Source: an uncultured archaeon (GTDB taxonomy: Archaea > Asgardarchaeota > Hermodarchaeia > Hermodarchaeales > Hermodarchaeaceae). From it: a DNA stretch of 64,000 nt. Of this stretch, positions 1 through 64,000 are shown piece after piece. Location of the stretch: the NCBI GenBank assembly GCA_964347045.1, contig CAYFXC010000001.1:32001-96000 (forward strand). Direction: 5' to 3'. Under the pieces are notes generated by a model. That model saw nothing but the letters and a program-made list of their open reading frames with translations. It was not told where the DNA came from and searched no databases. The position numbers were made by a program, and so were the translations under genes. How positions within the stretch are numbered: the first letter of the stretch is position 1; each line of letters opens with the position of its first letter.

Positions 1-384
1 AACATTTGCTTTAATTCTGACAGTGGCTATTCCTTCAATTGGACCAGCAGTAATTCCTTCGGTCAGAATGGCTAAAGCCGTACGAATTGCTTGTTCCGCC
101 GCTTCTTCCAGATTTGCTCCAGTCGCCTGTGCTTTTTGGATTATTTCCCGAGCAACTTCAAAGGCAACGCTATGAGCTGGTTCAGTTTCACTTAATTGGC
201 GAATCTTTTCTGCTACACCGGGTGGACCCACAAGCCCTTCAACACGTCCGGCAACATCATCTGCGGGGCGAATTTCCACATTTTCTGTTGGATCGATTCC
301 CTTGCTTCGGGCTGTCTCGGCAATTTTGGCAATTCGTTGAACTTCTTCCCGAATCATATTTACGTATGATTCATAATATTCCAA
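1..384 (-). CDS. polC: DNA polymerase D large subunit DP2, N-terminal part (runs off the window)
   Basis: Manual translation from TTG at 384: LEYYESYVNMIREEVQRIAKIAETARSKGIDPTENVEIRPADDVAGRVEGLVGPPGVAEKIR...EQAIRTALAILTEGITAGPIEGI, the typical DP2 N-terminus. Not in the ORF track. Confidence 0.93.
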   Translation of the reverse strand, partial: MEYYESYVNMIREEVQRIAKIAETARSKGIDPTENVEIRPADDVAGRVEGLVGPPGVAEKIRQLSETEPAHSVAFEVAREIIQKAQATGANLEEAAEQAIRTALAILTEGITAGPIEGIATVRIKANV

Positions 385-1086
385 TCAGCCCACTCCTCCA
401 ATAAGAAAAATAACAAATATGATTTCAAAAAACGCCAAAACCAATCCAATGGCAATCGGGTTAAGTAAATTGTCATCAATTGGAGGCGCATTTAGATCAA
501 CGATAAAAAGCACTAATGCTGCAATTAAGCCATATATCAAGGGAATGCCTAAGAAAAACCAAAGAGGCAGATAAGCGAGAAATCCAAAGATAAATCCGGC
601 TATTGCGCCTTCCAGCGTACGATTGCCCTTAATTCGACGTCGACCAAACCGGATACCAAAAATTGCTGCCATTCCATCTCCTATAGCAGAAACCATTACG
701 GCTCCAACAGCTAACCAGCCTGAAATCATCCAAATAACTGGTATTTGAAACCAAGTTAAGAGAACGTTACTAATCATATAAAGAGTCAAAAACGTAATCA
801 TTGTTCCCACAGCAAAATATACACTAGCACTTAGCCTTGTTCGCTCACGGGGTCGCATTACGCGATCAGTAATACGTTTGAAAGGAAAGTACCCATAGAC
901 CCGAATTCTTGTAACCTCGATTCCAAGGAAAAAAACAAGACTAATGCCAGTAAATCCTATCGATAAGAGTGGACCAAAGGGGATTCCAAAAAGGGCTAAT
1001 CCGATTGCATTAACTAGTGCTACAAGAATCATGAGCAAGTGAAATAATTTTCGTTGAACCTCAGTGGTAACAATTGGATCTGCCAT
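385..1086 (-). CDS. Dolichol/phytol/diacylglycerol kinase (SEC59/VTE5/DGK1 family) membrane protein
   Basis: RKLFHL, GDGMAAIFG, RTLEG and DDNL motifs; multiple TM segments. Confidence 0.8.
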   Translation of the reverse strand: MADPIVTTEVQRKLFHLLMILVALVNAIGLALFGIPFGPLLSIGFTGISLVFFLGIEVTRIRVYGYFPFKRITDRVMRPRERTRLSASVYFAVGTMITFLTLYMISNVLLTWFQIPVIWMISGWLAVGAVMVSAIGDGMAAIFGIRFGRRRIKGNRTLEGAIAGFIFGFLAYLPLWFFLGIPLIYGLIAALVLFIVDLNAPPIDDNLLNPIAIGLVLAFFEIIFVIFLIGGVG

Positions 1087-1261
1087 TATCCTAATTGATT
1101 AAGCTCGTGACTCTTATGCGTTTAGGCACAACCAGTGAAAAAATTTTTATTGCTTCCAAATACCAAAAAAATCGTAACTCATAGACTTCCTCCCGTTGGG
1201 AAAAGGCTTTAAGGTTTGATTCTTGTCAAATCTGCCTATCACTTGCAGGTGAACTTGGTAG

Positions 1262-2236
1262 ATGGCTCTTATGTCCCGCCGAAAACTCATTGTAGGGTTC
1301 TTAGTTGTCCTTTTGCTATTCATAGTTCCACAGACACAAGGACAATCCCAACAAGAAGAGGGACAAATATCAATCGTTTTTGATTTTAGCCACAATACCA
1401 CATATAGCGTGGCAAAACGCAATTTTACAGAAGCCATCGAATTCTTTGTCAATTTTCCGGAATACCAGGTCCGGATTCTTGATGATGGCAAATTAACAGC
1501 CGCGAACTTGTCTCGATCACATGTTCTTGTCATCCCAAATCCGATGACAAATTACTCAGCCTCTGAGCTAGATGTGATTGCTGATTATGTAACTCAAGGA
1601 GGTTCGCTGTTTCTACTAAGTGATTTTCAAGTAGACAACAGAAGAATCGGTAACCCCATTGCGTTAAATATGATTCTTCAAGCTTTATTAGAGCCCAGGA
1701 TTCGCTTCACTACCTATACTGAAGGTAATACGACGGAAGGAGATTCGATCATCGATTTAGAGAATTCACGAATCCTGTCATATAACATTGAAGTAAATAA
1801 TTCGTATCTCTACTCCCAACTGAATCGTGAACCTCTCATTGCTGGTATCGATTCAGTTTTCATTGCTGGGGGTTCACTTACAACAGAACTCTCAGATTTA
1901 ATCATCTCAACAGGAGCAGAATCATCTCAAGCAGTTTCAATTAATGGAGACCTAATACAGAATCAACCAGGATGGCTCTCGGCGTTTTGGATTGGAAGCT
2001 CTAGAATTGTTTTGTGTTCGTCAGTAACAATGTTCTCTGATACGATGAGTTTAGGAACAAATCAAAGTTGGTTTCAATCCATGGACAATAGTGTATTATG
2101 GTATAATATTTTCAGATGGATATCAAATGATTTAATTCAAAATCCCACACAAATAATGATATTTTTTGTAGCTTTGGTATTATTTGCAGGATTTGCTATT
2201 TTTGGTTATTCGCTTTGGCGAACGAAACGGAAATGA
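1262..2236 (+). CDS. Secreted GIFT/GldG-like domain protein with C-terminal TM anchor (Wbp1/OST48-like candidate)
   Basis: Signal peptide, FDFSH, VLVIPNP, GGSLFLL and MFSD motifs, C-terminal TM helix plus basic tail. Confidence 0.65.
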   Translation: MALMSRRKLIVGFLVVLLLFIVPQTQGQSQQEEGQISIVFDFSHNTTYSVAKRNFTEAIEFFVNFPEYQVRILDDGKLTAANLSRSHVLVIPNPMTNYSASELDVIADYVTQGGSLFLLSDFQVDNRRIGNPIALNMILQALLEPRIRFTTYTEGNTTEGDSIIDLENSRILSYNIEVNNSYLYSQLNREPLIAGIDSVFIAGGSLTTELSDLIISTGAESSQAVSINGDLIQNQPGWLSAFWIGSSRIVLCSSVTMFSDTMSLGTNQSWFQSMDNSVLWYNIFRWISNDLIQNPTQIMIFFVALVLFAGFAIFGYSLWRTKRK

Positions 2237-2895
2237 GGAAGAAGGTTTCTGCTTAGTGTTAGAAGCCAGCGTGTGATATCCCTACGAGCCCTTATTTTGG
2301 ATTTTTCTTCACCGTAGTTTGTGGCTATTGGAACTTCGGAAATATTAAACCCCGCACGTTTAGCGTCAATTAAGATTTCAGTTTCTGCGGCAAAACCATC
2401 ATCTCTAACAGGTATCGTTTCGAGCACTTGCTTCCTAAATGCTCGATAGCCTGATTGAGAGTCAGTAACAGGTACCTTGAAAAAAATCCGTAAAGCTTGT
2501 GTGGTGATAAGATTACTTAGTTTCCGTACGAAGGGCATTTCTTCTGATTGGGTGGCGTAACGCGAACCAACTACAATATCAAATCCTTTCTGGATTTTTT
2601 TAATAAATCGTGGGATTGAGTGCGGATTGTGTTGTAAATCACCATCTAGAGTAATCACGATATCACATTGTAGTTCCATGGCATGATTAAAACCAGTTCG
2701 TAGTGCAGCACCTTTTCCAAGATTTCGAGAATGCCTTAAGACGATTGCACCACTATCTTCAGCAATCTGGCTTGTGTTATCAGTACTACCATCGTCAACC
2801 ACAATAACACAGGAGCAATATTTCTGAGAAAGAACCACCACTTGGCTAATAGCACGTGATTCTTGGTAGGCAGGAATTATGCAACAGACTTTCAT
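2206..2895 (-). CDS. Glycosyltransferase family 2 (DPM1-like polyprenol-phosphate sugar synthase)
   Basis: IIPAYQE, VVDDGSTD, GKGAA, DGDLQH and DSQSGYR motifs; ATG at 2895 preferred. Confidence 0.9.
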   Translation of the reverse strand: MKVCCIIPAYQESRAISQVVVLSQKYCSCVIVVDDGSTDNTSQIAEDSGAIVLRHSRNLGKGAALRTGFNHAMELQCDIVITLDGDLQHNPHSIPRFIKKIQKGFDIVVGSRYATQSEEMPFVRKLSNLITTQALRIFFKVPVTDSQSGYRAFRKQVLETIPVRDDGFAAETEILIDAKRAGFNISEVPIATNYGEEKSKIRARRDITRWLLTLSRNLLPHFRFVRQSE

Positions 2896-2955
2896 GAACA
2901 CCAGCATTTGATACTTGTTATTAAGAACTACGAGACAAGACAAAAATGAAAAACC

Positions 2956-3237
2956 TTACGATTCAGAGGAAAGGTTAGAATTCGTTGTTTTTGTTGTGGA
3001 TGTTGGTTGTGCAGCGCAAATGTCAACGAACTCTCCATATACATCAACGGGCTCTGTTAAAGGCGTAATTCCTATTGTCGCCTGAACATCACAGTTGCCA
3101 CAGTGGATGGTAGCCTGACCAATGTTTTTGTTTAGCTCCACGCGAACAGCGTTCCGACCACACCGCGGACAATTGAAAATAGATGGAATTGTTCGAATCG
3201 GACGTCGCGGTGTCGTTTTTCTTCGTCGTCGACCCAT
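2956..3237 (-). CDS. elf1: Transcription elongation factor Elf1
   Basis: MGRRRRK...FNCPRC...CGNC...EPVDVY zinc ribbon. Confidence 0.92.
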   Translation of the reverse strand: MGRRRRKTTPRRPIRTIPSIFNCPRCGRNAVRVELNKNIGQATIHCGNCDVQATIGITPLTEPVDVYGEFVDICAAQPTSTTKTTNSNLSSES

Positions 3238-3299
3238 TTCTTACACCTTTTAATTCAATGACGTCAAATCATTACAATATTTGGAGTAGTAGAACCACA

Positions 3300-5039
3300 T
3301 TACCTTTGGACTTTTCGCTTTAGGTCATCTAATAGCTGGTTTGCCACTTCATGTGGATCTGCGTCAGATACATCATTGACTGACAGTTCTAGTTCATTGG
3401 AGAAGGTGTTCAGATTTATTCGACCAGATAATACGATTTCTTTGCCCAGTAGTTTTTCTTCTACTTGTCGAACAGGTTCATCTTCATTTCCTGATTCTGT
3501 AATTAGAGTCTTTGCCGCGCTACCAGCAATTCCAAAGAGTTTCTCTGCTGACCCCCCAATAAGGCTAGCACGAATATTTTCGGTTCCATCATCTATTACG
3601 ATTTTGGCAATTAACCGTGGTTCAGATTGTGAAATTTTACCACACTTTGGACAGGTAATAGTTGAATTGCTTTGAGAGACTTTTTTGTAGCATTTCGGAC
3701 AGGAATCATATACAGATTTTTGGTGAATTATCTGAACAATCGTTCCGCGGACCGAGACAAAATTCCCTTCTCTTACCTTTGCAAGTACTTGATTGGGAAC
3801 TTTGGTTTGTCCAGTTCCTACAAAGTTCTCTGATGGGTTTTTAATTTTCAAGTCAGGAGGATTTTGAAGAACTTCAGTTGATTCGTTAATATGAAGTTCA
3901 AGCTCCGGACGAAGACCTGATCGACAACTAACACCTGCTAACAATAACGTCGCACCGTTTTTGATATCAGCAAGGTTTTCAGCGGCTTTACCCCAAGCCA
4001 CAGCACGAACGCGCCCTGAATTATCAGCTAAGGTAAGTACCAGACGTTTTCCTTCTTGACCATCACGTCGAGTAAAAGAACTCAATCCTTGATTTTCAAT
4101 CACGATAACACCGACTGTGTTAGCATAATCTCCTGGTTTAAGATCTTTAAGCAGTTGAGGTTTAGATGGCTGTTTTGCTGGTTGTTCTGAAGTAGAACTA
4201 AGCTGTTGGAGTCGACCACGACGACCTAGGTGTAGTTCGGGTTCATTATTTTGGTCCAATCGCACATATCCACTCTCAATACGAATTCTGTCATTTACAG
4301 ATAATTTGTTAAACCAGTCACTCTGCTCGTCCCATAAAACCAGTCGTGTACGGCCAGTTTCATCGCGAAGGGCTAAATTAGCCACAGTTCCCTCTGAATC
4401 TTCTCGTTTAAAGGAAGTTATCCGATACTTGACAATAATTTCACCTTCAACAAAGACATCACTCATTCCTTCTTGAAGCGCCTTTATTTTTGTAAGAGAA
4501 ATTACTTCATCAGGAAAGTCTTTGGAATCTACATCTGGGGGATTAATCATAATTCGACTCCCCCCACCAAGATGTAGTTCTAATTGATCACGAAGGCCTG
4601 TTCTAACTCGCCCATTAATTATACGAAGAATATCACCTTCATCGAATTCCTTATCTTCAATCGGTTGTGTGTGCTTGTTCCAAAAAGTGACACGAATCGA
4701 ACCTGTTGCATCATTACCCAATATGCTGGCAACTTGGCCCTCTCCTCCTTGTTTTCGCTGAAATGTTCTTACTGGAAAAATCCGGATAACCTTCACATTT
4801 ATCGAAACACCTGTCATTCCTGCAACAAGGTCACGTATTGTAAGTTTAAGTTCAGGTGTGGCTTGACTTTCAAATAAGTCTAAATCCAACTCCCGAGCCA
4901 CCAGGGATGCCGCACCCTCGTCAGTTACATAGCCATTCAATTCTTTCTTTTTTGCCTCAATTAATTGCAAAACCTCTTCCTTAGGTTTACCAGATTTGGT
5001 AACAATCAGATCAACAATTTCGGCAAGCTTAAGTGGCAC
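3300..5039 (-). CDS. rpa: Replication protein A large subunit (multiple OB folds plus C4 zinc finger)
   Basis: Repeated DxTGxIRxxxW OB motifs and CPKC...CPKC. Confidence 0.9.
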   Translation of the reverse strand: MPLKLAEIVDLIVTKSGKPKEEVLQLIEAKKKELNGYVTDEGAASLVARELDLDLFESQATPELKLTIRDLVAGMTGVSINVKVIRIFPVRTFQRKQGGEGQVASILGNDATGSIRVTFWNKHTQPIEDKEFDEGDILRIINGRVRTGLRDQLELHLGGGSRIMINPPDVDSKDFPDEVISLTKIKALQEGMSDVFVEGEIIVKYRITSFKREDSEGTVANLALRDETGRTRLVLWDEQSDWFNKLSVNDRIRIESGYVRLDQNNEPELHLGRRGRLQQLSSTSEQPAKQPSKPQLLKDLKPGDYANTVGVIVIENQGLSSFTRRDGQEGKRLVLTLADNSGRVRAVAWGKAAENLADIKNGATLLLAGVSCRSGLRPELELHINESTEVLQNPPDLKIKNPSENFVGTGQTKVPNQVLAKVREGNFVSVRGTIVQIIHQKSVYDSCPKCYKKVSQSNSTITCPKCGKISQSEPRLIAKIVIDDGTENIRASLIGGSAEKLFGIAGSAAKTLITESGNEDEPVRQVEEKLLGKEIVLSGRINLNTFSNELELSVNDVSDADPHEVANQLLDDLKRKVQR

Positions 5040-5276
5040 GTGTCAAGACAGCCTCCCTGACATGATATAATTATGTCACAGAGTTTCTTCAACCTTTGTA
5101 TTAAAACATGTCTTTAAAACGTGTAATTTGTGAGACGACCAAATAGCAGATAATGTATTTCAATTCCGCTTTTCTCCTTAATCGCAATCCTTGCTACTCA
5201 TCAACCACCAACGCACCTATAAAGGTTTGAGACAATCATCGCCTTGCTCAGATCTGCAACTGAGGTTCCGAGATTA

Positions 5277-8090
5277 ATGAAAAACGTCTTTTCACTACTG
5301 GACCCCCGTATCCAAAGGGAATTGAAGAAGCTTGGATTTTCCAAACCTACTCCAATCCAAGAAAGCGCCTTCCCGAGGATTTTTCGGAATGAGAATCTCC
5401 TTCTCATCGCCCCAACAGGGCATGGAAAAACAGAAGCAGCTTTTCTCCCCAGATTGCATCAGATTCTGACCAATCCACCAACCGAAGAAGGGGTTTATCT
5501 GCTCTGGATTAGTCCTCTAAGAGCGCTTAATCGAGATATTCTCCGCCGGCTTGTTCTAATTGCCCAGCACCTTCAAATCAGTGTTGAAGTCAGACATGGT
5601 GATACAAAGCCCTCAACGCGGCGTAAACAAACGCTGAAGCCTCCTCAATTGTTTATCATAACGCCCGAAACGCTACAAGCCATTTTGGTGGGAAAAAGGA
5701 TTCGAGAACATCTACGTAATGTAAGATGTGTCGTTATCGATGAAATTCATGAACTTGCCGCCAGTAAACGTGGAGTTCAATTGATGGTAGCATTAGAACG
5801 ACTTCGTGAGTTATCGAAAAGACCGTTTCAACGAATTGGGCTTTCAGCTACAATTGGAAACCCCAGCGAAATTCGAGACTTTATGGGCGGAGAAGAAAAA
5901 GTAAGAATCATCAAATCTCCGGCCACGAAAGAGTTTCGGTTCCGCCTTGAGTATTGCCCGTTTTCCTACGAGGATAACGATAAATCACCTCTCGATGGTC
6001 CTGCAGAAAGGATATGGGAATTAGTAAAGCAACATTCATCGACACTTATTTTCTGTAATGAACGACAAACTGCAGAGGCACTTGGGCTCAGGTTAGCAAA
6101 ACTTCATGACAATGAATCTGGCGTTCACCACGGTTCTCTTTCTCGAGAAGCGCGAATTGAAGCAGAACTCAAATTCAAAGATGGTGAAGTACCCTATCTA
6201 GTTTGTACTTCATCCCTAGAGTTGGGACTGGATATCGGAACAGTGGATTTAGTAATTCAGTACGGATCACCACGACAAGTCATCCGGCTACTCCAACGCG
6301 TGGGTCGAGCAGGACATCAACTTGACCGTGAATCAAAAGGAATCATCATTACCACAAAGTTTGATGATGTATGCGAAGGAATGATCGTGGCTCAAAATGC
6401 CTTAAGTGGGTGCCTTGAGACACCACCCATTCATTACAACGCACTAGATATTATCGCTCATCAATTAGTTGGTCTAGCCATTGAATACAAAACTCTTACC
6501 TATGAAAAAGCGATTGAAATAATCAGACGCGCACCACCATATCGCACTCTTGAAGTTGAGAAAATATCACATGTCATAGAATTTCTGCAAAAGGAGAGAT
6601 TAATTTCTATGGACGATGTGATTTTGCGCCCTCGAAGAAAGTCCTATCCCTATTATTTTGAAAACTTATCCGTGATTCCTGACACGCCCCACCATCGTGT
6701 CATCAATGTGGCAACAAATCGACCCATTGGACGCCTTGATACTGGTTTTGCTGAAGAATATGGTCAAACTGGTAATATTCTAGTTCTTCGAGGTCGTCCT
6801 TGGGAAGTGATTAAACAAGATGATGAATACGTATACGTAACAGCAATTCAACAAACGAAGGGACGAATACCCCGATGGAGTGGAGAACTAATCCCTGTCT
6901 CGAAGATGATTGTTGAAGGAGTAAGTGATCTTTGGAACCAGTTTGCAGAAAATGTAACCAACTCAGAACCAATTTCCTTTGATATCGATACCGACGAAGC
7001 TGCAAAAGAAGTACAACTTAAAACCATTAAAAAACAGCTTCAAAGTGAATTCATACCTCATAAACGAACCATTATCATTGAAGTTGGTCATGAACTAATT
7101 GTCATCCATTCATGCTACGGAACACGAATAAACGAAACCCTTGGTCGTTTACTCGCAGCAATTTTAACTTCACAATTAGGAAGAGAGATTGCATTTCACG
7201 CAGATCAATATCGTATTCTTTTTCGATTTGAACGTGGAGGTGGATATTCGATTGGAGAAGCCTTGTATGAAGGACTCCAATCGCTGGAATCCACCCACAT
7301 GGATGAATTATTAGAACTGATCTTGTTACGATCACCGTATTTTGCGAGACGATTTCTACACGTCGCTCGGAGATTTGGAGTTATTTCACGTTCAGCGCGC
7401 CTTAGAAGTAGCCAGCTTCTCCGAATTATGCAATATTTTACTGGAACACCAATAATTGATGAAGCACTCAGAGAGTTTTACGTTGACAAACTGGACATTG
7501 AAAACACTCGAGCTCTTTTAGATGCCATTCAGAGCAATGAAATCAAAGTTAAACAGATATTCCGAAAGAGCCCTTCTCCTTTTGCACGTCAAATTCTAGC
7601 AAGATTTGGTGAATTTCTTGAACCCGAAACACCTGAAGCATATATCCTTGAACAAACGAAAAAACGTCTCCTAAACCGTAAAGTACGATTAGTTTGCCTC
7701 CATTGTGGGCAATGGTCAAGTGTACGTACTATCAAGCACATAAATGAGCATCCGCAGTGTAAAAAGTGTGCATCACGGTTAATTGCAGGAATTTTTCCAA
7801 CCGATGAATTACTACAGAAAGCCATTCGTCACAAGAGAGCCGGTATGAAATTATCTCCTGAAGAACAAAAGGCGTTACGTAAGGGTCGAGAAAATGCTAA
7901 TGTTGTGTTAAATTATGGAAAACCAGCTTTGATTGCAATGGCGGGCAGAGGAATTGGTCCAACAGTAGTTAAACGTATTCTTGCAGGAAGTCATGAACGT
8001 CCTGAAGGTGAATTCTATCGTCTTATTTTAGAGAATGAGAAGCAGTTTATTAGAACGCGTGAGTGGTGGGCTGAATCGAAGACTGAATAG
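5277..8090 (+). CDS. lhr: Lhr-family ATP-dependent DEAH helicase with C-terminal zinc finger
   Basis: APTGHGKT, DEIHE, SAT, SLELGLDIG and QRVGRAGH motifs. Confidence 0.93.
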   Translation: MKNVFSLLDPRIQRELKKLGFSKPTPIQESAFPRIFRNENLLLIAPTGHGKTEAAFLPRLHQILTNPPTEEGVYLLWISPLRALNRDILRRLVLIAQHLQISVEVRHGDTKPSTRRKQTLKPPQLFIITPETLQAILVGKRIREHLRNVRCVVIDEIHELAASKRGVQLMVALERLRELSKRPFQRIGLSATIGNPSEIRDFMGGEEKVRIIKSPATKEFRFRLEYCPFSYEDNDKSPLDGPAERIWELVKQHSSTLIFCNERQTAEALGLRLAKLHDNESGVHHGSLSREARIEAELKFKDGEVPYLVCTSSLELGLDIGTVDLVIQYGSPRQVIRLLQRVGRAGHQLDRESKGIIITTKFDDVCEGMIVAQNALSGCLETPPIHYNALDIIAHQLVGLAIEYKTLTYEKAIEIIRRAPPYRTLEVEKISHVIEFLQKERLISMDDVILRPRRKSYPYYFENLSVIPDTPHHRVINVATNRPIGRLDTGFAEEYGQTGNILVLRGRPWEVIKQDDEYVYVTAIQQTKGRIPRWSGELIPVSKMIVEGVSDLWNQFAENVTNSEPISFDIDTDEAAKEVQLKTIKKQLQSEFIPHKRTIIIEVGHELIVIHSCYGTRINETLGRLLAAILTSQLGREIAFHADQYRILFRFERGGGYSIGEALYEGLQSLESTHMDELLELILLRSPYFARRFLHVARRFGVISRSARLRSSQLLRIMQYFTGTPIIDEALREFYVDKLDIENTRALLDAIQSNEIKVKQIFRKSPSPFARQILARFGEFLEPETPEAYILEQTKKRLLNRKVRLVCLHCGQWSSVRTIKHINEHPQCKKCASRLIAGIFPTDELLQKAIRHKRAGMKLSPEEQKALRKGRENANVVLNYGKPALIAMAGRGIGPTVVKRILAGSHERPEGEFYRLILENEKQFIRTREWWAESKTE

Positions 8091-8098
8091 GAAGGCTA

Positions 8099-8203
8099 CT
8101 ATTCTTCGCGTCCGCCAAGAATGTGATAGGCTACAATTAACAAACTTGCTAAGATAGCTAGCCCGAGGGTTGTAATAAGATAGATTTGATATAAGACACT
8201 CAT
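8099..8203 (-). CDS. 34-aa single-pass membrane protein, OST4-like
   Basis: MSVLYQIYLITTLGLAILASLLIVAYHILGGREE; LIVAYH resembles the OST4 LIVIYH/LVVLYH signature. Confidence 0.6.
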   Translation of the reverse strand: MSVLYQIYLITTLGLAILASLLIVAYHILGGREE

Positions 8204-8249
8204 TTACAGAACCGTTCTGCCAAGTTCCTTTAAGACTTTTTAAGTTTAC

Positions 8250-8681
8250 TCAAGCATCTTCTTTCTTAGACTTTTGAGTAGATGGTTTTTCAATTAGCAT
8301 TTCCCATTCGTCGCGTAGCGCGTCATATCGCATGTCGTCTACATGAATTTCGGAAAATGTTCCAAGGGCCTGGGCAAGAATTTGGGCTAAAATATGATAA
8401 CAAAAATCGACTGTACGTTTTACAATTACGTTGATATAGAAATCTTCACAGTCACAATATATTTCAGATAAGACACGATAATCCCGCGATTTCCCAATAA
8501 CCACCCATGCCTCTCTGCCACTTGGTTCAAAGATATATTTTTTCACAAAGTCCTTTGCAACGGCTTGAAGGGCCTTCCAAAATCGGTCTCCACAGTGTTG
8601 TGAAAGAGTTTGAAGATCCGAACCAGAGATGGCTTGATGTTTTCTGAGAGAGTTCAGGGCGCTTTCTATTTCGCGTTTCAT
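8250..8681 (-). CDS. SWIM zinc-finger protein, SWS1/ZSWIM7-like
   Basis: PSGR..W.V.G, YCDCEDF...CYH SWIM motif. Confidence 0.8.
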   Translation of the reverse strand: MKREIESALNSLRKHQAISGSDLQTLSQHCGDRFWKALQAVAKDFVKKYIFEPSGREAWVVIGKSRDYRVLSEIYCDCEDFYINVIVKRTVDFCYHILAQILAQALGTFSEIHVDDMRYDALRDEWEMLIEKPSTQKSKKEDA

Positions 8682-8744
8682 CGTAACAACAATCTCTTAT
8701 TATAAAGAAAAAAATACCTATCGTTTTAGTAGTAGTGAAGAAGA

Positions 8745-9584
8745 ATGCACTTGGAATTAATACAAAATGAACCTGCCCTCCTTCTTCGTGAGGGATCACG
8801 ACGTGTTTTAGTTGTAGGGGATTTACATATAGGTTACGAACGAATCCTTTTCAAACAGGATTATTATTCAACCAATCTTACTATTCGGATTATCACGGAG
8901 TTTGAAAAACTCGTTGAGAAGTTAGAACCCACTGAAATCATCATCTTGGGTGATTTGAAACACTCTATCCAAGATTTTTCTAAGCCGGAGTTCCATCAAA
9001 TTGCACAACTATTACAACACTTACAGCAACGTGCAAAGGTCACCATTATCCCAGGAAACCATGATGCAGATTTGGAATTAGTTACACCTGACGACACAAA
9101 AATCAGTTCATCAGCAGGTCTTCGCCTTCAGTTCAAATCAAAACAGATATATCTTCTACACGGGCACGCCCACCCATCCTCTGATATTCTCTCTTGTGAC
9201 AGCATGATTATGGGTCACATTCATCCAACCATCTCTATCTCAAAATTTAAACAAAAATCATCTCTACATCGAGTCTGGGTAAAGACAAAGTGGAGGTCTA
9301 CAATTGGCGAGACTACGAAGAGATGGTCAGGTGAAGGACAATTCCAAAACGAAAAAGAAGTGATTCAGAGACTTCTTAATATGAGAATTCTAATTATTCC
9401 AGCGTACCTTAGCTTACTCCGAGGACATGTTCTTAATATTGATTCGTCGAATACTCATCTAGGAACTCCATTATTTCGCCATCTCTCACTAGATGATGCC
9501 GAAATTATAATGCTTGATCACACGCCTTTAGGAACACTTGAAAAATTAAAGGAAAAAAGACACCCCGATAAAGAAACATTTTAA
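8745..9584 (+). CDS. Metallophosphoesterase (Lhr-associated type)
   Basis: GDLHIG, GDLKH, GNHD, HGH and GHIHP motifs. Confidence 0.88.
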   Translation: MHLELIQNEPALLLREGSRRVLVVGDLHIGYERILFKQDYYSTNLTIRIITEFEKLVEKLEPTEIIILGDLKHSIQDFSKPEFHQIAQLLQHLQQRAKVTIIPGNHDADLELVTPDDTKISSSAGLRLQFKSKQIYLLHGHAHPSSDILSCDSMIMGHIHPTISISKFKQKSSLHRVWVKTKWRSTIGETTKRWSGEGQFQNEKEVIQRLLNMRILIIPAYLSLLRGHVLNIDSSNTHLGTPLFRHLSLDDAEIIMLDHTPLGTLEKLKEKRHPDKETF

Positions 9585-9612
9585 GAGCCTATTTACTGTA
9601 TCCTGCACCGTT

Positions 9613-9812
9613 GGGTCGATGGTCTAGATTCTCAGGAAACTAGCTTTCCTGGTCTAGTTTGGTATTGGACAAAGGATAAGTTCCTTCGAACCACCAAAGA
9701 TTCGCGGTTCGGGACCATGCGAACTATAAGTCTCATGGCGGGAATCCGTGAGATCCGGGGTTCAAAACCAGCCTGTATACGCCGGTTGGGGAAACTCCCC
9801 GTCGGCCCACCA
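9613..9812 (+). tRNA. tRNA-Pro(CGG) with four introns (9630-9659, 9666-9698, 9714-9744, 9767-9795)
   Basis: Removing the four BHB/BHL introns gives a 77-nt cloverleaf: GGGTCGA TG GTCT AGATTGGTA TGAT T CGCGG TTCGGGT CCGTG AGATC CGGGG TTCAAAT CCCCG TCGGCCC A CCA. Confidence 0.88.
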
Positions 9813-9910
9813 TTCACTTCCTAATAATTCTTAATGTGGAAAATTCGTCAGTTACCGTAATTTTAGTAAAATTGCGTAAAGCACTTAAAGTATAGTGAGT
9901 TGCCAGTAGT

Positions 9911-10648
9911 ATGCCAGTGGCGGCGCAAGTTAGACAACGTCTTGCTCGACGCATAGCAGGGGAAATCTCATTATCTGAGATCCCCGGTCGTATCATGCGC
10001 AAATGGCGCGAGATGTTTCACATTTCTCAAATCCAATTAGCAGAGGCTTTGAGAGTATCACCTTCTGTAATCAGTGATTATGAAAGTGGACGCCGTCAAT
10101 CGCCTGGCACAAAAACCATCAAACGTTTTGTTGAAACCATAATTACACTAGACGAACAAAATGGCGGCCAGGTGGTAAATGCTTTCCAACGCATGATGGG
10201 TGTAGAGATACCATCCAGTATAATTCTAGATATCAGCGAATTTAGTCATGGGGTTACTATCAAAGAAATCATTGAAAGCTTACGAGCACAAATTATCGTA
10301 GGCGAGGAACTCCTCGATCGCGAGGTTTTAGGGTATCTTATCGTAGATATCTCAGAAGCGTTAGATATTCTATCTAGTACCGGTTTTCTTAAACTATTTG
10401 AAGCAACTGAAGACCGCGTTCTAATTTTAGTTAATGTATCAACGGGACGATCACCACTTGTAGCCATGAAAGGTGAAATTAAACCAAGTCTTTTTGTACT
10501 ACATGGAGTAGAACAAATCGATTATCTTGCAATTGAACTTGCCAAACGAGAACAAGTGCCACTAGCAGTCTCCCGAATCGAATCAGTTGCGGGAATGTTG
10601 CGACGCTTACAAACTCTTCGCAAAAACTCCATCAATGAAAAACAATGA
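9911..10648 (+). CDS. XRE-family HTH transcriptional regulator (COG1709-like, DRTGG-like C-terminus)
   Basis: IAGEI...KWRE...SVISDYESGRR and STGRSP motifs. Confidence 0.85.
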   Translation: MPVAAQVRQRLARRIAGEISLSEIPGRIMRKWREMFHISQIQLAEALRVSPSVISDYESGRRQSPGTKTIKRFVETIITLDEQNGGQVVNAFQRMMGVEIPSSIILDISEFSHGVTIKEIIESLRAQIIVGEELLDREVLGYLIVDISEALDILSSTGFLKLFEATEDRVLILVNVSTGRSPLVAMKGEIKPSLFVLHGVEQIDYLAIELAKREQVPLAVSRIESVAGMLRRLQTLRKNSINEKQ

Positions 10649-10983
10649 GACAATTGAAAATGACAAATAAAATTGCTATAATCGGCGACACTGATACTGT
10701 TGTGGGTTTCCGATTAGCTGGTATCCTCAATTCTGAAATACCATCTGATGCCCTAGCAACGCGTCAAGCATTGCTGAACTTTTCAAGCGATTCGAATATT
10801 TCGATTGTTATAATCACGGAACCATTAGCTGAAGAAATCCGTGAAACCATCGAAGAATTATCCGAACGCCCCTACCCAGTTATTGTCGAAATTCCTGATA
10901 AAAGCGGTCGTCTTGAAGGTAAAGAGAGTTCAGTTCGACGGTTAGTGAAACGTGCAATCGGTGTAGAACTCGAAGGGTTTTGA
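10645..10983 (+). CDS. atpF: A/V-type ATP synthase subunit F
   Basis: IAIIGD.DTVVGFRLAG...VEIPD...VKRAIG; alternative start at 10660. Confidence 0.93.
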   Translation: MRQLKMTNKIAIIGDTDTVVGFRLAGILNSEIPSDALATRQALLNFSSDSNISIVIITEPLAEEIRETIEELSERPYPVIVEIPDKSGRLEGKESSVRRLVKRAIGVELEGF

Positions 10984-11069
10984 AAGATTCTAAATACCAT
11001 AAGAATTTTAACAACAGAATATAGCTGATAGAGAACCGAAAAGTGAATTATCATTTAAGGCGGCTGATT

Positions 11070-12845
11070 ATGACTACCCGAATAGGAAATATTCAACGAA
11101 TAGCAGGACCTCTTATCGAAGCAGATGGGCTCCTCGGAGTTACAATGTTTGAAGTCTGTAGAGTGGGAGGAGAAGAACTGATTGGTGAAGTAAACAGAAT
11201 CGTCGGTGATCGTGCTTTTATTCAAGTCTATGAAGAAACCTCAGGATTAAAACCCGGTGAAAAGGTCGTTGCCACGGGAACTTCACTTGATGTGGAACTT
11301 GGTCCAGGCTTAGTTGGATCCATTTTCGATGGAATTCAACGTCCACTCCCTATTATCAAAGAACAGGTAGGAGACTTCATTACAAGAGGAGTAACCGCAG
11401 AACCGTTACCGCGTGATAAGAAATGGTCATTTAAACCCATGGTAGAGAAGGGAGCTAATGTCTCTCAAGGAGATGTGCTTGGAACCGTTCAGGAAACCAG
11501 TGTATTTCTTCACAAGATACTCGTTCCTCCCGGAATCGAAGGCAAATTGACACACATTGTAGGAGAGGGAGATTATACAATACAAGAGGTCATTGGACAA
11601 GTCCAAACTGCCTCGGGTAAAGAAGACCTAAAGCTTTCCCAACGATGGCCTGTACGAATTGGTCGACCCTATAAGAGAAAAATTGCGACAGAAGTCCCCC
11701 TATACACAGGACAACGAGTTATTGACACGTTCTTCCCAGTCGCAAAAGGAGGCACTGGAGCCATCCCAGGAGGGTTCGGCACTGGAAAAACAGTAACTCT
11801 CCACCAATTGGCTAAATGGGCGGATGCTGAAATTATTGTTTATGTTGGTTGTGGTGAAAGGGGTAATGAGATGACAGAAGTTCTCGAAGACTTCCCCAAA
11901 CTCAAGGATCCCAAAAGTGGAAAATCGTTGATGGAAAGAACGCTACTTGTAGCCAATACTAGCAATATGCCAGTTGCTGCACGAGAAGCATCAATTTACA
12001 CTGGAATCACACTTGCAGAATATTTCCGTGACCAAGGTTATAACGTGGCCTTGATGGCAGACAGTACGTCTCGATGGGCAGAAGCACTCCGAGAGATTTC
12101 AGGACGATTAGAAGAGATGCCAGGTGAAGAAGGATATCCTGCATATTTGGGAAGTCGTCTAGCTGATTTCTATGAAAGAGCAGGACGAGTGCAAACCTTG
12201 GGAACGGATGAGCGAGTTGGTAGTGTTACTGTGACAGGAGCTGTCTCTCCAGCTGGAGGTGACTTTTCAGAGCCAGTCACACAATCAACATTACGGATCA
12301 CAAAGGTGTTTTGGGCACTTGACAAAGACATGGCTTCACGACGATTCTTCCCCGCAATCAATTATCTTCAGAGTTATTCTTTGTATAAAGACGAGTTAGT
12401 TCCGTGGTATTCAAAGAACATGGGAGACGACTGGCCCGAGCTAACTGAAGAATCTCTTTCTATTCTGCAACGCGACAAGGAACTTCGTGAAATTGTGCAA
12501 CTTGTGGGTCCTGATGCGTTACCAGAGCGTGAACGTGCAATATTGGAAGCTGCCAGAATGGTCAAAGAAGATTACCTTATGCAATCCGCACTTCATCCAA
12601 TCGATACATATTGCCCTGAATCGAAAAGTTACTGGATGTTGAAAATCATCATGAACTTCTGGCAAAAAATGCGCCAGGCGATTGATGATGGTATTCCACT
12701 TCGACGAATCATTGCACTTCCGGTTGTTGGGAAGATAGCGCGGATGAAAGTTCAACCTCATGAAGACCAAAATACGATGCAGCAATACTTCAAGGACCTT
12801 GAAAACGAAATTAACAACGAATTTATTTCCATTGAGGCAAATTAG
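11070..12845 (+). CDS. atpA: A/V-type ATP synthase subunit A
   Basis: [29 protein letters not shown]; no intein seen. Confidence 0.97.
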
Positions 12846-12914
12846 ATACAATACCATTATCAAATTAAAAGTACTTGCACACAACTCCTCCCACTTAGGG
12901 AAAGGCGTATTTCA

Positions 12915-13907
12915 ATGATAGATGAAACGCGAAAGGCAACACAATGGGGAAAAAGCAAAACGCTTGTAGTGAGCCTACCTCGTCGGTGGATAAAGAAGTA
13001 TGGGATTGAACCTGACTCGCAACTCCACTTACAAGAGGACTCGGAAGGCTCGTTACGCATTACTCCATTGCAAATTGCAGAAACGCCTTTCGAAAGGATT
13101 GCAACAGTCCGTCTTTTAGAACAGGATGAGTTGACACTTACAACTATACTTGAAACCTATTACATAGTAGGGTACGACCAATTAACAATCGAAAGTAGCC
13201 GAAGATTAAACGAATCTGTCCGAAAAATTGTAACAAAAATTGTAAATCAACTTCCGGGTTTTGAAATTTTAGAAAGTACTGATCGCCAAATCGTTATCAA
13301 AGGAGTTAGCGTGATTCGCGGACAAGATATTTTAGAATTTATCAAAATGAGTGGGAGAGCAGCAATTGAAAGTATTAATACACTCATTACAGGATTGCGT
13401 GAAGGTCCTGATGAAACTGAGCGAGTTGCCAATGAACTAATAACAGAGGGGTGGCGTCAACGTGGAAATTACCTCAGATCGCAACGCGAGTTAAGAAAAG
13501 CTATGAGTATTCGTCCACCTGGTTTTACACTTGAAATGGCAGACATCTTCGATACTTCATATTTCATCCTCCAGCTTAGTAGCGTTCATGAAAATGTTCA
13601 GTACATAGCAGAAGCGTTAACTCGACGTCAACCCCCTGAAGATCAGAATAAACTCGCTGTAGCAGCATTAACCAAGGTACATGATAACCTCAAAAAAGCC
13701 ATTTCTGCTTTTCTCCAGCGAAACCAAGAGATGGTTCGCCAAGTCTTGGGTGAAATTCCACTCCTACGCCAATGGAAGCGCCAAACGGAAACAATTGTCG
13801 ATGTTATGCGTGACTCAGTAATCACTCAGATAATATTAGATCGCATGGAAGAAATGCTAGCCTACAATAGTGCTATTGCAAAAGCAGCATTATTACTGAA
13901 AACCTAA
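12915..13907 (+). CDS. AbrB-PhoU family regulator
   Basis: N-terminal RK.TQ.G.S..VSLP..W AbrB domain, Y..GYD, two PhoU helical domains. Confidence 0.8.
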   Translation: MIDETRKATQWGKSKTLVVSLPRRWIKKYGIEPDSQLHLQEDSEGSLRITPLQIAETPFERIATVRLLEQDELTLTTILETYYIVGYDQLTIESSRRLNESVRKIVTKIVNQLPGFEILESTDRQIVIKGVSVIRGQDILEFIKMSGRAAIESINTLITGLREGPDETERVANELITEGWRQRGNYLRSQRELRKAMSIRPPGFTLEMADIFDTSYFILQLSSVHENVQYIAEALTRRQPPEDQNKLAVAALTKVHDNLKKAISAFLQRNQEMVRQVLGEIPLLRQWKRQTETIVDVMRDSVITQIILDRMEEMLAYNSAIAKAALLLKT

Positions 13908-14052
13908 TTCCATAAAACAACTCGTTTCAAACGGAATAATTTGGCTAAAACGTTTTCTCGTCTCAAGGTAATGCTTAAAAGTTGCACAAGCCTAGTGACC
14001 GAAGCCCGACACCCTTCAATGTAAGGATGTTCGAACCTGTGAGGCAGTAACA

Positions 14053-15486
14053 ATGACCGAAAGACAAGCTACCACTCTGAAACCTACTTACCAAACAGTC
14101 ACCACTGTTTCGGGACCACTTTTGATCCTTGACAAAGTTTCAGATGTTGCATACAATGAGCTAGTCGAAGTAACGGCGCCTGACGGCTCCCTCCGCCGAG
14201 GAACTGTGTTAGAAGCTATGCGCGGACGCGCAATTGTTCAGGTTTTTGAAGGAACCCGAGGACTCGATACAAAATCTACACGGGTTCGTCTGACCGGAGA
14301 AACAATGAAAACAGCTGTCACGATCGACTTGCTTGGACGCGTTCTCAATGGATCAGGAACCCCCATCGATATGGGACCTCCAATCGTACCCGATGACGAG
14401 TTAGACCTCAATGGCGCTCCAATGAACCCCGATGCACGACAATATCCCCGTGAATTTATTCAAACAGGACTTAGCGTGATTGACGGACTCAATACTCTTG
14501 TCCGAGGTCAAAAACTTCCCATTTTCAGTGGATCAGGACTCCCCCACGACCGAGTTGCGGCACAAATTACTCGCCAGGCAAAAATTCCTGGTAAAGAAGA
14601 ACAGTTCGCGGTTATTCTTTGCGCAATCGGAATCACAGCTGAAACGGCTCAATTCTATATGAAGACATTAGAAGAAACTGGAGCATTAGCTACCAGTGTA
14701 CTTGTGTTGAATCTTGCTGATGACCCACCTATCGAGCGCATCATCACTCCCCGTACGGCTCTCACCATCGCAGAATATCTTGCATTTGAACAGAACATGC
14801 ACGTGCTCGTAATTCTAACGGATATGCTTAATTATGCCAATGCGTTGCGCGAAATCTCTGCCGCGCGAGAAGAGGTGCCTGGTCGTCGCGGATATCCCGG
14901 ATACCTTTACACTGACCTTTCATCTATTTATGAGCGCGCAGGACGAATTATCGGACGAACTGGTACCATCACTCAAATGCCCATTCTTACCATGCCGGGT
15001 GATGACATTACTCATCCTGTCGCAGACCTCACGGGCTATATTACAGAAGGACAACTCATTACGAGCCGATCCTTACACAACAAAGGTATCTACCCACCCG
15101 TTGATCCCGCACCAAGCTTAAGCCGACTTATGAAAGAAGGAATCGGTGAAGGACACACACGAGCAGACCACAATGAGGTCCAAGCCCAGTTATATTATGC
15201 CGCCAGCGAAGGTTCTGACCTCCGAGACCTTGTTGCCGTCGTCGGTGAAGGAGCCCTTTCAGATAGAGATCGAGTTTATCTGGGCTTCATTGAAACTTTT
15301 GAGCAACTCTTTCTCAACCAAGGCGAGTTTGAAGAACGCACCATCGAACAAACCCTAGACCTAGGTTGGGAAATGCTCTCTCGATTCCCCGAACGCGAAC
15401 TCAAACGAATCGACCCCGAAACAATCGATAAAGCCAAAAACCAACAACTATATCGCTATTCCCCACTAGCGAGCGAAGCCAATTAA
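14053..15486 (+). CDS. atpB: A/V-type ATP synthase subunit B
   Basis: [34 protein letters not shown]. Confidence 0.97.
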
Positions 15487-15523
15487 TTCTCTTCGTTCAG
15501 AGCAACTTCACCTAGGGAAATAA

Positions 15524-15766
15524 TTAGCGATAGGATTTAGGCCTGGTACTCAAGGTAAAGGCTCGAAAAACTGCATCTTTTCGGTAGCGAGAATTGATTT
15601 ATGGGTATATTTCTTTCAAACGCTTCTCAGCTATGGATTTTATTTTTCCTTCACATAATCGTTTGTAAGCAATACGCATACAGGATGATTGGCGCTGCAC
15701 ATGTAGATCAAGAATTTTAGCCTGTTCAGTTGAAGGGAAAATTCTACGACGTATGATTTTCTGCAT
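15524..15766 (-). pseudogene. tnpB: Truncated IS200/IS605-type TnpB-related N-terminal fragment
   Basis: MQKIIRRRIFPSTEQAKIL...SSCMRIAYKRLCEG...LKEIYP*INSRYRKDAVFRA; internal TAA at 15599-15601; no RuvC region. Confidence 0.7.
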
Positions 15767-15916
15767 CGCGATTAGATTATTCCAAAATCGTATTGTGATT
15801 TCTAATTGCTTTTAAAGAAAACCCAAAAAACCCAACAGAACCTGCTTGGCTCAAACAACCATGTTTATTACCAAAATGGTTTTAGGTCGATTTGATACCT
15901 CTTCATTTCAGAACTG

Positions 15917-16021
15917 GCGGCTTTGATCTAGTGGTTATGATCCAGGCCTCCCACGCCTGAGACCCGGGTTCGAAAGTTTGACACAACTACTTTGTCACCG
16001 AAAATCCCGGAAGCCGCACCA
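15917..16021 (+). tRNA. tRNA-Gly(CCC) with a 30-nt intron at 59/60 (15975-16004)
   Basis: GCGGCTT/AAGCCGC acceptor stem, CT-CCC-AC anticodon loop, BHB TTCG/CGAA with AAA and AAT bulges, encoded CCA. Confidence 0.93.
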
Positions 16022-16070
16022 TTTTTCGTTTTCCGAATGAATAAAAAGTTTAGAGACTATGGTAAAGTAA

Positions 16071-16155
16071 GGAGAATGGCAGTGACGACCTGACCCTCTA
16101 GACCCGTAGTTTACTATGAGGAATGACAAGGATCTTGAGTGCTGAGCCGTTCTCC
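16071..16155 (+). ncRNA. Box C/D guide sRNA
   Basis: 10-bp terminal stem GGAGAATGGC/GCCGTTCTCC directly flanking box C (GTGACGA, 16082) and box D (CTGA, 16142); internal ATGA elements. Confidence 0.75.
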
Positions 16156-16169
16156 ACCCATTTTACATT

Positions 16170-16964
16170 CTAGCTTGTAGTTGTTTTGGCGTACTTTTCG
16201 AAAATTGCCATGTACATGCATTCGTGTCGTGAAATGGTCAGTTTCTCCGGTCTAATCTTTTTCTTTGTAAACTCTACTGGAGCTCCACGAATTATCACGA
16301 GTGGAACTTGTTCATCAGCTTCCCCCAGTAAAAGTTGAGCGGCTGAAGCCAGATTGTCAGCAATTGCTGATCGTGTTATCCGAAGCGGTCTACCAAAGAG
16401 ATCTGGATGCCCTCGAAAATCCTTAATTGGTTCGATTCCAGCAACAGCAACTGCTAATCCAACAGTACCTAATCGGAGTGGTTGAGTTCGACTATCGGCA
16501 ATAATGACACCTAGTTCATGACCAGTTTTAGATTCCAACTCTGTTTTGATTTGCCAAGCGATCTTTGTAGGATTTGAGGGAAGTAGGACTACATGCCCCG
16601 CAGGTGCGTTTGATCGATCAATTCCAGCATTGGCCATTAGAGTATTATCTTTGATTGTGAGAAGAACGTGTGGAATGCCTCCAAGAATCTCATCTGCTTC
16701 ATCAAGAACGAGCTGGGCTAATGATGCCTCGAGATTGTATTGTTCAGATAACTCCTGGGCACGAGATGACACTCGAACACTACTCAATTTCCTAATTCGA
16801 TTTTGAGCAGTTGCTACTACGGTCTCGGCAATTACTAAGATATCATGAGAAGTAAGAGAGATTCCTTGTTGAATAATCGTCGAGGAGAACAGTTCAACCA
16901 AATTATCTCCTGGATTAATTATTGGTGTACGTATTCCAAAGAGTTCCATTTCATTCACACTCAT
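16170..16964 (-). CDS. cofE: CofE-family gamma-glutamyl ligase (F420-0:Glu ligase or FolC2-like)
   Basis: ANAGIDRSN, GVIIADS...PLRLG, ADNLASAA, GEADE. Confidence 0.88.
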   Translation of the reverse strand: MSVNEMELFGIRTPIINPGDNLVELFSSTIIQQGISLTSHDILVIAETVVATAQNRIRKLSSVRVSSRAQELSEQYNLEASLAQLVLDEADEILGGIPHVLLTIKDNTLMANAGIDRSNAPAGHVVLLPSNPTKIAWQIKTELESKTGHELGVIIADSRTQPLRLGTVGLAVAVAGIEPIKDFRGHPDLFGRPLRITRSAIADNLASAAQLLLGEADEQVPLVIIRGAPVEFTKKKIRPEKLTISRHECMYMAIFEKYAKTTTS

Positions 16965-17787
16965 TGGGCGATTGTAGAGCAGCGACCATCCTTATGCAAT
17001 CTTTAGTGGCACGAATGTCGTGGGTTCGAAGTATATGAACGCCTTCAAGGATAGCAATGGTTGATGCGGCGAGTGTTCCATAAAGACGGTTGTCAGGTGA
17101 ATCATAGCCTAGCACTTGTCCAATGAAATGTTTTCGTGACACACCAAGAAGAAGAGGTTGATTGAGAACACGAAGAGTCTTTAAATTTCTGATAATTTCT
17201 AAATCGCAACCAATGGGTTTTCCAAATCCTAATCCGGGATCAATTACACAGAGCTTATTGGAGATTCCATTAGTTTGAGCAATTTGGAGACTTTTCTTTA
17301 AAGCAGAAATAATATCAGGAAGGGACTTTTGATCACCCGGTTGCGATTCTGATGCCATAATAACACAACTGGCCTTTGCGTCTTTGATTGTGGCACCCAT
17401 AGCTGGATCAAATTTCAACCCTGATACATCGTTGACTATTGTAGCTCCGTTTGATAAGGCGACCTGTGCAACTTGCGCCCGTTGTGTATCAATAGAGACT
17501 GGTATATCCCATTTTTGAGTAATCTGCTTGATAACAATTTGAATTCGATTTATTTCTTTTTCAACAGAAACAGAGGGAGATCTTGGAGCAGTTGAAACAC
17601 CGCCGATATCCAATAGATCAGCACCTTCTTCGATCATTTTCTCTGCTGCTGAAACTGCTCGATGAGGAGATGCATAATAAGAGTGGTGATAGAATGATTG
17701 TGGATCAAGGTTAATAATTCCCATAACCGCAACAGGGCAAATATCCCCAACAGGTAAATTACCAAGTCGTGCATCAAGATGTGCCAT
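16951..17787 (-). CDS. folP: Dihydropteroate synthase
   Basis: MGIIN..P.SFY, DIGG.ST, SIDT, NDVSG, DPGLGFGK, SRK, RTHD. Confidence 0.93.
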   Translation of the reverse strand: MAHLDARLGNLPVGDICPVAVMGIINLDPQSFYHHSYYASPHRAVSAAEKMIEEGADLLDIGGVSTAPRSPSVSVEKEINRIQIVIKQITQKWDIPVSIDTQRAQVAQVALSNGATIVNDVSGLKFDPAMGATIKDAKASCVIMASESQPGDQKSLPDIISALKKSLQIAQTNGISNKLCVIDPGLGFGKPIGCDLEIIRNLKTLRVLNQPLLLGVSRKHFIGQVLGYDSPDNRLYGTLAASTIAILEGVHILRTHDIRATKDCIRMVAALQSPNECE

Positions 17788-17855
17788 GTGCGTCACCGAA
17801 AGCTTAATGCCACTTGCCCAAATAAGAACTCGACCGTTGGATTGAGGTAACAATC

Positions 17856-18992
17856 ATGACTAAGCCCCAATTACAAAAAACACACTTACATGATTGGCAT
17901 GAAACCCATGGCGCGAAAATGGCACCATTTGTCGGTTTTCGTATGCCCTTATGGTATAAGGCAGCAGTCCCTGAACATATTGCTACTCGGAAGGCAGCGG
18001 GCCTTTTTGATGTAACACACATGGGTAGAGCAATGATTAGCGGACCAGAGGCAACCAAGTACCTTGAAAACCTATTACCTACTCGAATTCACCAACTAGA
18101 CCAAGGAGCAGGAACTTACAGCGTCTTCTGTACTGATAGCGGAGGAATCATTGATGATCTATTCATATTCCGACTTGCTGAAGAAGAATATTACATAGTA
18201 GTTAATGCCGCTAATCGTAAGAAAGACTACTCATGGATGAAAAAACACAGCACTAACTTTGATGTTAAAATTACAGATATTTCTGATAAAACACCGATGT
18301 ATGCACTTCAAGGACCAGCTGCAGTTAGAATCCTAGAGAACCTTTCCTCTCAGGATTTATCATCAATTCCTCGGTTTAACGCCATTCAAACAAAACTCGA
18401 TGGTTTTGAAGTCATTGCTACACGAAGTGGTTATACTGGTGAAGATGGGTTTGAAATTGCTCAAGTCAATGTTAGCCTAAAGGAAAAGGAGAAAGCAGTT
18501 CAACTATGGGAAAGTATACTCAAAGAAGGAAAAGCCTCGGGATTAGTCCCTGTCGGATTAGCTGCTCGAGATACTCTTCGCCTTGAAGCAGGTATGGTTC
18601 TTTATGGCAACGACATAAACGAAGAAACGACTCCATACCAAGCCCGAATCGGTTTTGTCATTAACTTGAAGAAAGAGCAATTTATTGGAAAAGAAGCGTT
18701 AGTTATTGAAAAGCGAGAAAAACCTCAGCGTCTACGTGTGGGATTAATCCTATTAGGCAGAGGAATTCCGCGCACTGGAAATGCGATTTACGCGAAGGGT
18801 GAAGTGATTGGCGAAATTACAAGTGGTTCAATTTCTCCCATGATTCGAAAAGGCATTGCCCAAGGATATGTCCAACGCCCCTACCGAAAATCAGAAACAC
18901 TTGTCCACATCGAAATAGGAAATAAGAAGCGGTGGGCAGAAATTATACACCCTAAGAATCTACTTGGACATATCAAAAAACTCGCAAATTAA
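17856..18992 (+). CDS. gcvT: Glycine cleavage system aminomethyltransferase T
   Basis: LFDVTHMG, RSGYTGEDGFE, ARDTLRLEAG. Confidence 0.95.
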   Translation: MTKPQLQKTHLHDWHETHGAKMAPFVGFRMPLWYKAAVPEHIATRKAAGLFDVTHMGRAMISGPEATKYLENLLPTRIHQLDQGAGTYSVFCTDSGGIIDDLFIFRLAEEEYYIVVNAANRKKDYSWMKKHSTNFDVKITDISDKTPMYALQGPAAVRILENLSSQDLSSIPRFNAIQTKLDGFEVIATRSGYTGEDGFEIAQVNVSLKEKEKAVQLWESILKEGKASGLVPVGLAARDTLRLEAGMVLYGNDINEETTPYQARIGFVINLKKEQFIGKEALVIEKREKPQRLRVGLILLGRGIPRTGNAIYAKGEVIGEITSGSISPMIRKGIAQGYVQRPYRKSETLVHIEIGNKKRWAEIIHPKNLLGHIKKLAN

Positions 18993-19011
18993 AAAGACGC
19001 GCTAGTTTCGT

Positions 19012-19317
19012 CTATCGTGAATCCCAGTCATTTTCTACTTCTTGGACAAAAGTTACCAGCAATTGAGCAACAGGATGCTTAGGGTTAAGATGAAGAATGC
19101 GACGCCGACGGAAAAAACGGATATCTGAAACAATACCAGCTTTAATGAGTGGAAGAAGACAGCGTTCTACAGAAGAAACAGAAACGTTTGCACGACGTGC
19201 CAGCATTGAAAGGTGCATCGTCGTATCTTTTTGTTCAATGAGCACCTCTAATAAACGGATCTGAGGAGTATCCCCAAATAACTCTTTTAACCGTCCCATT
19301 TGTGTAGCCAACCTCAC
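19012..19317 (-). CDS. Small winged-helix DNA-binding protein
   Basis: LFGDTPQIRLLE...LARRANVS wHTH pattern. Confidence 0.7.
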   Translation of the reverse strand: MRLATQMGRLKELFGDTPQIRLLEVLIEQKDTTMHLSMLARRANVSVSSVERCLLPLIKAGIVSDIRFFRRRRILHLNPKHPVAQLLVTFVQEVENDWDSR

Positions 19318-19400
19318 CGCTCATGAAGGAAACAATTGACCATACAGAGGTACCTTTAGGAAAAAAATCTTATCGCCTGAAATCTTTATGACCTTTTGTA

Positions 19401-20090
19401 TTAAGAACTGGTTACCCGAGTCCCAATTTTTCCCTCATTTATTGCAAAAAGTATGTTTTGAGGATTTTTTCCATCAACAAACCATATTTCAATATCAGCT
19501 CGTTCGATGATATCAAGAGCTCGTTTATCAAATAACTGATATGCACCTGGTTCGTTGGCTAGAGTGGCCACAATATCTCGTAATTCACTTAACGTGATTT
19601 CAGTCAGAAGATTGGCCTCAAGAGATTGTTTAGGATCCCTGTCATATACGCCTTCAACATCAGTGACGTTGACTAAGACCTTGGCTTTTGTAAGTTCTGC
19701 AACTCGGGCAGCCACAGCGTTGGTTGATTGACCTGGATGAAGTCCTCCTAATACGAGTAATTTGTCCGTTTCATACAGGTTTGTTAATTGTTTTTCAGTC
19801 ATCACAGGAGTAGGATATGCAATACCCTCTAACGCTGCAATCATCAATTGTGCACAAACCCAAGTTGCAGCAATGCCTAATTGATCCAGTGTGTCGCGAT
19901 TAGCACCCAAAACCTTCCCTTTTTCAATCAATTTCTTTGCGAGCGCTCCCCCACCAATAACAAGAACTACCTCATGTTTTTCTCGTTTTAGTTGGTGTAC
20001 AATCTGTGAAATTTCTTTAAATTGGTCTAAATTAAGTTTTTGATCGCTATCAAACAGAAGAGACCCACCAATTTTAAGGACAAACTTCAT
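19401..20090 (-). CDS. pyrH: UMP kinase
   Basis: VLKIGGS, GGG, PGQSTNAVAA, DVEGVYD.DP. Confidence 0.93.
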   Translation of the reverse strand: MKFVLKIGGSLLFDSDQKLNLDQFKEISQIVHQLKREKHEVVLVIGGGALAKKLIEKGKVLGANRDTLDQLGIAATWVCAQLMIAALEGIAYPTPVMTEKQLTNLYETDKLLVLGGLHPGQSTNAVAARVAELTKAKVLVNVTDVEGVYDRDPKQSLEANLLTEITLSELRDIVATLANEPGAYQLFDKRALDIIERADIEIWFVDGKNPQNILFAINEGKIGTRVTSS

Positions 20091-20200
20091 ACAATCACCT
20101 TTGTAGTTCGAAAAGTTTATGATTACCTTTAACGGTTGCTCCTCGCACTTAATGGCGCATACATGCCTTTTTGCTTTATGCGAACAGGGAGTTGCTACCC

Positions 20201-21460
20201 ATGTCTACTACCAGTGAATCCTATCAGCGGTTCAAGCTCAAGAAGGTAGTGGACACGCTCGCTCAAAAAAAGGGACTTCACACTGAACTCATTACCCTCT
20301 ACATTCCCCCCGAAAAGCAGATGAGTGATGTTTTAGGAACACTCCGAACCGAATACGGCACTGCGACTAATATCAAATCAAAATCAACGCGTAAAAACGT
20401 CATGGATGCCATTCAAACCGTGATTCAGCGTCTGAAAATTATCCCCAAACCTCCACCTCATGGTCTAGCAGTTTTTGCTGGGACTATTCCACACGGAGCC
20501 CCAGGAAGCGAAAAAATGGAAATCTATCTCATTGAACCCCCAGAACCAGTTAACGTCTACATTTATCGTTGTGCAGCTGAATTCTGGCTAGACCCTCTTC
20601 GTGAAATGCTTACCCCTAAAGATAGTTACGGACTAATTTCAATCGACCGAAGTGCCGCATCTTGGGCAATTCTTCGAGGTACTAGCCTAAAAGTTATAAA
20701 AACAGTCAAATCCGGAATTATGGGAAAACATCGGGCAGGTGGACAGAGTCAACGACGATTCGAACGATTAATTGAGCAGGCTGCTCATGAATTTCTCACG
20801 CGATCTGGGGAATTAACCCGAGAGTTCTTTGAGGATATTCCGGATTTAAACGGGATTATCATTGGAGGACCAGGGTTTACTAAGGAAACCTTTACAGACA
20901 AAGGCTACCTTAAGCCTCCTCTCAAGGATAAGGTATTAGCTATTCTTGATACAGCGTACGCAGGTGAAGAGGGAATTCGTGCTCTAGTTGAAAAGTCAAC
21001 AGACATTCTTCGTAACCAACGATTAATCGAAGAAAAACGTCTTGTCCAACGATTCTTAAGCGAGATTGCTCGTGATAGCGGGCGGGCTACATATGGAGAA
21101 AAACAGGTGCGTGCCGCACTTGAACGCGGAGCAGTAGAAATAATTCTCGTATCAGAAGGAATTGACTACACGCGTGTAATTATCAAATGCAGTTCCTGTG
21201 ATAACACAATAGAAAAGACCCTTTCCCCTGATGCCATCTCCAATCTTGAAAACACCCTTGAAACCCAGCAATGTGAGAAATGCAATAATCAAACCTTACA
21301 AATTATCGAATCTCAAGACATGATTGAAGAAATCGGTGAGGTCGCAAAAGAAACTGGAGCAGATATCGAAATCATATCTCCTGAAACTGAAGAAGGCAAA
21401 CAACTCCTCAGCGCATTCAGAGGCATCGGTGCTATTCTTCGTTGGGCTGAACAGACCTAG
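20201..21460 (+). CDS. prf1: Peptide chain release factor aRF1
   Basis: NIKS, YxC and GGQS motifs, zinc ribbon insertion. Confidence 0.96.
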   Translation: MSTTSESYQRFKLKKVVDTLAQKKGLHTELITLYIPPEKQMSDVLGTLRTEYGTATNIKSKSTRKNVMDAIQTVIQRLKIIPKPPPHGLAVFAGTIPHGAPGSEKMEIYLIEPPEPVNVYIYRCAAEFWLDPLREMLTPKDSYGLISIDRSAASWAILRGTSLKVIKTVKSGIMGKHRAGGQSQRRFERLIEQAAHEFLTRSGELTREFFEDIPDLNGIIIGGPGFTKETFTDKGYLKPPLKDKVLAILDTAYAGEEGIRALVEKSTDILRNQRLIEEKRLVQRFLSEIARDSGRATYGEKQVRAALERGAVEIILVSEGIDYTRVIIKCSSCDNTIEKTLSPDAISNLENTLETQQCEKCNNQTLQIIESQDMIEEIGEVAKETGADIEIISPETEEGKQLLSAFRGIGAILRWAEQT

Positions 21461-21566
21461 GACAAAAATACTTGGAGAAAGCCTTTTTAGCGAGCGAAAG
21501 AATGCCGTTTCCTAGTCAAATAAGAAAATCATTACGAAGACTCATTTTAGATATCAGTGTTGAATT

Positions 21567-23981
21567 GTGAATAAGAAGTTGGAGATAATGGGGCATAGCA
21601 TGCTACTCAAAGAAAAACGATGGAAACCGGAAATCGAAGAAGAAATCCTGAAAATCTGGACCAAAAACAAAATCTACGCCTTTAACAAAGATACACCAAA
21701 TCCGGTGTATTCTGTTGATACGCCACCACCCTATCTAAGTGGACCCTGGCATGTTGGCGGTTCAATTCACTATACCCAAATCGATATGATCGCCCGAACC
21801 AAGCGCATGGAAGGACATGATGTTATTTTTCCTATGGGGTTGGACCGAAATGGATTACCCATTGAAGTACAGGTTGAAAAAGCATACAACAAAAGTATGC
21901 ATGAAATCCCTCGACAGCAATTTCTTGAATTATGTGCTGAATTCTTGGATCGTAATGAAGCCCTAATTGTGGCCCATGCCCAACGCCTTGGACTCAGTTG
22001 TAATTCCTTCAAAGACGATGAAATGTATCGAACTGATAGCCCCCAATATCGTGCGGTTACCCAACGCACCTTTATCGAACTATACAAGAAAGGTCTCATC
22101 TACATTGATAATCGGCCCAACAACTGGTGTCCTGAATGCGGAACCACGATAGCAGACGCAGAAGTTGAATACAAGGACATAGAAACTATTCTATTAACTC
22201 TCAAGTTTATTATCAAAGAAACCGGAGACGAATTACCCATAGCAACAACACGTCCTGAGCTTCTCTCAGCATGTGCTGCTGTTTTGGTAAATCCTGATGA
22301 TGAGAGGTACTTACATCTCCACGGAAAAACTGCGATTACACCCTTGTATGAGAAGCGCGTTCCTATTATTCCTCATCCTGAAGCGCGTATTGAATTCGGG
22401 ACCGGCGTCGTCATGGTTTGTAGTTATGGAGATTACACAGATGTTCGACTTTTCAGAGAATTACAGCTAGAACCTATCAATGCCTTGGGTCCTGATGGTA
22501 AAATGACTAAGGTGACAGGGTCATATGAAGGATTAGCTGTCACAGAAGCACGTAAAGCTATCCTCAAAGATTTGAAAGAAAAGAACCTGATTCTGAAACA
22601 AGAGTCCACCATTCATCGAACCCCAACTTGTTGGCGCAGTCGGAATCCCATTGAATTTATCGCCATGCCTGAATATTATTTGAAGCAGATTCAATTCATC
22701 GATGACCTCCGAGTCGTTGTCGATCAAATGACCTTTTTCCCCTTAAAGAATAAACAGATTCTAGTAGACTGGATTAACAGTGTTAGTCGTGATTGGCCCA
22801 TTAGCCGACGCCGATACTATGGTACCGAAGTCCCCCTTTGGTACTGTAAGAAATGTAATGAAACCATCGTTCCGCCACCAGGTCCCTACTATCAACCTTG
22901 GAAGAATCCTCCACCAATCAAGAAATGCCCAAAATGTGGAAATGCTGATCAATTTGAGGGCGAAACCCGAACCTTAGACACTTGGATGGATTCGTCTATT
23001 AGTGGTCTTATCACAATCTTCTACACTGAAGATGATGAATTCTTTCAACAACACTTTCCAACAAGTATTCGACCACAAGGTAAAGACATTGTCCGAACTT
23101 GGCTTTACTACTCTGTCTTGCGCGTCTACCAACTCTTTCAAGCACCTGCCTTCAAATTCGTCTGGATTAGTGGGCATGGGCTTGACGAAAAAGGTGAAGC
23201 CATGAGTAAATCTAGGGGCAACGCCATCGATCCGAATCCAATTATAGAAAAATATGGTGCTGACGCCTTCCGCCTATGGGGCGCTCTCGAAGCCTCCCTC
23301 GGCTCTGACTACAGATTCAACGAGGGACGTCTCGCTGGTGCTCATCGCTTCCTAACAAAACTTTGGAACGTCTCACGGTTCATCTCTGGATTCCCCCAAC
23401 CTAAAGTTAGCACCACCAATCTTCACCCTGCTGATCATTGGATTCTCTCCGAGCTAAATCATATTATTACGCGGGCAAAAGCAGGATACGCTAGACTAGA
23501 TTTCATTATTCCATCTCGCGAACTACGTATTTTCACATGGGATCTTTTTGCCAGCCATTATCTCGAACTCGTTAAGGGTCGTGCCTATTCCGAACAAGAT
23601 AAGATAGGGCAAGCCGCTGCATGGTACACTCTCCACATGGTCCTCAAAGCCATCCTAAAGCTCCTTGCTCCCATTTGTCCTTATATCACTGATAAGATTC
23701 ACCGCGAATTATATGACAAGAAAACCTCCATTCATAAACTCAAGTTTCCTGAAATCTTCAAAGGCATCAGTGAGGAGCACCCAACCGAAATGTTGACCCA
23801 ATTCAACGCTGATATCTGGAAACACAAAAAAGACCAGAAAATAAGTCTTCGTGAAGCGCTTCCCAATGTTACTGCACCAAAGATTCTGAAACCCTATGCA
23901 GAAGACCTCCAACGCATGCATAACATCCAATCTATCAAGTTCCATTCAAAGGATAACACACAAATACCCCCAGCCAAATAA
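21567..23981 (+). CDS. valS: Valine--tRNA ligase
   Basis: DTPPPY, HVGG, ATTRPE, DWPISRRR, MSKS. Confidence 0.95.
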   Translation: MNKKLEIMGHSMLLKEKRWKPEIEEEILKIWTKNKIYAFNKDTPNPVYSVDTPPPYLSGPWHVGGSIHYTQIDMIARTKRMEGHDVIFPMGLDRNGLPIEVQVEKAYNKSMHEIPRQQFLELCAEFLDRNEALIVAHAQRLGLSCNSFKDDEMYRTDSPQYRAVTQRTFIELYKKGLIYIDNRPNNWCPECGTTIADAEVEYKDIETILLTLKFIIKETGDELPIATTRPELLSACAAVLVNPDDERYLHLHGKTAITPLYEKRVPIIPHPEARIEFGTGVVMVCSYGDYTDVRLFRELQLEPINALGPDGKMTKVTGSYEGLAVTEARKAILKDLKEKNLILKQESTIHRTPTCWRSRNPIEFIAMPEYYLKQIQFIDDLRVVVDQMTFFPLKNKQILVDWINSVSRDWPISRRRYYGTEVPLWYCKKCNETIVPPPGPYYQPWKNPPPIKKCPKCGNADQFEGETRTLDTWMDSSISGLITIFYTEDDEFFQQHFPTSIRPQGKDIVRTWLYYSVLRVYQLFQAPAFKFVWISGHGLDEKGEAMSKSRGNAIDPNPIIEKYGADAFRLWGALEASLGSDYRFNEGRLAGAHRFLTKLWNVSRFISGFPQPKVSTTNLHPADHWILSELNHIITRAKAGYARLDFIIPSRELRIFTWDLFASHYLELVKGRAYSEQDKIGQAAAWYTLHMVLKAILKLLAPICPYITDKIHRELYDKKTSIHKLKFPEIFKGISEEHPTEMLTQFNADIWKHKKDQKISLREALPNVTAPKILKPYAEDLQRMHNIQSIKFHSKDNTQIPPAK

Positions 23982-23995
23982 CCTCGCAACCCTTT

Positions 23996-24070
23996 GGGGT
24001 GGTAGATCAATGGTAGATCGCGTGCCTCGCACGCACGAGGTTCCGGGTTCAAGTCCCGGCCACTCCACCA
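23996..24070 (+). tRNA. tRNA-Ala(CGC)
   Basis: Cloverleaf with G3:U70, loop CT-CGC-AC, encoded CCA. Confidence 0.96.
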
Positions 24071-24145
24071 ATCAGCATCATCCCGATTCTCTGGCAAAAC
24101 TCATATAAACGTAGAACACCACGCCCAACAACACGAATTTCTTGT

Positions 24146-24222
24146 GGGTCGGTGGCCTAGCCTGGTAGGGCACTCGGCTGATAACCGAGAGGTCGCGGGT
24201 TCGAAGCCCGTCCGACCCACCA
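24146..24222 (+). tRNA. tRNA-Ile(GAT)
   Basis: Cloverleaf, loop CT-GAT-AA, encoded CCA, downstream T-tract. Confidence 0.96.
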
Positions 24223-24366
24223 CTTTTTAGTTATTTAACTCGTTAATTTTCAAAAAAAATACCATCAAAACGAATTTTCAGGTCACAAACTTGCATCAGA
24301 TCTCAGTGGTTTATATGACTCTATACAAGTGCCTTTCTTAGAAAAACCCCTCAGGAGGCAATTTAC

Positions 24367-24405
24367 ATGTATCCACCCCGACCCCCTTGTCCTGTTCCAT
24401 CCTAG
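24367..24405 (+). CDS. Proline-rich micropeptide MYPPRPPCPVPS
   Basis: TATA (TTTATATG, 24310), SD AGGAGG (24353), downstream T-rich terminator; similar to two other MYP ORFs. Confidence 0.6.
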   Translation: MYPPRPPCPVPS

Positions 24406-24431
24406 TTATAACTCATTTTTCCTTTCTTTTT

Positions 24432-26168
24432 TTAGACTTTTGATTTTAACTTTGGTAATGTATTATCGTCCCATTTCCATGCTCCTAGTTCAAAATCATA
24501 ATTTTTTGGTAAAACTGGTGTCTCCAACCCCGAATAAGATTGCCAGACAGGTCTTGCTTCTAGGGATGCATTAATTTCATTTTTTGCAAATGTCTTCCGT
24601 AATGTCGAAAGTACATCTACCGCTTGACTATTCGTAACGTGGGCAAAGACATATGCATATCCGTTTTCAAGGACCACCGCGTTTTGATATGGCAACAAAT
24701 GTAATGTTTTCAAAACATAGTCTGTAACTGTTCGAGGTTCAAAAATGCGAATTAGTAATGCGGTATTAAGTCCAACGTGGTGCAATATTATTCCATTATT
24801 TTTACTTATTTGCAAACGTTCCAATTTCTTTATTCGACGACGATATCGCATATGCATTGACTCTGAAATCCCCAATGTACGGAGTTCCTGTGATGATTGT
24901 GAGGTAACTCGATTTGTTAATAGAATGTTATCAAAAGTACGCCTAAAATATGTGAAATCTTCAATTTGTAACTTAAGCGGGAAGTCGCTTTGTTTCAGAA
25001 GGTCATATGAGTATTCAGCATATTGAATCGGGGATGGCTGATCATGTACAAAGTTTGAATCTAATGACTCGATCCTATTGAGAAGAAGAGAAGAATCAAG
25101 AGGCCATCCCTTTTCTGGAGTATAAGACTCTAAATTCCAATAATTAATATTTTGAGAGTCTGCGATTGCTTGAACGTTTCCTATTCCTTCACTCCGTGTT
25201 AGTTTTTCTAGCCAATCAGAAAAATGCATGCGTTGATTTTGTGGGATTAGAAATCTGCAATGAACCGTGTTGCTTTGTAATGTTTGTATGAAAAAGACAT
25301 ATCGGATTGCTGAGATGAGATTTGATAATCGTTGTGCTATTTTCTTGCTAGTAGCTTGGAAAAAAACCTCTAGTGGAATTAATCCAATCAAGGGCACGTC
25401 AATAAATTTGGACAGACGGAGAAGATGACGTTGTGCGAGGTTAGTTAGATGTTGGCTGAGCCCGGAAACACTCATGTTGAGTTGCTTGGCGAGACGGCTT
25501 TGGTGGAGAGGAGTGATTACATTACTGAGGGTCGTAAGGATTTGGTGTTCAGGATGTGTGAGAAGGATGTGGGTTTCGATCATCCAGCGTTCGAGGGCGT
25601 TAGTATAGGTTGGTGTGGAGAGAGGAGTACCTGTTGTGGTAGGGCGAAGAGTGTTAAGCCAGAAAAGAACTCGGTTAAGAAAGGCCCCAGAGACAACGCC
25701 ATCAAAGAGAGGAAAACCGGAAGGCGCATCATAGACATAATATTGATAATGTTGGGGTGGGGAGACTTGCTTCCAAAGTGTGGTAAGCTCCGTTTTTTCA
25801 ATGGCACTATAATCTCCATATTTGAGACCAAGATAGAGACCGAGATCAGCGGTTTCGGAGATTTGACGTAGGTGGGGTAAAAGAAGGCTAAGGAGAGCTT
25901 CACGCCATATCACCCAGTCTAATACATGCGAGGGAGCTTGTTGAAGGTCTTGAGCGAGAGTTACTTGCCAGCCGCCACGCGGACGTTCTTCTAGTGAAGT
26001 TTCTACGGCTCCAAATCGTGGATAGTCATAGACCAAGGGAAAGTCATTCCATAAGAAGCTGAGAATTCGATCCCGTAGTCGGGGGAGAGGTTCGACTGTG
26101 AGCTCAGTAATTATCCAATCCTGTTTTTTACGGAATTGTTGCATGAGCTCACGAAATCGTTTCGACAC
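24432..26168 (-). CDS. Large regulator-like protein: N-terminal WREA/ADLGLY domain, central wHTH, tandem Lrp/AsnC-like C-terminal region
   Basis: HTH QSRLAKQLNMSVSGLSQHLTNL; full-length paralogue of 26545-28257. Confidence 0.7.
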   Translation of the reverse strand: MSKRFRELMQQFRKKQDWIITELTVEPLPRLRDRILSFLWNDFPLVYDYPRFGAVETSLEERPRGGWQVTLAQDLQQAPSHVLDWVIWREALLSLLLPHLRQISETADLGLYLGLKYGDYSAIEKTELTTLWKQVSPPQHYQYYVYDAPSGFPLFDGVVSGAFLNRVLFWLNTLRPTTTGTPLSTPTYTNALERWMIETHILLTHPEHQILTTLSNVITPLHQSRLAKQLNMSVSGLSQHLTNLAQRHLLRLSKFIDVPLIGLIPLEVFFQATSKKIAQRLSNLISAIRYVFFIQTLQSNTVHCRFLIPQNQRMHFSDWLEKLTRSEGIGNVQAIADSQNINYWNLESYTPEKGWPLDSSLLLNRIESLDSNFVHDQPSPIQYAEYSYDLLKQSDFPLKLQIEDFTYFRRTFDNILLTNRVTSQSSQELRTLGISESMHMRYRRRIKKLERLQISKNNGIILHHVGLNTALLIRIFEPRTVTDYVLKTLHLLPYQNAVVLENGYAYVFAHVTNSQAVDVLSTLRKTFAKNEINASLEARPVWQSYSGLETPVLPKNYDFELGAWKWDDNTLPKLKSKV

Positions 26169-26242
26169 AATTCAGCCTTCCATTTACATGATGATATAAA
26201 ACCGTTAAGCGAATTCTACCTTCCACTGATACTTTTAGTAAT

Positions 26243-26272
26243 AAAAAAGAAAGGGAAACCTGTTCGGTTTCC
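26243..26272 (-). terminator. Hairpin plus U-tract terminator downstream of the MYPPRRPEPL peptide gene
   Basis: Minus strand GGAAACC-GAACA-GGTTTCC followed by CTTTCTTTTTT. Confidence 0.6.
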
Positions 26273-26362
26273 GGTATTCAACACACTTGTTCTGGGTGAG
26301 AGTAGTACGTGTTAAAAGCTTCTAAAATTGGATGAGATGGTTACTAGAATCACTTCTATTTA

Positions 26363-26395
26363 TTAAAGAGGTTCTGGTCGACGTGGGGGATACAT
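26363..26395 (-). CDS. Proline-rich micropeptide MYPPRRPEPL
   Basis: SD GGAGG (26407-26411), TATA TTTATATG, leader shares TACAAGTGC and GGAGGCA with the 24367 unit. Confidence 0.6.
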   Translation of the reverse strand: MYPPRRPEPL

Positions 26396-26544
26396 GGTTT
26401 AGGATGCCTCCAAGCACTTGTAACCATGTCGAACTCAATTTTCCATATAAACTAAAAGTCACCGTTGCAAAAAAAGCCAAAAAATGTTGTTAGAAATGAA
26501 AAAAATTGTGTAACTTTACAATTGCAAAACCTATGATTGATTAT

Positions 26545-28257
26545 TTAGGGAAGGGTATCTTTTGTCCATACCCAATCCTCACGATCAAAATCATAATTAC
26601 GAATTTGGATTGGCTCAGTGGTCCAACCGTACGCTTCCCAAGCGGGTTTAATCGAAATTATTGATGGTATGTTATTATCTTTGAATAATTGTGAAAGTGC
26701 ATTTTGTACAGATATTGCTGATTCTCTTGGTAAGAGTAAAGAAGCGCTCCCAGTTCCATCATTGAAAATATTTCCGACAATATGTGGAAGTAATTGTAAA
26801 GCTGTAAGTACTCTTTTTGTTTCTTTTTCATTACTCTCGATAAGTAAATGGATTATGGTGTTCAATCCAATATGCATAATACTAATTCCAAGGGGAGGAC
26901 TCATCACCTCGCGTTTTTCCAAATAATTCACGCGGCGTCTATAGGCCATGTGTTGGGTTTCTTTATATCCAGCCAATCTCGCTTCTTCTGCCTCGTAAAA
27001 ACGTGCACGATCAGTTATAAAATACACATCTGTTGCTCTTTGCATATAGATGAAATCAGACGGTTTAATGCTTATTCGCTGAGAAGAGGGTGATAATTTG
27101 AAAGAGTTTAATGGTGGAAGGTGTTGTGTCCATTTTCCACTAATCAGTCTTGAAACATTATCGAGTACAGCTTCCGAATCTGTAACCCAACCACCCTTGT
27201 TAGAATTGTATAAATCAAAATTTCTTGATTGTAATCTTTCAGTTCTGATCCGAATTTCAGGCACGGAAAGATCATGAAGAGCGACAAATTGTTTTACCCA
27301 TTGACGAAATCTTGTAATTCGTCGAATTGGTATTGCGAAATAAGAGATTAAGGCATCATCGAATTCTTGTATTCCTAGGGTGTAACGAATTTTTGAGAGA
27401 ATGTTCTTTAATGAAATTGTCTTCCTCATATCGCTTACAGGGAAGGTAACAGCAAAAGGTTCGAGACCAATTACTCTGAAATTTGTGAAAGATACCGGTC
27501 TTAGTTGATGTTTTTCTGCAAGTCGTTTGATAACTTGACTTATTGTTGGTTGCCTTAATTTGAGTTTGTCAACGAGCTCTGACTGTGAGCAAGTGGGACA
27601 AGAATTTAATCCACGGAGAATTTTGAGCTCAAGAGGCCTGAGCAGTCTGTTATAGTTAAACATCCACCGCTCGAGGTTTGCAGTATAGGTTTCGGTAGTC
27701 ATAGTTGTTAGCAGCTGATTGAAAGGCTTGAACCATCGTTTGGCTTTTCGAAGAAACGCTCCGTCAACAACCCTATCAAAAGAAGCGAATCCCGCCGTTG
27801 GATAATATCGGTAAGTTGGGTAGTCAATTGGCGGAGATACGGTTTCCCAAACTTGTAGGAATCGGTGACGTTGTTTAGGGTTTTTTATTCCATATCTGTA
27901 ATAACAGTATAAACCGAGATCCGCCGCCTGTTCTACTTGACGAATAACTGAGGGAAGATGGAGTAGGTAGGCTTCACGCCAAAGAATGGGTATAAGGTAG
28001 TTTTGGAACTGAGAGAGAAGATTCTGTGAAAGGCTAAGGATCACCTGGCTGTTAGAGTTAATAGATTCAGTAACACCGAATCGCGGTCCATTGAGTTCGA
28101 AGGGAGATGGAATAAAAGTAATAGTCGTATACCGGTCAAGAGGCGGAGATTTTAGAATTTTTTGAAGAGTCGTTGTAATTGTTGTGAATGCTTCGATGGC
28201 TTCCGCTTGTTGGTGATAAATGGAATCGGTTTGATTTGTTGTCTTTTCGAAAGTCAT
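26545..28257 (-). CDS. Large regulator-like protein (WREA domain, wHTH, Lrp/AsnC-like repeats), paralogue of 24432-26168
   Basis: Shared PRFG, WREA, ADLGLY, LERWM, YRRR and NYDF...W.W motifs; HTH QSELVDKLKLRQPTISQVIKRL. Confidence 0.7.
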   Translation of the reverse strand: MTFEKTTNQTDSIYHQQAEAIEAFTTITTTLQKILKSPPLDRYTTITFIPSPFELNGPRFGVTESINSNSQVILSLSQNLLSQFQNYLIPILWREAYLLHLPSVIRQVEQAADLGLYCYYRYGIKNPKQRHRFLQVWETVSPPIDYPTYRYYPTAGFASFDRVVDGAFLRKAKRWFKPFNQLLTTMTTETYTANLERWMFNYNRLLRPLELKILRGLNSCPTCSQSELVDKLKLRQPTISQVIKRLAEKHQLRPVSFTNFRVIGLEPFAVTFPVSDMRKTISLKNILSKIRYTLGIQEFDDALISYFAIPIRRITRFRQWVKQFVALHDLSVPEIRIRTERLQSRNFDLYNSNKGGWVTDSEAVLDNVSRLISGKWTQHLPPLNSFKLSPSSQRISIKPSDFIYMQRATDVYFITDRARFYEAEEARLAGYKETQHMAYRRRVNYLEKREVMSPPLGISIMHIGLNTIIHLLIESNEKETKRVLTALQLLPHIVGNIFNDGTGSASLLLPRESAISVQNALSQLFKDNNIPSIISIKPAWEAYGWTTEPIQIRNYDFDREDWVWTKDTLP

Positions 28258-28481
28258 GGATTTTAATTTCCTGTTAATGTTTCTCCCAAGAACATGACTA
28301 CATGAGTTCTTGAGTTCTTAATAATATTCGGAGATTCTGTACTGTAGTTTCGCGTGGAGTTTTTCTATGAATCCGTCTTTGGATGATTGACGCGACTGCT
28401 TGGTCGTAGTCCGGGTGGCTAAGCGATGTGTAGTACGTGGGATGAATTGATGCCTCGTTCATGACGGGCTATGCATTTCCT

Positions 28482-28550
28482 TTATTTGGATCCGACTGCA
28501 AATCGAGGGTCCGGAATTGGACCGGGGGTATAGATTGGTGGTCGGCGCAC
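28482..28550 (-). CDS. Proline-rich micropeptide MRRPPIYTPGPIPDPRFAVGSK (GTG start)
   Basis: Same position upstream of a regulator gene as MYPPRRPEPL; TATA-like TTGATAAA about 26 nt upstream (leaderless). Confidence 0.4.
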   Translation of the reverse strand: MRRPPIYTPGPIPDPRFAVGSK

Positions 28551-28606
28551 AGCCACTGCGTCCGTAATTTTATCAACATTTTCGATATTCGTTGCAGAAA
28601 AAAGAA

Positions 28607-28684
28607 TGGTAGCGGGGAGTTGATTTGAACAACTGATCTCGGGGTTATGAGCCCCGCGGGATATCCTGGCTACCCCACCCCGCT
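28607..28684 (-). tRNA. Initiator tRNA-Met(CAT)
   Basis: A1:U72, AGCGGGG start, GGG/CCC anticodon stem, loop CT-CAT-AA, encoded CCA. Confidence 0.96.
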
Positions 28685-28837
28685 AATGGATTGTTGATAG
28701 AGAAGAGCTGGTGAGGTCGATTTAAGCTTTATGCCTTGGTTTTTGTGTTTCTTTTCATCCAAAAAGTTTCGATACTATAGTGCTAAATTTTTGTGGAGGT
28801 TAAATAATAACTTCCATATACATTGCTGGTGAACTTT

Positions 28838-28876
28838 ATGTATCCAAGACCTGGAGACGAACCTGGTCCATTGTAA
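28838..28876 (+). CDS. Proline-rich micropeptide MYPRPGDEPGPL
   Basis: SD GGTGA upstream, TATA-like GTTAAATA at about 28799; third MYP peptide. Confidence 0.6.
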   Translation: MYPRPGDEPGPL

Positions 28877-28908
28877 TAGATTGTTGAGTTTTTACATTAT
28901 AATTCGCT

Positions 28909-29982
28909 TCAGGTTCTCCTTAGGAGACGAATCAAGGCACGAGGTACTTCTGTATAGGAGTTGACTTTGATATAGCGCCCGCGACCAAGCTGAGCTATGT
29001 TTTTACAGGTTTCTTCTCCTTGGGGATGAGTTCCTGGTGTTTGGAGGACATGGAGATTATGGTATTTTCTAGCATATGGTTCAGGAGGTTCTCCACGGTT
29101 TGCGATACCATCGGTAATGAGAATTGCCCAAGATTCATGGCGATGCGCCCGTTTGAATTGAATGTAAGCGGTCTCAAGTGCATCGGAAATATTGGTGTAA
29201 CCTGCAGGTTCAGTATCAAGTATTGTGTCTACAATTTGATCAATTGTGGTATATTGGTCCATTGCTTTGATGGTACTAGCTACTGTGTTGAAAGCGATGA
29301 GGGCATATTTATCGTGTCGGAGATGATAGGCTGCAACAGCAGCTGCGGTAGCGGCCGTTAGTAGTTTGGGTCCAGCCATGGATCCCGAAGTATCAAGAAT
29401 TATGGTTCCAATTTTTTTTCTTGCAACTCGTTCAATACCTATTATGTCAGAGTAATTTACGTAATCCGGTTTGAGCAGTGTTTCTTCCAGTGTATTATCG
29501 AGGTCAAATTCGTCGAGGCCTGGATGGAATGGAACCTGTTTGATTTTTTCTGGTCGGAGTCCACGCCCAGTAATTCGTAGGGCTGAATGGACTATTGTGG
29601 CTCTAGCGAGTTGTCGGAACGTTTGGCGATATTGTCCTCGAATTTGGTTTCTGAGTTGGAAAAATAGCAAAGGCCCAGCGACATTTCCTTCACGGGCGGA
29701 TTTCGCAATGAGATGAACCCCGTCTTGTGTTGAAATAGCCTCACTTGTTGCAATGGGTTGAAGTTGGGCAAGGGCTTGAAGAGCGGGGATATTTCCAAGT
29801 TCTATGGCAATTTCAGCCATCTCTTTGGCGGTGGGATAATCAAAGCTTCGACCCAAACGGAGATAGTATTGAAAATCGCGTCCGCTAGCTCGGATTTCAG
29901 ATTCGAATAGTTTCTCATCTGAGATGAAGCCGGAAAGCACAATTGGCACGTCATCGGAGGACGGCGCCTCCTCGGTGATCAA
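28909..29982 (-). CDS. von Willebrand factor A domain protein (CoxE-like)
   Basis: MIDAS DTSGSM, T and ITDG motifs. Confidence 0.88.
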   Translation of the reverse strand: MITEEAPSSDDVPIVLSGFISDEKLFESEIRASGRDFQYYLRLGRSFDYPTAKEMAEIAIELGNIPALQALAQLQPIATSEAISTQDGVHLIAKSAREGNVAGPLLFFQLRNQIRGQYRQTFRQLARATIVHSALRITGRGLRPEKIKQVPFHPGLDEFDLDNTLEETLLKPDYVNYSDIIGIERVARKKIGTIILDTSGSMAGPKLLTAATAAAVAAYHLRHDKYALIAFNTVASTIKAMDQYTTIDQIVDTILDTEPAGYTNISDALETAYIQFKRAHRHESWAILITDGIANRGEPPEPYARKYHNLHVLQTPGTHPQGEETCKNIAQLGRGRYIKVNSYTEVPRALIRLLRRT

Positions 29983-30827
29983 AAATTTGCCAATACTGCC
30001 TTTACCAAAGTTTTGATTACGTCTACAGGTGATTTTTGGGTGTTATCATGAAGTTCAATCTTGGGAACTAAAGACATTATGGCGGCTTCTTCCCAGATGG
30101 AATGACCTTCACCAGGTATTTGTGTATAGAGACTAGCGATGTCGAGAGCCCCTCTGACACTGGCACCGCGTCGAATATCGGTGTAATCTCGCGTGGCACG
30201 AGTAATCGCGACTGCGATATTAACAATTTCCTCATCTTTGATTCCAGTATTCGTATGCACAATGTCTCTCTCTTGCTCTTCGGTGTGATAATCTAAATAT
30301 AGCCAAACGTAACGGTCTCGGAGTGCTTCACCCAGTGGTGTAACTCCTACACTAGCTTCCGGATTCTGCGTTGCAATGATACGGAACCCGTTTTGTGCGT
30401 TGACTGTTCCTAGTTTTGGAACATGTAAGCGGCCTTCATCCATAACAGGCAAGAGAGTGTTTTGTGTGGCTTCGGGCATGCGATTAATTTCGTTGATAAA
30501 TAGGACACCCCCATTTTCCATGGTTTCAACAAGGGGACCGGGAATGAAAGTATTTCGAGTGTAGCCATCTTTTAATACAACAGGAGGATCAAACCATCCC
30601 ACGAGCTTAGCGGAAGTATATCTTTCATCACCATCAACTCGGAAGAAAGTTCGACCTAAATAATCTGCGACCGCTGACGCAATTGTGGTCTTTCCAACTC
30701 CCACGGGACCTTCAATGAGTAAATGTTTATTGGCATTATCAGCGGCCAGACATTGGGTAATGATTTCATTTCGCCCGATGATTTTGTATTTCCGTTGAAT
30801 AGTTGTAACATCTTTGGTTAAAGACAT
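29979..30827 (-). CDS. MoxR/CoxD-family AAA+ ATPase
   Basis: GPVGVGKT, FINEINR, ATQNP, ALRDR; overlaps the vWA gene. Confidence 0.9.
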   Translation of the reverse strand: MSLTKDVTTIQRKYKIIGRNEIITQCLAADNANKHLLIEGPVGVGKTTIASAVADYLGRTFFRVDGDERYTSAKLVGWFDPPVVLKDGYTRNTFIPGPLVETMENGGVLFINEINRMPEATQNTLLPVMDEGRLHVPKLGTVNAQNGFRIIATQNPEASVGVTPLGEALRDRYVWLYLDYHTEEQERDIVHTNTGIKDEEIVNIAVAITRATRDYTDIRRGASVRGALDIASLYTQIPGEGHSIWEEAAIMSLVPKIELHDNTQKSPVDVIKTLVKAVLANF

Positions 30828-30948
30828 GCGTTTTCACCTTAATGCGTTTTAAAATCTATTTTTTGAAGTAAAGTATTTGGGTATTATCTCAAGATTCTGG
30901 AATGAAAAAGAATGTTTATTGGGCACGAAAATCATATTTTAATGTTCT

Positions 30949-31045
30949 GCGGAGTTGGCGGAGCGGTAACGCGCTGGACTCGAGATGAACCGGGTCATCC
31001 AGTGACCTTTTGGTCGCAAGGGTTCAAATCCCTTACTCCGCGCCA
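30949..31045 (+). tRNA. tRNA-Ser(CGA) with a 12-nt canonical 37/38 intron (30985-30996)
   Basis: Long variable arm, G73, BHB CTCG/CGGG, encoded CCA. Confidence 0.92.
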
Positions 31046-31056
31046 ACCTTTTTTCG

Positions 31057-32022
31057 CTATATTACAAGATCCGCGATATCAATACTAGATTCAAAGATTC
31101 GTTCCAGGTTATGAACGACACGATCATAAACTGCCAACACTGCTGTCTCCTGTTTCGCAATAACTTCAGTAATCTCAATAACAAGGGTATTAATCGTCTC
31201 TTCTAATTCTATCACACTTCGTGCACGAGCGCTATCCTGTTGCAAAACTGCTGTAATTGCTTCACGGTGAGCGAGTATTACCTTTTCACTAAATTTGGTC
31301 AGAACACGTGAAAAATGTCGGGGTGGAATAACATAATCTTTAGAAAGTACTTGTTCAGCGATACTTGAACATCCGTCAGCGATGGCCTCAACTTCTTTAG
31401 CTACAAGTCTATAATCCAGCAAATCTAATGGAGACAGTAAAAGGTCACCAATGGGTGATGCAATGGCTTTCCGAAGTTGTCGAACAACAAGGAAATAAAT
31501 TCGATCGACTTCGCGATCCCTGTCTCTTACATCTTGCGCAAGTTCTTGATCATTACGAATAAAGGCGCGAATTGCGTCTTCATGCATTTTTGCAGCAATC
31601 CCATATGTTCGTCGGAGATAGGTAATTGAATCAATGCTTCTAGGGATAAGGCATTGAAGAGTCATCTTTGATGCGTCTTCTTCCATGATTTCGACACCAA
31701 CGAGAAAATCAGCCATTCTCTTGACCTCTCGTTTTATTGCTGGAGTCATTGCCTTCCCCAAATTGATCTCTATCACATTATTACCTGCCAAATATCCGGC
31801 AAGAATTTCCCTGGCTACATTTGATGGATCTGTAATCACACTTCGTTGACGAAGAGGTTCCTCGGCTAGCCCTGGATCAATAATAAGCATGCCATCAGCT
31901 CGTTCGTGAACTAAAATCATTGACCCTTTTTTCAAACCGTTGGAGTCAACCCAATGTTTGGGTACCGATAAGAGATATGATGCACCTACACGTTGTAATT
32001 TACGAGCTTCCATATGAATCAC
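31057..32022 (-). CDS. phoU: AbrB-PhoU phosphate uptake regulator
   Basis: RKLQRVG.SY..S.PK.W, DREVDRIYFL. Confidence 0.85.
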   Translation of the reverse strand: MIHMEARKLQRVGASYLLSVPKHWVDSNGLKKGSMILVHERADGMLIIDPGLAEEPLRQRSVITDPSNVAREILAGYLAGNNVIEINLGKAMTPAIKREVKRMADFLVGVEIMEEDASKMTLQCLIPRSIDSITYLRRTYGIAAKMHEDAIRAFIRNDQELAQDVRDRDREVDRIYFLVVRQLRKAIASPIGDLLLSPLDLLDYRLVAKEVEAIADGCSSIAEQVLSKDYVIPPRHFSRVLTKFSEKVILAHREAITAVLQQDSARARSVIELEETINTLVIEITEVIAKQETAVLAVYDRVVHNLERIFESSIDIADLVI

Positions 32023-32123
32023 CTATCAGATGTCTTTACGTATTTATCTTCAAAGTTCCTTATGATATCAACCATCGAACAGTCTCATAAAGGATAGGAA
32101 CTAAATTAATTAGGCGAAATAGC

Positions 32124-33665
32124 GTGTCTACAATCGACCCCAATCTCCAAAAAGTAATTGCAAAATTAATTAAAGCAGGTTTTCAAATTAGCCCAGAAAC
32201 CTTGGCTATGCTGCAATCGGAGAAGAACCCTAACTTTATTGTTGACCGCTTCTTAGCTTCAGCTAATGTTCACCCAACCGAAACACCCATTTTGGAACCT
32301 TCACATTTTCAAACACCCAAACAAGAACAAATGAAATCAATTGAAGAAGCCAAAGATACCACCGAATCACCAATTCCACAATCAACTGGTCAAAAGAAGA
32401 TAGCTGAAGATATCAAAGCCGACATTCAAATCATTAAGGATCCTTCTCCCGAATTACAAAGTAAAGGGACTATTGATGACTTCATAAAGAACTTTCAAGA
32501 CCGTTACTTCAGACTTAGAAATATTATAGCACAACGAGTAGATGGCAGGGGAATTATCGATATTGAGTATGTTGCACAACCAAATGATTCCAAAGGTAAA
32601 GAGAGAGCTGTTAAAATCATTGGGATAATTACTAACAAGACATTAACGAAAAGTGGTAATATAGCGTTAGAAGTAGAAGATCTCACAGGTCGTATCACAG
32701 TAATTGTCCAACAACGAGATCCAAGTTTAATGAAAAAAGCAAGTATGATTATTCTCGATCAGGTTCTCATCATCGAAGGTAACCCAGTCAGCTCAGAAAT
32801 GCTCATCGCAAAAGACCTATACTTACCGGATATTCCCACAAACCGCCGAAATAACCGGGCGAAAGAAGATATCAGTGTATTACTTCTCTCGGATATCCAT
32901 TTTGGAAGCCAGCATTTCTTAGACAAAGTGTTTCAACGTGTGTTAGACTGGCTTCAAGGAAATGAAGGAGATGAAGAGCACGTTGACTTAGCAGGCTCGG
33001 TGAAATATATTGTGATAAATGGAGACCTAGTTGATGGTATTGGCGTGTATCCAAATCAATTAGCTGAAATTTCCATTTATGATCTTGATAGCCAGTATAA
33101 CGGGCTTAATAAACTTCTTCAAGAGATTCCCAAACATATTAACATCCTCATTACACCTGGAAATCATGATGCCGTTCGAGTCGCAATACCTCGCCCAGCA
33201 ATTGATGACCGTTTCTTGGCACCATTACGAGATTCAGGGTTATCAATAACATCATTGGGATGTCCCGCTCAGGTCACCTTGCATGGTGTAAATCTCATGA
33301 TTTACCATGGTGATAGCCTTCTTGATATTATGGGCGCCCTCTCAAAACCCGAAGTCGAGGCAAGTTATGCCGCAATGCGCGAGATGCTAAGAGGTCGACA
33401 TCTCGCCCCAATCTATGGCAAAAGTACTACAATAATCGCCGAACCTCGAGATTGGCTTGTTATCGACGAAGTACCAGATATTCTTCATTGTGGTCACATC
33501 CATGTGACAAGCGTGGGGAGCTATCGAAAAACCCTAATGATCAATTCCGGAACATTTCAAAGTCAAACCCAATATCAAAAATTAATTGGAATTGAACCAA
33601 CTCCTGGAATTGTTCCTTTGGTGAACCTGAAGACGTTAAACGTGAAGACTCTAAACTTCACTTAG
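32124..33665 (+). CDS. polB: DNA polymerase D small subunit DP1 (3'-5' exonuclease)
   Basis: OB fold; SDIHFGS, GDLVDGIGVYP, PGNHD, HLAP and GHIH motifs. Confidence 0.95.
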   Translation: MSTIDPNLQKVIAKLIKAGFQISPETLAMLQSEKNPNFIVDRFLASANVHPTETPILEPSHFQTPKQEQMKSIEEAKDTTESPIPQSTGQKKIAEDIKADIQIIKDPSPELQSKGTIDDFIKNFQDRYFRLRNIIAQRVDGRGIIDIEYVAQPNDSKGKERAVKIIGIITNKTLTKSGNIALEVEDLTGRITVIVQQRDPSLMKKASMIILDQVLIIEGNPVSSEMLIAKDLYLPDIPTNRRNNRAKEDISVLLLSDIHFGSQHFLDKVFQRVLDWLQGNEGDEEHVDLAGSVKYIVINGDLVDGIGVYPNQLAEISIYDLDSQYNGLNKLLQEIPKHINILITPGNHDAVRVAIPRPAIDDRFLAPLRDSGLSITSLGCPAQVTLHGVNLMIYHGDSLLDIMGALSKPEVEASYAAMREMLRGRHLAPIYGKSTTIIAEPRDWLVIDEVPDILHCGHIHVTSVGSYRKTLMINSGTFQSQTQYQKLIGIEPTPGIVPLVNLKTLNVKTLNFT

Positions 33666-34237
33666 GTTTGAACAAATTCCCACGAATCCTTTTGTAATGA
33701 TTGGAGAATACGAAGCGCTTCATCCTTCTCAAGTAGTAATAACAACTTTGCTACATGTTTACATAGTCTGTGAAGAACACTCACTCTTTGCCAATCAGGA
33801 CAATCATGAGAAATGTGTTTACGTTCTTCATCTAATTCGAGATTATATTTACGAGACCCATGAACTGTAGCCTGAATTTTTAATGGAGCACGAGAAATTC
33901 GTTTGAATTCAATTACTTTATCATCCATACCTACTGCTCGGGAAAGACGAGAAGAGCTCACAAAGAGTCGAAGCTGCTCTCCTAGATTCGAAGAAGTCGG
34001 ATGCATTGGTTCAGGTTCGAGAGCCACTTCCTGGGGTTGTAAAACCATTTCATCCGTTATTTCCAGTTTACCCTTTGCGTGAAGATCTTGAATAATCTTC
34101 ATTACCTGAGAAGGAGGAAGTTGTCGTAAATCAAAGGAGATAAAAAAAATCAATTGTTGCACCGGAAGCTTTGTTTTTCCTAAAGCCCTAAATGCATAAT
34201 TAATCAATTGAAGAGGAGTTCGTGGCACGGTAAACAT
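33662..34237 (-). CDS. DUF2240-like N-terminus plus SWIM zinc finger
   Basis: FFISFDLR..PP; HDCPDW...LCKH. Confidence 0.7.
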   Translation of the reverse strand: MFTVPRTPLQLINYAFRALGKTKLPVQQLIFFISFDLRQLPPSQVMKIIQDLHAKGKLEITDEMVLQPQEVALEPEPMHPTSSNLGEQLRLFVSSSRLSRAVGMDDKVIEFKRISRAPLKIQATVHGSRKYNLELDEERKHISHDCPDWQRVSVLHRLCKHVAKLLLLLEKDEALRILQSLQKDSWEFVQT

Positions 34238-34260
34238 AGAATTGGCTCCTTCAGGAACTG

Positions 34261-35496
34261 TTATTTATTCAAGGTTTTGGGCACATAACTTGAAAGTGTC
34301 TTTATCCGACTATCGCGCTCTAACACATCTGCGACCATCGTCTTTGGCACGCTTAGTCGGATATTCTTTGTACGCCCATACCTTCCTTTACTGACTACTT
34401 TGGCATTAACAAGACCAATCGCATCTAAATCATTAATGAGATCACTCACTCGTCGTTGAGTAAGAGGATCCATGCCTAGTTGAGTGCAAAGGTCTCCATA
34501 AACGTCTTGGACTTCCCCGGTTACCGGATGAGGATGTTTATGCCGTTCTAACAGGTATACCGCATAGAGAACTAATTTTTGTTGAACAGGTAGAGTACGT
34601 AACACTTCGAGAACCGTATCACGTTCAATACTTAATCGCGCTTTTTCTACATGCTCCACCATAATCTCGTTACTGCCCTCACGTTCAGCGATCTCTACTG
34701 CAACTCGTAAAAGATCAAGGGCACGCCGCGCATCGCCTTCTTCTCTTGCTGCTAGTGCTGCGCAAAGGTTAATCACTCCTGGCTCTTCTAAAATACCTTC
34801 TTTTAAACCCATTGAGCTTCGACGACGCAAGATATCCTGCAGTTGCAAAGCTGTATATGGATGAAATATCACCTTTTCTTCACTCAAACTACTTAGCACT
34901 CGAGGATCAAGATACTCAGGGAACCGCAGATCGTTGGAGATACCAATCAAACTTACACTCGCCTTAGATAGTTCATAATTTATACGGGTAAGTTTGTAGA
35001 GCGTATCGTCACCACTTTTTAGAACAAGTCTGTCGATTTCATCCAATACAATAATCGTTAACAAGTCTTGGCTTTCTAATAATTCGATGAGTCTAGAATG
35101 TACTTCGTCTGTTGGAAGGCCTGTAAAAGGTACTTTTTGTCCTAACTCTGCACAAATTCGAGCGAGTACTCGATAATCGGTGTCGACATTGCGACAATTC
35201 AGATAAACTGCTTTGAAGGGTAACTGGAGTTCTCCAAATTTTGTTGCTAGTTCTCGTAGTACATATCGAGTCACAGCTGTTTTTCCTGTTCCAGGTTTTC
35301 CATATACAAATACGTTGGATGGTCGGCTCCCTTTCAACCCTGTAGCTAATATGCTTCCAATTTGAGTAATTTGATCATCCCGGTGAGGCAAAACATCAGG
35401 CACATAAGAATGCCAGAGCACTTTTCGATCCTCAATGAGTGTCGGACCTGCACTGAGTCGATCGAAGATTCTATCAAGTGGTCGGGGGTCGTCCAT
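34261..35496 (-). CDS. cdc6: Orc1/Cdc6 replication initiator (origin-adjacent)
   Basis: GKPGTGKT, LDEID, GDARRALDLL, wH GRYGRT. Confidence 0.96.
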   Translation of the reverse strand: MDDPRPLDRIFDRLSAGPTLIEDRKVLWHSYVPDVLPHRDDQITQIGSILATGLKGSRPSNVFVYGKPGTGKTAVTRYVLRELATKFGELQLPFKAVYLNCRNVDTDYRVLARICAELGQKVPFTGLPTDEVHSRLIELLESQDLLTIIVLDEIDRLVLKSGDDTLYKLTRINYELSKASVSLIGISNDLRFPEYLDPRVLSSLSEEKVIFHPYTALQLQDILRRRSSMGLKEGILEEPGVINLCAALAAREEGDARRALDLLRVAVEIAEREGSNEIMVEHVEKARLSIERDTVLEVLRTLPVQQKLVLYAVYLLERHKHPHPVTGEVQDVYGDLCTQLGMDPLTQRRVSDLINDLDAIGLVNAKVVSKGRYGRTKNIRLSVPKTMVADVLERDSRIKTLSSYVPKTLNK

Positions 35497-36062
35497 ATCA
35501 ATTGATCCTCCAAAGTCCCAAAGGAAATACTAGCGTTTCTTTTGGAAGTGTCTCTTTCTTCCATATTAGAGTTTCGCCAATATTAGTACTGTTCAAAGGT
35601 CTTTTTTAACTATTAACCATTAATTTGTTCACATTTGGCGCGTAAATTGATAACACTTTGAATTGAAAATAACCTAATTTTGCTTTTTTTAAAGAAATCC
35701 CCAATAATATTACTACATTATATGTTAACAAAGACTCCCCCCTTCATTTCCACTGGAGAATGATTCTAAAGGCTTATTCATGTGGAAATATTAGTTAACA
35801 TGTTAACAACACGTGAACCATCTAAAATCATGGAAAAAACCCTTGAAAGTTGAAATACAGCACGGAGAACCCTTATTTTTTGTTAATTCTTTAATAGAAC
35901 CATTATACGTACCAGACTCTAATAGATGAACATCAGAGCGCATTTTCATCTTCACATGAAATTCAACACTGATCAGTTCACACCGTCACACTTTTATTAT
36001 TGTGAACACGCCAGACTAGTTGGGACATGGAGAGCTAAGTAGATAACAGTGGGCATGGAGCA

Positions 36063-36518
36063 ATGAAGAAACGGAAACAAAAAATCACCATCGAAGGGCT
36101 GACAATCGAAGGCAAATCTTGTGACATTACCATTACGTTCAATGAAGGTCTCCCCTCTTCAATAACCGAATCCATTGCAACCGCATTACAAGCAACAGAC
36201 GAACAGACAAAAGCAGTTGAAGGCCTTCCCGAAACCGCTGAAATACCAGACTATGAATCTTGGACAGTCCGGCAGAAAGTTCGTTACATCGTTCTTCGCA
36301 ATTGTCGTCACGGCTGGTTCACCTCAAGAGATATTCAGGAACTTTATGAGCGCACCTTTCACCCACCCATACCCTTGGCCACTGCCTCAACCTACCTTGC
36401 ACGCATGCACAAGGAAGGCAGTTTGACAAGAAGAGGATCTGCTGCTCAACGTGAATATCGTGTCAACATTGAAGATCTTACTGATGAGATTGCTGCAATT
36501 CTAGCAAATAAGACATAG
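36063..36518 (+). CDS. Winged-helix protein inside the origin region, divergent from cdc6
   Basis: WFTSRDIQELY...TASTYLARM...RRG...REY. Confidence 0.75.
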   Translation: MKKRKQKITIEGLTIEGKSCDITITFNEGLPSSITESIATALQATDEQTKAVEGLPETAEIPDYESWTVRQKVRYIVLRNCRHGWFTSRDIQELYERTFHPPIPLATASTYLARMHKEGSLTRRGSAAQREYRVNIEDLTDEIAAILANKT

Positions 36519-36882
36519 TGACCAAAATTTTTGATCTACGATTTTTAATTCATAAAAATTTAGCACTATAGTAATAAACTTTTTACACTAATGTGAATTT
36601 AAAAAAAGAATTAACCTAATAGTGGTTTGATCAGATGCTGGTTACTCCCCTTCGTTTCCACTGGAACTCGAAGAACAAGAAAAGTTGGTGGTTGTTTTTT
36701 TAAGTTCGAAGAATCTTCCCCAGTTGTTTTCACACTATCTTCTATAAATAGTTTACAGTCTCTCAATAGCGTATTTTAGTGTTCTAGATAATGGTTTTGC
36801 GCATTTTACGTTAAGCTGAAAGGGTAACAAAATAGTCAATAAATAAGAAGTTCCAGTGGAAATAAAGGGGCTTATCTAATTA

Positions 36883-37179
36883 CTAAGCTACTAGCTGATA
36901 GTAAACAGATGGTCGTCCTCGACGGCCATTTCTTTCTACATACTTCTCTACTACTCCAGCGATCAGGAGATTCATCAAGGTATCATATACGGTTGTCCTG
37001 GGTATGCCGGTTTTAATAGTGATATCTCCACGGGTGAGAGCGCCTTCATCGCGTAAAAGACCGGTTATATGGTTTTTGACGTCTACATGTTCTGTAGGTC
37101 GCACTTGTGATGTACGAGCACGCATTTTGGTCTTCTGTGAACCACGTGATGTTTGTTGAGAAGTTCGGGTAGTAGCCAT
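36883..37179 (-). CDS. TrmB-like HTH protein
   Basis: TGIPRTTVYDTL...GRPSVYY. Confidence 0.78.
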   Translation of the reverse strand: MATTRTSQQTSRGSQKTKMRARTSQVRPTEHVDVKNHITGLLRDEGALTRGDITIKTGIPRTTVYDTLMNLLIAGVVEKYVERNGRRGRPSVYYQLVA

Positions 37180-37317
37180 AAAACCACAACTCTACGTCTA
37201 GATAAATATCGGGTATTTATATTAGTTGTGGATGATTTCCACTGGAACTTATTGAATTCAATGAAATAAATGAGTTCATTTTTTACTAAAATAAGAATCA
37301 TTTCGTTAATGAAGGCA

Positions 37318-39642
37318 TTATTGAATCTTGGATCGCGCAACCAGAGATTGACCAGCAGAGGTCCCTGCATCACCAGGAGGAATATTCCGGTGCATGAGAA
37401 ATTCTAATCCCTCCTTTTCAATTGCTAGACGAATGGTACGTGTAAGTATCTTATTATACCCTACTCCACCGGAAAATCCAATTTTAGTTATGCCATGCGA
37501 TTTTGCCGCGCCAATAGCCATAGTTGCTAGAGCTTGACCTAGACTATGATGTGCTGCTAATGCTAGATCGGGACCAGGGAATTTTGTTCTATTTTGTAAG
37601 ACTTGGTCTAACAATGCTCTTGTTATTAGTACCTGTGATTTTCCTTGTTGTTCAATCGGTATTTGTAGGCGAAGATTTGGTTGACGGGTACCCTTGTTTG
37701 CATATGATTCAAAGTGGATAGCGGGTTCTCCCTCATAGGTTCGTAGATAGGAAACTTGTAGAAGAGCTGCGAGTGAATCCAGGACTCGACCAGTGCTGGA
37801 AGTTAATGGGGTATTTATATCTTGAAAAATCTGCGTGAGTGCAATTGTAAGCTCGGTTGGTCCTTGGGGTAGTGCTGTCTTTGATTCCTTTTGAAAGAGT
37901 TTATTCAATTCTTCTTGAGAGTAATTCTTTGATAGTATACCCAGCAACATTCTGAAAGGGTATTTAGCGGCCAGATCTCCGCCAGGCATAGGATGTGGTT
38001 CCAGAAATGCTGATCGAATGTATTGACTAGCATTTCCGGTAAGAATCTCTCCACCCCAAATGGTATTATCAGGACCGTAACCAGCACCATCACAACAAAT
38101 GGCTACTATCTCTTCGTTGAGTGGAAGCTTGAAATCCGCAAGAAGGGTCGCGAGGTGTGCATGATGATGCTGTACTTGAATAAGTGGAATTTCGTGCTCC
38201 TTCGACAAATCAGCACCATACTTAGTAGTGAGAAAATCAGGGTGTAAATCACAGGCCACGGCATCAAAGGCAGAAACACGTAGTAATTGTTGTAGGTGGG
38301 CCAGACTTTCTTGGAGATAACTTAACGACTCAACGGTATCAATATCTCCAATGTGTTGCGTGAGGTAAATGCGTCTATTATGGTAAATCGCACCAGTGTT
38401 TTTCTCTAAGGCACCAAGGGATAGGATCGGTGGACCTCCCTCCGCGGTATCTATGGGTTCAGGTGTGTATCCTCTAGAACGACGGATAATCAATCCTTGG
38501 TCGAATATGGGAATTACAACGGAATCATCACATCGTTGATAGATTGTTCGATCATGAGTAAGAAAGTAGTCTGCCATCTTCATGAAACGTTCTTGAAAGG
38601 TTGAAGCGTGGATGATAGTGGGTAATCCAGAAGGATTAGCGCTAGTCATAACCAAGGCAAGATCATGGAGGTCTTCAAATAAACGAAGGTAAATGCCTGA
38701 ATAGGGAAGCAAAACGCCAATCGTATCAAGACCTGGAGCAAGACTGGGAGCCAAAGGAAATGGGTTGAGCTGGTTTAAAACTAAAATTGGACGCCGCCAT
38801 GATAACAATAGTTGTTCTGCTGTAGCATCCACAAATGCATATTCTCGTACCTTATCAAGATCTTTGGACATGATAGCCAATGGTTTATGTGGTTTTTTTC
38901 GTAATTCACGTAACCGTTGGATTTGTGAATCAAGAGTTGCTCGAACAGCAAGATGAATACCTCCTAAACCCTTGATTGCCACGATTGCCCCCTCATTCAA
39001 CAGTTTTACAACTTCGACAAAAGGATCAGCTACCTCAATTAGAGAGCCATCTTTACCGAGTAGCTTAAACTGCGGACCACAGCGGGGGCAGCAGATGGTT
39101 TGAGCATTATAACGGCGATTAATTGGATTGTAGTATTCAGAATCACAATCTTCGCAAAGGGGAAAGTCGACCATTGTGGTTCGTTCACGATCATATGGAG
39201 TGTCTGAAACCGTTGTATAGCGGGGACCACAAATAGCACAACAAGTCATTGGATATTGATAATGACGGGATTGAGGGTTATTCATATCATCAATACAATC
39301 GGTACACACAGAGATATCAGCAGGAATTACAGACCCACCCGCTTTTTGTTCATTCTTAGAAATGCGAATCTGAAAATCCGTAAATTCTTCTGTTGGGGGT
39401 CGCCAAAGCGTTTGGATACTGTCAATCACAGCTAGGTACGGCTTATCAATTTCAATGGATTCAATAAATTCAATAATTTTCTTTTTTTCCCCTTCAACAA
39501 CAATTTGAACAGCCGAATTCCCAGTGTTCAAAACATATCCAAGCAAACCACGTTTCATAGCTTGGGCATAAATAAATGGACGAAACCCAATTCCTTGCAC
39601 GACACCGACAACTCGAATTTCAGCTTGTTGGATATTCGTCAC
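37318..39642 (-). CDS. hypF: [NiFe]-hydrogenase maturation carbamoyltransferase HypF
   Basis: GVVQGIGFRPF, zinc fingers, DLHP, QHHHAH, PPGDAG; GTG start at 39642 preferred. Confidence 0.95.
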   Translation of the reverse strand: MTNIQQAEIRVVGVVQGIGFRPFIYAQAMKRGLLGYVLNTGNSAVQIVVEGEKKKIIEFIESIEIDKPYLAVIDSIQTLWRPPTEEFTDFQIRISKNEQKAGGSVIPADISVCTDCIDDMNNPQSRHYQYPMTCCAICGPRYTTVSDTPYDRERTTMVDFPLCEDCDSEYYNPINRRYNAQTICCPRCGPQFKLLGKDGSLIEVADPFVEVVKLLNEGAIVAIKGLGGIHLAVRATLDSQIQRLRELRKKPHKPLAIMSKDLDKVREYAFVDATAEQLLLSWRRPILVLNQLNPFPLAPSLAPGLDTIGVLLPYSGIYLRLFEDLHDLALVMTSANPSGLPTIIHASTFQERFMKMADYFLTHDRTIYQRCDDSVVIPIFDQGLIIRRSRGYTPEPIDTAEGGPPILSLGALEKNTGAIYHNRRIYLTQHIGDIDTVESLSYLQESLAHLQQLLRVSAFDAVACDLHPDFLTTKYGADLSKEHEIPLIQVQHHHAHLATLLADFKLPLNEEIVAICCDGAGYGPDNTIWGGEILTGNASQYIRSAFLEPHPMPGGDLAAKYPFRMLLGILSKNYSQEELNKLFQKESKTALPQGPTELTIALTQIFQDINTPLTSSTGRVLDSLAALLQVSYLRTYEGEPAIHFESYANKGTRQPNLRLQIPIEQQGKSQVLITRALLDQVLQNRTKFPGPDLALAAHHSLGQALATMAIGAAKSHGITKIGFSGGVGYNKILTRTIRLAIEKEGLEFLMHRNIPPGDAGTSAGQSLVARSKIQ

Positions 39643-39734
39643 GGTGTCATCTCCTTGCTTCATCGATTTTCGCAGAGTATTAATTCTTTTGGAGTTATTA
39701 TCTAATAGTAAATGGTATCGGTGTGTGTTTTTCT

Positions 39735-40328
39735 GTGAGTGAATTTCGTGTACCAACACCAAAGGAACTACAGGACCTACGAAAGAAGGTTGGACTTACT
39801 CAGGCTGAACTAGCGGAGCAAGTGGGTATCAGTCAATCACTTGTTGCGCGTATTGAAAAAGGCCAGGTTAATCCAAGTGTAGCTACACTCAAACGCATCC
39901 TTAGCGTTATAGAGAAGCAAACAAAAATTCATTCAAATCTTCGAGATCTAATGAAGTGGAAAACGCAATCTTCCAAGCTCAATCCGTTAATCTGGGTTAG
40001 CCCTGAAGATAAAGTAAGACGTGCAGTAATCCTCATGAGACGTCATGGAATTTCACAGCTTCCAGTGCTTAAAGGAAATAACTCGATTGGTTCTATAAGT
40101 GAAGGTACAATAATCAGGCAACTTATGACTATGGAGTCGCAGAAGGTATTTTCGCTTTCTGTCAGAGAAATCATGGAAGACCCATTTCCAACAATTGACA
40201 TACGGGAAAATGTGGATAAAGCTCTCTCAGAAATCGCTTCCGGGATTGAAGCAATCTTAGTATTCGATGAAGACAGACCCGTTGGGATAATCACAAAAAT
40301 TGACATAATTGCTTTTACAAAAATTTGA
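39735..40328 (+). CDS. XRE HTH plus CBS-pair regulator (COG3620-like)
   Basis: GLTQAELA...SQSLVARIE; GISQLPV; GIITKID. Confidence 0.88.
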   Translation: MSEFRVPTPKELQDLRKKVGLTQAELAEQVGISQSLVARIEKGQVNPSVATLKRILSVIEKQTKIHSNLRDLMKWKTQSSKLNPLIWVSPEDKVRRAVILMRRHGISQLPVLKGNNSIGSISEGTIIRQLMTMESQKVFSLSVREIMEDPFPTIDIRENVDKALSEIASGIEAILVFDEDRPVGIITKIDIIAFTKI

Positions 40329-40438
40329 AACTTAGACTAACTCAATAATTTCATTAAATTCATTATTCTAATTTAGTTTTTTATCTCCAATACAATCAAT
40401 AATTTTTTAACAGAGAAAACCCCTCTCAGAGGTTAGTC

Positions 40439-41758
40439 TTGGATGTGTTGGATCTGAGTGAACTTGATCGATTAGTCGAGAGAACACAAAAATTTGATGA
40501 ACAGATGCTATCGAAATGGGGCTTCAAAAATGAACGCATCGAACTCTTTGGAATAGATTCAGCGGAATTGTACGTAGTTCCGGAAGAAGAAGCCCTTGCA
40601 ATTAAACGAGCTGTCAATTACCTTCGAAATCAAACTGCGAGCGTAGTTGTTTCAGGTCCACTGGGTGCTGGAAAGACTACATTCTTAGAGATGATTCAAC
40701 AGTCACTCAATCGACTACCCAATGTACGCGCAATCCGCCTTGAAGGAGTTAGTTCTGCAGACGCACTTATTGATGATCTTGTCCATGCTAATCTTGGAGA
40801 ACAGACTGTTCGTAGCTTCTTGATTGAAAAAGTCGGTGTTAGAGTAGTTAGAAGCGGTTCAATAGCTAAACGGTTATCTCGTTTACTGTTGGCTCTTAGA
40901 ACAGACGCAGAAGAGAATGGAACCTCGTATGTTTTATTGATTGACGAATTTCGTCAACTGGAACGACAACGACCTGATAATCGTGTACGAATAGTTGATA
41001 CACTATTACGAATGGTGAATGACAAAACGAGGGATGGACGCCGTTATCTTGTTCTAGCATTAGCAGTGATCACCAGAGTTGGAGAAAGTGCAGTCAGAAC
41101 CATCGAACTCCTTTCATCTGTGGGAGAAACCTTGGGGCATGGAAGTAAGTCAGCAATTCGACGAAGATTTGTTGAGATTTATGATATGCGTAGGATGAAA
41201 AAAACTAGTGCAATGAAAGTAATGCTTTGGAGACTGGCCCATCTAAAGGGAGCTATGGATCAAATTAACAAAGAACCTGAAAAGAGTGTTGATATGAATT
41301 CATCAGAGATTAGAGATTTACTAAACCCATTCACTGCCGATGCGCTAGAAGCCATTTACAATTATTCAGGAGGAAATCCTGGAATTATGCTTGAACTAGT
41401 CTTAAGATGTCTTCAGGATGCAATTCGCGGTGCTGAAGTGTTAATCAATGATGGCTATTCAATGGAACAAGTATTAACAGTGTATCATATCGACTCAGAA
41501 TATGTTCAGCAGTTTGTTCAAAAAGAGGTAACTCGAGCACGAGCAGAATTTTCTAACTTCCAAACTAATCTCTTAGGCTTTTTATCTGTACCCCGGTCTC
41601 TTGATGAAATTGAAACATGGCTGCAGAGCCAGGAACGTTCATGGGAAAGCGTGTTGGAAGATTTCGACTTATTTGAAAAACAAGGACTCATTTACAGCCC
41701 TGAAGCAGGGCAGATACAAGCCACTGAACTATGGACAAAAGGATCCACATTTGTTTAG
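40439..41758 (+). CDS. AAA+ ATPase (ExeA/AAA_22-like) with probable C-terminal winged helix
   Basis: GPLGAGKT Walker A, LLIDE Walker B, PFT..A...I...SGGNP lid. Confidence 0.8.
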   Translation: MDVLDLSELDRLVERTQKFDEQMLSKWGFKNERIELFGIDSAELYVVPEEEALAIKRAVNYLRNQTASVVVSGPLGAGKTTFLEMIQQSLNRLPNVRAIRLEGVSSADALIDDLVHANLGEQTVRSFLIEKVGVRVVRSGSIAKRLSRLLLALRTDAEENGTSYVLLIDEFRQLERQRPDNRVRIVDTLLRMVNDKTRDGRRYLVLALAVITRVGESAVRTIELLSSVGETLGHGSKSAIRRRFVEIYDMRRMKKTSAMKVMLWRLAHLKGAMDQINKEPEKSVDMNSSEIRDLLNPFTADALEAIYNYSGGNPGIMLELVLRCLQDAIRGAEVLINDGYSMEQVLTVYHIDSEYVQQFVQKEVTRARAEFSNFQTNLLGFLSVPRSLDEIETWLQSQERSWESVLEDFDLFEKQGLIYSPEAGQIQATELWTKGSTFV

Positions 41759-41770
41759 GGTGAGAACTAA

Positions 41771-42139
41771 ATGTCAGCAACTGATCTTATCAGGGAACGA
41801 ATGAAAAAGGAAAAAGATCAAAAACCGAAAACTCAGGAGAAAAAGCAATCAGCTGAAACTCGGGAAATCGAATTAGAAGAACTGTCAACAAGAGTTGGAG
41901 ACTCCGGATTGAAGCGGCTGCGAATCGAAAGCGAATACGAAGGACGCCGAACAATAAGTGCAAGTGTACCTGCTTGGATTAAAGCAGCTTTAGATTTCGT
42001 AGCATTGGCTGCGACGAAGGCAGGTCATGGCCAATATGGCGGTTTTGGTGGAAAATCACGATTTATTGCTGAGGCACTTGGAGAGAAACTAAAATCAGAT
42101 TTTCCTGAGGTTTATAAGAAACTTCAACGTGAAAGCTAG
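41771..42139 (+). CDS. SegB-like ribbon-helix-helix DNA-binding protein
   Basis: Charged flexible N-terminal tail; RTISASVP strand; KSRFIAEALGEKLKSDFPEVY resembles the Sulfolobus SegB C-terminus as recalled. Confidence 0.65.
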   Translation: MSATDLIRERMKKEKDQKPKTQEKKQSAETREIELEELSTRVGDSGLKRLRIESEYEGRRTISASVPAWIKAALDFVALAATKAGHGQYGGFGGKSRFIAEALGEKLKSDFPEVYKKLQRES

Positions 42140-42278
42140 ACAGCTCAACCTAGTGAAATAATTAATTTCATTAAAATTAATGAAATTATTGAAGTAATCG
42201 GTTTTATTCTGTTTCTAATTAATTTTAGAGTGAGCACTGTAATAAGATAGATTAGATTAGCTCTAAAGGTGAATTAAA

Positions 42279-42857
42279 TTGATACCCAATGATGTCAGAC
42301 GGGTTTGCGTGATTTCTTTTGATTTCAAACAACACAAAGGGGTGAACCAAACGCGAAAGACACGATTCTTTAGAGAACTCTATGGTTATACCCAACAAAT
42401 TAAACAACAACTAAAGGATGGCGAAATCGTTGTACGAACTTACCATTATCCTGGAGTTCTAGAACAATTGCCCTATACTAAACTTGGAAAAAGCGTATTA
42501 GCCGTCCCACCTGGAAATGAGGGTACAATTATCAAATTGCTCCGTGCCTATGATGAAGTAGAATTCTATTACTTCATTGGATGGTTGCCAACATCTCTTT
42601 GGCCAAGAAAAGATGATGTTGAAGCTATTACGGTTAACAACCTAATTGTAACGCATGGGTATCTTTCAATTGTAAAATACATACAGAATTCTGGGATGGA
42701 AATCATCCAGCATTCCGATCTTCTTGACGCTGGATTTGATATGAATTACCTCAGCCAGGCTGTTCAATATCTTACTAATAAAAAACTCCTCACAGAAACC
42801 CAAAACGAATTAAAATTAACGAGTAAAGGAAAACAGATCATAAGTCAAGTTGAATAA
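42279..42857 (+). CDS. Hypothetical protein: Cas2/VapD/PaaX-like N-terminal domain plus C-terminal wH
   Basis: VISFD...RFFRELYGY...YPGVL...LGKSV; LT.KGK wH end. Confidence 0.55.
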   Translation: MIPNDVRRVCVISFDFKQHKGVNQTRKTRFFRELYGYTQQIKQQLKDGEIVVRTYHYPGVLEQLPYTKLGKSVLAVPPGNEGTIIKLLRAYDEVEFYYFIGWLPTSLWPRKDDVEAITVNNLIVTHGYLSIVKYIQNSGMEIIQHSDLLDAGFDMNYLSQAVQYLTNKKLLTETQNELKLTSKGKQIISQVE

Positions 42858-42907
42858 CTCAAAAAAAGCCAATAGATTCATGTATTCAATGAGTTCAATG
42901 AAATTAT

Positions 42908-43498
42908 TCATTCAGGTTTGAGAGCTAGTGGCTGCGCAAGGGCCTCTATCAGCTGTAAAATCCTGTCTTGCGTCTGTTTAAGACTACTTAGATGAGTGGG
43001 GGTTGGTTTTTCTTTATTTGTCGCAACAATGTCATACTCACGTGCGTATCTTCGAATATCCTCCGCGAGATCCTGATATCGCATTAAAGAGGGCGTATCA
43101 AATAGACCTAAGTATCCTAGGAGAACCAGGGTGAAAACAGATTTTGAAACATTTCGACGGGCCTGGGCAAGTGATCGGTTGAACGCTCCTCTACTAACAC
43201 CGCCAAGTTTTCGTGCTGTTGTTTTTTGATCTCTTAAAGATGCTTTAGTCTGATAATCGATTCGTTTTCCACCAAAACCATCAAGAAGATAATCCAGAAC
43301 TAAGGTTTCAAGCTGAACCTGGGATAACTGGCTATTTTTAGCTAACATTTGAGTAATTGGGTCTTGGAGCATTCTACGCGCCCAAGAGCGCGTCTCCGCG
43401 ATTTCGTTTTTTTGCGGCAAATACCTATCTCCATGGATACAGTTTTGTATACGTAATAACGCTGCTCTTAAAAACTCGTTGGTGTTTAAAACTTTCAA
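42908..43498 (-). CDS. Conserved archaeal HTH-like protein (SegC-like candidate)
   Basis: NSQLSQVQLETL...SRGAFNRSLAQARRN...TLVLLGYLGL. Confidence 0.55.
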   Translation of the reverse strand: MKVLNTNEFLRAALLRIQNCIHGDRYLPQKNEIAETRSWARRMLQDPITQMLAKNSQLSQVQLETLVLDYLLDGFGGKRIDYQTKASLRDQKTTARKLGGVSRGAFNRSLAQARRNVSKSVFTLVLLGYLGLFDTPSLMRYQDLAEDIRRYAREYDIVATNKEKPTPTHLSSLKQTQDRILQLIEALAQPLALKPE

Positions 43499-43624
43499 CT
43501 ATTGGTCAAAAAAGATTAATTTATTCAATAATTTCATTGAACTCATTGATAAAGAAAGTAGTCTTTAAGATAAAATGAGGTTTTTATCCTTCTAGCGTAT
43601 TCTGAATAAGTGGTGGTTTAGGAA

Positions 43625-44305
43625 ATGTCTGGGCGAAATCTTATACCATCAGGTATTCCTTCTCTGGATGAGGTAATGGGAGGTGGGATTGGTGCCGGTG
43701 AGATTCTTCAAATCTTTGGACCTGGTGGAGTTGGAAAAACGACCCTTGCATTACAGTATACAATTAAAGCTACTCAAAATGGGAATCGGGTTTTCTATGT
43801 AAATTTAGAAGGTAAATTCCCGCTAGTTCGATTGAAGCAAATGACTTCTACTGAATTCAGTAAAATTTCTCCCTTGATTACAATTGTATCTCCAGGGAGT
43901 TTTCATGAACAATCAAAATTCGTTTCCAACCTTGATTCCTTACTATCACCAGATGTCACGCTATTGGTGTTTGACACCATTGTGTCCCATTATCGAAAGG
44001 AATATGGTTCTAATACAAATAACGTGATGTTGAATCGTAAACTGAATCAACAGTTTGGGCTCGTTGCCAGTGCAGCTCGATCTTCCAATCTTTCTGTTAT
44101 TATGGTTAATCAAGTTCGCGGGGATATTAGCAACGGAGATCACTTTCTGCCTGTTGCTGAATCAGTTACATCCTATTGGAGTACCTATAGTTTACAAATC
44201 ACTAGAGCTGAATCTAAGGGCTACAGAGAATTTAAGTTGACAAAGGGCAAAGAATCTGAATCTACAATTTTGGTGATGAGCTTACAATCATCAGGATTTA
44301 GATAA
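43625..44305 (+). CDS. radB: RadB/Rad51-paralogue ATPase
   Basis: SGI.SLD..MGGG, GPGGVGKT, VFDT...YR, NQV. Confidence 0.82.
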   Translation: MSGRNLIPSGIPSLDEVMGGGIGAGEILQIFGPGGVGKTTLALQYTIKATQNGNRVFYVNLEGKFPLVRLKQMTSTEFSKISPLITIVSPGSFHEQSKFVSNLDSLLSPDVTLLVFDTIVSHYRKEYGSNTNNVMLNRKLNQQFGLVASAARSSNLSVIMVNQVRGDISNGDHFLPVAESVTSYWSTYSLQITRAESKGYREFKLTKGKESESTILVMSLQSSGFR

Positions 44306-44315
44306 CCGTTACAAG

Positions 44316-44891
44316 ATGACCATAATGTCTCATCCAATCCTTCTGCTTCTTGGCTTTTGGTATGTTCTTCCGGCATATATCGCAAATGGATTTGCAGTAT
44401 TTGCTAAATTTGCCAAATCCCGACACCCAATAGATGGCGATCGTTTTTTACGAGATAGCCAACCACTGTTTGGTCCCGGGAAGACTTGGGAAGGATTTCT
44501 AATTGGTTTTATTTCTGGGGTTCTCATTGGTCTCCTTCAAGTAGTAGCAGCACCATACCTTCTTGCTTTGATTGTTCAATACTTGTATCTTCCTCCGGAG
44601 TTAGTACCTATTGTATTGGTAACTGTTCCGTTAGTGATGTTGGTTGCGTTAGGTGCACTCTTGGGTGATCTCATTGGCTCATTCATCAAACGACGTATGA
44701 AAATCACTCGAGGTCGACCAGCACCAATACTTGATCAACTTGATTTTCTTCTTATGGCGATGCTTCTTGGTGCTCTAGTAATACCAATTCCTTTGGTTAT
44801 CGCTATCTTCTTACTAATCGTGACTCCTTTAATTCATCTCCTTGCTAATATCATTGGCTATTTTCTCGGGTTGAAAAAAGAACCTTGGTAA
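44316..44891 (+). CDS. carS: CDP-archaeol synthase
   Basis: PAYIANG, PIDG, GKTWEG, GDLIGSFIKRR, LDQLDF, KKEPW. Confidence 0.95.
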   Translation: MTIMSHPILLLLGFWYVLPAYIANGFAVFAKFAKSRHPIDGDRFLRDSQPLFGPGKTWEGFLIGFISGVLIGLLQVVAAPYLLALIVQYLYLPPELVPIVLVTVPLVMLVALGALLGDLIGSFIKRRMKITRGRPAPILDQLDFLLMAMLLGALVIPIPLVIAIFLLIVTPLIHLLANIIGYFLGLKKEPW

Positions 44892-44930
44892 CCAAATAAT
44901 GGAAACCTAATCTTTAGGGAAAACCATTTA

Positions 44931-45365
44931 CTATCCAAGTAAGGAAGCCAGTCGTAACTTTTCAGTGATTAGCCATTGACAGGTAAAGAATGAGATTAGA
45001 ATTAGAACCAACCCTATTGAAAGCATCATCTGAGAGTATCGCGGTCTGTAAATGTTCCTAGTACTTTGGTACATTAGATAGAAGCCTGCAAATCCTACAA
45101 AATAGAGAACGCCACCAACTATTCCCTCAATCAAAAGTTGGCGGTGTATTCCTGGGTACAGCGTAAGAATTCCTTCACCTGTGTCAATTACAGGCTGGGT
45201 TTCGTATGAGAGTACAAACATTCCTCCGCTCACTACAAAGTAATACACTACTAATATCACAGCGAATATTATCCACTTGGAGGGCATACGAAGTTCGCCA
45301 AATTGGGGCCTTCGAAGTTTTAGCCGTGGTTTTCGAATGAATTTCGGCCACCAAAGGTCTGACAT
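44931..45365 (-). CDS. Oligosaccharyltransferase subunit OSTC/DC2 (OST3/OST6 family)
   Basis: P.LKLRRP...MPS...Y..V.GG...Q..IEG aligns with eukaryotic OSTC as recalled; three TM helices. Confidence 0.85.
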   Translation of the reverse strand: MSDLWWPKFIRKPRLKLRRPQFGELRMPSKWIIFAVILVVYYFVVSGGMFVLSYETQPVIDTGEGILTLYPGIHRQLLIEGIVGGVLYFVGFAGFYLMYQSTRNIYRPRYSQMMLSIGLVLILISFFTCQWLITEKLRLASLLG

Positions 45366-45473
45366 CTATTCACCAACATAGGCTAGTGGACCTGATTTAG
45401 ACCATACGAACTCTATATATTCTTTACTCTCGTATCCCCTCACTAGGTAAAATGGCGAGAAAGGGATTAGTGT

Positions 45474-46010
45474 ATGGGTCACCAAAAACCAGTTTCAGGA
45501 ATGCGTGCAACACTACTTTTTTTACTTTATCCACTCGTTGGAGAATTACTGTTCATTGATACAATAATTAAAGACAAATATGCGCGTCGGCGTATACGTG
45601 CAGTATTCACCCTTGTGGTATTGGCTACCGCCGCGATTAGCTTTGCTGCCGCAGAGCTTATTCTTTTAATCACAGGTGGCACCCTTTCAAATCCGATATT
45701 GTCCATGCCTATTCGTTACACGATAACCGGCATTACAACCCTTGTGTTTCTTATTCTTTTCCTCGATGAGGGTCGGAGAGGACGAATTTCCTTAAAAGAG
45801 CAAATCGACGTTCCTGAAGATCGCATCTCGTTACTCGTTAATGACTCACGTGACATTTTCATTACGCTTAATCGGATTCTTAACGCTGCACAACTTCGTA
45901 GACATAATTCCCCTGAATGCGAAAACTCTCGTTTAGCCAGCTATGCTTTAACCGTATTAGGCGAATATCTCCAAACACGCGTCTTCTCAGAAACCTCAAA
46001 TGAAACCTGA
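45474..46010 (+). CDS. Hypothetical membrane protein
   Basis: Two to three hydrophobic segments; no family recognised. Confidence 0.55.
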   Translation: MGHQKPVSGMRATLLFLLYPLVGELLFIDTIIKDKYARRRIRAVFTLVVLATAAISFAAAELILLITGGTLSNPILSMPIRYTITGITTLVFLILFLDEGRRGRISLKEQIDVPEDRISLLVNDSRDIFITLNRILNAAQLRRHNSPECENSRLASYALTVLGEYLQTRVFSETSNET

Positions 46011-46130
46011 ATTGTCATTCAACAAATCTCTGAAATTCCACCTGAGAGCGCAGTTCACTTATCTTCAACTCTGTCTGCTCTTTTATTACACGCGCTCAAT
46101 GTTCAAAACACAGCAAACGGAGAACACAGG

Positions 46131-47351
46131 ATGGAGATCATTCGGCATGAGTTACAGCGCCCATCTGTCTTCATCGATGAGGCGAAGTTGTCCATCGATT
46201 ATGTTCCTCCCCACCTTCCTCATCGTGAGGAACATCTACGCAAGTTAACTCAGTTGTTTCGCGGTGTAATCGAGACGCCTGGTCGGGTGTCGCAAAAAGT
46301 GCTAATTGTTGGTGATACTGGGTCAGGAAAAACCTCTGTAACAAAGCTCTTTGGAAAACTACTAGGTGAGATCGCACAGAGTCATGGGTTTAATCTAGTA
46401 TATGTGCATGTTAATGCGCGCCGTGAACGAACGGAATACATGATTCTGAATAAGATTCTCTCAGCGTTTCAGACAGGTATTCCGCTCCGGGGGCTATCAA
46501 CGCAAGAACTCCTTTCAATAATTCTGGAGTATATTGAATCAAATAATCTCTATCTGCTCGTAACACTGGATGAACTCGGTGTTTTTCTTCAACGTCGTGG
46601 GGAAGAGCTACTCTATTTGTTATCACGCACCGTCGATGATCAACTCAATGCCCAACAGCGTATCTCCCTAATTGGGATAAGCCGTAGTCCATTGTTTGGC
46701 TACATTCTTGATTCGAGTACATGGAGCACGCTTCAGAAGAATATGTTGCGATTTGACCGTTATAATTCCTGTCAACTTCGGGACATCCTGAATTTTCGGG
46801 TAAAAGAGGCAGTGTTGGACGGGGCAGTTCCATCTAGCACAATCGATTTGATAGCTGACATAGCGAGTGCCTCTGGAGACGCACGCTTCGCCTTAGAAGT
46901 GTTGTACAATGCAGGTAAAGTGGCCGATGAAAAGGGCGTGCTTCGCATATTGCCCGAATATGTACGAAGTGCGAAGGCTTTCATTACGCCTGAGATACGA
47001 CGAGAAGTCCTCGTGGATTTGTCAACGCATCGAATTCTCCTTCTGCTTGCCGTTTGCAGATTATTGAAGTCCTCAGAAGATGCCTATGTCACTACTGGCG
47101 CACTTGAAGCGCGCTATGGGCTTGTCTGCGAAGAATATGTCCAGCCTCCTCGGTCTCACACTCAAATTTGGACATACATTCAAGACCTTGTTGGATTAGG
47201 AGTTCTCGCTACGAAGATTTCCAGTATTGGACAACGTGGGAAAACTACTCTAATCAGCCTGCCTGACGTTCCTGCCTCCGTCTTAGAACGTGAACTAGAA
47301 CTACTTCTTGAAAGAAGGAAAGTGGGTGTAAAACGTGATGGAAGAACCTAA
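46131..47351 (+). CDS. cdc6: Second Orc1/Cdc6 paralogue
   Basis: YVP..LPHRE, GDTGSGKT, LDE, GDAR.AL, RGKTTLI. Confidence 0.93.
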   Translation: MEIIRHELQRPSVFIDEAKLSIDYVPPHLPHREEHLRKLTQLFRGVIETPGRVSQKVLIVGDTGSGKTSVTKLFGKLLGEIAQSHGFNLVYVHVNARRERTEYMILNKILSAFQTGIPLRGLSTQELLSIILEYIESNNLYLLVTLDELGVFLQRRGEELLYLLSRTVDDQLNAQQRISLIGISRSPLFGYILDSSTWSTLQKNMLRFDRYNSCQLRDILNFRVKEAVLDGAVPSSTIDLIADIASASGDARFALEVLYNAGKVADEKGVLRILPEYVRSAKAFITPEIRREVLVDLSTHRILLLLAVCRLLKSSEDAYVTTGALEARYGLVCEEYVQPPRSHTQIWTYIQDLVGLGVLATKISSIGQRGKTTLISLPDVPASVLERELELLLERRKVGVKRDGRT

Positions 47352-47655
47352 CACTCCACTTCTTGGTCCACTATCGGATGATCGACCTATTTCCGTTGAG
47401 ATTCTCTTTTCCTCCCGCGGGCGAATTAGGATTATTCGTCTTCTAGCTGAGTGCGGAGAATTGAACATCTCTGAGATCGCTAGGAGAACTCAGCTGAATC
47501 ATAGTACAACGCGAAGACATCTTCAACTTCTAGAACGTGCAAAACTTGTTCAGGAGAAGACGTTTGGTCGAATTCGGATATATCGCTACAAGATTGAGAA
47601 TCTTCGGGCTCTAGCCCTTCGAAGGTTTATCGAACTATGGGAAAAATCCGAGTGA
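47335..47655 (+). CDS. ArsR-like wHTH protein coupled to cdc6
   Basis: LFSSRGRIRI...ELNISEIARR. Confidence 0.82.
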   Translation: MMEEPNTPLLGPLSDDRPISVEILFSSRGRIRIIRLLAECGELNISEIARRTQLNHSTTRRHLQLLERAKLVQEKTFGRIRIYRYKIENLRALALRRFIELWEKSE

Positions 47656-47667
47656 AATGGGGGGGGG

Positions 47668-48897
47668 TTAGTCCTTCAGGATGAATTGAATTAGTTCCTC
47701 TGATAATTCTAAATCTCTTTTTATCAGTTCCTTCTGTGCTGGTATTCTAATTAGGGCTTTGAGAAGTGGTTTGTATTCTCTGTATGCTTTTTTAGCGGAG
47801 AGATGAACGATGGGAGAAAGAGTCTGACCGATTAGTGAGCGTTTTTGGCGTAGTCCCCGGGAGAATCCCATTTGTCTTATCCATTCTGGAAAACGGTATT
47901 CGGAGGGTTTTGATGTTGGTTTTCCACCCATTATTGAGCCAGAAAGACTCATGAGTTCCTTGGAGTATGGGAGAAATCTCCAATTTTGAGTTCGAGTGAT
48001 TCGACGATTGAAAATGCTGGCTCTAGATAGATATTCCCATCCTTTCTTTTGTTGTGATAAATCAGGAAAAACTACTGGGATGTTGTTACTAATCCATCGA
48101 ATTAGTTCGTCTGGGTATACATCTGTCTGGTTCGCCACAAAGATGGCATCTCTCCAAGTCTCTGCAAAAAAAATCCTTTCAAGAGCTGTATTGATATCGA
48201 TTCTTTGATCTCTTGTTCTTAAAAGATCGTTGACTCTTTTGGTAGTGATTTCTATTCCAGATTCTCCAAGTTTCTGCAAATCATTAATGGCTGCCCTTAA
48301 ATCTCCACGAGAGCTTGATGCAAGTAATTCTAATGTTGGTTCTTCGATTGTCAGGGATTCAGCAGCGCAGAGACTTTTGAGTTTCTTTATAATTTCCCGG
48401 TCAGTAATTGGTTCAAACTCAATAAATGTAGTTATTTTCAGTAAAGGTCGAATTTTGGAATCTGAAACATCATTAGTAATCAGAATAATTGGAACTTGTG
48501 TTTCTTGGATATTATCCTTGATAGCTGAGGCTGCTCCTCTATCTGACTTTCCACTTAATCCACCTAGTTCATCGATTAATACAATTCGTCCCCGTTTACC
48601 TGTGAGAGTTCCAGTCTTTGTAGAGGTTTTTAACAGCTCATTTATCATTTTCTTACTTCTTTTGACACTCGCATTGATCTCAAAAACCTCAAAATTAAAT
48701 TCATTCGCGATTGTATACACTGCGATTGTTTTTCCGACACCAGCTGGACCAAATAACATGAGTGCCCTTTGATTTCGAATTATGCCTTTGGGCCACTTAT
48801 GCAGCCACTCTGTGATTTTTGTAACTGCTGCCTTGTTACCCACAATTTCACTGATTTGTTGGGGTTTGTATTTTTCAACCCAAGGTTGGTTTTTCAT
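47668..48897 (-). CDS. rfcL: Replication factor C large subunit
   Basis: WVEKYKP, GPAGVGKT, EINAS, GDLRAAINDLQ. Confidence 0.92.
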   Translation of the reverse strand: MKNQPWVEKYKPQQISEIVGNKAAVTKITEWLHKWPKGIIRNQRALMLFGPAGVGKTIAVYTIANEFNFEVFEINASVKRSKKMINELLKTSTKTGTLTGKRGRIVLIDELGGLSGKSDRGAASAIKDNIQETQVPIILITNDVSDSKIRPLLKITTFIEFEPITDREIIKKLKSLCAAESLTIEEPTLELLASSSRGDLRAAINDLQKLGESGIEITTKRVNDLLRTRDQRIDINTALERIFFAETWRDAIFVANQTDVYPDELIRWISNNIPVVFPDLSQQKKGWEYLSRASIFNRRITRTQNWRFLPYSKELMSLSGSIMGGKPTSKPSEYRFPEWIRQMGFSRGLRQKRSLIGQTLSPIVHLSAKKAYREYKPLLKALIRIPAQKELIKRDLELSEELIQFILKD

Positions 48898-49868
48898 TTT
48901 TCAATATCACGTGATTGGGCTATTAATGCAAATCTTGCGAGGATGTGGCTCAATTGAATTTCCGGGTCAGCTCCTTCTGTTAATCGAAATTCAGCTTCAC
49001 CGACCATGTCTACCATCTGAACTTTGATCATTTCGTCAATGCCTAATTTCATAACTTCACGATGAACTTGCCTAATGATATCCGTTCCTGACAGTCCCTG
49101 CCAAATTAAGAGGTTTCTAAGTTTTTCTTGGGCTTCTATGAAATTACCGTTTAACGCTGATTGGAGCATTTGGCTGACATCTTCTGGACGTGCTTTTCCA
49201 GTTGTTGTGAATACCGCATCTGCATCAACTTGCTTTTCAATAACAGATGCAGCTTGAAGCACATTGATTGCCCGTCGTAAATCTCCTCCTGATACATAAA
49301 GAATCGCTTGAGTTCCCTCATCAGTTAATTTCACCTGTTCCTGCTTTGCGATGTAATCAATTCTCTTGGTTAATTCCTTTTCATTGAGTCGAGGAAATCT
49401 GAAAATTGCGCATCGCGATTGAATGGGATCAATTATTCGGCTTGAAAAATTAACGATTAGGCAGAATCTGCAACTGGAAACATATCGTTCCATAGTACGG
49501 CGAAGGGCATGTTGTGCATCTCGAGTCAGGTTATCGGCTTCATCTAATGATATAATCTTATAGGGGGCATTGCCCAAAGGACGAGTGCGTGCAAAGCTCT
49601 TAACACGATCTCGAATCACATCAATCCCTCGTGCATCCGAGGCGTTCAATTCGATAAAATTTCCTGTAAATTGATCGCCGTATAATTCATTGGCAAAAGC
49701 TATAATGGCGGTTGTTTTTCCGGTTCCTGCGGGGCCAGCGAAGAGGAGGTGTGGTAAATCGCGTTCTGTTAGGAATTTTTGTAATCGATCAATTATTGGC
49801 TTTTGACCGATGATCTCTTTAAGTTTCTTGGGTCGGTATTTCTCGGTCCACATCCAATGTTCTGACAT
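48894..49868 (-). CDS. rfcS: Replication factor C small subunit
   Basis: WTEKYRP, GPAGTGKT, ELNASD, IQSRC; no intein seen. Confidence 0.96.
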   Translation of the reverse strand: MSEHWMWTEKYRPKKLKEIIGQKPIIDRLQKFLTERDLPHLLFAGPAGTGKTTAIIAFANELYGDQFTGNFIELNASDARGIDVIRDRVKSFARTRPLGNAPYKIISLDEADNLTRDAQHALRRTMERYVSSCRFCLIVNFSSRIIDPIQSRCAIFRFPRLNEKELTKRIDYIAKQEQVKLTDEGTQAILYVSGGDLRRAINVLQAASVIEKQVDADAVFTTTGKARPEDVSQMLQSALNGNFIEAQEKLRNLLIWQGLSGTDIIRQVHREVMKLGIDEMIKVQMVDMVGEAEFRLTEGADPEIQLSHILARFALIAQSRDIEK

Positions 49869-49946
49869 GTTCCTTATAACCTCGAATAGAATGTAGGGAG
49901 TTCCTCGTTTAAGTTTTCGGCGGTATAAGAAACTTAATTCATTGGT

Positions 49947-51065
49947 TTAATGTGATATGATTCGTTTGGTTGATCGTTTCATTTTTAGAGTCAGTAATGA
50001 GGTTCCAATTGTTATACAACTGACGGTAATAATGCTGATTTGATGGAGGATGGGAAGCCAGATTAACGATAAGGTGGGCTCGATGGATTGAATAAACGGG
50101 TTATGAGGAGGACTTGCAATAATCCCGATAATAGACTTTGTTCTACTATAGCCTGGGTTTCCGTTATATCGAAGTATAAAATATCGGTTGCTTTGAATAA
50201 GTTCAATGACATCGTATAAGTCGAAGTGAAATCGTCCATTGTTTTCAGTTTGAGTGGTTTTTAGTAATACGCCAGATTCAAGGAGTAATTCAATTGAAGC
50301 ATTTGCAAGAGCCTGTCCTGAAGAGGTGTCTAATCTTCCTTGAAGAAAATAACCATTTGATGGATGCCAAAACGTAGGAAGCCCAATAAAATGCACAGTG
50401 AAGTTTTGAATCCAAAATTCGAATGAATATTCAGTTCCATTGTAATATCCTTGGTTGAAGCTTTTGATTGTAAATATGATGTGGGCTTCGGCTGTTTGAT
50501 TCAATATGCAACTGAAAATCAAAGGTCCACTTTGAAGAGTTGTTTTTTGTGCAAGTATTTGGTTTGGTTCCATAATGAATTGAACTGTAACACCTACGAG
50601 AGGATTCGAATTGTCATCTGTAATTAGGGTGTGAAAGAACAGGCGTTGGCCTATTCGAACTACTGAACCAATAGGTTCTCCCGTTTCATCAGTCACATTG
50701 ATCTGATTTTGAATTTGAGCAAAAATGGTTAGTGGAATTGGGACCATACTTGGTAGGAGGTATCTTTCGGGATCTCCACGAAATGTGGCGTTTAATTGAA
50801 CAAAACCAAGTTCGTGGATTAAGGGAATCATCCAGATGAACTGTGCAACACCCGTGGAATTTGTTATGGCTGTTCCTAAGAGCTCATTGTGAGTTTCATG
50901 AAAGAAATACACTGTGGCATTTTCAATTGGGGTACCGTTTTGGTTCTTTAGTTGGACGGAGAGAGCAATTGGCATTCCTCTGAATGCACTAGTTTGAGCC
51001 GTGGGTAATGGAAAAGGTGATGCTGCTAATGTTGAAACAAGTAACAAAACCACCAATACATTCAT
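49947..51065 (-). CDS. Secreted Ig-like repeat protein with C-terminal membrane anchor
   Basis: Signal peptide, repeated G.PI.NA.V...TN..G motifs, TM tail. Confidence 0.65.
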   Translation of the reverse strand: MNVLVVLLLVSTLAASPFPLPTAQTSAFRGMPIALSVQLKNQNGTPIENATVYFFHETHNELLGTAITNSTGVAQFIWMIPLIHELGFVQLNATFRGDPERYLLPSMVPIPLTIFAQIQNQINVTDETGEPIGSVVRIGQRLFFHTLITDDNSNPLVGVTVQFIMEPNQILAQKTTLQSGPLIFSCILNQTAEAHIIFTIKSFNQGYYNGTEYSFEFWIQNFTVHFIGLPTFWHPSNGYFLQGRLDTSSGQALANASIELLLESGVLLKTTQTENNGRFHFDLYDVIELIQSNRYFILRYNGNPGYSRTKSIIGIIASPPHNPFIQSIEPTLSLIWLPILHQISIITVSCITIGTSLLTLKMKRSTKRIISH

Positions 51066-51087
51066 TTAACTCAGTCTCTCTCCTCGA

Positions 51088-52575
51088 TCATTGTCTTTCT
51101 GATTGCCTTTGTTTGGCTCTCGGTTCAAAGGCAGTGATTCTCGAATATTCTTCAACTAAGGGCTCTTTCCAATTCCAACAGCCCTTTTCAGAATCGTAGG
51201 TTTCAAACGTTAAAGGCCACCCACCATTTTCCGGACCACTGATGTAAACATCAGATTTCGTATGAAGATACTTGCTAAGATAGTAACGAATCAGTGAGAA
51301 GGACCCAGGCGGTAATGTTGCATATATGAAGAGTTCCTTCTCTCCTGTATGATATTCGATCAGTTGTCGTATCCACGCTTGGGGCAACTCATTGACTATT
51401 CCTAGTAATCGAGCATCATTTTCTTTCATTCGAATAATAACATCTTCGAGCAATCCGATTCTTCTTATCAGTGGTTTAGGTTGTAGAACCTCGAGTTCAA
51501 ATAGTCTCGATCTTCGACGACTAGTTTGAGATATGCTCATCTCAGCGATTGATGCAAGCTTTTCTAGCTTCATTCGTGCATCTGATGCCAACAAAGGAAT
51601 CAGTTGCTTGTCCTTGTTATCTGGGATGTAAAGACGATGATGTTGTTGTTCATCGTTACGAACTTCTAGGGGCTGATCAAAATAGGAATCGTGAAGCAAA
51701 TGAGCTCCAATGAATAGTTTTCGCCAGTCAATGTCCCAACGGTGTTTGTTCGTCTGATAATGAGTAAATTCAACGATTTGGCCCATATCTTCGAAAAGAT
51801 ACAAAGTATGGGTAGTATCAAAGTGTAGGTCGAGAAAATTTGGAAGCTGGGAAAGCTGCTCTTCAGGTACAGCCATGAGGTATAATGCGCGTCTTACATT
51901 TCCCGCGAGTTCGATATACGAAAGTATGTATGAACTTTTAATTGAAGTTTTTGTATCATGAAGTTCGATGAATACTGGGACCAATCCTAGACTGCGATAA
52001 TTTACCTGTGCTGGAATTCGACAAATATTCAATCTTCGTAAACGGTTCCATCGGTTGCGTATTTTCTTGTAGGAAATTCCTAGTAATCTTGCGAGTACTG
52101 GGATCGTAATCATTGGCATTTTACAAAAGGCTTTGATGATACTGATATCAAGAGGAGATACGGGAAAAATCGTGAATTTACAAAGCTCGGTTGCCAAAAT
52201 CCAAAACTGTTCAACAGATAATGGAGTAGTTGTGCATTCGGCTACCGAATGAAGCAATGGAAGCATGCGTTCAAGGAATTGTCCATCTAATTTTCCGTCC
52301 CACTCGACGAAATCAGGCAATCCACGGTACCCACCAGGTTCAAACGTTACTTTGAACTTGGAAAAAGATGAATCTATGCAACTGCGAAGCCAACCAAGTT
52401 TTCCTGAGAGTTTACTTGTAAAGAATTCTTCGAAGTCGTCTCTTACAATTTTGGGCAAAATAGGTGGTAGCCAATAATCTAGTATCTGACTTGGTGTGGT
52501 GTTGGCTGCATCGGAAATCTCTCGCCACGGTTTACATCTCAGATGTTTAGCTACCAAGTCCAGATTTAGTCGCAT
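51088..52575 (-). CDS. Tandem Lrp/AsnC-HTH regulator, distant homologue of the 24432/26545 proteins
   Basis: Two HTHs; F...DG..DG.FL segment and YD...G.W.W end shared with the island regulators. Confidence 0.65.
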   Translation of the reverse strand: MRLNLDLVAKHLRCKPWREISDAANTTPSQILDYWLPPILPKIVRDDFEEFFTSKLSGKLGWLRSCIDSSFSKFKVTFEPGGYRGLPDFVEWDGKLDGQFLERMLPLLHSVAECTTTPLSVEQFWILATELCKFTIFPVSPLDISIIKAFCKMPMITIPVLARLLGISYKKIRNRWNRLRRLNICRIPAQVNYRSLGLVPVFIELHDTKTSIKSSYILSYIELAGNVRRALYLMAVPEEQLSQLPNFLDLHFDTTHTLYLFEDMGQIVEFTHYQTNKHRWDIDWRKLFIGAHLLHDSYFDQPLEVRNDEQQHHRLYIPDNKDKQLIPLLASDARMKLEKLASIAEMSISQTSRRRSRLFELEVLQPKPLIRRIGLLEDVIIRMKENDARLLGIVNELPQAWIRQLIEYHTGEKELFIYATLPPGSFSLIRYYLSKYLHTKSDVYISGPENGGWPLTFETYDSEKGCWNWKEPLVEEYSRITAFEPRAKQRQSERQ

Positions 52576-52643
52576 AAGCCTACATCAGAGAAATAATAGC
52601 TTTCATTGAAAAACCCCACAAAAACGCGCGTTTTCGAATGAAA

Positions 52644-53720
52644 TTAGCTCACTGAACGAAACTCTAAACCAAGTCTTTCTGCATAATCGTAGGCTTGGCG
52701 CATTTCTTCTTGTGAAACCCGAGATGATATGTCAGTGAATATTTTTGGTTGGCGTAAGACTTGCCACATGGGTCGATACTGTGCCATGATGTTGACTAAA
52801 GCTTTGGGTGTGTTTTCTGAAATCCAATCTAGAATGGGAATTACACAGCACTGAAGATGATTAGGAAGTACAAGGACTCGAATGATCATTTCTTTTGTGC
52901 CTTTTTCATATGCTGCTTTGATATTACGTGTAACAAAGGCTGTATAGTGTTTAGCATCAGAAATTCTTTCAGCACATTGGTCAGAGAAATATTTGAGGTC
53001 TGGAAGCCAAAAATCGATGATGTCAATTAGCAGTTTCATCGATTCCTCGGATAGATACATATTGGAATTCCAAAGTTGAGTGATATTGAATTGTTGATGC
53101 TTCATTGATGAAATTATGGTATGAAGATGGGGTGTAGGGTCTCCTCCTACATAGTTAATGTTCTTTGCACCTTGCGATGCTAGTTCATCAGCAATCGAGG
53201 CTAATTGTTTTGGAGAAATGGCACTACCATTTGTAGGATTACAAGAAATGTCATGGTTTTGGCAATGAGCACAACGAAAATTGCAGCCACTGAAAAAAAT
53301 AGTTCCAGATGGTACAAGAGGTGCCTCTTCTCCTGTATGGAGAAAAGCAGATGAAACATAACTTGTATCATCAACTTTGCAAAAGCCTAATTTTGTACTT
53401 CTGTCGATGTTACATCGGCGTTCACAAAAATAACACTGTTGAAACATATGATTTGCTAAGACAATTTTCAAATCCAGAAAAGACTGTGACGGGAGAGTTT
53501 CAAGTTCGAAATCATTTCCTTCTTTGACTTCTTTAATTTGCTTATCAAGGAGATTATGTGCTTGTTGATGAAGTTTCCATAAATCAGGCAAAGGATCACT
53601 AGGTTTGAAATCAATAGGAATATTTCGTACTAGGAGGTATCGAGCAGGAAGTTTAAGATCAATTATTGATCGGTATCGGGAAAACCGTTTTTTAACGACG
53701 TCTTTTGACCAAACAGTCAT
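52644..53720 (-). CDS. PflX-like radical SAM protein
   Basis: C..CERRC, GEE..LVPSGTIFF.GCNFRC.HCQN. Confidence 0.88.
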   Translation of the reverse strand: MTVWSKDVVKKRFSRYRSIIDLKLPARYLLVRNIPIDFKPSDPLPDLWKLHQQAHNLLDKQIKEVKEGNDFELETLPSQSFLDLKIVLANHMFQQCYFCERRCNIDRSTKLGFCKVDDTSYVSSAFLHTGEEAPLVPSGTIFFSGCNFRCAHCQNHDISCNPTNGSAISPKQLASIADELASQGAKNINYVGGDPTPHLHTIISSMKHQQFNITQLWNSNMYLSEESMKLLIDIIDFWLPDLKYFSDQCAERISDAKHYTAFVTRNIKAAYEKGTKEMIIRVLVLPNHLQCCVIPILDWISENTPKALVNIMAQYRPMWQVLRQPKIFTDISSRVSQEEMRQAYDYAERLGLEFRSVS

Positions 53721-53869
53721 CGCGTCGCTTCTTGTGAACCTCCACATGTAAACTGCTCCAGTATTCAAAATACGCTTTTTGAATTATTAATTCCCTTCCT
53801 TTAATTGGATTCATCAAATTTTAGGAGTTTTTGTATCTATTCGGAAGAATAGGGTAGGGTGAAAGAACT

Positions 53870-54118
53870 ATAATCCTTCAAATTTCACCGCTTCAAAATC
53901 TTCTCGAAACACTTACTTCCTATCTAATAACTACTTGGGGAATTGTTATTCTTGTTGGCACGTTTGCCTCTGCATTGCTCATCGCAACTGGTTTTATTTA
54001 TTGGTTTACGGGCGTTAATCCGAAAAAGGGGAAGAACATGATTTTTGGAGGTATTATCTTATTCATAATAATGCAGCTATTGGCGTTTAATCCTCCATGG
54101 CAAATTATTCTTGGTTAA
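53870..54118 (+). CDS. Small two-TM protein, VirB2/TrbC pilin-like (possible ATA start)
   Basis: ILQISPLQNLLETL...GFIYWFTGVNPKKGKNMIFGGIILFII; SD GGTGA 7 nt before ATA; absent from the ORF track. Confidence 0.55.
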   Translation: MILQISPLQNLLETLTSYLITTWGIVILVGTFASALLIATGFIYWFTGVNPKKGKNMIFGGIILFIIMQLLAFNPPWQIILG

Positions 54119-54133
54119 AATGGCTAGATTGTT

Positions 54134-54631
54134 TCAAAATGATGTGTGAAGAAATGCGATTTTAACTGCTTCTTTGCTGGTTCTAGCAATGTGAATATCG
54201 GCGTCAGGAAACAATGACTGGTTCTTTATAATCATTTGAGTAACTCCTCCTGTTCCTTTCATTAGAATTAACCGTTTATTCAATGCTATAGCATAGCCAA
54301 TCTCACTAAGAGTTCCACCGGATCCTGCCAGACTGATTATTGCATCGCTTGAAACTATGTTGATATAATTTCTGGCATAACCAATACCGGTAGCGAGTGG
54401 TATGTCAACGAAGGGATTTACTCCGGAATGTTGGTGCTCTGGTAAGATTCCGACAGTGATACCATTAACTGTTTTAGCGCCCCTTGATGCTGCTTCCATA
54501 ACCCCGTCTTTTCCCCCTGAAATCAGTACTGCTCCTCGTCGTCCAATTTCTTGACCTATTTCTTCGGCAATTTTTGATATTTCTTGAGATATTTTTCCAC
54601 TACTCCCAATAACTGCTATACGGATTTGCAT
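54134..54631 (-). CDS. LOG/TIGR00725-family nucleotide-binding protein
   Basis: IAVIG, GG..GVMEA, ARN, GTLSEI. Confidence 0.88.
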   Translation of the reverse strand: MQIRIAVIGSSGKISQEISKIAEEIGQEIGRRGAVLISGGKDGVMEAASRGAKTVNGITVGILPEHQHSGVNPFVDIPLATGIGYARNYINIVSSDAIISLAGSGGTLSEIGYAIALNKRLILMKGTGGVTQMIIKNQSLFPDADIHIARTSKEAVKIAFLHTSF

Positions 54632-54644
54632 AATGATTTCCTCC

Positions 54645-56744
54645 TTATTGCAAGCCTCTCCTTTTCTTGATTTCAGATATAATGGATACAGCGCGTTGTT
54701 CGGGGACAACTTGCCATCGAGCGAATTTCGTTTGCCAAATCGCTTTGCCTGACGTTTTCGAGCGTAATGTGTCAGCTAAGTCGAAGGACTCACCAACAGG
54801 TAAAGATCCGGTAATTGTTACCCAGTCTCTAGTGAATTCCACATCATCTACTTGTCCTCTTTTGGACATAATGACCTTATCAGTTTCCTTATGAAAATCA
54901 TTAGGGACAATAACTTGTATACTATAGATTGGTTCGAGAAGAGTAATTCCCGCTTTATTAAATCCAACGAAGATTGCCTCTCGTATCATGGACATTAGTT
55001 CTACTCTACTTCTTTCTGCTGGTTCAGAACTAAGCATAATATCCTCAATTTGAATTGAGGTGAGGCCGACTGGTTCTGCACATAGCGGTCCGCGTTCCAT
55101 TGCCCATTCGAATCCAGCTATTATTGCATCTTTTGCGGTTGGTGTTATTATGGTGTCTGTGAAATTGATGAGAATATTACCGCGAGAGTCCTTTTGCCAG
55201 ATATTCTCTTTTTTAATCATCTCTTTTTGAGGATAAACAGAGATGCGAATTGAATTCTTTCCGTTTGGGCTCATGTGATGTTTGTCTAATGTTATGTGGC
55301 TTCTAACTGTCTCGCGATAAAGTACAATTGGGTCTGATGCATATACTTGTATTCCAGCTTTTTCAATATCTTTCACAGCAATTTCCAAATGTAATAATCC
55401 CAATCCAGAAAGTAGATTTTCTCCAGTTTGTTCATTAACCAAAAACACAAGATTGGGGTCACCTTTGGTGAGGTTTTTGAAGAAGCTCAGTAACCGTGGT
55501 AAATCCTTCGTTTGTTTTGGCTCGATTGCTATGGTTACTACTGGTTCGCTAAGGTACGTTATTTCTTCAAATGGAACCATGCCTTGTATATTTTGTTGAC
55601 CGGTTATCGTATCGCCTGCCCGAACTTCTTCTGAACCAATTATGCCACAAATGTTACCTGCCGTTAAAGATGGAATTACTACTTGGCGTGAACCCATAAA
55701 CAAAGTAACTCGTTGAGTTTTGAATAATTTATTTGATGGGAAAATTTGTATCTGCGTTCCTCTTCTGATGGTACCTGAGAATAATCGACCAACGGCGATT
55801 AGGCCATGTTTGGATTCAGTAATTATTTTGGTGACACTAACAATAAGAGGGCCTTCTGAGTCACATGAACGAAGAGCTTTCCCTGCAGGAGAATTGATTT
55901 TACCTTTCCAAATGTATTGTACACGATCATTTTGAGCACTTTTGGGAGAAGGTAATTGACCAAGTATCATATTCAATATGGGCTCGTGAATAGGTAACAA
56001 TTGACTAAGATCCTCGATTGCATCACGTTGATATTTTTCAATAATGTCTTGAAATTGAAGATTTACTTTTTGAATTGACTCTACTGTGAATGCCCACTTA
56101 TGAAGAGCAGAACCAAAAGCCACCGTGTTAGTATCAGTTCCCACCTTCCAATTTACACTCGAATTTTCAGATGCAAACGTAATTATTTTGTTAACATCTT
56201 GAATTATCTGTGATAGCCGTTCTTGAATTTGCTTTGGTGAAAGTTTCAGTTCGCGAATAAGACGATCAATCTTGTTAATGAATAAAACAGGTTTAACTCG
56301 TTCTTTAATTGCCGATCGAATTACACTTTCTGTTTGAGCCATAACGCCTTCGACAGCATCTACAACTACGACCGCCCCATCAATAGCCCGTAAAGCACGT
56401 GTCACTTTTCCACTAAAATCAACATGACCTGGAGTATCAACTAGATTGACCACATATTGGGACCCTTGATAGTCATGGAGAAGCGAGATATTAGCGGCTT
56501 TGATTGTTATTGAGGCGTCTATGGTTCACCGAAAGACGTTTCCTCGCCGCTGCTCTTCTTCCAAATAGTCTAATGCTCGGGCTTGACCCACAAGATTGTA
56601 AGAAAGCATTCCGGCATTGGCTAGTAACGAGTCTGTAAGGGTCGTTTTTCCATGATCAATATGCGCAATTATCCCAACATTTCGAATATGGTCAGGATTT
56701 TTCATGAGTTCTAATAGTTCTTCGATACGTTGTTGACGGCTCAT
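54645..56744 (-). CDS. Elongation factor EF-2 paralogue; join(56744-56540, 56509-54645), 689 aa after removal of a 30-nt intron
   Basis: AHIDHGKTT, restored [18 protein letters not shown]; diphthamide loop diverged (SEPAERS). Confidence 0.9.
56510..56539 (-). other. BHB/BHL intron in protein-coding mRNA
   Basis: GAGG/CCTC central helix, AAA and AAT bulges, CGTCT/AGACG inner stem; in-frame TGA. Confidence 0.85.
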
Positions 56745-56866
56745 GATGCTACTCCAACATCCACTATTTTCTGTAGAATTTTGTGTGTGATAGTGGCTTT
56801 CAAGTAGAGATAACTTAGTAACTATCTAAATATTGTGTAGCCTTTCTTTCTGTTCACCAAAAAATT

Positions 56867-58546
56867 CTAGACAAGCTCCAAAGTGGGTTGTTCATATACA
56901 ATCATGATTATCTGAATGGTTCCAAGAATGGTCAAATCATTCTCTGCAATGAGGGAGAACTCGTGGGGACCAAGAATGAAGTCCTCGTCAATAGACCATG
57001 AAAGAACGGCGTACCCTGATGTATTGGTTATTGATGTGCACCACGTTGAATTTGTTGCATTTTCAATTAGATGCAATGATACGTTGAATATTGGTTGGTA
57101 ATTCAATGTTGTAAGTTGTAAAACATAATTAACTTCATTTGGTCGGATAACATGAAGGGTGGAATTACAGAGAAACCGTAGATTACGAGTATTAGTAACT
57201 TTAACCTCAGTTTCAGCATAATTAAATTCAGGATAGCCATGAAAAACTACTTTGAAATTAAAATCCTCATTCACGACGTTTTGCGCCTGCCATTGGAATT
57301 CTGCACAGCCGGTTTGGTCTAATGTAATTTGTGCAAGTAAAATCCATGTAGATTGATTAAATAGGTAGATTGAGCAGATTTTGTCTTGGATAGGCTTTTG
57401 GGAAGAAATGTCAGCGACGTTTAAATTAAATTCGATAATATCTCCATAAGCTGCTTCTGAACAGTTTGGTGTAAACGATATCTTTGCTTGCCGGTGTATG
57501 ACACTTATTGGTATTGAGGTATTGACGGGATTATGGTCGGGTGCAAAAGTTTCAATAACTAGGGAATATTCGCTGGGTAAGGATGGGGCAATAATATCTG
57601 TAGAAAAATAGTTTGATCCAATGTAAGTAAGATTTTGGGATATATTCCCTAAAGAGCAGCTAACATTGGCTTCCTTAAATGCATGATTCGCTGACTGACA
57701 ATCAAGGCTAGCTGAAACTAGAATCGAATAGTTGTTCATTGAAGGATAGAAAGCCTGGACTGTTGTAGTATTTGTTGTTACGGAGATATTGAGTTTAGCT
57801 TTAGCGATTTTTAATGGGACAGTTAAATTCGTGGTTTTATAGTCATTTGAGACAAGTGAATTGATTATACACTCAAAATCACCAGTTCCAAGTAAAGTCG
57901 AATTGATGAATTGAGTGAAATTATTGGCTGAGTCAGTTTGTAGGTTCCAAGATTGAATAGCTTGACTATTTTGAATGACTGAAATTGCTAAAGGCTGATT
58001 GGGAACCAAGAGCGACGAATTGTGTGAGTTAAAAAGCGCACCTGAAAGGTTGAAGAACTCATGAAATGTAATTTGAGAAGGGAGTGGGTTAACGACAATT
58101 AGCAGGTCACTTTGCATAATTTGAAATTGCTGCTGAACCGAGTCAGTCATTGATCCAATTGAATCTTGTACCCAACCTTCAACCTGGACGACACCAACTT
58201 GACCTGTCTCGTTTGGTGTCCAATCATCAGGAGAAATGTCAAAGGTCATTGTCTCGTGAACATCAAATCCATGTTTAGTGAACTCATAGGATGAAAGTGG
58301 GATGGATAATCCTTGAATACCGATCGAAACACTCACTGAACCTATTCCGAGGGGATCCATCGGATTGTAATACAGATCATAAACTAGGTTTACTTGAAAC
58401 CTTTCACCTACTTCAAGAGACGCCTGATTCAAAGTCACTGAAACAATTTGGATAAAACAATCATCAGTCATTACAGAGTGAAATGAGAATGTGAGGGGAA
58501 GAACAAGGATTGTCAATAGTAATAGAACAATAGGTAAACGCTTCAT
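56867..58546 (-). CDS. Secreted Ig-like repeat surface protein
   Basis: Signal peptide, beta-rich repeats, many NxS/T sequons. Confidence 0.65.
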   Translation of the reverse strand: MKRLPIVLLLLTILVLPLTFSFHSVMTDDCFIQIVSVTLNQASLEVGERFQVNLVYDLYYNPMDPLGIGSVSVSIGIQGLSIPLSSYEFTKHGFDVHETMTFDISPDDWTPNETGQVGVVQVEGWVQDSIGSMTDSVQQQFQIMQSDLLIVVNPLPSQITFHEFFNLSGALFNSHNSSLLVPNQPLAISVIQNSQAIQSWNLQTDSANNFTQFINSTLLGTGDFECIINSLVSNDYKTTNLTVPLKIAKAKLNISVTTNTTTVQAFYPSMNNYSILVSASLDCQSANHAFKEANVSCSLGNISQNLTYIGSNYFSTDIIAPSLPSEYSLVIETFAPDHNPVNTSIPISVIHRQAKISFTPNCSEAAYGDIIEFNLNVADISSQKPIQDKICSIYLFNQSTWILLAQITLDQTGCAEFQWQAQNVVNEDFNFKVVFHGYPEFNYAETEVKVTNTRNLRFLCNSTLHVIRPNEVNYVLQLTTLNYQPIFNVSLHLIENATNSTWCTSITNTSGYAVLSWSIDEDFILGPHEFSLIAENDLTILGTIQIIMIVYEQPTLELV

Positions 58547-58772
58547 TCCGCTTTTTTATTTTGAAAGAATAATTAAACCCCCAGATTTCTTTTCTAGCCT
58601 AATGATTTTTCTTGGAGAATTCTGTAACATCAGACTCCATCCGAACAACCAACCAAGTTAGCCACTCCAGCTCCGTCCGGTGCTCACGAGCATACCGAAC
58701 CACATCCACGTCCTCTGGATTTCTAAACACATCGAGTTCTAATGTAAGATTTTGGTGTTTATTTTCAGTAAT

Positions 58773-59165
58773 TTAGGTGGTTTTTTTTCGAAAACTAATC
58801 GGCATTCCTGAGCGTAGTGCTTCAAAAACTGTAACATAGGTATTTGATGTAATTTTGCCGACAGGGTTAACTTTCCCATATGGTTTCATGTTATCGAAAA
58901 AAAGGCATATTGCATCTCCCTGAGGCCAATAAGCAATATCTCCAGCATTACATGAGGATATTGCTTTTTCTGAGCCCATGCGGATTCCAACTTCAAAGTA
59001 AAGCTCTTTTTTCCAAAGGTGTATCCGACTGTTCATGGGGAGTATCTTGAGTATTTTTTCAACAGTGCGAGGGGAAAGAACGCTTCGTAGTTCTCCTTCC
59101 AAAATTACATTACTACTAAGGACAAATTCGACAGGGGTTTTCGAAGTGAATTCGGGATTGTTCAA
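58773..59165 (-). CDS. Cyclophilin-like fold protein (DUF369)
   Basis: P.TV..I...LP, ELYF, GDIAYWP.G.AICLF. Confidence 0.85.
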   Translation of the reverse strand: MNNPEFTSKTPVEFVLSSNVILEGELRSVLSPRTVEKILKILPMNSRIHLWKKELYFEVGIRMGSEKAISSCNAGDIAYWPQGDAICLFFDNMKPYGKVNPVGKITSNTYVTVFEALRSGMPISFRKKTT

Positions 59166-59177
59166 GTATTCTCCCCG

Positions 59178-59495
59178 CTACGCTGGTGTTTTTGAATATA
59201 GCTTGAATTTTCCTTCTGAGGTTATTCGGTGAATTAAGCCTTTCATTTCTAGCTCAGTTAAAACCGCCTTTGCTATGCTTACTCTGACTCCATATTTTTG
59301 GGCAATAGCGCTGGGTGTAATTACTCGCATTGTCGGAATTTCTTTTTCCATTTCCTGTTTTTGTTCTTCGCTGATTATGAGCTCACGTCGTATGGTTTCG
59401 TGACTACGGCTTTTTGTTTCTTCCTGCTTTTTTGGGCTTTCTGATGGTTGTTTTGAAAGAGGTTTGTTTTTTTTTACCAAGTGAGCCACCGCCAT
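59178..59495 (-). CDS. rps25e: 30S ribosomal protein S25e
   Basis: VITPS.IA.KYGVRVSIAK..L..LE..GLI. Confidence 0.9.
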   Translation of the reverse strand: MAVAHLVKKNKPLSKQPSESPKKQEETKSRSHETIRRELIISEEQKQEMEKEIPTMRVITPSAIAQKYGVRVSIAKAVLTELEMKGLIHRITSEGKFKLYSKTPA

Positions 59496-59558
59496 TGAAG
59501 GAAGAACGTTGTCCTTAAAGAGCTTTCTAAGCCACCTGAGCGACCGTTTTTTGTTTTT

Positions 59559-60965
59559 CTAGAAGCTGTTTTTTTTCTCTTTCAAAAGCGTAGTTAATTC
59601 ATGTTTGGTCTTAATAAGATGGATTCGATCTACTTGCGTGAAGTTAGAGACCAGCTTCTGGGCTAGTATGGTCGTTTGGGGGCACGCGAGCAAGAAAATA
59701 ACATTCTTCGTTTTGTCTTCTCGAAGAAACGTGAATATTTTTTGAAAAAGCCATTCAACATGGGTTGTATTTGCTTGTGGGATTATAAGAAATAACAAGT
59801 CATCAACTTGTGCATCCACTCTAAGGGGCAACTTGTCAATAAAGAGCTCCTTATCCTTCTCATATGAAAGTTCAAGACTTGAGAGCTGTTCAGCTAGCAT
59901 CTTTCTCCAATTCAACGGGGTGATTAAGCTTGATGAAGGATTCTTGCTAATTTTAGATTTAGAATCGGATTTTTTTGGAGAATGCCATGGGGTTAATAAT
60001 AAATTGATAATCATTGTAGCTGTTGTTGAGAATCCCAATTCTAGCTTTTGTTCATGGATTTGATTGCGCGCTAAAACATCACCGAATAATTGGATTGATT
60101 TAGAGGCAGGAATCTGACTTATGCAAAGAGCTTTCGGTTGTTGGTTTTGAATTGAAATATTATTAGCAGGATTATCAAATACAATAGTCAAAGACTTGGC
60201 AATTTGGGTTGCTTTCTCGGTTTTTTTTATTGGTAATATCATACGAATATTCTGAGTACCTTCTAAGATGCTCAGAATTGTGTGGAACTTGTCGAAATTT
60301 TCTGGTGTAAGGATTGCAAATGCTTTCTTTGCATTGATCATATCAGTTTGTATGTTTATGGCGTATTTTCCGCTGACAGAGATTTTTTGAAATCGTCCGG
60401 GAATTCCCATTGAGAAGTGGTTCGTAAGTTCATTCCCATTTAGAAGTTTGATATGTTGAGCTCCAAAAGCGGCTCTGAAGCTTTTCTTAATGTTATCAAG
60501 TAGCTCTCTTGTGTACGTCAAGAACGAGGATTTTTCTAGCTTGATATAGAAAGTTATGAAGCATGCTTTTTGATCTGTCCACTCGAATGCTAAGGTAGTC
60601 GACGCAGGTAATATTTTTAGAAGAATTGTCAAAGTTCGGTGAACGAAGGCTTTTTCAAAATTTGCTGCTACGAGTTTAAATGCGAAAAAAACGGCACAAC
60701 GATTCTTCGGTGACTGAAATATGAGAAGCCCCGATTCAAAAAGCGTTGAGGTCGATATGTCAAAAAATTCATGCTTCCTTTCAGATAACAATGTTCGTAA
60801 TACCAATACCGATGAAACGGCTATTACCGATGAAAAAATTACACTACTGAAATTCAAGCCTAGGTTAAAGAGAAGTAGAATAAGATACATGAAAAGGCTC
60901 ACACTAAGGCAAGTGAAAAACGTTGAAAGTGTCTGCTCATACCTTACCGTAATTGGTATCCTCAT
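59559..60965 (-). CDS. Hypothetical protein with two N-terminal TM helices
   Basis: 468-aa ORF; no family recognised. Confidence 0.55.
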   Translation of the reverse strand: MRIPITVRYEQTLSTFFTCLSVSLFMYLILLLFNLGLNFSSVIFSSVIAVSSVLVLRTLLSERKHEFFDISTSTLFESGLLIFQSPKNRCAVFFAFKLVAANFEKAFVHRTLTILLKILPASTTLAFEWTDQKACFITFYIKLEKSSFLTYTRELLDNIKKSFRAAFGAQHIKLLNGNELTNHFSMGIPGRFQKISVSGKYAINIQTDMINAKKAFAILTPENFDKFHTILSILEGTQNIRMILPIKKTEKATQIAKSLTIVFDNPANNISIQNQQPKALCISQIPASKSIQLFGDVLARNQIHEQKLELGFSTTATMIINLLLTPWHSPKKSDSKSKISKNPSSSLITPLNWRKMLAEQLSSLELSYEKDKELFIDKLPLRVDAQVDDLLFLIIPQANTTHVEWLFQKIFTFLREDKTKNVIFLLACPQTTILAQKLVSNFTQVDRIHLIKTKHELTTLLKEKKNSF

Positions 60966-61106
60966 CTTTCTCTCTTTTTTCCTATAAATTAAAGGCTAAA
61001 AACTCGTAAAATTCTCGTCTTCTTGAAAAATCCTCAGCATTTTATCAATTAAATGAGTAAAGTTTAAGGCGAGCTAAGACTTTGCGGGGCTGAAAACCTA
61101 TTTGAG

Positions 61107-61571
61107 GTGCATATCACCATGCCCCTGTTTCGAACGGATCGCTACATCAAAATCTCTGTTGCTGATTTTAATCTTCAAAAATCAAGTGAAGCCCTTTTGC
61201 AAGTCCTGCAAAAAGTTTCTGACCTTCGAAATGTGCAAATGACAAAGGTGAGAACCGACCGCGAAGAACAGGGAAAAATCAGAATCGAGGAGTGGTATGA
61301 AATAACAGGGGCACTTAATGTTCCTGAAGGAGGACAATCGTTCTGGGTCATTTCAAAACCAAGTTCAGAAAGTGAACACTACAATTTCTTTATGCGCGTT
61401 GACAGGAACATAGAAGCCCTAGATTATGAATCTGCACAAAAGAAAACTTCAGATTGGGTTTATCAATCTCTCATAAAGCCACTAGAAGCTAGATTTTCAA
61501 TACAACTCAAGAGCGTCAGTTTACCCGAACAACTCAGTAATTTAGCCAAAAAATTAGGTGATAAAATGTGA
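61107..61571 (+). CDS. Hypothetical protein overlapping the fumarate reductase flavoprotein start
   Basis: 154-aa ORF with ATGTGA overlap. Confidence 0.55.
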   Translation: MHITMPLFRTDRYIKISVADFNLQKSSEALLQVLQKVSDLRNVQMTKVRTDREEQGKIRIEEWYEITGALNVPEGGQSFWVISKPSSESEHYNFFMRVDRNIEALDYESAQKKTSDWVYQSLIKPLEARFSIQLKSVSLPEQLSNLAKKLGDKM

Positions 61572-63271
61572 CCATTGAAGTAATTGATACTGATGTATTG
61601 GTTGTGGGTGCAGGAGGAGCAGGATGTCGAGCAGCAATCTCTGCTTCCGATTCCAACCAAGAAGTTATCATCATTACTAAAGACATTCTAGGAAAGGCAC
61701 ATACCGTTATGGCTGAGGGAGGGATTAATGCTGCACTTGCAAATCTTGATCCAGATGACATGTGTGAAATCCATGCACGAGACACCTGTAGAGCAGGAGC
61801 CTATCTAAATAACCAAAACCTAGCTGAAATCCTAGCAAATGAATCCCCTCAACGAGTCTTTGATTTAGAAAACTTTGGTGCAATTTTTTCTCGAACTCCA
61901 GACGGTCTAATTATGCAACGACCCTTTGGACATCAAACTTATCGAAGAACTTGCTATGCAGGAGACCGGACAGGGCATGAAGTGTTAGCAACATTAGCTG
62001 AAGAACTTCGACGGCGGCAAATCGAAATTATCGATGAAGTTTTTGTTACCTCTTTACTTCGTAATAAGAATCGAGTCGCCGGTGTTACAGTATTAGATAT
62101 TCGAACTGGGAAATTCCAGGTGTTTCGCTCTTCAGCTGTTGTTATGGCAGCGGGTGGCGCTGGTCGAATTTATGATATTACAACGAATGCGCAAGCAGAT
62201 GTTGGAAGTGGTTATGCGATGGGTTTCAAAATTGGTGTAGAATTGGTTGACATGGAACAGTTTCAATTTCATCCTACTGGGGCTGCTATCCCACCTGCCG
62301 CACGGGGTCGGTTAGTTACCGAAGCTGTCCGAGGTGAAGGTGGAATTCTTCTTAACAAGGATGGTGAACGATTCATGAAACGCTATAATCCCCGTCTTAT
62401 GGAATTAGCTGGACGTGATGAAGTTGCAAGGTCCATTGCCACAGAAATTCGAGAAGGACGGGGAACAGAAAATGAAGCGGTCTATCTGGATATCTCCTTT
62501 CTTCCTGCAAGAATCATCGAAGAACGTCTTCCAACTATGCTAGAAGATTTTCTCGATATTGGTATCGATATTCGAAACGAGCCAATGGAGGTCACTCCAA
62601 CTGCTCATCATGTAATGGGAGGATTGAAAATTGATTCCCTAGCTGGAACTAATCTTGCTGGTCTTTATGCCGCTGGAGAAGTTGCCGGGAGTGTACATGG
62701 GGGGAATAGATTAGGTGGAAATGCACTTGCAGCCGGTCAAGTATTTGGAAAAATCGCCGGAGACTCAGCCGCCAAATTTGCAGCGGATAATTCCACTCCT
62801 TCTCTTGATAGAAATTCAATTGCCAAGGAATATTCACGAGTAATGGCGCCTCTTGAAAAAGATGAAGGGCTTAGACCAGCAAAAGAAACTAAACGGCTTC
62901 AAAGGTTAATGTGGGACAAAGCAGGGCTATTCAGAAATGAAGAAGACCTAAATTCAGCTCTTAGCTTCATAAAGCAACAACAAAAACAAGTCGATTCCGA
63001 GCTTGCTGTACAGAATAAGGCTACACGTTACAATACAGAGTGGATCAGTGCACTTGAGTTGCAGGATATGATACTGGTTGCGGAACTGATTGTGCGTTCT
63101 GCATTATTACGAAAAGAATCCAGAGGAGCACATTATCGAACGGACTATCCCAATCCTGATAATAAACGTTGGTTCGTGAATATTGTTATCTCAAAACAGA
63201 AGGAGAAAATGGTTCTCAAACGAACACCTGTGGTTATCACAAAATGGACTCCACCATGGATGAAAAACTAA
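61568..63271 (+). CDS. sdhA: Fumarate reductase/succinate dehydrogenase flavoprotein (TfrA/SdhA)
   Basis: GAGGAG, HTVMAEGG, QFHPT, EAVRGEG, HGGNRLGGN, ESRGAH. Confidence 0.93.
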   Translation: MTIEVIDTDVLVVGAGGAGCRAAISASDSNQEVIIITKDILGKAHTVMAEGGINAALANLDPDDMCEIHARDTCRAGAYLNNQNLAEILANESPQRVFDLENFGAIFSRTPDGLIMQRPFGHQTYRRTCYAGDRTGHEVLATLAEELRRRQIEIIDEVFVTSLLRNKNRVAGVTVLDIRTGKFQVFRSSAVVMAAGGAGRIYDITTNAQADVGSGYAMGFKIGVELVDMEQFQFHPTGAAIPPAARGRLVTEAVRGEGGILLNKDGERFMKRYNPRLMELAGRDEVARSIATEIREGRGTENEAVYLDISFLPARIIEERLPTMLEDFLDIGIDIRNEPMEVTPTAHHVMGGLKIDSLAGTNLAGLYAAGEVAGSVHGGNRLGGNALAAGQVFGKIAGDSAAKFAADNSTPSLDRNSIAKEYSRVMAPLEKDEGLRPAKETKRLQRLMWDKAGLFRNEEDLNSALSFIKQQQKQVDSELAVQNKATRYNTEWISALELQDMILVAELIVRSALLRKESRGAHYRTDYPNPDNKRWFVNIVISKQKEKMVLKRTPVVITKWTPPWMKN

Positions 63272-63292
63272 TGTCGAATCGAGGTATAGTTC

Positions 63293-64000
63293 ATGGCTAA
63301 AAAACCAATCATCAAATTTCAAATCCAACGTTATAACCCGGATATAGACGACAAACCAACTTTTACCACCTATAAGGTTCCTTACACTGATCGTCTAGGT
63401 GTTCTTGATGCACTCCATTACATTTTCCGTAATCTCGATTCATCGTTAGCCTATCGTTGGAATTGTCGAACTGGTCAATGTGGGTCATGTGCGATAAATA
63501 TCAATGGTGTTCCTGGTTTGGCATGTCGCACCGTAGTTGATCCTTCTGAAGATTACGTTTTAGAGCCCTTACCTAATTTCCCCGTGATTCGAGATTTAGT
63601 CGTTGATCTCGGACCAGGATTTAAACTCCTGGAGAAATTACGTCCCTACTTAGAAAGAACCTCAGCTCCTGATCGCCCAGAGAAATTGACGCGTGAAGAA
63701 ATCTCATCTGCAATGGAACTGCGTTCGTGTATAGAATGCTTTTCTTGTTACGCTGGCTGCCCTGCTGTTGCTTCAGCTAAACAAGAATATTCTGGTCCAA
63801 TTGCCATGAGAGAATTAGCCAGCTTCGAATTCGATCCAAGAGATCAAGGGGACCGAGTTCAATTAGCTGTGAGTAGTGGTCTTTATGATTGCACAAGTTG
63901 TGGAAATTGTAAAGAGGTGTGTATTCCCAAACACATCGATACACGGCGAACAGCAGTTGAAGGGCTTCGCGCGCTTGCAGTTGAACGTGGGATGGGACCT
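63293..64000 (+). CDS. sdhB: Fumarate reductase/succinate dehydrogenase Fe-S subunit (TfrB/SdhB), partial
   Basis: Manual translation: YRWNCRTGQCGSCA, CIECFSCYAGCP, CTSCGNCKEVC. Confidence 0.9.
   Translation, partial: MAKKPIIKFQIQRYNPDIDDKPTFTTYKVPYTDRLGVLDALHYIFRNLDSSLAYRWNCRTGQCGSCAININGVPGLACRTVVDPSEDYVLEPLPNFPVIRDLVVDLGPGFKLLEKLRPYLERTSAPDRPEKLTREEISSAMELRSCIECFSCYAGCPAVASAKQEYSGPIAMRELASFEFDPRDQGDRVQLAVSSGLYDCTSCGNCKEVCIPKHIDTRRTAVEGLRALAVERGMGP

Follow-up and report, generated by a model that had tools for sequence, protein, structure and literature searches.

A conserved single-pass membrane microprotein family of Asgard archaea with OST4-like features and a gene position beside recombination and repair genes

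The short open reading frame (ORF) at positions 8099-8203 of the analysed stretch of Asgard archaeal DNA (64,000 nucleotides in total, hereafter the window) is, with hardly any doubt left, a real gene under purifying selection that encodes a membrane microprotein. Profile searches place it in a phylum-wide Asgard family of single-pass microproteins, and its neighbours are recombination and repair genes. As to the function, an OST4-like role on the oligosaccharyltransferase AglB/STT3 is the best single hypothesis, for which a probability of about 0.4 was estimated, the kinship with OST4 being suggestive.

The microprotein gene and its conservation

The initial annotation had pointed to a 34-aa ORF at this position without naming its strand, which is the minus strand: the reverse complement reads, from an ATG start codon, MSVLYQIYLITTLGLAILASLLIVAYHILGGREE followed by a stop codon, and Gly14, Tyr26-His27 and the GGREE tail are all present in the product. 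The length of 34 codons alone is not above chance, with 463 ORFs of at least 34 amino acids in the window against 400-457 in five shuffled versions of it, and therefore the ORF was judged by its conservation. A protein search in 41 related genomes recovered an intact orthologous ORF in all 18 genomes of the same family (the Hermod family, two genera), one in each and with 58-76% identity; in the 22 other genomes of the phylum the same search gave no convincing match. All Hermod-family copies keep the same start and stop and are 34-35 codons long. Among these orthologues the mean pairwise pS was 0.74 vs a pN of 0.22, i.e., the synonymous changes are saturated and the non-synonymous ones are few, and the majority-base frequency at codon positions 1, 2 and 3 was 0.78, 0.90 and 0.57, respectively, the third position being the most variable. 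Invariant in the family are M1, Q6, L22, I23, H27 and G31, while position 26 is either Y or F.

It is this combination, a frame, length and stop kept in 18 of 18 relatives while the synonymous sites are saturated, that makes the coding gene real. A chance ORF, or conservation of a non-coding kind, for example in the 3' region of the convergent Lhr gene, could be argued from the frequency of such lengths in shuffled sequence, from the fact that no RNA sequencing run covering the locus was found and from the absence of the exact protein from gene calls, but this explanation is already contradicted by the conservation data, and the profile matches in other Asgard genomes at differing genomic positions and the Shine-Dalgarno-like motifs before several family members (see below) also speak against it, leaving it a negligible chance of being correct. 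The exact 34-aa protein is absent from a collection of 15 billion proteins and was therefore not called by gene callers in this genome, as had been anticipated; relatives in other metagenome-assembled genomes (MAGs) are called and labelled 'hypothetical protein'. Rfam and tRNA scans of window positions 7000-11000 found nothing.

AlphaFold2, run with the Hermod-family alignment, predicted a single helix with a mean pLDDT of 93 (Table 1), and the Kyte-Doolittle maximum of the protein is 2.45 in a 19-residue window. With the orthologues described above, this agrees with the earlier proposal that the ORF encodes a membrane microprotein which is as small as OST4, has one helix and had escaped annotation. 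A Foldseek search with the predicted helix returned no matches. One Arg or Lys usually follows the helix, the tail is net acidic (GGREE), and the N-terminus is uncharged here and acidic in many relatives; from these residues, a topology with the N-terminus outside and the C-terminus inside, as in OST4, may be inferred.

Table 1. Positions of the microprotein gene, its upstream region and other genes discussed in the text (window coordinates).
Feature	Position	Strand	Basis and remarks
Membrane microprotein CDS	8099-8203	-	34 codons plus stop; predicted helix at residues 3-31; translation of the reverse complement, conservation, AlphaFold2
46-nt upstream region	8204-8249	-	Alignment of 19 Hermod-family loci
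RPA-type single-stranded-DNA-binding protein	3300-5039	-	OB folds, Rep_fac-A_C
Lhr-type helicase	5244-8090	+	Pfam DEAD, Helicase_C, WH_Lhr, DEAD_assoc
SWIM zinc-finger protein, 143 aa, Shu2/SWS1-like predicted fold	8250-8681	-	Pfam SWIM E 0.044; AlphaFold2; Foldseek; synteny
SbcD-related / ligase-associated-type metallophosphoesterase	8745-9584	+	TIGR00024 E 1.4e-21 and TIGR04123 E 1.6e-16, both below cut-offs
OST3/OST6 membrane-domain-only protein, 144 aa	44931-45365	-	PF04756 36.1 bits vs cut-off 27

The alignment of the upstream region revealed a TATA-like TTAAAAA at 8237-8243, which lies 34-40 nt before the microprotein ATG and directly past the SWIM stop codon and is conserved in the 19 Hermod-family loci. 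Closer to the start, 5-15 nt before the ATG, a near-palindrome AGAACGGTTCT at 8208-8218 is conserved in genus g1, with GGCAGGTCACCAAA at the same place in genus g2. The 46-nt spacer is likely to serve as a putative promoter of the gene's own with a short leader. The TTAAAAA box and the near-palindrome could correspond to a promoter plus either a leader or an operator element.

Neighbouring genes in the window

The gene order around the ORF is RPA(-), Lhr(+), microprotein(-), SWIM(-) and phosphoesterase(+). The Lhr gene is convergent with the microprotein gene, with 8 nt between their stop codons, and the phosphoesterase gene is divergent from the SWIM gene, a synteny that is kept within genus g1. 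The gene that comes after the phosphoesterase is separated from it by a 326-nt stretch (9585-9910) without a long ORF and without an Rfam or tRNA match.

The SWIM protein contains an invariant C-x-C...C-x-H motif. Its AlphaFold2 model (pLDDT 89, pTM 0.81) had the chains 6dex_B and 5xyn_D of Shu2 as the top Foldseek matches, with a probability of 1.00 and TM values of 0.56-0.62, while the next match had an E value of 0.37. These chains belong to the yeast Shu complex (Rad51-paralogue) and were the sole strong PDB matches of the model. By its predicted fold the protein looks like an archaeal recombination factor of the Shu2/SWS1/ZSWIM7 type. The SWIM gene is present in 258 of the 301 Asgard genomes and also on contigs of Thermoprotei, Hecatella and Bathyarchaeia.

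The OSTC/DC2-type homologue that the initial annotation had placed in the same window was confirmed (Table 1). It matches only the membrane part of PF04756 (profile positions 169-278 of 294), which corresponds to a DC2/OSTC-like architecture, and its gene is unlinked to the microprotein ORF, 37 kb away. If the OST4 reading holds, this protein would be a candidate partner of the microprotein. STT3 is encoded in this genome as well, on another contig (C15). The OST3/6 membrane-domain gene adjoins a CDP-archaeol synthase gene (44316-44891, plus strand), and a gene for a 226-aa Rad51/KaiC-type ATPase is located nearby, at 43625-44305 (plus strand).

An Asgard-wide family of single-pass microproteins

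The comparison comprised 301 Asgard genomes, whose families are designated here f1, f2 and so on, the Hermod family being f1. Directly past the SWIM gene, nine more families (among them f2 with its 1.4-Mb genomes) have single-pass ORFs of 33-43 residues, with gaps from the SWIM gene down to 5-12 nt and with Shine-Dalgarno-like motifs before several of them. The profile of these SWIM-downstream ORFs is termed A2, while A1, A3 and A4 stand for the profiles of the Hermod family, the whole family and the Njord group, respectively. At E<=0.01, A2 matched 141 of the 301 genomes, for example 18/18 in f1, 4/4 in f2, 53/76 in f6, 28/68 in f9, 4/5 in f15 and 5/6 in f18, and the window ORF was matched at E 6.1e-15. 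Further members were obtained from f21 by looser A3 searches and from Njordarchaeia by a search with the protein of locus L044. A protein search with A2 yielded 27 Asgard proteins, all of them unnamed or hypothetical, and none from eukaryotes, and the Hermod-family profile found only three clusters among 1.84 billion representatives, all of the same family. No longer protein carrying the microprotein as a fused part was found with A2.

The members have 33-56 residues and share a single-pass design, in which a short polar N-terminus leads into a membrane helix. This helix ends with a near-invariant Tyr/Phe and carries a small residue ten positions ahead of it, and past the Tyr/Phe come 3-4 hydrophobic residues and a tail that is short and charged. 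The small residue at -10 is present in most members, as Gly in most lineages and as Ala/Ser in the Hermod family. The tails are acidic (EE...) in most lineages and basic only in Njordarchaeia. The conservation of the YH motif, on which the initial annotation had laid weight, turned out to be a property of lineages: His is invariant in the Hermod family, as [YF]-H, and follows the Tyr also in f4, f27 and Njordarchaeia, while in most other families its place is taken by V, L, I, M, S or Q, so that across the wider family it is the Tyr that is nearly invariant and not the His. Some f9 members (L102:619-786, L103:359-526, L105:308-478 and L107:1568-1720) are 51-57 residues long and carry a further hydrophobic segment at the N-terminus and, after it, an acidic linker; the extension is either signal-peptide-like or a second helix.

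Genomic context across the Asgard families

In all 18 Hermod relatives, from both genera, the microprotein gene is located directly 3' of the SWIM gene on the same strand, and such a position directly downstream of SWIM was found altogether in f1, f2, f5, f7, f12, f14, f18, f20, f26 and f28. Variants of this arrangement include a microprotein gene directly upstream of Lhr on the same strand (f15 and f27), one separated from Lhr by a single small ORF (f6 and f17) and one with RPA directly upstream (f4); the distance to the SWIM gene is about 5 kb in f6 and about 24 kb in f9, where the microprotein gene is convergent with a gene for an Obg/YchF-type GTPase. Taken with its variants, the RPA/Lhr/SWIM linkage occurs in at least 15 families. 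The order in f21 (e.g., L139:2140-2283, minus strand) is NurA-HerA, microprotein and rpS3Ae (ribosomal protein S3Ae), which is a second type of DNA-end-processing neighbourhood for the family.

Among about 50 loci viewed, in which the neighbours were identified by homology to the genes of the window or, on a subset, by Pfam, no OST gene was identified beside the microprotein gene. The context is one of recombination and repair and not of glycosylation. In both genera of f4, a gene for a protein of 962-974 aa (L143:2746-5670, plus strand; L144:101-2989, minus strand) is convergent with the microprotein gene. The protein is rich in N-x-S/T sequons, and its C-terminal part contains a single membrane helix and a tail rich in Lys; it had no Pfam match, and its C-terminal part of 522 residues had no PDB sequence match. 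This surface protein of about 970 aa was considered as an OST48/ribophorin-like neighbour and rejected, being without Pfam or PDB sequence matches and too long for OST48.

Comparison with OST4 and other small membrane proteins

The Pfam search did not demonstrate the homology to OST4 that had been suggested at the outset. The Ost4 model (PF10215) scored 10.4 bits on the window protein (E 0.59) vs a gathering cut-off of 25 bits, although it was the protein's only Pfam match. It also matched 4 of 17 Hermod members (best E 0.21) and 3 of 32 family members (best E 0.0073), a number tied for the most members matched, while other one-helix Pfam families scored equally among the 32 members (Orf78 with E 0.0057, Sec61_beta with E 0.052, LapA and PspC). 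Six-frame Ost4 scans gave nothing above the cut-off in any of the 301 Asgard genomes, and in the scan of its own genome the window ORF was not among the matches. The best match of that genome, on contig C11, scores higher than the ORF but is a non-membrane frame and was discarded. A 22-bit match in genome G111 was likewise rejected, being not conserved in its own family, which shows that Ost4 scores of this size are prone to noise.

Searches against the PDB gave a similar picture. The window protein had no match among the PDB sequences, none of the profiles A1, A3 and A4 retrieved an OST4 chain at E<=10, and searches with individual proteins from f4, f27 and f19 gave no OST4 either; the best PDB matches of profiles and members were instead helices of AcrB/MexB, an antiporter (Mrp) or a GPCR. 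The language-model neighbours in the ESM Atlas were YldA/MgtS-like small proteins with scores of 0.80-0.86, below the kinship level of 0.9, and none was Ost4.

A single member departs from this pattern. The protein encoded at L044:1459-1587 in Njordarchaeia had only yeast Ost4 chains as PDB matches (1rkl/6c26/6ezn/7oci, 6xcr, 8agb and 6xcu), with an alignment of nearly full length (E 0.15, 15.8 bits), and it is the only member that matches yeast Ost4 in the PDB. L044 was first picked through an Ost4 model match, and its likeness to Ost4 therefore carries a selection bias; moreover, the Ost4 signal falls, and does not rise, when a profile (A4) is built from the Njord group. The group itself was aligned by hhalign to the broad family with a probability of 93.7% (E 2e-7) and to the Hermod family with 80% (E 1.4e-5), and A2, built without L044, had the L044 ORF as its sole match in that genome (E 2e-4). 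Head to head with the L044 microprotein gene, i.e., divergent from it, is a gene for a 180-aa protein (L044:846-1385, minus strand, genome G093, Njordarchaeia) with a match to Pfam TRAP_alpha (E 4.8e-4, 19.8 bits vs a cut-off of 24.7), which makes it a possible candidate for an Asgard TRAP-alpha gene. The pairing was not repeated in other Njord genomes, the upstream genes in f19 are not homologous to the G093 gene, and the rest of the G093 contig has no OST genes.

The likeness to eukaryotic OST4 (PF10215; yeast Ost4, PDB 1RKL, and chains in 6C26, 6EZN and 7OCI) is one of build: 34-37 residues and one membrane helix are common to both, the tail is short and charged in both, and this genome encodes STT3 and an OST3/6-type protein as well. 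OST4 also shares with the Hermod family and a few others an aromatic residue plus His at the cytoplasmic helix end, with a small residue ten positions ahead of the aromatic one, and the yeast Ost4 spacing G-x9-Y-H equals the small-residue-x9-aromatic spacing of the Asgard family. In contrast to OST4, the Gly of the Hermod family is positioned 12 and not 10 residues before the Tyr, the -10 position being Ala/Ser; the Asgard tail is acidic in most lineages instead of basic or neutral; the His is not kept across the Asgard family; the gene context is one of DNA repair; and the Pfam score is far under the cut-off, OST4 is not retrieved by the family profiles and any binding of the microprotein to STT3 is putative. 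Of the match in size, topology and YH motif that the initial annotation had seen, the 34 residues, the single helix and Tyr26-His27 stand, while the Gly spacing differs and the His is lineage-specific. The same size and single-helix build are also typical of bacterial membrane microproteins (YldA-like PF23689, MgtS-like PF22865 and the AcrZ type). The nearest language-model clusters, YldA/MgtS-like, are bacterial and without a shared motif, and the resemblance concerns the general class only.

The idea of an Asgard OST4, which the initial annotation had put forward as extending the OST complex of pre-eukaryotic times, was already in print: Eme et al. (2023; Nature 618:992, PMC10307638) described Ost4 and Ost5 homologues 'in most Asgard archaeal classes', obtained, according to the accessible part of the article, by distant-homology methods without fixed cut-offs. 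In that part, Ost4 is given without sequences, scores or criteria, and the text of Supplementary Table 3 in the same portion of the source does not mention it; in work on the translocon of MK-D1 published in 2024, only OST1, OST3/6 and STT3 are named. The small proteins proposed as OST4 in most classes by Eme et al. are likely to be the same family as the one described here, whose distribution fits. What the present analysis adds is the conserved linkage of the microprotein gene to the Shu2-like/Lhr/RPA cluster and the lineage-restricted His.

Possible function of the microprotein

Like other conserved microproteins of such size, the protein would act as an accessory helix packed against a larger membrane protein, for which the oligosaccharyltransferase AglB/STT3 would be the leading candidate. 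Yeast Ost4 sits between TMH1 and TMH13 of Stt3, stabilises Stt3 and helps to recruit Ost3/6 (PMC7226087), and in an OST4-type role the Asgard microprotein would wedge between STT3 helices, stabilise the catalytic subunit and help to hold the OST3/6-type subunit. Such a role is suggested by the size, the single helix, the terminal Tyr-His and the small-residue-x9-aromatic spacing; by Ost4 being the protein's only Pfam match and tied top among the members, though at noise level; by the Ost4-only PDB matches of L044, together with its TRAP-alpha-like neighbour and the joining of the Njord group to the family by hhalign; and by the presence of STT3 and the OST3/6 membrane-domain protein in the genome and a distribution that fits Eme et al. 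(2023). It is weakened by the fact that no sequence test was significant and that the profiles and the members of f4, f27 and f19 miss OST4, by the selection bias behind L044, by language-model neighbours other than Ost4, by the lineage-specific His and mostly acidic tails, and by a context of RPA, Lhr, Shu2-like and phosphoesterase genes or of HerA-NurA without an OST gene beside. Part of the same evidence can be read in another way: since any single-pass protein of 35 residues with an interfacial Tyr looks similar, the likeness to OST4 may be convergent and the microprotein may serve a different membrane complex (translocon, TRAP, transporter or energy-converting complex) as an accessory subunit or a regulator. 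The noise-level OST4 scores, equalled by Orf78, Sec61_beta, LapA and PspC, the AcrB/MexB and Mrp-antiporter helices as the best PDB matches of profiles, and the bacterial regulatory microproteins (YldA and MgtS types) as the nearest language-model clusters would all agree with this. Yet no test points to a specific alternative partner, and both the G/A/S-x9-Y(H) spacing and the Ost4-only PDB list of L044 would have to be coincidences; a partner of this kind is a possibility that we regard as somewhat unlikely.

The gene neighbourhood suggests a third direction, in which the microprotein works with the recombination/repair module, for instance by tethering the SWIM protein or the Lhr helicase to the membrane through its cytoplasmic acidic tail. 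Gene order kept over such distances usually reflects a functional link, and here the gene is directly 3' of SWIM on the same strand in ten families, with very short gaps, adjoins Lhr (f15 and f27; near it in f6 and f17), RPA (f4) or NurA-HerA (f21), and is still within about 5 kb of the SWIM gene in f6. On the other hand, passenger genes of unrelated function are common in conserved clusters, an established example being SecY among the ribosomal protein genes, the microprotein gene has its own conserved TATA-like box in the Hermod family, and the linkages to Lhr, SWIM and RPA may represent a single inherited arrangement and not independent events. Furthermore, in the loci viewed from Thermoprotei, Hecatella, Bathyarchaeia and Njord, the SWIM gene has no microprotein gene beside it, the two genes are far apart in f9, no fused forms were found, and a membrane microprotein in repair systems of this kind would, to our knowledge, be without precedent. 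A function in this module is accordingly considered unlikely, and the stronger version, that the family is not an OST subunit at all but a membrane partner of an Asgard repair module (Shu2/SWS1-like SWIM, Lhr and RPA, with HerA-NurA in one lineage), is less probable still. The OST4-like role on AglB/STT3 is retained here as the working hypothesis.

Implications

In practical terms, the locus is a reminder that gene callers overlook this gene in some MAGs of Asgard archaea. It adds a concrete and testable gene family, with sequences, a motif and a distribution, to a claim that is barely documented in print, and it demonstrates that ordinary sequence statistics do not establish OST4 homology. 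The unexpected and deeply conserved linkage to the repair cluster has to be accounted for by any functional proposal. If the microprotein were a partner of the repair module, a part of DNA-break processing would be membrane-organised in the closest archaeal relatives of eukaryotes. If it is a true OST4 counterpart, an STT3-OST4-OST3/6 subcomplex would already be present in Asgard archaea, which would support the view put forward in 2023 that a multi-subunit OST is pre-eukaryotic.

Follow-up and report, generated by a model that had tools for sequence, protein, structure and literature searches.

Analysis of a 64,000-nt stretch of Asgard DNA (referred to below as the window) led to a tRNA-Pro(CGG) gene located on the forward strand at 9613-9812, which carries four inserts. 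The data presented here make it very probable that this is a functional, single-copy gene whose four inserts are BHB introns removed by EndA and RtcB. The gene is 200 nt long and consists of five exons of 17, 6, 15, 22 and 17 nt, all in the same orientation. Exon 1 (9613-9629) provides the 5' strand of the acceptor, U8 and G9, the 5' strand of the D stem and the D-loop bases A14 to U17, and it is followed by the 30-nt intron 1 (I1, 9630-9659, gene coordinates 18-47), which is established at position 17/17a of the D-loop. Exon 2 (9660-9665) is a 6-nt micro-exon, UGGUAU, corresponding to U17a, G18, G19, U20, A21 and U22. The 33-nt intron 2 (I2, 9666-9698, gene coordinates 54-86) then interrupts the D stem at position 22/23. 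Exon 3 (9699-9713) contains the 3' strand of the D stem (G23-U25), U26, the 5' strand of the anticodon stem and the loop bases U32, U33, C34, G35, G36 and G37, and the 31-nt intron 3 (I3, 9714-9744, gene coordinates 102-132) occupies the canonical position 37/38. Exon 4 (9745-9766) comprises U38, the 3' strand of the anticodon stem, the variable loop, the 5' strand of the T stem and the T-loop bases U54 to A59, and it is separated by the 29-nt intron 4 (I4, 9767-9795, gene coordinates 155-183, T-loop position 59/60) from exon 5 (9796-9812), which bears U60, the 3' strands of the T stem and the acceptor, the discriminator A73 and a genomically encoded CCA.

Splicing in silico at the boundaries first proposed by a sequence-only reading of the window yields, as that reading had stated, a canonical 77-nt cloverleaf, which ARAGORN calls as tRNA-Pro(cgg) once I1 to I4 are excised. 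The acceptor stem is perfect, as the gene starts with GGGTCGA and ends with TCGGCCC-A-CCA, including the encoded CCA. All the features of a tRNA-Pro(CGG) are present, namely CGG in a 7-nt loop, U33, G37, the G1-C72 pair and the discriminator A73. The D stem of the spliced product harbors a U13.U22 mismatch, and the same D arm (GUCUAG..GGUAUGAU), mismatch included, was found in the intron-less tRNA-Pro(UGG) gene of the same genome, located on contig C1 at 236282-236358. The T loop and the acceptor ends are also common to the two proline tRNAs.

A DNA search of 40 related genomes recovered the gene from each of the 14 remaining genus members and from each of the four members of the sister genus. 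Concerning synteny, the neighbours of the gene in the window are a metallophosphoesterase gene (8745-9584) and an HTH_3 regulator gene (9911-10648), with the gene of the A-type ATPase subunit F next after the latter. In both genera the HTH gene comes downstream of the tRNA gene, and throughout the genus the metallophosphoesterase gene is found upstream of it. The number of introns at this locus varies. Twelve genomes of the genus (that of the window and 11 more) bear all four introns, while three (G001, G008 and G012) bear I2, I3 and I4 without I1. In the sister genus, G017 and G018 have only I3, G015 has only I1 and G016 has no intron at all. The loci of this ortholog series are L019 874-950 (-), L018 1358-1463 (+), L016 1478-1584 (+) and L012 1494-1663 (+). 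Specifically, G016 encodes an uninterrupted 77-nt tRNA-Pro(CGG), close to the predicted mature tRNA, which is found by ARAGORN and scores 55.9 bits with the Rfam tRNA model RF00005, while the G017 gene, interrupted by I3, scores 42.3 bits with the same model. The contiguous exons of G015 and G017 match the predicted mature tRNA letter for letter. G015 and G016, both devoid of I3, read UUCGGGUCCGUG at the anticodon loop; I4 is missing from all four genomes of the sister genus, which read UUCAAAUCCCCG at that place, and I2 is likewise missing from all four. Because the exons are contiguous in the orthologs that lack the inserts, all eight boundaries are fixed without any assumption about splice motifs.

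Additionally, in an alignment of the 18 sequences the switch from invariant to variable columns falls exactly at the predicted boundaries, and the edge bases of the introns vary (the last two of I1, for instance, are UU, UA, CC or CA). Exon 1 is near-invariant among the 18 aligned orthologs and is the same as the contiguous sequence of the G015 and G017 genes; exon 2 shows zero variation (18/18); exon 3, with the anticodon CGG, is unchanged in all orthologs; and exon 4 presents a single change, in G012, being otherwise invariant. Among 185,579 species genomes (one per prokaryote species), exact matches to exon 4 were restricted to 17 MAG records of Hermodarchaeota type, labelled as Hermodarchaeota, Hermodarchaeum or, with the generic Asgard name, Promethearchaeota, two of them carrying other Asgard names, and these labels place the host among the Hermodarchaeota. 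The identity of the gene, its four introns and all eight boundaries, as given in the sequence-only reading, are therefore backed by the intron-less and intron-poor orthologs and, as described below, by covariation.

The splice motifs follow one layout at all four junctions. The four exon bases before the 5' cut pair with the four intron bases before the 3' cut, each strand of this central helix is followed by a 3-nt bulge, and the predicted cut lies after the second bulge base. The same BHB geometry occurs at the same offsets in all orthologs. For I1, the central helix is CUAG/CUAG with four of four pairs and the bulges are AU^U and UU^U; in the genus, its interior forms an 8-bp hairpin with one mismatched pair between hairpin and bulge, and the outer helix is a single G.U, while in G015 the inner helix is contiguous with the bulge. 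I2 has the central helix UGGU/ACCA (4/4), the bulges AU^U and AA^G, and an interior made of a 2-bp inner helix and a separate 5-bp hairpin, and it belongs to the HBh' class. I3 is a strict hBHBh' motif, with the central helix UUCG/CGGG (4/4 when U-G wobbles are counted), the bulges GG^A and AA^U, the anticodon stem outside and a 5-bp helix (CCAUG/CAUGG) inside. Finally, I4 presents a relaxed BHB with the central helix UUCA/GGAA, where three of four positions pair and the fourth is an A.G mismatch kept in 14 of the 15 genomes of the genus; its bulges are AA^A and AC^U, and it is flanked by the T stem outside and a 6-bp helix inside. Thus, the helices and 3-nt bulges claimed for the four introns exist at every junction, full four-base pairing being confined to I1-I3, and two of them, those of I1 and I4, fall short of the strict BHB form.

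The chance occurrence of such motifs was estimated by shuffling each intron interior 20,000 times with the boundaries held fixed and scoring the central and inner helices. The fraction of shuffles with a motif as good as the observed one was 0.0005 for I1, 0.039 for I2, 0.00055 for I3 and 0.0003 for I4. Nearest-neighbour folding gives no preference to the motifs, as forcing each of them costs 3.4-6.5 kcal/mol and the minimum free energy fold of the precursor arranges the I1 region otherwise. An unfavourable folding energy is usual for 3-nt bulges recognised by protein, and bulges bound by a protein are poorly described by nearest-neighbour energies.

Covariation was scored on the 18-sequence alignment for 59 proposed pairs, covering the acceptor, anticodon and T stems, the four central helices and the helices internal to the introns. 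Standard pairs fill 94.7% of the cells, versus 38-51% when the partners are slid by 1-3 columns. Changes on both sides were detected in 17 pairs, and for four of the five measures the values observed were reached in none of 500 shuffles. These double-sided changes are located in the intron-internal helices, where they affect six of eight pairs in I1, two of two in I2, three of five in I3 and four of six in I4. Within the central helices no changes occur on the exon strand, and those on the intron strand nearly always bring in another base that pairs, the exceptions being occasional mismatches in I3 and the A.G of I4; for I2, the changes of the intron strand are limited to G-C/G-U and U-A/U-G. 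As read from the alignment, this pattern of pairing in the introns is characteristic of RNA structures on which selection acts.

Concerning routine annotation, ARAGORN and RF00005 both reported other tRNAs in the window and missed the gene at 9613-9812, which was also missed by ARAGORN in intron mode over the whole genome and by a permissive Rfam scan of the locus. The expectation that standard tools would miss the gene was therefore borne out for ARAGORN and the Rfam tRNA model, which are the tools that were run. ARAGORN in intron mode made 34 tRNA calls genome-wide, 17 of them intron-less, and since there are only 34 calls, about 12 expected tRNAs are undetected in this genome. Within the window, the tRNA at 30949-31045 (+) was reported as 'tRNA-???' by ARAGORN without intron mode (RF00005 53.2 bits) and as a tRNA-Ser(cga) with a 12-nt intron at position 37 in intron mode. 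Four further intron-mode calls are implausible (C1 c116118-116240, C7 c29722-29845, C33 9065-9173 and C1 173080-173225), as they have the anticodon at position 67-80 or specify Asp with the anticodon atc. These calls on C1, C7 and C33 have the appearance of additional tRNA genes with several introns that ARAGORN miscalled.

Neither ARAGORN nor RF00005 nor a scan for hairpins with a CGG anticodon turned up another tRNA-Pro(CGG) gene in the assembly, which is 88.9% complete. The latter scan, covering contiguous CGG anticodon stem-loops genome-wide, returned 44 hairpins, none of them in a tRNA context. A 'tRNA-Pro(cgg)' called by ARAGORN at C59 23-1552 was rejected as a false positive, since its acceptor stem is mismatched and its supposed 1444-nt 'intron' is packed with coding sequence. 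The T arm of this call is taken from a genuine class II tRNA gene located near C59 1440-1552, and the 5' portion of that gene itself seems to be interrupted. A second 'tRNA-Pro(tgg)' called by ARAGORN on C16 is not a proline tRNA either, given its long variable arm and different acceptor stem. A second, compact tRNA-Pro(CGG) could lie on DNA missing from the assembly, given its completeness of about 89%. CCG might also be read through wobble by the tRNA-Pro(UGG), in which case the gene would not have to be essential.

A rival reading takes the locus for a tRNA pseudogene in decay, which has gathered insertions and has ceased to give a working tRNA, with CCG codons being read by the tRNA-Pro(UGG) or by an undetected gene. 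Apart from the incompleteness of the assembly, it could draw on the blindness of the standard detectors to this gene and on the two relaxed motifs, I1 and I4. We nevertheless consider it very improbable. The exons stay invariant in 15 species, between which the flanking proteins show up to about 45% difference, and the diverged inserts keep their pairing through compensatory changes, with the splice-motif geometry preserved in four places. A pseudogene would lose this geometry, and the covariation argues against one as well. The upstream promoter motif is conserved as well, and the roughly 89% of the genome that is assembled yielded no other tRNA-Pro(CGG).

The promoter in question is a putative archaeal one at 9570-9585 (+), composed of a purine-rich, BRE-like stretch and a TATA-like box (AAAGAAACATTTTAAG for the whole), and it is located 28-43 nt upstream of the mature 5' end. 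Its core, AAGAAACATTTTA, is near-invariant at the same distance in most orthologs of the genus, with variants in three of them. The sequence AAGAAACATTTTAAG or a close variant lies upstream of the gene across the genus, at 28-42 nt from the mature 5' end, and a related GGAAAGAyTTA occurs in the sister genus. At this distance AAGAAACATTTTAAG would be well placed for a BRE/TATA promoter of archaeal type that leaves a short leader, a putative function that we deduce from position and conservation.

The genome also encodes the machinery that such a precursor would need. Two genes of the EndA family (PF01974/PF02778) were identified. The product of the first, located at C7:6076-6636, is a 186-aa protein that aligns end to end with the catalytic subunit of the enzyme of Aeropyrum pernix (3P1Z_B, E-value = 6e-45). 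The catalytic Tyr, His and Lys and the recognition Arg and Trp have been defined for the A. pernix EndA (Hirata et al., 2011, PMC3241643), and the 186-aa protein keeps them as Y124, H132 and K163 and as R156 and W183, respectively. Its Crenarchaea-specific loop aligns ungapped, and K41 aligns with Lys44 of the specificity loop, a residue that A. pernix EndA needs for cutting non-canonical introns (Hirata et al., 2011, PMC3241643). The second gene encodes a 199-aa paralog that is missing the catalytic His and matches structural subunits, being closer to the EndA of M. jannaschii and M. kandleri than to the A. pernix beta subunit. Judged from these alignments, the two paralogs fit an (alpha-beta)2 EndA. 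The likeness of the host enzyme to the (alpha-beta)2 EndA of A. pernix (Hirata et al., 2011, PMC3241643; PDB 3P1Z, 3AJV) was assessed from sequence similarity. Additionally, the gene of the RtcB ligase is intact (570.9 bits). The His-less paralog is located at C1 239537-239797 (-), within a cluster of tRNA genes at C1 236-241 kb that contains Pro-UGG, Thr-UGU, Thr-GGU, Tyr and Asp as well as two weak RF00005 matches.

Taken together with the gene, these components suggest a pathway in which the conserved BRE/TATA promoter would give rise to a precursor of about 200 nt with four protein-spliced introns. Each intron and its adjoining exon bases would form a 4-bp helix between two 3-nt bulges, the (alpha-beta)2 EndA with its two subunits would cut after the second bulge base on both sides, and RtcB would join the exons to a 74-nt tRNA followed by the encoded CCA. 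A search of sequencing runs for this DNA listed a DNA metagenome, perhaps the source of the assembly, and two further runs of that study, and no RNA run.

One may suppose instead that the inserts are removed by means other than EndA and RtcB, or that some of them are retained as expansion segments. The departure of I1 and I4 from the strict BHB form leaves some room for this, as does the fact that Asgard EndA has no biochemistry behind it, which is also said in a recent preprint (bioRxiv 10.64898/2026.10.13.758758). Both versions have very little probability in our view. The BHB layout with symmetric cut sites in the bulges is found at all four junctions, inserts of 29-33 nt are far below the size of self-splicing introns, and the host EndA possesses the loop and the lysine that the A. 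pernix enzyme uses on non-canonical introns; retained inserts would disrupt the D stem and the contacts of G18/G19 with the T-loop. Fewer introns or other boundaries (I1, exon 2 and I2 as one D-arm insert, or I1 in the register UAGA/UCUA, which gives an 11-nt D-loop) are still harder to credit, even though in the window sequence the alternative pairing of T13-A16 with T41-A44 for I1 is perfect and adjoins the inner hairpin and a second ACCA (gene positions 78-81) could pair with UGGU: in orthologs lacking I1 or I2 the D-loop is 9 nt long and contains exactly UGGUA, the UAGA/UCUA register meets an A.A mismatch in G015, the upstream ACCA is not conserved while positions 81-84 always pair, and the sequences turn from invariant to variable precisely at the boundaries of the sequence-only reading. 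A split or permuted tRNA gene was rejected, as the five exons are colinear inside 200 nt.

With four EndA-spliced BHB introns as the preferred explanation, the proximity of I1 and I2 bears on the order of their removal. It was confirmed that nucleotide 9660 (T48 of the gene) is at once the third base of the I1 3' bulge and the first base of the I2 central helix. Because both canonical motifs need T48, they are mutually exclusive, and since they cannot coexist the two introns are probably removed one after the other. Were both cut before either ligation took place, nothing but pairs to an excised intron would keep the 6-nt exon 2 in place. Stepwise removal of I1 and I2 is thus likely, as deduced from the gene sequence. 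Concerning the direction of these steps, all 15 splicing intermediates were folded and the cost of forcing each remaining BHB was computed, which stayed between 3.4 and 6.5 kcal/mol in all of them. Forcing the I2 motif costs 4.7 kcal/mol with or without I1, and the cost of forcing the I1 motif drops from 5.9 to 3.6 kcal/mol once I2 is removed. The ordered splicing put forward earlier therefore has the shared nucleotide 9660 as its one source, and the folded intermediates establish no order and lend no support to I1 going first. Either intron also occurs without the other, I1 without I2 in G015 and I2 without I1 in G001, G008 and G012.

The orthologs also give some insight into the gain and loss of the introns. 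I1 of G015 and I3 of G017 and G018 are like their counterparts of the genus in both position and sequence. I1 and I3 were therefore probably present in the ancestor of the family, with I2 and I4 having been added in the genus. A tree of two flanking proteins places the I1-less G012 as the first branch of the genus, while the I1-less G001 and G008 are nested among four-intron species with strong support, and this combination implies at least two changes in the state of I1. All three I1-less alleles of the genus, located at L009 1501-1670 (-), L012 1494-1663 (+) and L015 1494-1663 (+), read AGCUUGG with C16, and the I1-bearing genes as well as G015, G017 and G018 read AGAU|UGG. Parallel loss, deletion between the CTAG repeats or transfer of the allele are possibilities for the C16 of the I1-less alleles. 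As for the second of these, the palindromic central helix creates two CTAG direct repeats, and a deletion between them could remove I1. A blastn-short search of the genome, with every intron plus its junctions as query, returned only chance-level matches for copies elsewhere (best E-value = 0.25). A joint proposal, that the 6-nt exon 2 and the overlap of the I1 and I2 motifs at T48 form a safety device and that the locus with its zero, one, three or four introns is a record of intron loss, is offered as a tentative one that we would not expect to hold in full. In such a device, one intron would be cut and its exons ligated before the motif of the other could form, so that the free hexamer would not be lost.

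Regarding comparable systems, the maximum described for Thermoproteales is three introns per tRNA gene, and these archaea belong to another phylum, whereas the host here is an Asgard archaeon and the gene has four introns. The likeness to their multi-intron tRNA genes (Sugahara et al., 2008, as cited in PMC11291895) consists of BHB introns at many positions, including the D arm and the T loop, several introns per gene and a broad-specificity (alpha-beta)2 EndA, in the present case a predicted one. Transposition of introns has been proposed for Thermoproteales, while no intron copies common to several tRNA genes were found here. The highly disrupted nuclear tRNA genes of the red alga Cyanidioschyzon merolae can hold as many as three BHB-type introns in a single gene, distributed over the D arm, position 37/38 and the T loop, and their processing order has been shown by RT-PCR of the intermediates (Soma et al., 2013, PMC3728597). 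C. merolae is thus a precedent for ordered splicing, although it concerns a eukaryotic nucleus, no more than three introns and evidence from RNA, whereas the present case is built on the gene sequence.

Closer relatives are found among the Asgard archaea themselves. The sequence-only reading had considered four introns exceptional, a view that is outdated, given that four- and five-intron Asgard tRNA genes have already been reported (PMC11291895; bioRxiv 10.64898/2026.10.13.758758). Four-intron tRNAs were tabulated in Freyarchaeia and Atabeyarchaeia (Valentin-Alvarado et al., 2024, Supplementary Data 4, PMC11291895), with Arg-TCT and Ile2-CAT of Freyarchaeia listed at 4/4, and Leu-GAG together with Trp-CCA of Atabeyarchaeia-2 raised to four by curation (PMC11291895). 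A census of 90 genomes reports up to five intervening sequences per Asgard tRNA gene (Goswami et al., bioRxiv 10.64898/2026.10.13.758758). According to the same preprint, the D-arm introns are those that annotators miss, most Asgard genomes have two EndA paralogs, and the (alpha-beta)2 arrangement applies to most of them (bioRxiv 10.64898/2026.10.13.758758). Since four-intron Asgard genes are already listed, the four introns described here do not constitute a record.

The gene of the window resembles those of Freyarchaeia and Atabeyarchaeia in that they come from the same phylum, have multiple short BHB-type introns per gene, many of them non-canonical, and contain D-arm introns that are missed. 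It differs in several respects. The host belongs to another class, Hermodarchaeota; tRNA-Pro(CGG) has one intron in the published complete Asgard genomes (n = 3), compared with four here (PMC11291895); and the genome looks less saturated with introns, 17 of the 34 ARAGORN calls being intron-less, whereas 92-95% of the tRNA genes are interrupted in Atabeyarchaeia and Freyarchaeia (Valentin-Alvarado et al., 2024, PMC11291895). Hermodarchaeota are not mentioned in the main text of the preprint (bioRxiv 10.64898/2026.10.13.758758), and our literature search found no paper on tRNA introns of Hermodarchaeota. The tRNA-Pro(CGG) gene of Hermodarchaeota is thus a new example of the strongly interrupted tRNA genes known in Asgard archaea, which it extends to this class, and it involves no new mechanism. 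As routine annotation misses Asgard tRNA genes, the tRNA complements of MAGs and their completeness estimates come out too low. Apart from this, a single syntenic gene with no intron, one intron (of two different kinds), three or four introns offers a compact test case for the turnover of BHB introns, and the locus can also be useful for studying the substrate range of Asgard EndA.

Finally, the surroundings of the gene contain further elements. About 130 nt upstream of the tRNA-Pro gene of G017, in the sister genus, a weak match to a C/D-box sRNA was observed at L016 1296-1347 (-), scoring 24.3 bits with the Rfam family sR2, which is below the gathering score. On the other side of the gene, the motif TTCGTCAGTTACCGTAAT is located in the window at 9844-9861 (+), 32 nt past the tRNA and roughly 50 nt ahead of the HTH_3 gene. 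It is kept in both genera, with TCGTCAGTTAACGTAGTT as the form of the sister genus, and it may be an operator or promoter element of the HTH_3 gene.

Follow-up and report, generated by a model that had tools for sequence, protein, structure and literature searches.

Three unannotated proline-rich genes of 10-12 codons, designated A1, A2, and B, lie around two genes for large paralogous regulators, g1 and g2, in the 64,000-nucleotide stretch of DNA from an uncultured archaeon analyzed here (the window). As judged from sequence comparison, the three micro-ORFs are real, conserved, and under selection at the protein level, and they appear to be linked exclusively to this regulator family. The evidence points to a peptide-plus-regulator module. 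This circuit appears undescribed: a search of the literature on Asgard or Thorarchaeota small or proline-rich peptides and on archaeal RRNPP analogues yielded no description. To our knowledge, annotations hardly ever include independent protein genes as short as 10-12 codons, and a function has been established for very few of them.

Three proline-rich micro-genes and their expression signals

The features of the locus are as follows (SD, Shine-Dalgarno sequence).

24291-24358, + strand: A1 promoter and 5' leader; TTGCA box 24291-24295, TATA box (TTTATAT) 24310-24316, SD AGGAGG 24353-24358
24367-24405, + strand: micro-gene A1, MYPPRPPCPVPS, 12 codons plus stop
24432-26168, - strand: g1, 578 aa; predicted dead-zincin N-domain, Lrp/AsnC module 1 (wHTH plus RAM), Lrp/AsnC-like module 2, and Trp-rich tail, as inferred from the model of its paralogue g2
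26240-26274, - strand: hairpin and T-run, putative terminator after A2, as read from the sequence
26363-26395, - strand: micro-gene A2, MYPPRRPEPL, 10 codons plus stop
26407 to about 26472, - strand: A2 signals; SD GGAGG 26407-26411, TATA box 26445-26451, TTGCA box about 26465-26472
26545-28257, - strand: g2, 570 aa; predicted architecture as for g1, Lrp/AsnC module at residues 201-332
28767-28832, + strand: B promoter and leader; conserved motif 28767-28788 with core GATACTATAGTGC 28771-28783, A/T box 28800-28809, SD GGTGA 28828-28832
28838-28876, + strand: micro-gene B, MYPRPGDEPGPL, 12 codons plus stop

An earlier note, made from this DNA sequence, had placed three ORFs with a common MYP start at 24367 (+), 26395 (-), and 28838 (+), each behind a TATA-like box and an SD; ORFs and signals were found exactly there. 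A1 converges on the 3' end of g1 and is followed by a T-rich terminator at about 24416-24436. A2 shares the strand of g2 and g1 and lies between them, and B converges on the 3' end of a gene for a vWA protein and is separated from g2 by tRNA-Met. The neighboring genes comprise tRNAs and genes for an aminoacyl-tRNA synthetase, eRF1, the vWA protein, MoxR, and a PhoU-like protein. Rfam returned only tRNAs for positions 23500-31500, and PADLOC gave nothing meaningful.

The encoded peptides fall into two types. Type A (A1 and A2) follows M-[YWF]-P-P-x-R-P-[DE]-P-x and is 10-12 residues long; the consensus of type B is M-Y-P-x-P-G-D-E-P-G-P-L. As the note had remarked, the MYP start is confined to these ORFs in the window, in which ATGTATCC occurs three times; this count alone is unremarkable, as 1.96 occurrences were expected and at least three were seen in 32 of 100 shuffles. 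Sites matching ATGTAYCC number 121 in the whole genome. However, when the 2.58-Mb genome was scanned for intergenic ORFs of 8-40 residues with at least 30% proline and a strong SD, exactly A1, A2, and B were recovered, so that the context of the micro-ORFs lies far beyond chance. A fourth proline-rich ORF (28550, -), which the note had counted with the others, is present in the window, but it was conserved in 0 of 10 relatives compared, where indels break its frame, and it was rejected as a member of the system.

A-type promoters share the layout TTTTTGCA - 13 nt - TTTAWA - about 40 nt - GGAGGCATC, which is conserved in 27 aligned promoters, and a distal TGCAAAAA accompanies the conserved TTTTTGCA. 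No further sites of this box pair were found in the genome. A run of at least five T residues lies within 130 nt of 23 of 29 A-type ORFs, in many cases preceded by a hairpin of -10 to -20 kcal/mol. A conserved block of TATA box and SD that follows the A2 terminator gives g1 a promoter of its own. For type B, the promoter motif is retained in each of the 14 genus-level relatives whose sequence covers the site (a weak nhmmer match on contig 21 was dropped, lying inside a 301-aa ORF), and terminators were seen for 5 of 14 genes, the other nine having no such T-run in the 130-150 nt scanned past the stop. Promoter, SD, and sequence of type B differ from those of type A, and little is common to both beyond M-Y-P. 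Because of this, and because B mostly lacks a terminator and reads into the vWA gene in antisense, type B may work differently.

Conservation and selection at the peptide level

Homologous micro-ORFs were found at equivalent positions in every related genome whose contigs cover the locus. Orthologues of A1 occur at the 3' end of g1 in 15 genomes, and orthologues of A2, matching M[WY]PP[RS][RH]P[DE]P.., in 12, with tandem duplicates in genomes G002, G008, and G010. B orthologues start with ATG, GTG, or TTG and carry tails of 0-19 residues; in three genomes a hydrophobic helix follows the conserved 12-mer.

Synonymous-site analysis, which the note had put forward as a test of coding, identified the micro-ORFs as coding genes. 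In frame, pN/pS was 0.32 for B and 0.53 for A, against 1.41-1.65 in shifted frames. The entropy of third codon positions exceeded that of positions 1 and 2 about 2.5-fold in B and 1.6-2.4-fold in A. The same peptide is encoded with three to four synonymous differences between orthologues, and in the A1 orthologue of G002 the peptide is unchanged despite synonymous changes that include a swap of serine codons, TCC for AGT. The type of start codon varies at a fixed position, and ORF length is conserved. Conserved positions other than proline comprise the aromatic residue 2, Arg, Asp/Glu, and the C-terminal residue. Selection at the peptide level spans the entire ORF.

These patterns bear directly on the reading that A1, A2, and B are not genes and that promoter or RNA elements are conserved with incidental short ORFs. 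The ORFs are tiny, and their promoter regions are likewise conserved, as that reading would have it. However, the three-base periodicity of substitutions, the low pN/pS confined to the true frame, the conserved length, the variable starts at a fixed position, and the switch between serine codon families all speak against it. We consider it hardly tenable and, on the coding-selection analysis, close to refuted.

Linkage to one regulator family

The note had tied the micro-ORFs to the regulator pair, and this tie proved to hold across genomes. By nhmmer, A-type elements were detected in 17 of 17 genomes for which the g1/g2 locus was fetched and B in 14 of 14 genomes of the genus covering the site; no A or B elements were detected elsewhere in the source genome. 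A1 remains with g1 across block inversions in G001 and G003. In a sister genus, A-type ORFs lie upstream of g2, and B stands at the 3' end of the vWA gene in every arrangement examined. The orientation of the micro-genes relative to their neighbors varies among convergent, tandem, and divergent.

The expectation that such ORFs would also flank homologous regulators was borne out in part. Pro/Trp-rich micro-ORFs with a GGTGA SD (L089:4603+, L091:360+, and L101:4638-) adjoin distant members of the regulator family in another family, and in the distant family f2 B-like ORFs stand beside regulators at sites with no vWA or MoxR gene. On the other hand, the same genomes encode a third paralogue, more distantly related, whose flanks lacked any conserved Pro-rich micro-ORF in 11 genomes, and none was found next to several distant family members. 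The regulator fold therefore does not need an adjacent peptide gene. The regulator family itself is tiny and restricted to Asgard archaea, with 48 representatives among 1.84 billion proteins. Clear purifying selection acts on a whole family of micro-genes here, and this family goes with a single lineage-specific family of regulators. The module also shows that functional micro-genes in Asgard genomes are systematically overlooked by gene callers.

The regulators combine Lrp/AsnC modules with a zincin-like domain

As the note had recognized, g1 and g2 encode two paralogues of about 570 aa, which are 30% identical over 545 aa (E 2e-68). Its description of them as a wHTH with Lrp/AsnC repeats was supported. 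In a profile search against the PDB, residues 201-332 of g2 matched residues 2-139 of 2dbb (E 2.9e-5), and with the AF2 model of g2 (pLDDT 89.7) Foldseek gave probability 1.0 to many Lrp/AsnC structures. Pfam matches to MarR/HTH_24 fell at residues 207-249. The whole HTH plus RAM module, a wHTH followed by an alpha-beta sandwich, is thus present in g2. Lrp/AsnC proteins are normally single modules of about 150 aa that form dimers or octamers, whereas g1 and g2, at 570-578 aa, contain two fused modules and, compared with PH0061 (2dbb), ST1022, and Ss-LrpB, add a 200-aa N-domain and a Trp-rich tail. The best whole-chain match in Foldseek was the fused siroheme decarboxylase NirDL (4ch7; E 1e-7, TM 0.51 by target, 13-14% identity). 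NirDL/AhbAB consist of two Lrp-like modules that act as an enzyme in the gene cluster for heme d1 or alternative heme; no nir or ahb genes were recognized among the neighbors examined.

The N-domain has, according to its model (pLDDT 92.2), the fold of a zincin metallopeptidase minus the histidines of HExxH. VIA-align superimposed the model on 1z1w (F3; Z 9.9, rmsd 4.5, 175 residues aligned), LTA4H (5fwq; Z 9.6), and thermolysin (Z 7.9); at Z 9.9-7.9, about 175 of the 205 residues of the N-domain aligned with the zincin catalytic domain. Nine chains had a Z of at least 8, and nearly all of the 50 matches listed were zincin peptidases. TAF2 of TFIID, an inactive M1-like protein, matched at Z 8.1, and a structure search of the Atlas with the N-domain returned the zincins YgjP, M48, and SprT. 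In the model, the mixed sheet, the active-site helix, and the Glu helix of the gluzincin catalytic fold are shared. The suggestion in the note that WREA might be a degenerate zincin helix was hence borne out at the level of the fold. HExxH was absent from the N-domain in 32 of 32 aligned family members. In its place, helix 85-98 carries invariant W93, R94, E95, and L98, R-E-x-x-L replacing HExxH, a residue mapping made by helix position and spacing with no significant alignment behind it. The zinc histidines are replaced. In gluzincins, the third zinc ligand is a Glu about 19-24 residues past the motif, within GxMEN in M1; here the next helix carries D113 and Y117, and FGxxE (60-64) aligns with GAME(N) in a five-column, non-significant hhalign match. 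The most conserved residues sit on elements that form the cleft, namely RFG before the edge strand, W93, R94, and E95, and D113 and G115. At the sequence level, no link between the N-domain and peptidases was seen in Pfam or in PDB profiles at E up to 10, and the hhalign comparison with an M1 alignment was not significant (probability 0.1). The N-domain thus differs from the zincin peptidases F3, LTA4H, and thermolysin and from TAF2 in its fusion to DNA-binding modules and its lack of sequence-level similarity to them. A zincin-fold domain and an HTH likewise occur in one system in regulators of the IrrE/PprI and ImmA type, and PprI (8slm) was among the weak Foldseek matches. However, those proteins are active proteases that cleave a repressor, whereas g1 and g2 lack the zinc ligands and their partner modules are Lrp/AsnC.

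Possible roles of the peptides

The reading that we prefer, which is quite possible if somewhat short of an even chance, is that the peptides are stable and work in trans on the dead-peptidase domain and that the regulators control the micro-genes. Each autonomous micro-gene, of type A or B, would be transcribed from a promoter of its own to yield a Pro-rich peptide of 10-12 residues that is not processed further and that its X-Pro bonds should protect from general peptidases. Docking of the peptides would most likely take place at the N terminus of g1 and g2, in the substrate cleft of the inactive zincin domain, and would alter DNA binding by the pair of fused Lrp/AsnC modules. In turn, g1 and g2 may control the micro-gene promoters by way of the shared TTGCA-type box, closing a feedback loop. 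The archaeal Lrp-type regulator Ss-LrpB has TTGCA/TGCAA as half-sites (PMC1802622), which the boxes of the micro-gene promoters resemble; these boxes are candidate operators from sequence. Action in trans is supported by the variable orientation of the micro-genes, their own TATA boxes and SDs, the terminators of 23 of 29 A-type genes, and the separate promoter of g1. Translation in vivo, binding of peptide to domain, occupancy of the operators, the sign of regulation, and retention of the peptides in the cell are all parts of the scheme that we infer. The usual ligands of Lrp RAM domains are amino acids, so that a ligand other than the peptides is also possible. Co-folding of the 31-aa B orthologue of G014 with its g2 scored 0.00 with no answer and so bears on binding in neither direction. 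If the dead peptidase does bind the peptides as ligands, a pseudo-enzyme would sense its ligand by a new principle, and Archaea would have their first transcription circuit responsive to peptides.

Alternatively, it may be the translation of a highly SD-driven, Pro-rich mini-ORF as such that counts, as in a CreT-like proline-codon RNA toxin or in an element that senses the status of aIF5A, polyamine, or Pro-tRNA, with the neighboring regulators as a transcriptional guard. CreT of Pseudomonas aeruginosa (CreTA, type I-F) has a strong SD, a mini-ORF with Pro codons, and a stabilizing hairpin, a layout matched here, and it needs a pair of adjacent Pro codons immediately ahead of the stop of its five-codon mini-ORF (bioRxiv 10.64898/2026.06.02.729485). 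The locus moreover lies among translation genes (eRF1, a class I aminoacyl-tRNA synthetase, and tRNAs), and distant homologues of the regulators adjoin cas6 and cas2/cas1. However, the micro-ORFs have 10-12 codons and end in residues other than Pro, and their length and non-Pro positions are conserved, the whole peptide being under selection. Unlike in CreT, Pro-Pro is absent from several A1 orthologues (MYPARDPFPS and MYPQRDPFPS) and from type B. All four Pro codons are interchangeable, so that no single tRNA is targeted. CreT is repressed by the CreA guide and Cascade in a CRISPR-Cas locus; here the proposed repressor is a protein, neither CreA nor CRISPR is present at the locus, the window contains no CRISPR (tandem-repeat) array, and no cas gene was among the neighbors scanned. 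An action of this kind appears rather unlikely; should it be on the ribosome that the peptides act, proline-codon RNA toxins or eIF5A-type sensors would gain their first counterparts in Archaea.

We give a similarly low probability to peptides that act in trans on another target, be it the ribosome exit tunnel in the manner of apidaecin, the membrane, or the MoxR-vWA pair, with the regulators as an on/off switch. The constant position of B at the vWA 3' end and the hydrophobic helix in the B peptides of three genomes favor such a target. A shared operator-like box implies regulation, and the Pro/Arg-rich composition recalls ribosome-binding Pro-rich peptides (PMC11549390). The B-like ORFs beside f2 regulators, where there is no vWA or MoxR gene, count against it, as does the modeled dead-peptidase cleft, which would be the obvious peptide-binding surface in the locus. 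No larger proteins carrying the peptide motifs were found in the genome, and thus there is no obvious target of mimicry. Very unlikely, in our estimation, are devices acting in cis, in which A2 is a leader peptide attenuating g1, A1 and B head antisense transcripts into g1 and the vWA gene, and translation of the Pro-rich ORF sets read-through. A2 does precede g1 on one strand, separated from it by a hairpin and T-run, A1 and B are convergent with g1 and the vWA gene, and 9 of 14 B genes have no downstream T-run. However, g1 keeps its conserved TATA and SD block past the A2 terminator, and this terminator lies up to about 110 nt past the stop, too distant for occlusion by a ribosome. The shift of positions and orientations between genera, with the peptide kept, and the peptide-level selection along the whole ORF also argue against devices in cis. 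Leader-peptide attenuators, in which an ORF in the 5' leader of the regulated gene goes with alternative terminator and antiterminator structures, were rejected for the module, as only A2 is upstream and co-directional. Synthetic peptides can test either reading, action on the dead-peptidase domain or action on the ribosome, in this compact module.

Relation to peptide signaling systems

It seems unlikely that the Pro-rich deca- and dodecapeptides are true Asgard signaling molecules, read by a transcription factor with a dead M1/thermolysin-like cleft as its sensor. If they were, Archaea would have their first peptide-sensing transcription factor, and perhaps also their first means of cell-cell communication by peptides, in the lineage closest to eukaryotes. 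Secretion, processing, re-import, and cell-cell signaling define RRNPP systems, of which the note had proposed an analogue. The comparison held for the small peptide gene adjoining an HTH regulator; it failed for the peptides, which have no signal sequence, and for the receptor fold. The RRNPP receptor is a TPR protein, whereas g1 and g2 combine a dead zincin with a double Lrp/AsnC module, and no TPR repeats were found in them by Pfam or fold searches. An RRNPP pro-peptide is exported and processed to a signal of 5-10 aa; the micro-ORFs, at 10-12 codons in total, leave no room for a signal or leader, and no export or processing step is evident. There is also no Opp-type importer near the locus, and the host is an archaeon. 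As in PlcR-PapR, Rgg-SHP, and AimR-AimP of Bacillota and their phages, a gene for a cytoplasmic HTH regulator has beside it a very short gene for a peptide, which carries expression signals of its own. The likeness extends to the paralogous copies of regulator and peptide within one locus and to peptide genes placed tandem, convergent, or divergent to the regulator.

Locus Organization and Detection of the Micro-ORFs
Two genes for paralogous large regulators, g1 and g2, were found interleaved with three micro-ORFs encoding short Pro-rich peptides (A1 and A2, type A; B, type B). Genes for eRF1 and a class I aminoacyl-tRNA synthetase are located upstream of this stretch.

Features of the locus (positions in the window)
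5' of tRNA-Ile in window order: tRNA-Ala
24146-24222, +: tRNA-Ile(GAU)
24367-24405, +: micro-ORF A1
24432-26168, -: g1, 578 aa
26395-26363, -: micro-ORF A2
26545-28257, -: g2, 570 aa
28607-28684, -: tRNA-Met
28838-28876, +: micro-ORF B
28909-29982, -: vWA gene
29979-30827, -: MoxR AAA+ gene

All three micro-ORFs start with ATG-TAT-CC and, as the earlier note had stated, no further ATGTATCC was found in the window. The count (three observed, 1.96 expected) is not significant alone. The 2.58-Mb assembly was scanned for ORFs of 8-40 codons, located outside ORFs of >=100 aa, with >=30% Pro and with GGAGG, GGTGA, GAGGT, or AGGAG <=18 nt upstream; exactly A1, A2, and B were returned. It is the genomic context, unlike the bare count of start motifs, that stands out.

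Conservation and Coding Selection
The host belongs to an Asgard lineage, and g2 homologues in the databases carry the labels Thorarchaeota, Hermodarchaeia, or Promethearchaeota. The regulator family was carried by 18 of 18 other genomes of the host's class in the collection, 16 of them with the g2-g1 tandem. Syntenic regions fetched from these relatives showed a conserved order of eRF1, aminoacyl-tRNA synthetase, tRNAs, g1/g2 block, tRNA-Met, vWA, and MoxR. With nhmmer models built on promoter plus ORF, A-type elements were detected in 17/17 genomes with a fetched locus, mostly at two positions each, and B-type elements in 14/14 genus-level genomes with a contig spanning the site; no extra copies of either type were found in the own genome. 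The orthologous peptides followed the patterns M-Y-P-[PAQ]-R-[DHP]-P-[F..]-P-x (A1), M-[WY]-P-P-[RS]-[RH]-P-[DE]-P-x (A2), and M-Y-P-x-P-G-[DET]-E-[PI]-G-P-L followed by 0-19 more residues (B).

Among these orthologues, the start codon alternates between ATG, GTG, and TTG at a fixed position, the same peptide is encoded with 3-4 synonymous differences between genomes, and the codon for a conserved C-terminal Ser differs between two genomes (TCC versus AGT). In-frame pN/pS ratios (Nei-Gojobori, all pairs) were 0.32 (B) and 0.53 (A), whereas both shifted frames gave 1.41-1.65. Column entropy was highest at the third codon position for both B (0.44/0.41/1.11 for positions 1/2/3) and A (0.58/0.87/1.39). 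By these substitution patterns, the micro-ORFs are conserved genes that bear the mark of selection for the peptide itself, as opposed to an RNA or DNA element.

Variant forms were also seen. In three genomes (L045:8284-8376 and the corresponding sites of L044 and L046), the conserved 12-mer of B continues into a hydrophobic helix resembling a transmembrane segment, for a total of 31 aa; B tails in other genomes were short (7 residues) and unrelated. A2 was duplicated in tandem in G002, G008, and G010 (L043:2031-2210; L041:6142-6330; L037:5629-5810), and each of the two copies had its own SD.

A fourth Pro-rich ORF (28550, -), which had been listed with the other three, is specific to its own genome and was rejected as a member of the module: the underlying DNA is conserved, but indels destroy the frame in relatives. 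In six genomes, this non-coding block of ~200 nt (28330-28570, -) separates tRNA-Met from the g2 promoter. Its stems are conserved with little covariation, it has no Rfam match, and it contains GAGGCATC, resembling the A-type SD. The block may be an undescribed ncRNA or, because the sister genus has an intact A-type micro-ORF at this position, a decayed micro-gene.

Architecture of g1 and g2
The two paralogues share 30% identity over 545 residues. An AF2 model of g2 from a 39-sequence alignment reached a pLDDT of 89.7 and a pTM of 0.85. In a sequence profile search, residues 201-332 matched the complete Lrp/AsnC protein 2dbb (E 2.9e-5). The best whole-chain structural match was NirDL (4ch7), in which two Lrp-like modules are fused, followed by many single Lrp/AsnC regulators.

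The N-terminal 205 residues of g2 (27643-28257, -) were modelled separately (pLDDT 92.2) and aligned almost exclusively with zincin metallopeptidase catalytic domains, among them tricorn factor F3 (Z 9.9), LTA4H (9.6), puromycin-sensitive aminopeptidase (9.6), the inactive M1-like TAF2 (8.1), and thermolysin (7.9). In eukaryotes, TAF2 is a TFIID subunit that resembles M1 aminopeptidases but is inactive; its Z-score is no better than those of true peptidases, and therefore no specific relationship to it can be claimed. An ESM Atlas search with this domain returned YgjP, M48, and SprT zincins (TM 0.4-0.47). HExxH is absent from every family member, and no sequence-level similarity of the domain to any peptidase family was found. 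The invariant W93-R94-E95 and L98 lie on the helix standing in for the active-site helix, where, judged from helix order and motif spacing, R94 and L98 would occupy the two His positions. A 5-column, non-significant hhalign match pairs FGxxE (60-64) with the GAMEN strand found in M1 enzymes. The domain family is very small: 1.84 billion proteins yielded 48 cluster representatives, of which nearly all have 530-590 aa and the same architecture. The suspicion of a degenerate zincin was thus supported at the fold level, and on the models g1 and g2 are best described as a pseudo-peptidase joined to a DNA-binding body of two Lrp/AsnC modules.

Expression Signals
The layout of A-type genes is fixed: TTTTTGCA, 13 nt, TTTAWA (TATA), ~40 nt, GGAGGCATC, 5-8 nt, and the start codon, with the less conserved TGCAAAAA ~45 nt further upstream. 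A run of five or more T was present <=130 nt 3' of 23 of 29 A-type ORFs, often preceded by a hairpin of -10 to -20 kcal/mol, and a separate conserved promoter block for g1 follows the A2 terminator. Because of this TATA/SD layout, the T-run terminators, and the separate g1 promoter, the A-type genes appear to be autonomous units. The TTGCA-type box shared by the A promoters matches in sequence the half-site of Ss-LrpB, an archaeal Lrp regulator (TTGCAAAATTTGCAA; PMC1802622), which suggests that the double-Lrp proteins g1 and g2 bind at this box.

The very conserved upstream motif of B-type genes differs from that of type A (core GATACTATAGTGC; SD GGTGA), and only 5 of 14 B-type genes have a T5+ run before antisense entry into the vWA gene. 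The B promoter motif (28762-28795) has a 34-nt inverted copy (82%) in intergenic DNA 7.7 kb away (36551-36584), which is followed by no micro-ORF.

Linkage of Micro-ORFs to the Regulator Family
A1 stays with g1 where the g1/g2 block has been inverted, in genomes G001 and G003. At these loci (L036, L038) the A1-g1-g2 block is inverted against the flanking tRNA and vWA genes, and tRNA-Met was not detected. In the sister genus, A-type ORFs are found 5' of g2 and 3' of g1, and the vWA end carries a B-like ORF of 12 codons (SD GGTGA). In a different family (genome G019 and a metagenomic contig), tandem members of the g1/g2 regulator family adjoin a 21-26-codon Pro/Trp-rich ORF, and none of these loci has a vWA or MoxR gene.

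Micro-ORFs beside distant regulators
L089:4603+ and L091:360+: Pro/Trp-rich, 21-26 codons, GGTGA SD, T-run terminator
L101:4638-: Pro/Trp/Asp-rich, 23 codons, 200 nt upstream of the second G019 regulator
L099:2317-: further candidate

The linkage is not a universal rule. No Pro-rich micro-ORF was found in the flanks of a third, more distant paralogue in 11 of the same genomes, and none was seen at loci from family f5, G297, G110, and G365. Distant regulator homologues were also located directly beside cas6 (L089:4735-5595, G019) and cas2-cas1 (L093:1809-3049, metagenomic contig), which suggests that some members are CRISPR-linked.

Possible Mode of Action
The autonomy of the A genes, the shifting positions and orientations of the micro-genes, their conserved length, and selection that covers the entire peptide, non-Pro residues included, favour an action in trans over a role as cis leader. 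Within the locus, the sole predicted peptide-binding scaffold is the dead zincin cleft present in g1 and g2, and the most conserved N-domain residues lie on cleft-forming elements. The Pro-rich, presumably peptidase-resistant peptides would bind the pseudo-peptidase domain and thereby tune the regulators, which would in turn control the peptides' own genes. Given the features of trans-action, the cleft, and the Ss-LrpB-like box, such a feedback module is the best model, although we give it somewhat less than an even chance. No description of Asgard Pro-rich micro-genes or of peptide-sensing regulators in archaea was found in the literature searched.

The main rival is a ribosome-directed role. 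The micro-ORFs share the layout of SD, mini-ORF, and hairpin with the "proline-codon toxin" CreT, but CreT requires two consecutive Pro codons ahead of the stop (bioRxiv 10.64898/2026.06.02.729485), and these are missing in several A1 orthologues and in all B peptides. A sensor of aIF5A or polyamines is the other possible form, yet it leaves the conserved aromatic, Arg, acidic, and C-terminal positions unexplained. Possibly, too, the peptides hit another target (ribosome tunnel, membrane, or MoxR-vWA), g1 and g2 being mere switches.

Between the MoxR gene and a PhoU-like gene, the window contains a 97-nt tRNA (30949-31045, +; Rfam tRNA, 53 bits) to which ARAGORN could assign no anticodon. Its relatives were called inconsistently as Ser, Thr, Leu, or His, and it probably contains an intron.

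Follow-up and report, generated by a model that had tools for sequence, protein, structure and literature searches.

We found that the coding sequence of aEF-2p, an EF-2 paralogue, is very probably interrupted by an archaeal endonuclease-type intron in an uncultured archaeon of the Asgard class Hermodarchaeia. The putative intron is 30 nt long, belongs to the bulge-helix-bulge (BHB) type, and occupies positions 56539..56510 of the minus strand of the 64,000-nt stretch of DNA that was analyzed (herein, “the window”). With the same high confidence, and on the same comparative grounds, we regard the insert as a new case (in a new gene and a new phylum) of a known class, the endonuclease-spliced introns of archaeal mRNA. 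Experimental documentation of BHB introns within protein-coding sequences of archaea exists for one gene, cbf5, in the Crenarchaeota. The case presented here concerns a translation-factor paralogue of the Asgard archaea, the closest prokaryotic relatives of eukaryotes, and it is maintained class-wide. If our reading is true, the cutting and re-joining of mRNA by tRNA-splicing enzymes belongs to the ordinary course of gene expression in these lineages. Further, annotation pipelines would systematically mis-call such genes as a mini-ORF followed by a truncated “GTP-binding protein”, which would bias phylogenomic protein sets. Finally, a stretch of ~76 nt would constitute a concrete substrate for the activity of the Asgard endonuclease (EndA) and ligase (RtcB) on mRNA.

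The aEF-2p gene is located on the minus strand, and positions 56744..54645 are readable in one frame if ten extra codons, those of 56539..56510, are included. These codons contain an in-frame TGA, would be translated as NVFR*TIDAS, and fall between the codons for ...EEEQRRG, at the C-terminal end of exon 1, and those for ITIK. A first-pass annotation, prepared from the letters of the window, had placed a 30-nt insert with an in-frame TGA inside the switch-I RG/ITI motif of an EF-2 paralogue, and we confirm it at these coordinates. Exon 1, which contains the P-loop AHIDHGKT, matches the NCBIfam aEF-2 profile (TIGR00490) at profile positions 2-67 (E 2e-23), and exon 2 matches it from position 69 onward (E 2.4e-181). 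Therefore, the deletion of exactly 30 nt restores RG-I-TIK, i.e. the universal switch-I RGITI, without a gap. As read off the sequence, CGA GGA AUA ACA AUC (RGITI) results if AA^A and AA^U are each cut behind their second base. The earlier proposal that cuts after the second bulge base yield this motif is thus borne out by both the sequence and the gap-free profile match. In all orthologues, too, cuts set by the RNA structure restore RG-I-TIK and a gap-free match to the aEF-2 profile. Because an AA repeat is present at both sites, the intron boundaries can shift by 2 nt with the same product. The predicted mature protein has 689 amino acids. The features of the gene and of the folded RNA are collected in Table 1.

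Table 1. Coordinates in the window of the aEF-2p exons, the putative intron, and the elements of its RNA structure
Feature	Position	Strand	Remarks
Exon 1 of aEF-2p	56540..56744	-	68 codons, then base 1 of the Ile codon; from translation
Predicted BHB-type (relaxed HBh') mini-intron, 30 nt	56510..56539	-	From fold, orthologous 31-nt inserts, and covariation
Exon 2 of aEF-2p	54645..56509	-	Bases 2 and 3 of the Ile codon, then 620 codons and stop
Central 4-bp helix, 5' strand GAGG	56542..56545	-	In exon 1: third base of the Arg codon plus the Gly codon; pairs with 56512-56515
Central 4-bp helix, 3' strand CCUC	56512..56515	-	In the intron; from MFE fold, consensus fold, and covariation
5' bulge AAA	56539..56541	-	Invariant in 12 species; unpaired in MFE and consensus folds
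3' splice-site trinucleotide AAU	56509..56511	-	No conserved outer helix closes AAU
Inner helix, 5' strand CGUCU	56534..56538	-	Pairs with 56516-56520
Inner helix, 3' strand AGACG	56516..56520	-	From MFE fold and covariation
Outer helix, 5' strand AGCGGC	56546..56551	-	Pairs with 56493-56498 in the window genome only
Outer helix, 3' strand GCCGCU	56493..56498	-	From MFE fold; not conserved

Judged by its sequence motifs, the interrupted gene is aEF-2p. The protein encoded in the window has AHIDHGK, DTPGH, NKID and, after predicted splicing, RGITI; the diphthamide His loop, HxDxxHRG, is absent. A second EF-2 gene of the same genome is found on contig 19, and its loop reads HEDPAHTK, that is, the His is kept and an R-to-T change has occurred. 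According to Narrowe et al. 2018 (PMC6143161), a diphthamide-less EF-2 paralogue, aEF-2p, occurs in Asgard archaea and Korarchaeota, and the R-to-T loop change is described for the aEF-2 of lineages that have two paralogues. The gene in the window is like the aEF-2p of those authors in missing HxDxxHRG and in occurring alongside a second copy with the R-to-T form; these two properties led us to the assignment. A search of that paper found no mention of an interruption of the aEF-2p gene.

The insert is not confined to the window genome, which comprises 2.58 Mb in 83 contigs and is 89% complete. This genome, like all of those compared with it, is a metagenome-assembled genome (MAG) of an uncultured organism, and the class is represented in the genome collection by only two genera, with 19 genomes in total. 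Orthologues of aEF-2p, at 65-75% identity, are present in 12 of the 14 other species of the genus, and in each of them the open frame begins at the first residue of the query. The exon junction is assembled in 10 of these congeners; all 10 have an insert at the same site, each of 31 nt. The sister genus (G016) has a 31-nt insert as well. Thus, the interruption is found in 12 of 12 class members with an assembled junction (11 species of the genus and one of the sister genus), and its length is 31 nt, which breaks the frame, in every copy read except that of the window. Two further, more divergent metagenome contigs (53-55% identity) also carry it, with the same neighboring genes. Altogether, at least 14 assemblies, built from different samples, have yielded the insert independently.

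Protein databases tell a similar tale. At identities of at least 51%, there are about 50 clusters, and all are N-truncated or partial ORFs of 425-666 amino acids, save for a single 904-residue form that carries an intein. In the four relatives that we looked up, a GTP_EFTU mini-ORF of 57-72 amino acids lies just upstream of the truncated ORF. Uninterrupted relatives appear in the protein clusters and in JGI contigs only at identities of 48% or below; in the protein clusters they begin at 47% and are mostly EF-2 proteins of Bathyarchaeia. Candidatus Hermodarchaeota is among the NCBI names carried by the database matches. A single-protein query against the genome-contig collection returned no related loci. 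The aEF-2p genes of other Asgard families have no insert at this switch-I site; the distribution is therefore explained most simply by a single gain of the intron at the base of Hermodarchaeia. When a covariance model of the intron was used to search the whole window genome, it retrieved only the intron itself (E 3.8e-10), with the next match at E 0.34, and hence the intron does not belong to a repeated sequence family of this genome.

The minimum-free-energy (MFE) fold of window positions 56490-56565 (minus strand) has the pairings AGCGGC/GCCGCU, GAGG/CCUC, and CGUCU/AGACG, with a 3-nt AAA bulge. As a single-sequence fold it is unremarkable (z = -1.76), and 10 of 200 shuffled sequences fold equally well. 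We judge the intron to be more than a chance structure because of conservation and covariation among its relatives, not because of this fold. The central helix, an inner helix, and a terminal hairpin, each of 4 bp, all appear in an unguided RNAalifold consensus, as does the 3-nt bulge. Across 12 sequences, 97.2% of cells hold standard pairs; sliding the partners by 1-3 columns lowers this to 30-47%. Of the 12 pairs, 7 have changed on both sides, and none of 500 shuffles reached the covariation score. In the central helix (GAGG/CCUC), 100% of cells are paired in 12 species, four of which have G-C in place of A-U. The inner helix is paired in 95.8% of cells, and three of its four pairs have changed on both sides. 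In one covarying pair, the partners are an intron base (U/C) and, in exon 1, the third position of the Arg codon, where the change (A/G) is synonymous. The compensatory changes that the first-pass annotation had recommended seeking in orthologues therefore exist.

That annotation had also drawn the RNA with two 3-nt bulges and an outer helix. All three of its helices and the 5' AAA bulge equal the MFE fold. The second bulge does not stand: in the window sequence, the 3' “bulge” opens a run of 13 unpaired nt, and a true 3-nt bulge is found only at the 5' site. Nor does the outer helix, for which only 54.5% of cells pair across 11 orthologues and which is missing from the RNAalifold consensus. 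A strict hBHBh' motif was accordingly rejected, the outer helix (h) not being conserved and the 3' site lying behind the 13-nt loop. Given an outer helix that is not conserved and a 3' cut site in unpaired RNA, we assign the motif to the relaxed HBh' class. The hallmarks of a BHB that are present are a 4-bp central helix formed between exon and intron and a 3-nt 5' bulge flanked by this helix and the intron helix h'. In the BHB of pre-tRNAs with the canonical 37/38 intron, the 5' strand of the central helix is contributed by the exon and the 3' strand by the intron. The order of elements in the window is that of the pre-tRNA BHB: exon helix, central helix, bulge, intron helix, loop, intron helix, central helix, bulge.

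Substitution patterns in the flanking exons speak to the condition of the gene. Among the orthologues, at dS values above 1.7, exon 1 has a median dN/dS of 0.07 and exon 2 one of 0.10; these ratios indicate that both exons are under strong purifying selection. Despite this divergence, there are no other stops or frameshifts in the 620+68 codons. In 6 of 12 species, the stretch from the upstream in-frame stop to the ITIK codons contains no ATG, GTG, or TTG; in those species, the ITIK codons can therefore be translated only as a continuation of exon 1. Inactivating mutations gathering in the downstream exon, which had been named at the outset as evidence that would count against an intron, were not seen. 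Taken together, the selection and the missing starts exclude a pseudogene or an artifact and argue strongly against a gene for two polypeptides.

These observations bear on several explanations that compete with an intron. A lesion in a paralogue undergoing decay, or a mis-assembly, might be entertained as the source of the insert given that aEF-2p has no known function, that a second EF-2 gene resides on another contig, and that all of the genomes are MAGs. Such an origin is next to impossible to reconcile with at least 14 independent assemblies that carry the insert, dN/dS values of 0.07-0.10, and coding sequences otherwise free of lesions. A split gene that functions without splicing is a more substantive idea. 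Here, a P-loop fragment of about 72-84 amino acids and a remainder of ~600 would be translated separately to yield a two-piece GTPase, and the hairpin would be an intercistronic element. Gene callers do annotate a GTP_EFTU ORF of 57-72 amino acids followed by one of 583-666, and half of the 12 species have a GTG or TTG somewhere upstream of ITIK in the exon-2 frame. Yet the other half have no start, and ITIK, including the switch-I Thr, is nonetheless in the exon-2 frame, abutting the predicted 3' cut. Moreover, the catalytic loop in which the break falls is contiguous; the evolution of the insert is that of a paired RNA, and the cut sites defined by its BHB geometry coincide with the codon junction; and the orthologue alignment has no conserved start or ribosome-binding context. 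We therefore consider a two-piece GTPase very unlikely.

Translational recoding, in which the ribosome would read through, shift frame, or hop (as in the bypassing of T4 gene 60) on uncut RNA, strikes us as highly improbable. The hairpin directly after the GGA codon bears a loose resemblance to the gene 60 take-off site, and cbf5 introns were formerly mistaken for frameshift sites (PMC2738675). However, the mechanism would have to differ among orthologues, being stop read-through for the 30 nt of the window and a net frameshift for the 31 nt found elsewhere; with 31 nt in 11 copies and 30 nt in this one, an insertion translated by read-through is excluded. Further, the would-be take-off GGA has no matching landing GGA before AUA in any orthologue. 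The inserted “codons” covary as base pairs but show no conservation of amino acids, and the ten added residues would fall inside switch I. Decoding of the TGA as Sec or Trp was rejected, since in 11 of 12 orthologues the insert breaks the frame. An intein, a group I intron, and a group II intron were rejected on the basis of length, the insert being far too short for any of these.

Returning to the BHB intron, the enzymes that its removal would call for are encoded in the window genome. There are two EndA paralogues. One, of 186 amino acids and encoded on contig 7, has the catalytic Tyr/His/Lys, and its alignment to the alpha subunit of the Aeropyrum pernix heterotetramer (3P1Z_B) is free of gaps, the loop YGxPLxxxKP included; the other, of 199 amino acids and encoded on contig 1, is without the catalytic His. 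RtcB is encoded as well (571 bits). These homologies support the view that the EndA pair is an alpha/beta enzyme with a crenarchaeal-type loop, i.e. of the broad-specificity type, with the 199-residue paralogue being as expected of a beta subunit. An (alpha-beta)2 EndA with an L1 loop that cleaves relaxed motifs has been placed in Asgard archaea (PMC5829648), and the enzyme type having this L1, or crenarchaeal-specific, loop has been tied to the cleavage of relaxed motifs (PMC5829648, PMC3241643). At the gene level, and by homology, the host thus has both the EndA type suited to relaxed motifs and an RtcB ligase. The original claim of a BHB intron inside a protein-coding gene is supported by all of the comparative tests: site, 31-nt length, covariation, selection, and machinery.

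We propose the following sequence of events. In the pre-mRNA, the last bases of exon 1 (GAGG) would pair with the last bases of the intron (CCUC), forming the 4-bp central helix. The AAA bulge and the stacked inner hairpin would complete the 5' half of a bulge-helix-bulge, with the AAU of the 3' site left unpaired, as in the relaxed HBh' form. An alpha2beta2 EndA would then cleave after the second base of each trinucleotide; the predicted cuts lie between 56540 and 56539 (5') and between 56510 and 56509 (3'). RtcB would ligate the resulting 2',3'-cyclic-phosphate and 5'-OH ends. The mature mRNA would read ...CGA GGA AUA ACA AUC... (RGITI), with CGAGGAAUAACAAUC as the predicted junction, and would encode the full-length GTPase, and the excised intron would be freed, probably as a small circle.

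JGI metagenome contigs were searched for the spliced junction with a degenerate 30-nt pattern, which gave 28 matches. As candidates for spliced transcripts, all 28 were rejected; they are uninterrupted EF-2 genes of other lineages, with 35-48% identity to this clade over long alignments and 52-65% only over short N-terminal stretches. Neither the protein clusters nor the JGI contigs, which are mostly DNA assemblies, contained a spliced-form sequence near this clade.

The closest precedent is the BHB intron in the pre-mRNA of cbf5, which encodes the pseudouridine synthase aCBF5, in the crenarchaeal orders Desulfurococcales and Sulfolobales (Watanabe 2002; Yoshinari 2006; Yokobori 2009, PMC2738675). 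These introns measure 16-44 bp and often have a relaxed cleavage motif (PMC2738675). The resemblance to aEF-2p is extensive. In both, a short intron, often with a relaxed motif, interrupts a coding sequence at the codons of catalytic residues; in both, there is a link to a hetero-oligomeric EndA, the insert is sometimes in frame and sometimes not, and the gene is annotated as two ORFs. The two differ in host gene (a pseudouridine synthase versus a translational GTPase paralogue) and in host lineage (Crenarchaeota versus the Asgard class Hermodarchaeia). Further, splicing of cbf5 has been shown experimentally, whereas that of aEF-2p is deduced from comparison alone. In the papers that we searched, mRNA BHB introns of archaea are documented for cbf5 only, and there is nothing on introns in aEF-2p or in Hermodarchaeota.

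The intron also has kin among tRNA introns. Non-canonical tRNA introns with relaxed HBh' or BHL motifs are cut by (alpha-beta)2 EndA with the crenarchaeal-specific (L1) loop (PMC3241643, PMC5829648), and the tRNA genes of Asgard archaea are heavily interrupted (PMC11291895; bioRxiv 10.64898/2026.10.13.758758). The aEF-2p intron shares with the relaxed tRNA introns the 4-bp helix between exon and intron, the 3-nt bulge, the stacked inner hairpin, and the cut after the second bulge base; presumably, the same enzymes act on both. It is unlike them in that its host is an mRNA, with no tRNA body to aid recognition. Constraint on the exon half of the motif comes from the Arg-Gly codons in aEF-2p and from tRNA structure in the tRNA introns.

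A more distant parallel is offered by eukaryotic HAC1/XBP1, in which IRE1 cleaves the mRNA and a tRNA ligase or RtcB (the latter in metazoa) joins the ends, thereby forming a regulated stress switch. Like the splicing proposed for aEF-2p, this process entails spliceosome-independent cuts in mRNA stem-loops and the ligation of 2',3'-cyclic-phosphate and 5'-OH ends, and in each case the intron blocks the production of active protein. Unlike the situation in aEF-2p, the nuclease and its recognition motif are unrelated to EndA and the BHB, and regulation is a feature of HAC1/XBP1. By analogy, one could imagine that the output of aEF-2p is gated by EndA/RtcB splicing, with unspliced mRNA giving only a P-loop stub. 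The intron would then be a switch that couples the GTPase to the tRNA-splicing capacity of the cell, a prokaryotic analogue of HAC1/XBP1. We regard such a role as unlikely.

We scanned the window genome (G000) for BHB geometry that would merge two open frames, with slid-partner searches as controls. There was no enrichment over the controls, either at first (214 matches versus 208-226) or thereafter (144 versus 137-156); such a structural scan therefore cannot count introns. The genome-wide scan that the first-pass annotation had advocated recovered the aEF-2p intron, and the site in dnaG described below only in its first, looser pass, and did no better than controls overall. Of the 20 longest candidates, only aEF-2p had a junction that we found convincing. 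In the same genome, actin and RNase HII are each encoded by one uninterrupted frame. A 33-nt insert at DTPG/H in genome G041 was considered and rejected as a BHB intron, as a canonical BHB and the right product cannot be had together in any register.

The surmise that other apparently split genes of this lineage hide such introns holds for dnaG. In the window genome, this gene has a 28-nt, frame-breaking insert at FGQTEGL/LGEDL. Inserts of 28-31 nt with covarying helices occur there in 18 of the 18 genomes of the class that have a match. The aEF-2p gene itself is interrupted a second way: in four species of another Asgard genus, it has a different insert, of 31-32 nt, in the P-loop codons (HG-K/TT). 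The geometry is the same, with AUGG/CCAU, an AAA bulge, and a stacked helix, and among the compensatory changes is a synonymous change in the His codon that is paired with a change in the intron. This P-loop intron is independent of the one in switch I. The independent gain of an intron at the P-loop (G1) of the same gene could mean that selection for interruption at catalytic motifs, and not neutral persistence, is at work, a reading that, like the switch, we consider unlikely.

Four species belonging to another Asgard genus have a BHB-type intron that interrupts the codons for the P-loop (at GHIDHG K|TT) of aEF-2p, the EF-2 paralogue that lacks the diphthamide site. The central helix of this intron is AUGG/CCAU with an AAA bulge, and compensatory changes are found among the four species. 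The 5' motif GGAAAC is common to it and to the Hermod intron, the insert that the class Hermodarchaeia carries in this gene. The P-loop intron is independent of the Hermod intron.

Coordinates of the additional inserts and of the tRNA gene (G000 is the genome that contains the window; other G numbers are compared genomes, L numbers extracted loci and C numbers contigs)
Feature	Length	Location	Strand	Remarks
dnaG BHB-type insert	28 nt	G000:C1:231141-231168	minus	outside the window, 135 kb past its end; loci L096-L114
aEF-2p P-loop BHB-type intron	31-32 nt	L028:1341-1397 (G036); also L058 (G119), L059 (G158), L060 (G046)		
Insert in aEF-2(p)	33 nt	L057 (G041:C76:15100-15850), about locus 447-480		between DTPG and HVDF (G3 motif)
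tRNA gene	97 nt	window 30949-31045	plus	Rfam tRNA, 53 bits

The insert at the G3 motif, from a further Asgard family, is in-frame and contains TAA. It forms a 10-bp hairpin, no canonical BHB that would give the right product is present in any register, and 14 nt within it (AACGGACATGTGGA) directly repeat sequence of the downstream exon. It may be a duplication, an artefact or an intron of atypical form.

Inteins may also occupy this gene. Because the open frames of aEF-2p in three genomes (L019 of G020, L022 of G031, and G183:C131) are 886-924 aa long, with the match beginning only at about residue 31, we suggest that some copies harbor an intein within the P-loop or close to it. P0002, a close protein-database relative of 904 aa with 84% identity to the window protein, has intein and LAGLIDADG Pfam domains.

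Gene order flanking aEF-2p is kept in divergent relatives (window 54134-54709, minus strand; loci L061 and L062), with a gene of 524-561 aa on the upstream side; the gene directly downstream, about 164 aa long, is LDcluster4 (PF18306).

Beyond aEF-2p, dnaG of G000 is split at FGQTEGL|LGEDLDL by an insert that breaks the frame, with splice-site strings GCCU AC^A ... GGGU AA^U (carets marking predicted cuts). Inserts of 28-31 nt were found in all 18 class genomes that gave a match, and their inner helix displays compensatory changes among these genomes.

At window 9613-9812 neither ARAGORN nor Rfam gave a tRNA call, as would be the case for a heavily interrupted gene. For the tRNA gene at window 30949-31045, ARAGORN returned no assignment. 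By eye, it looks like a tRNA-Ser(CGA) with a long variable arm, interrupted after position 37 by a putative mini-intron some 12 nt long.
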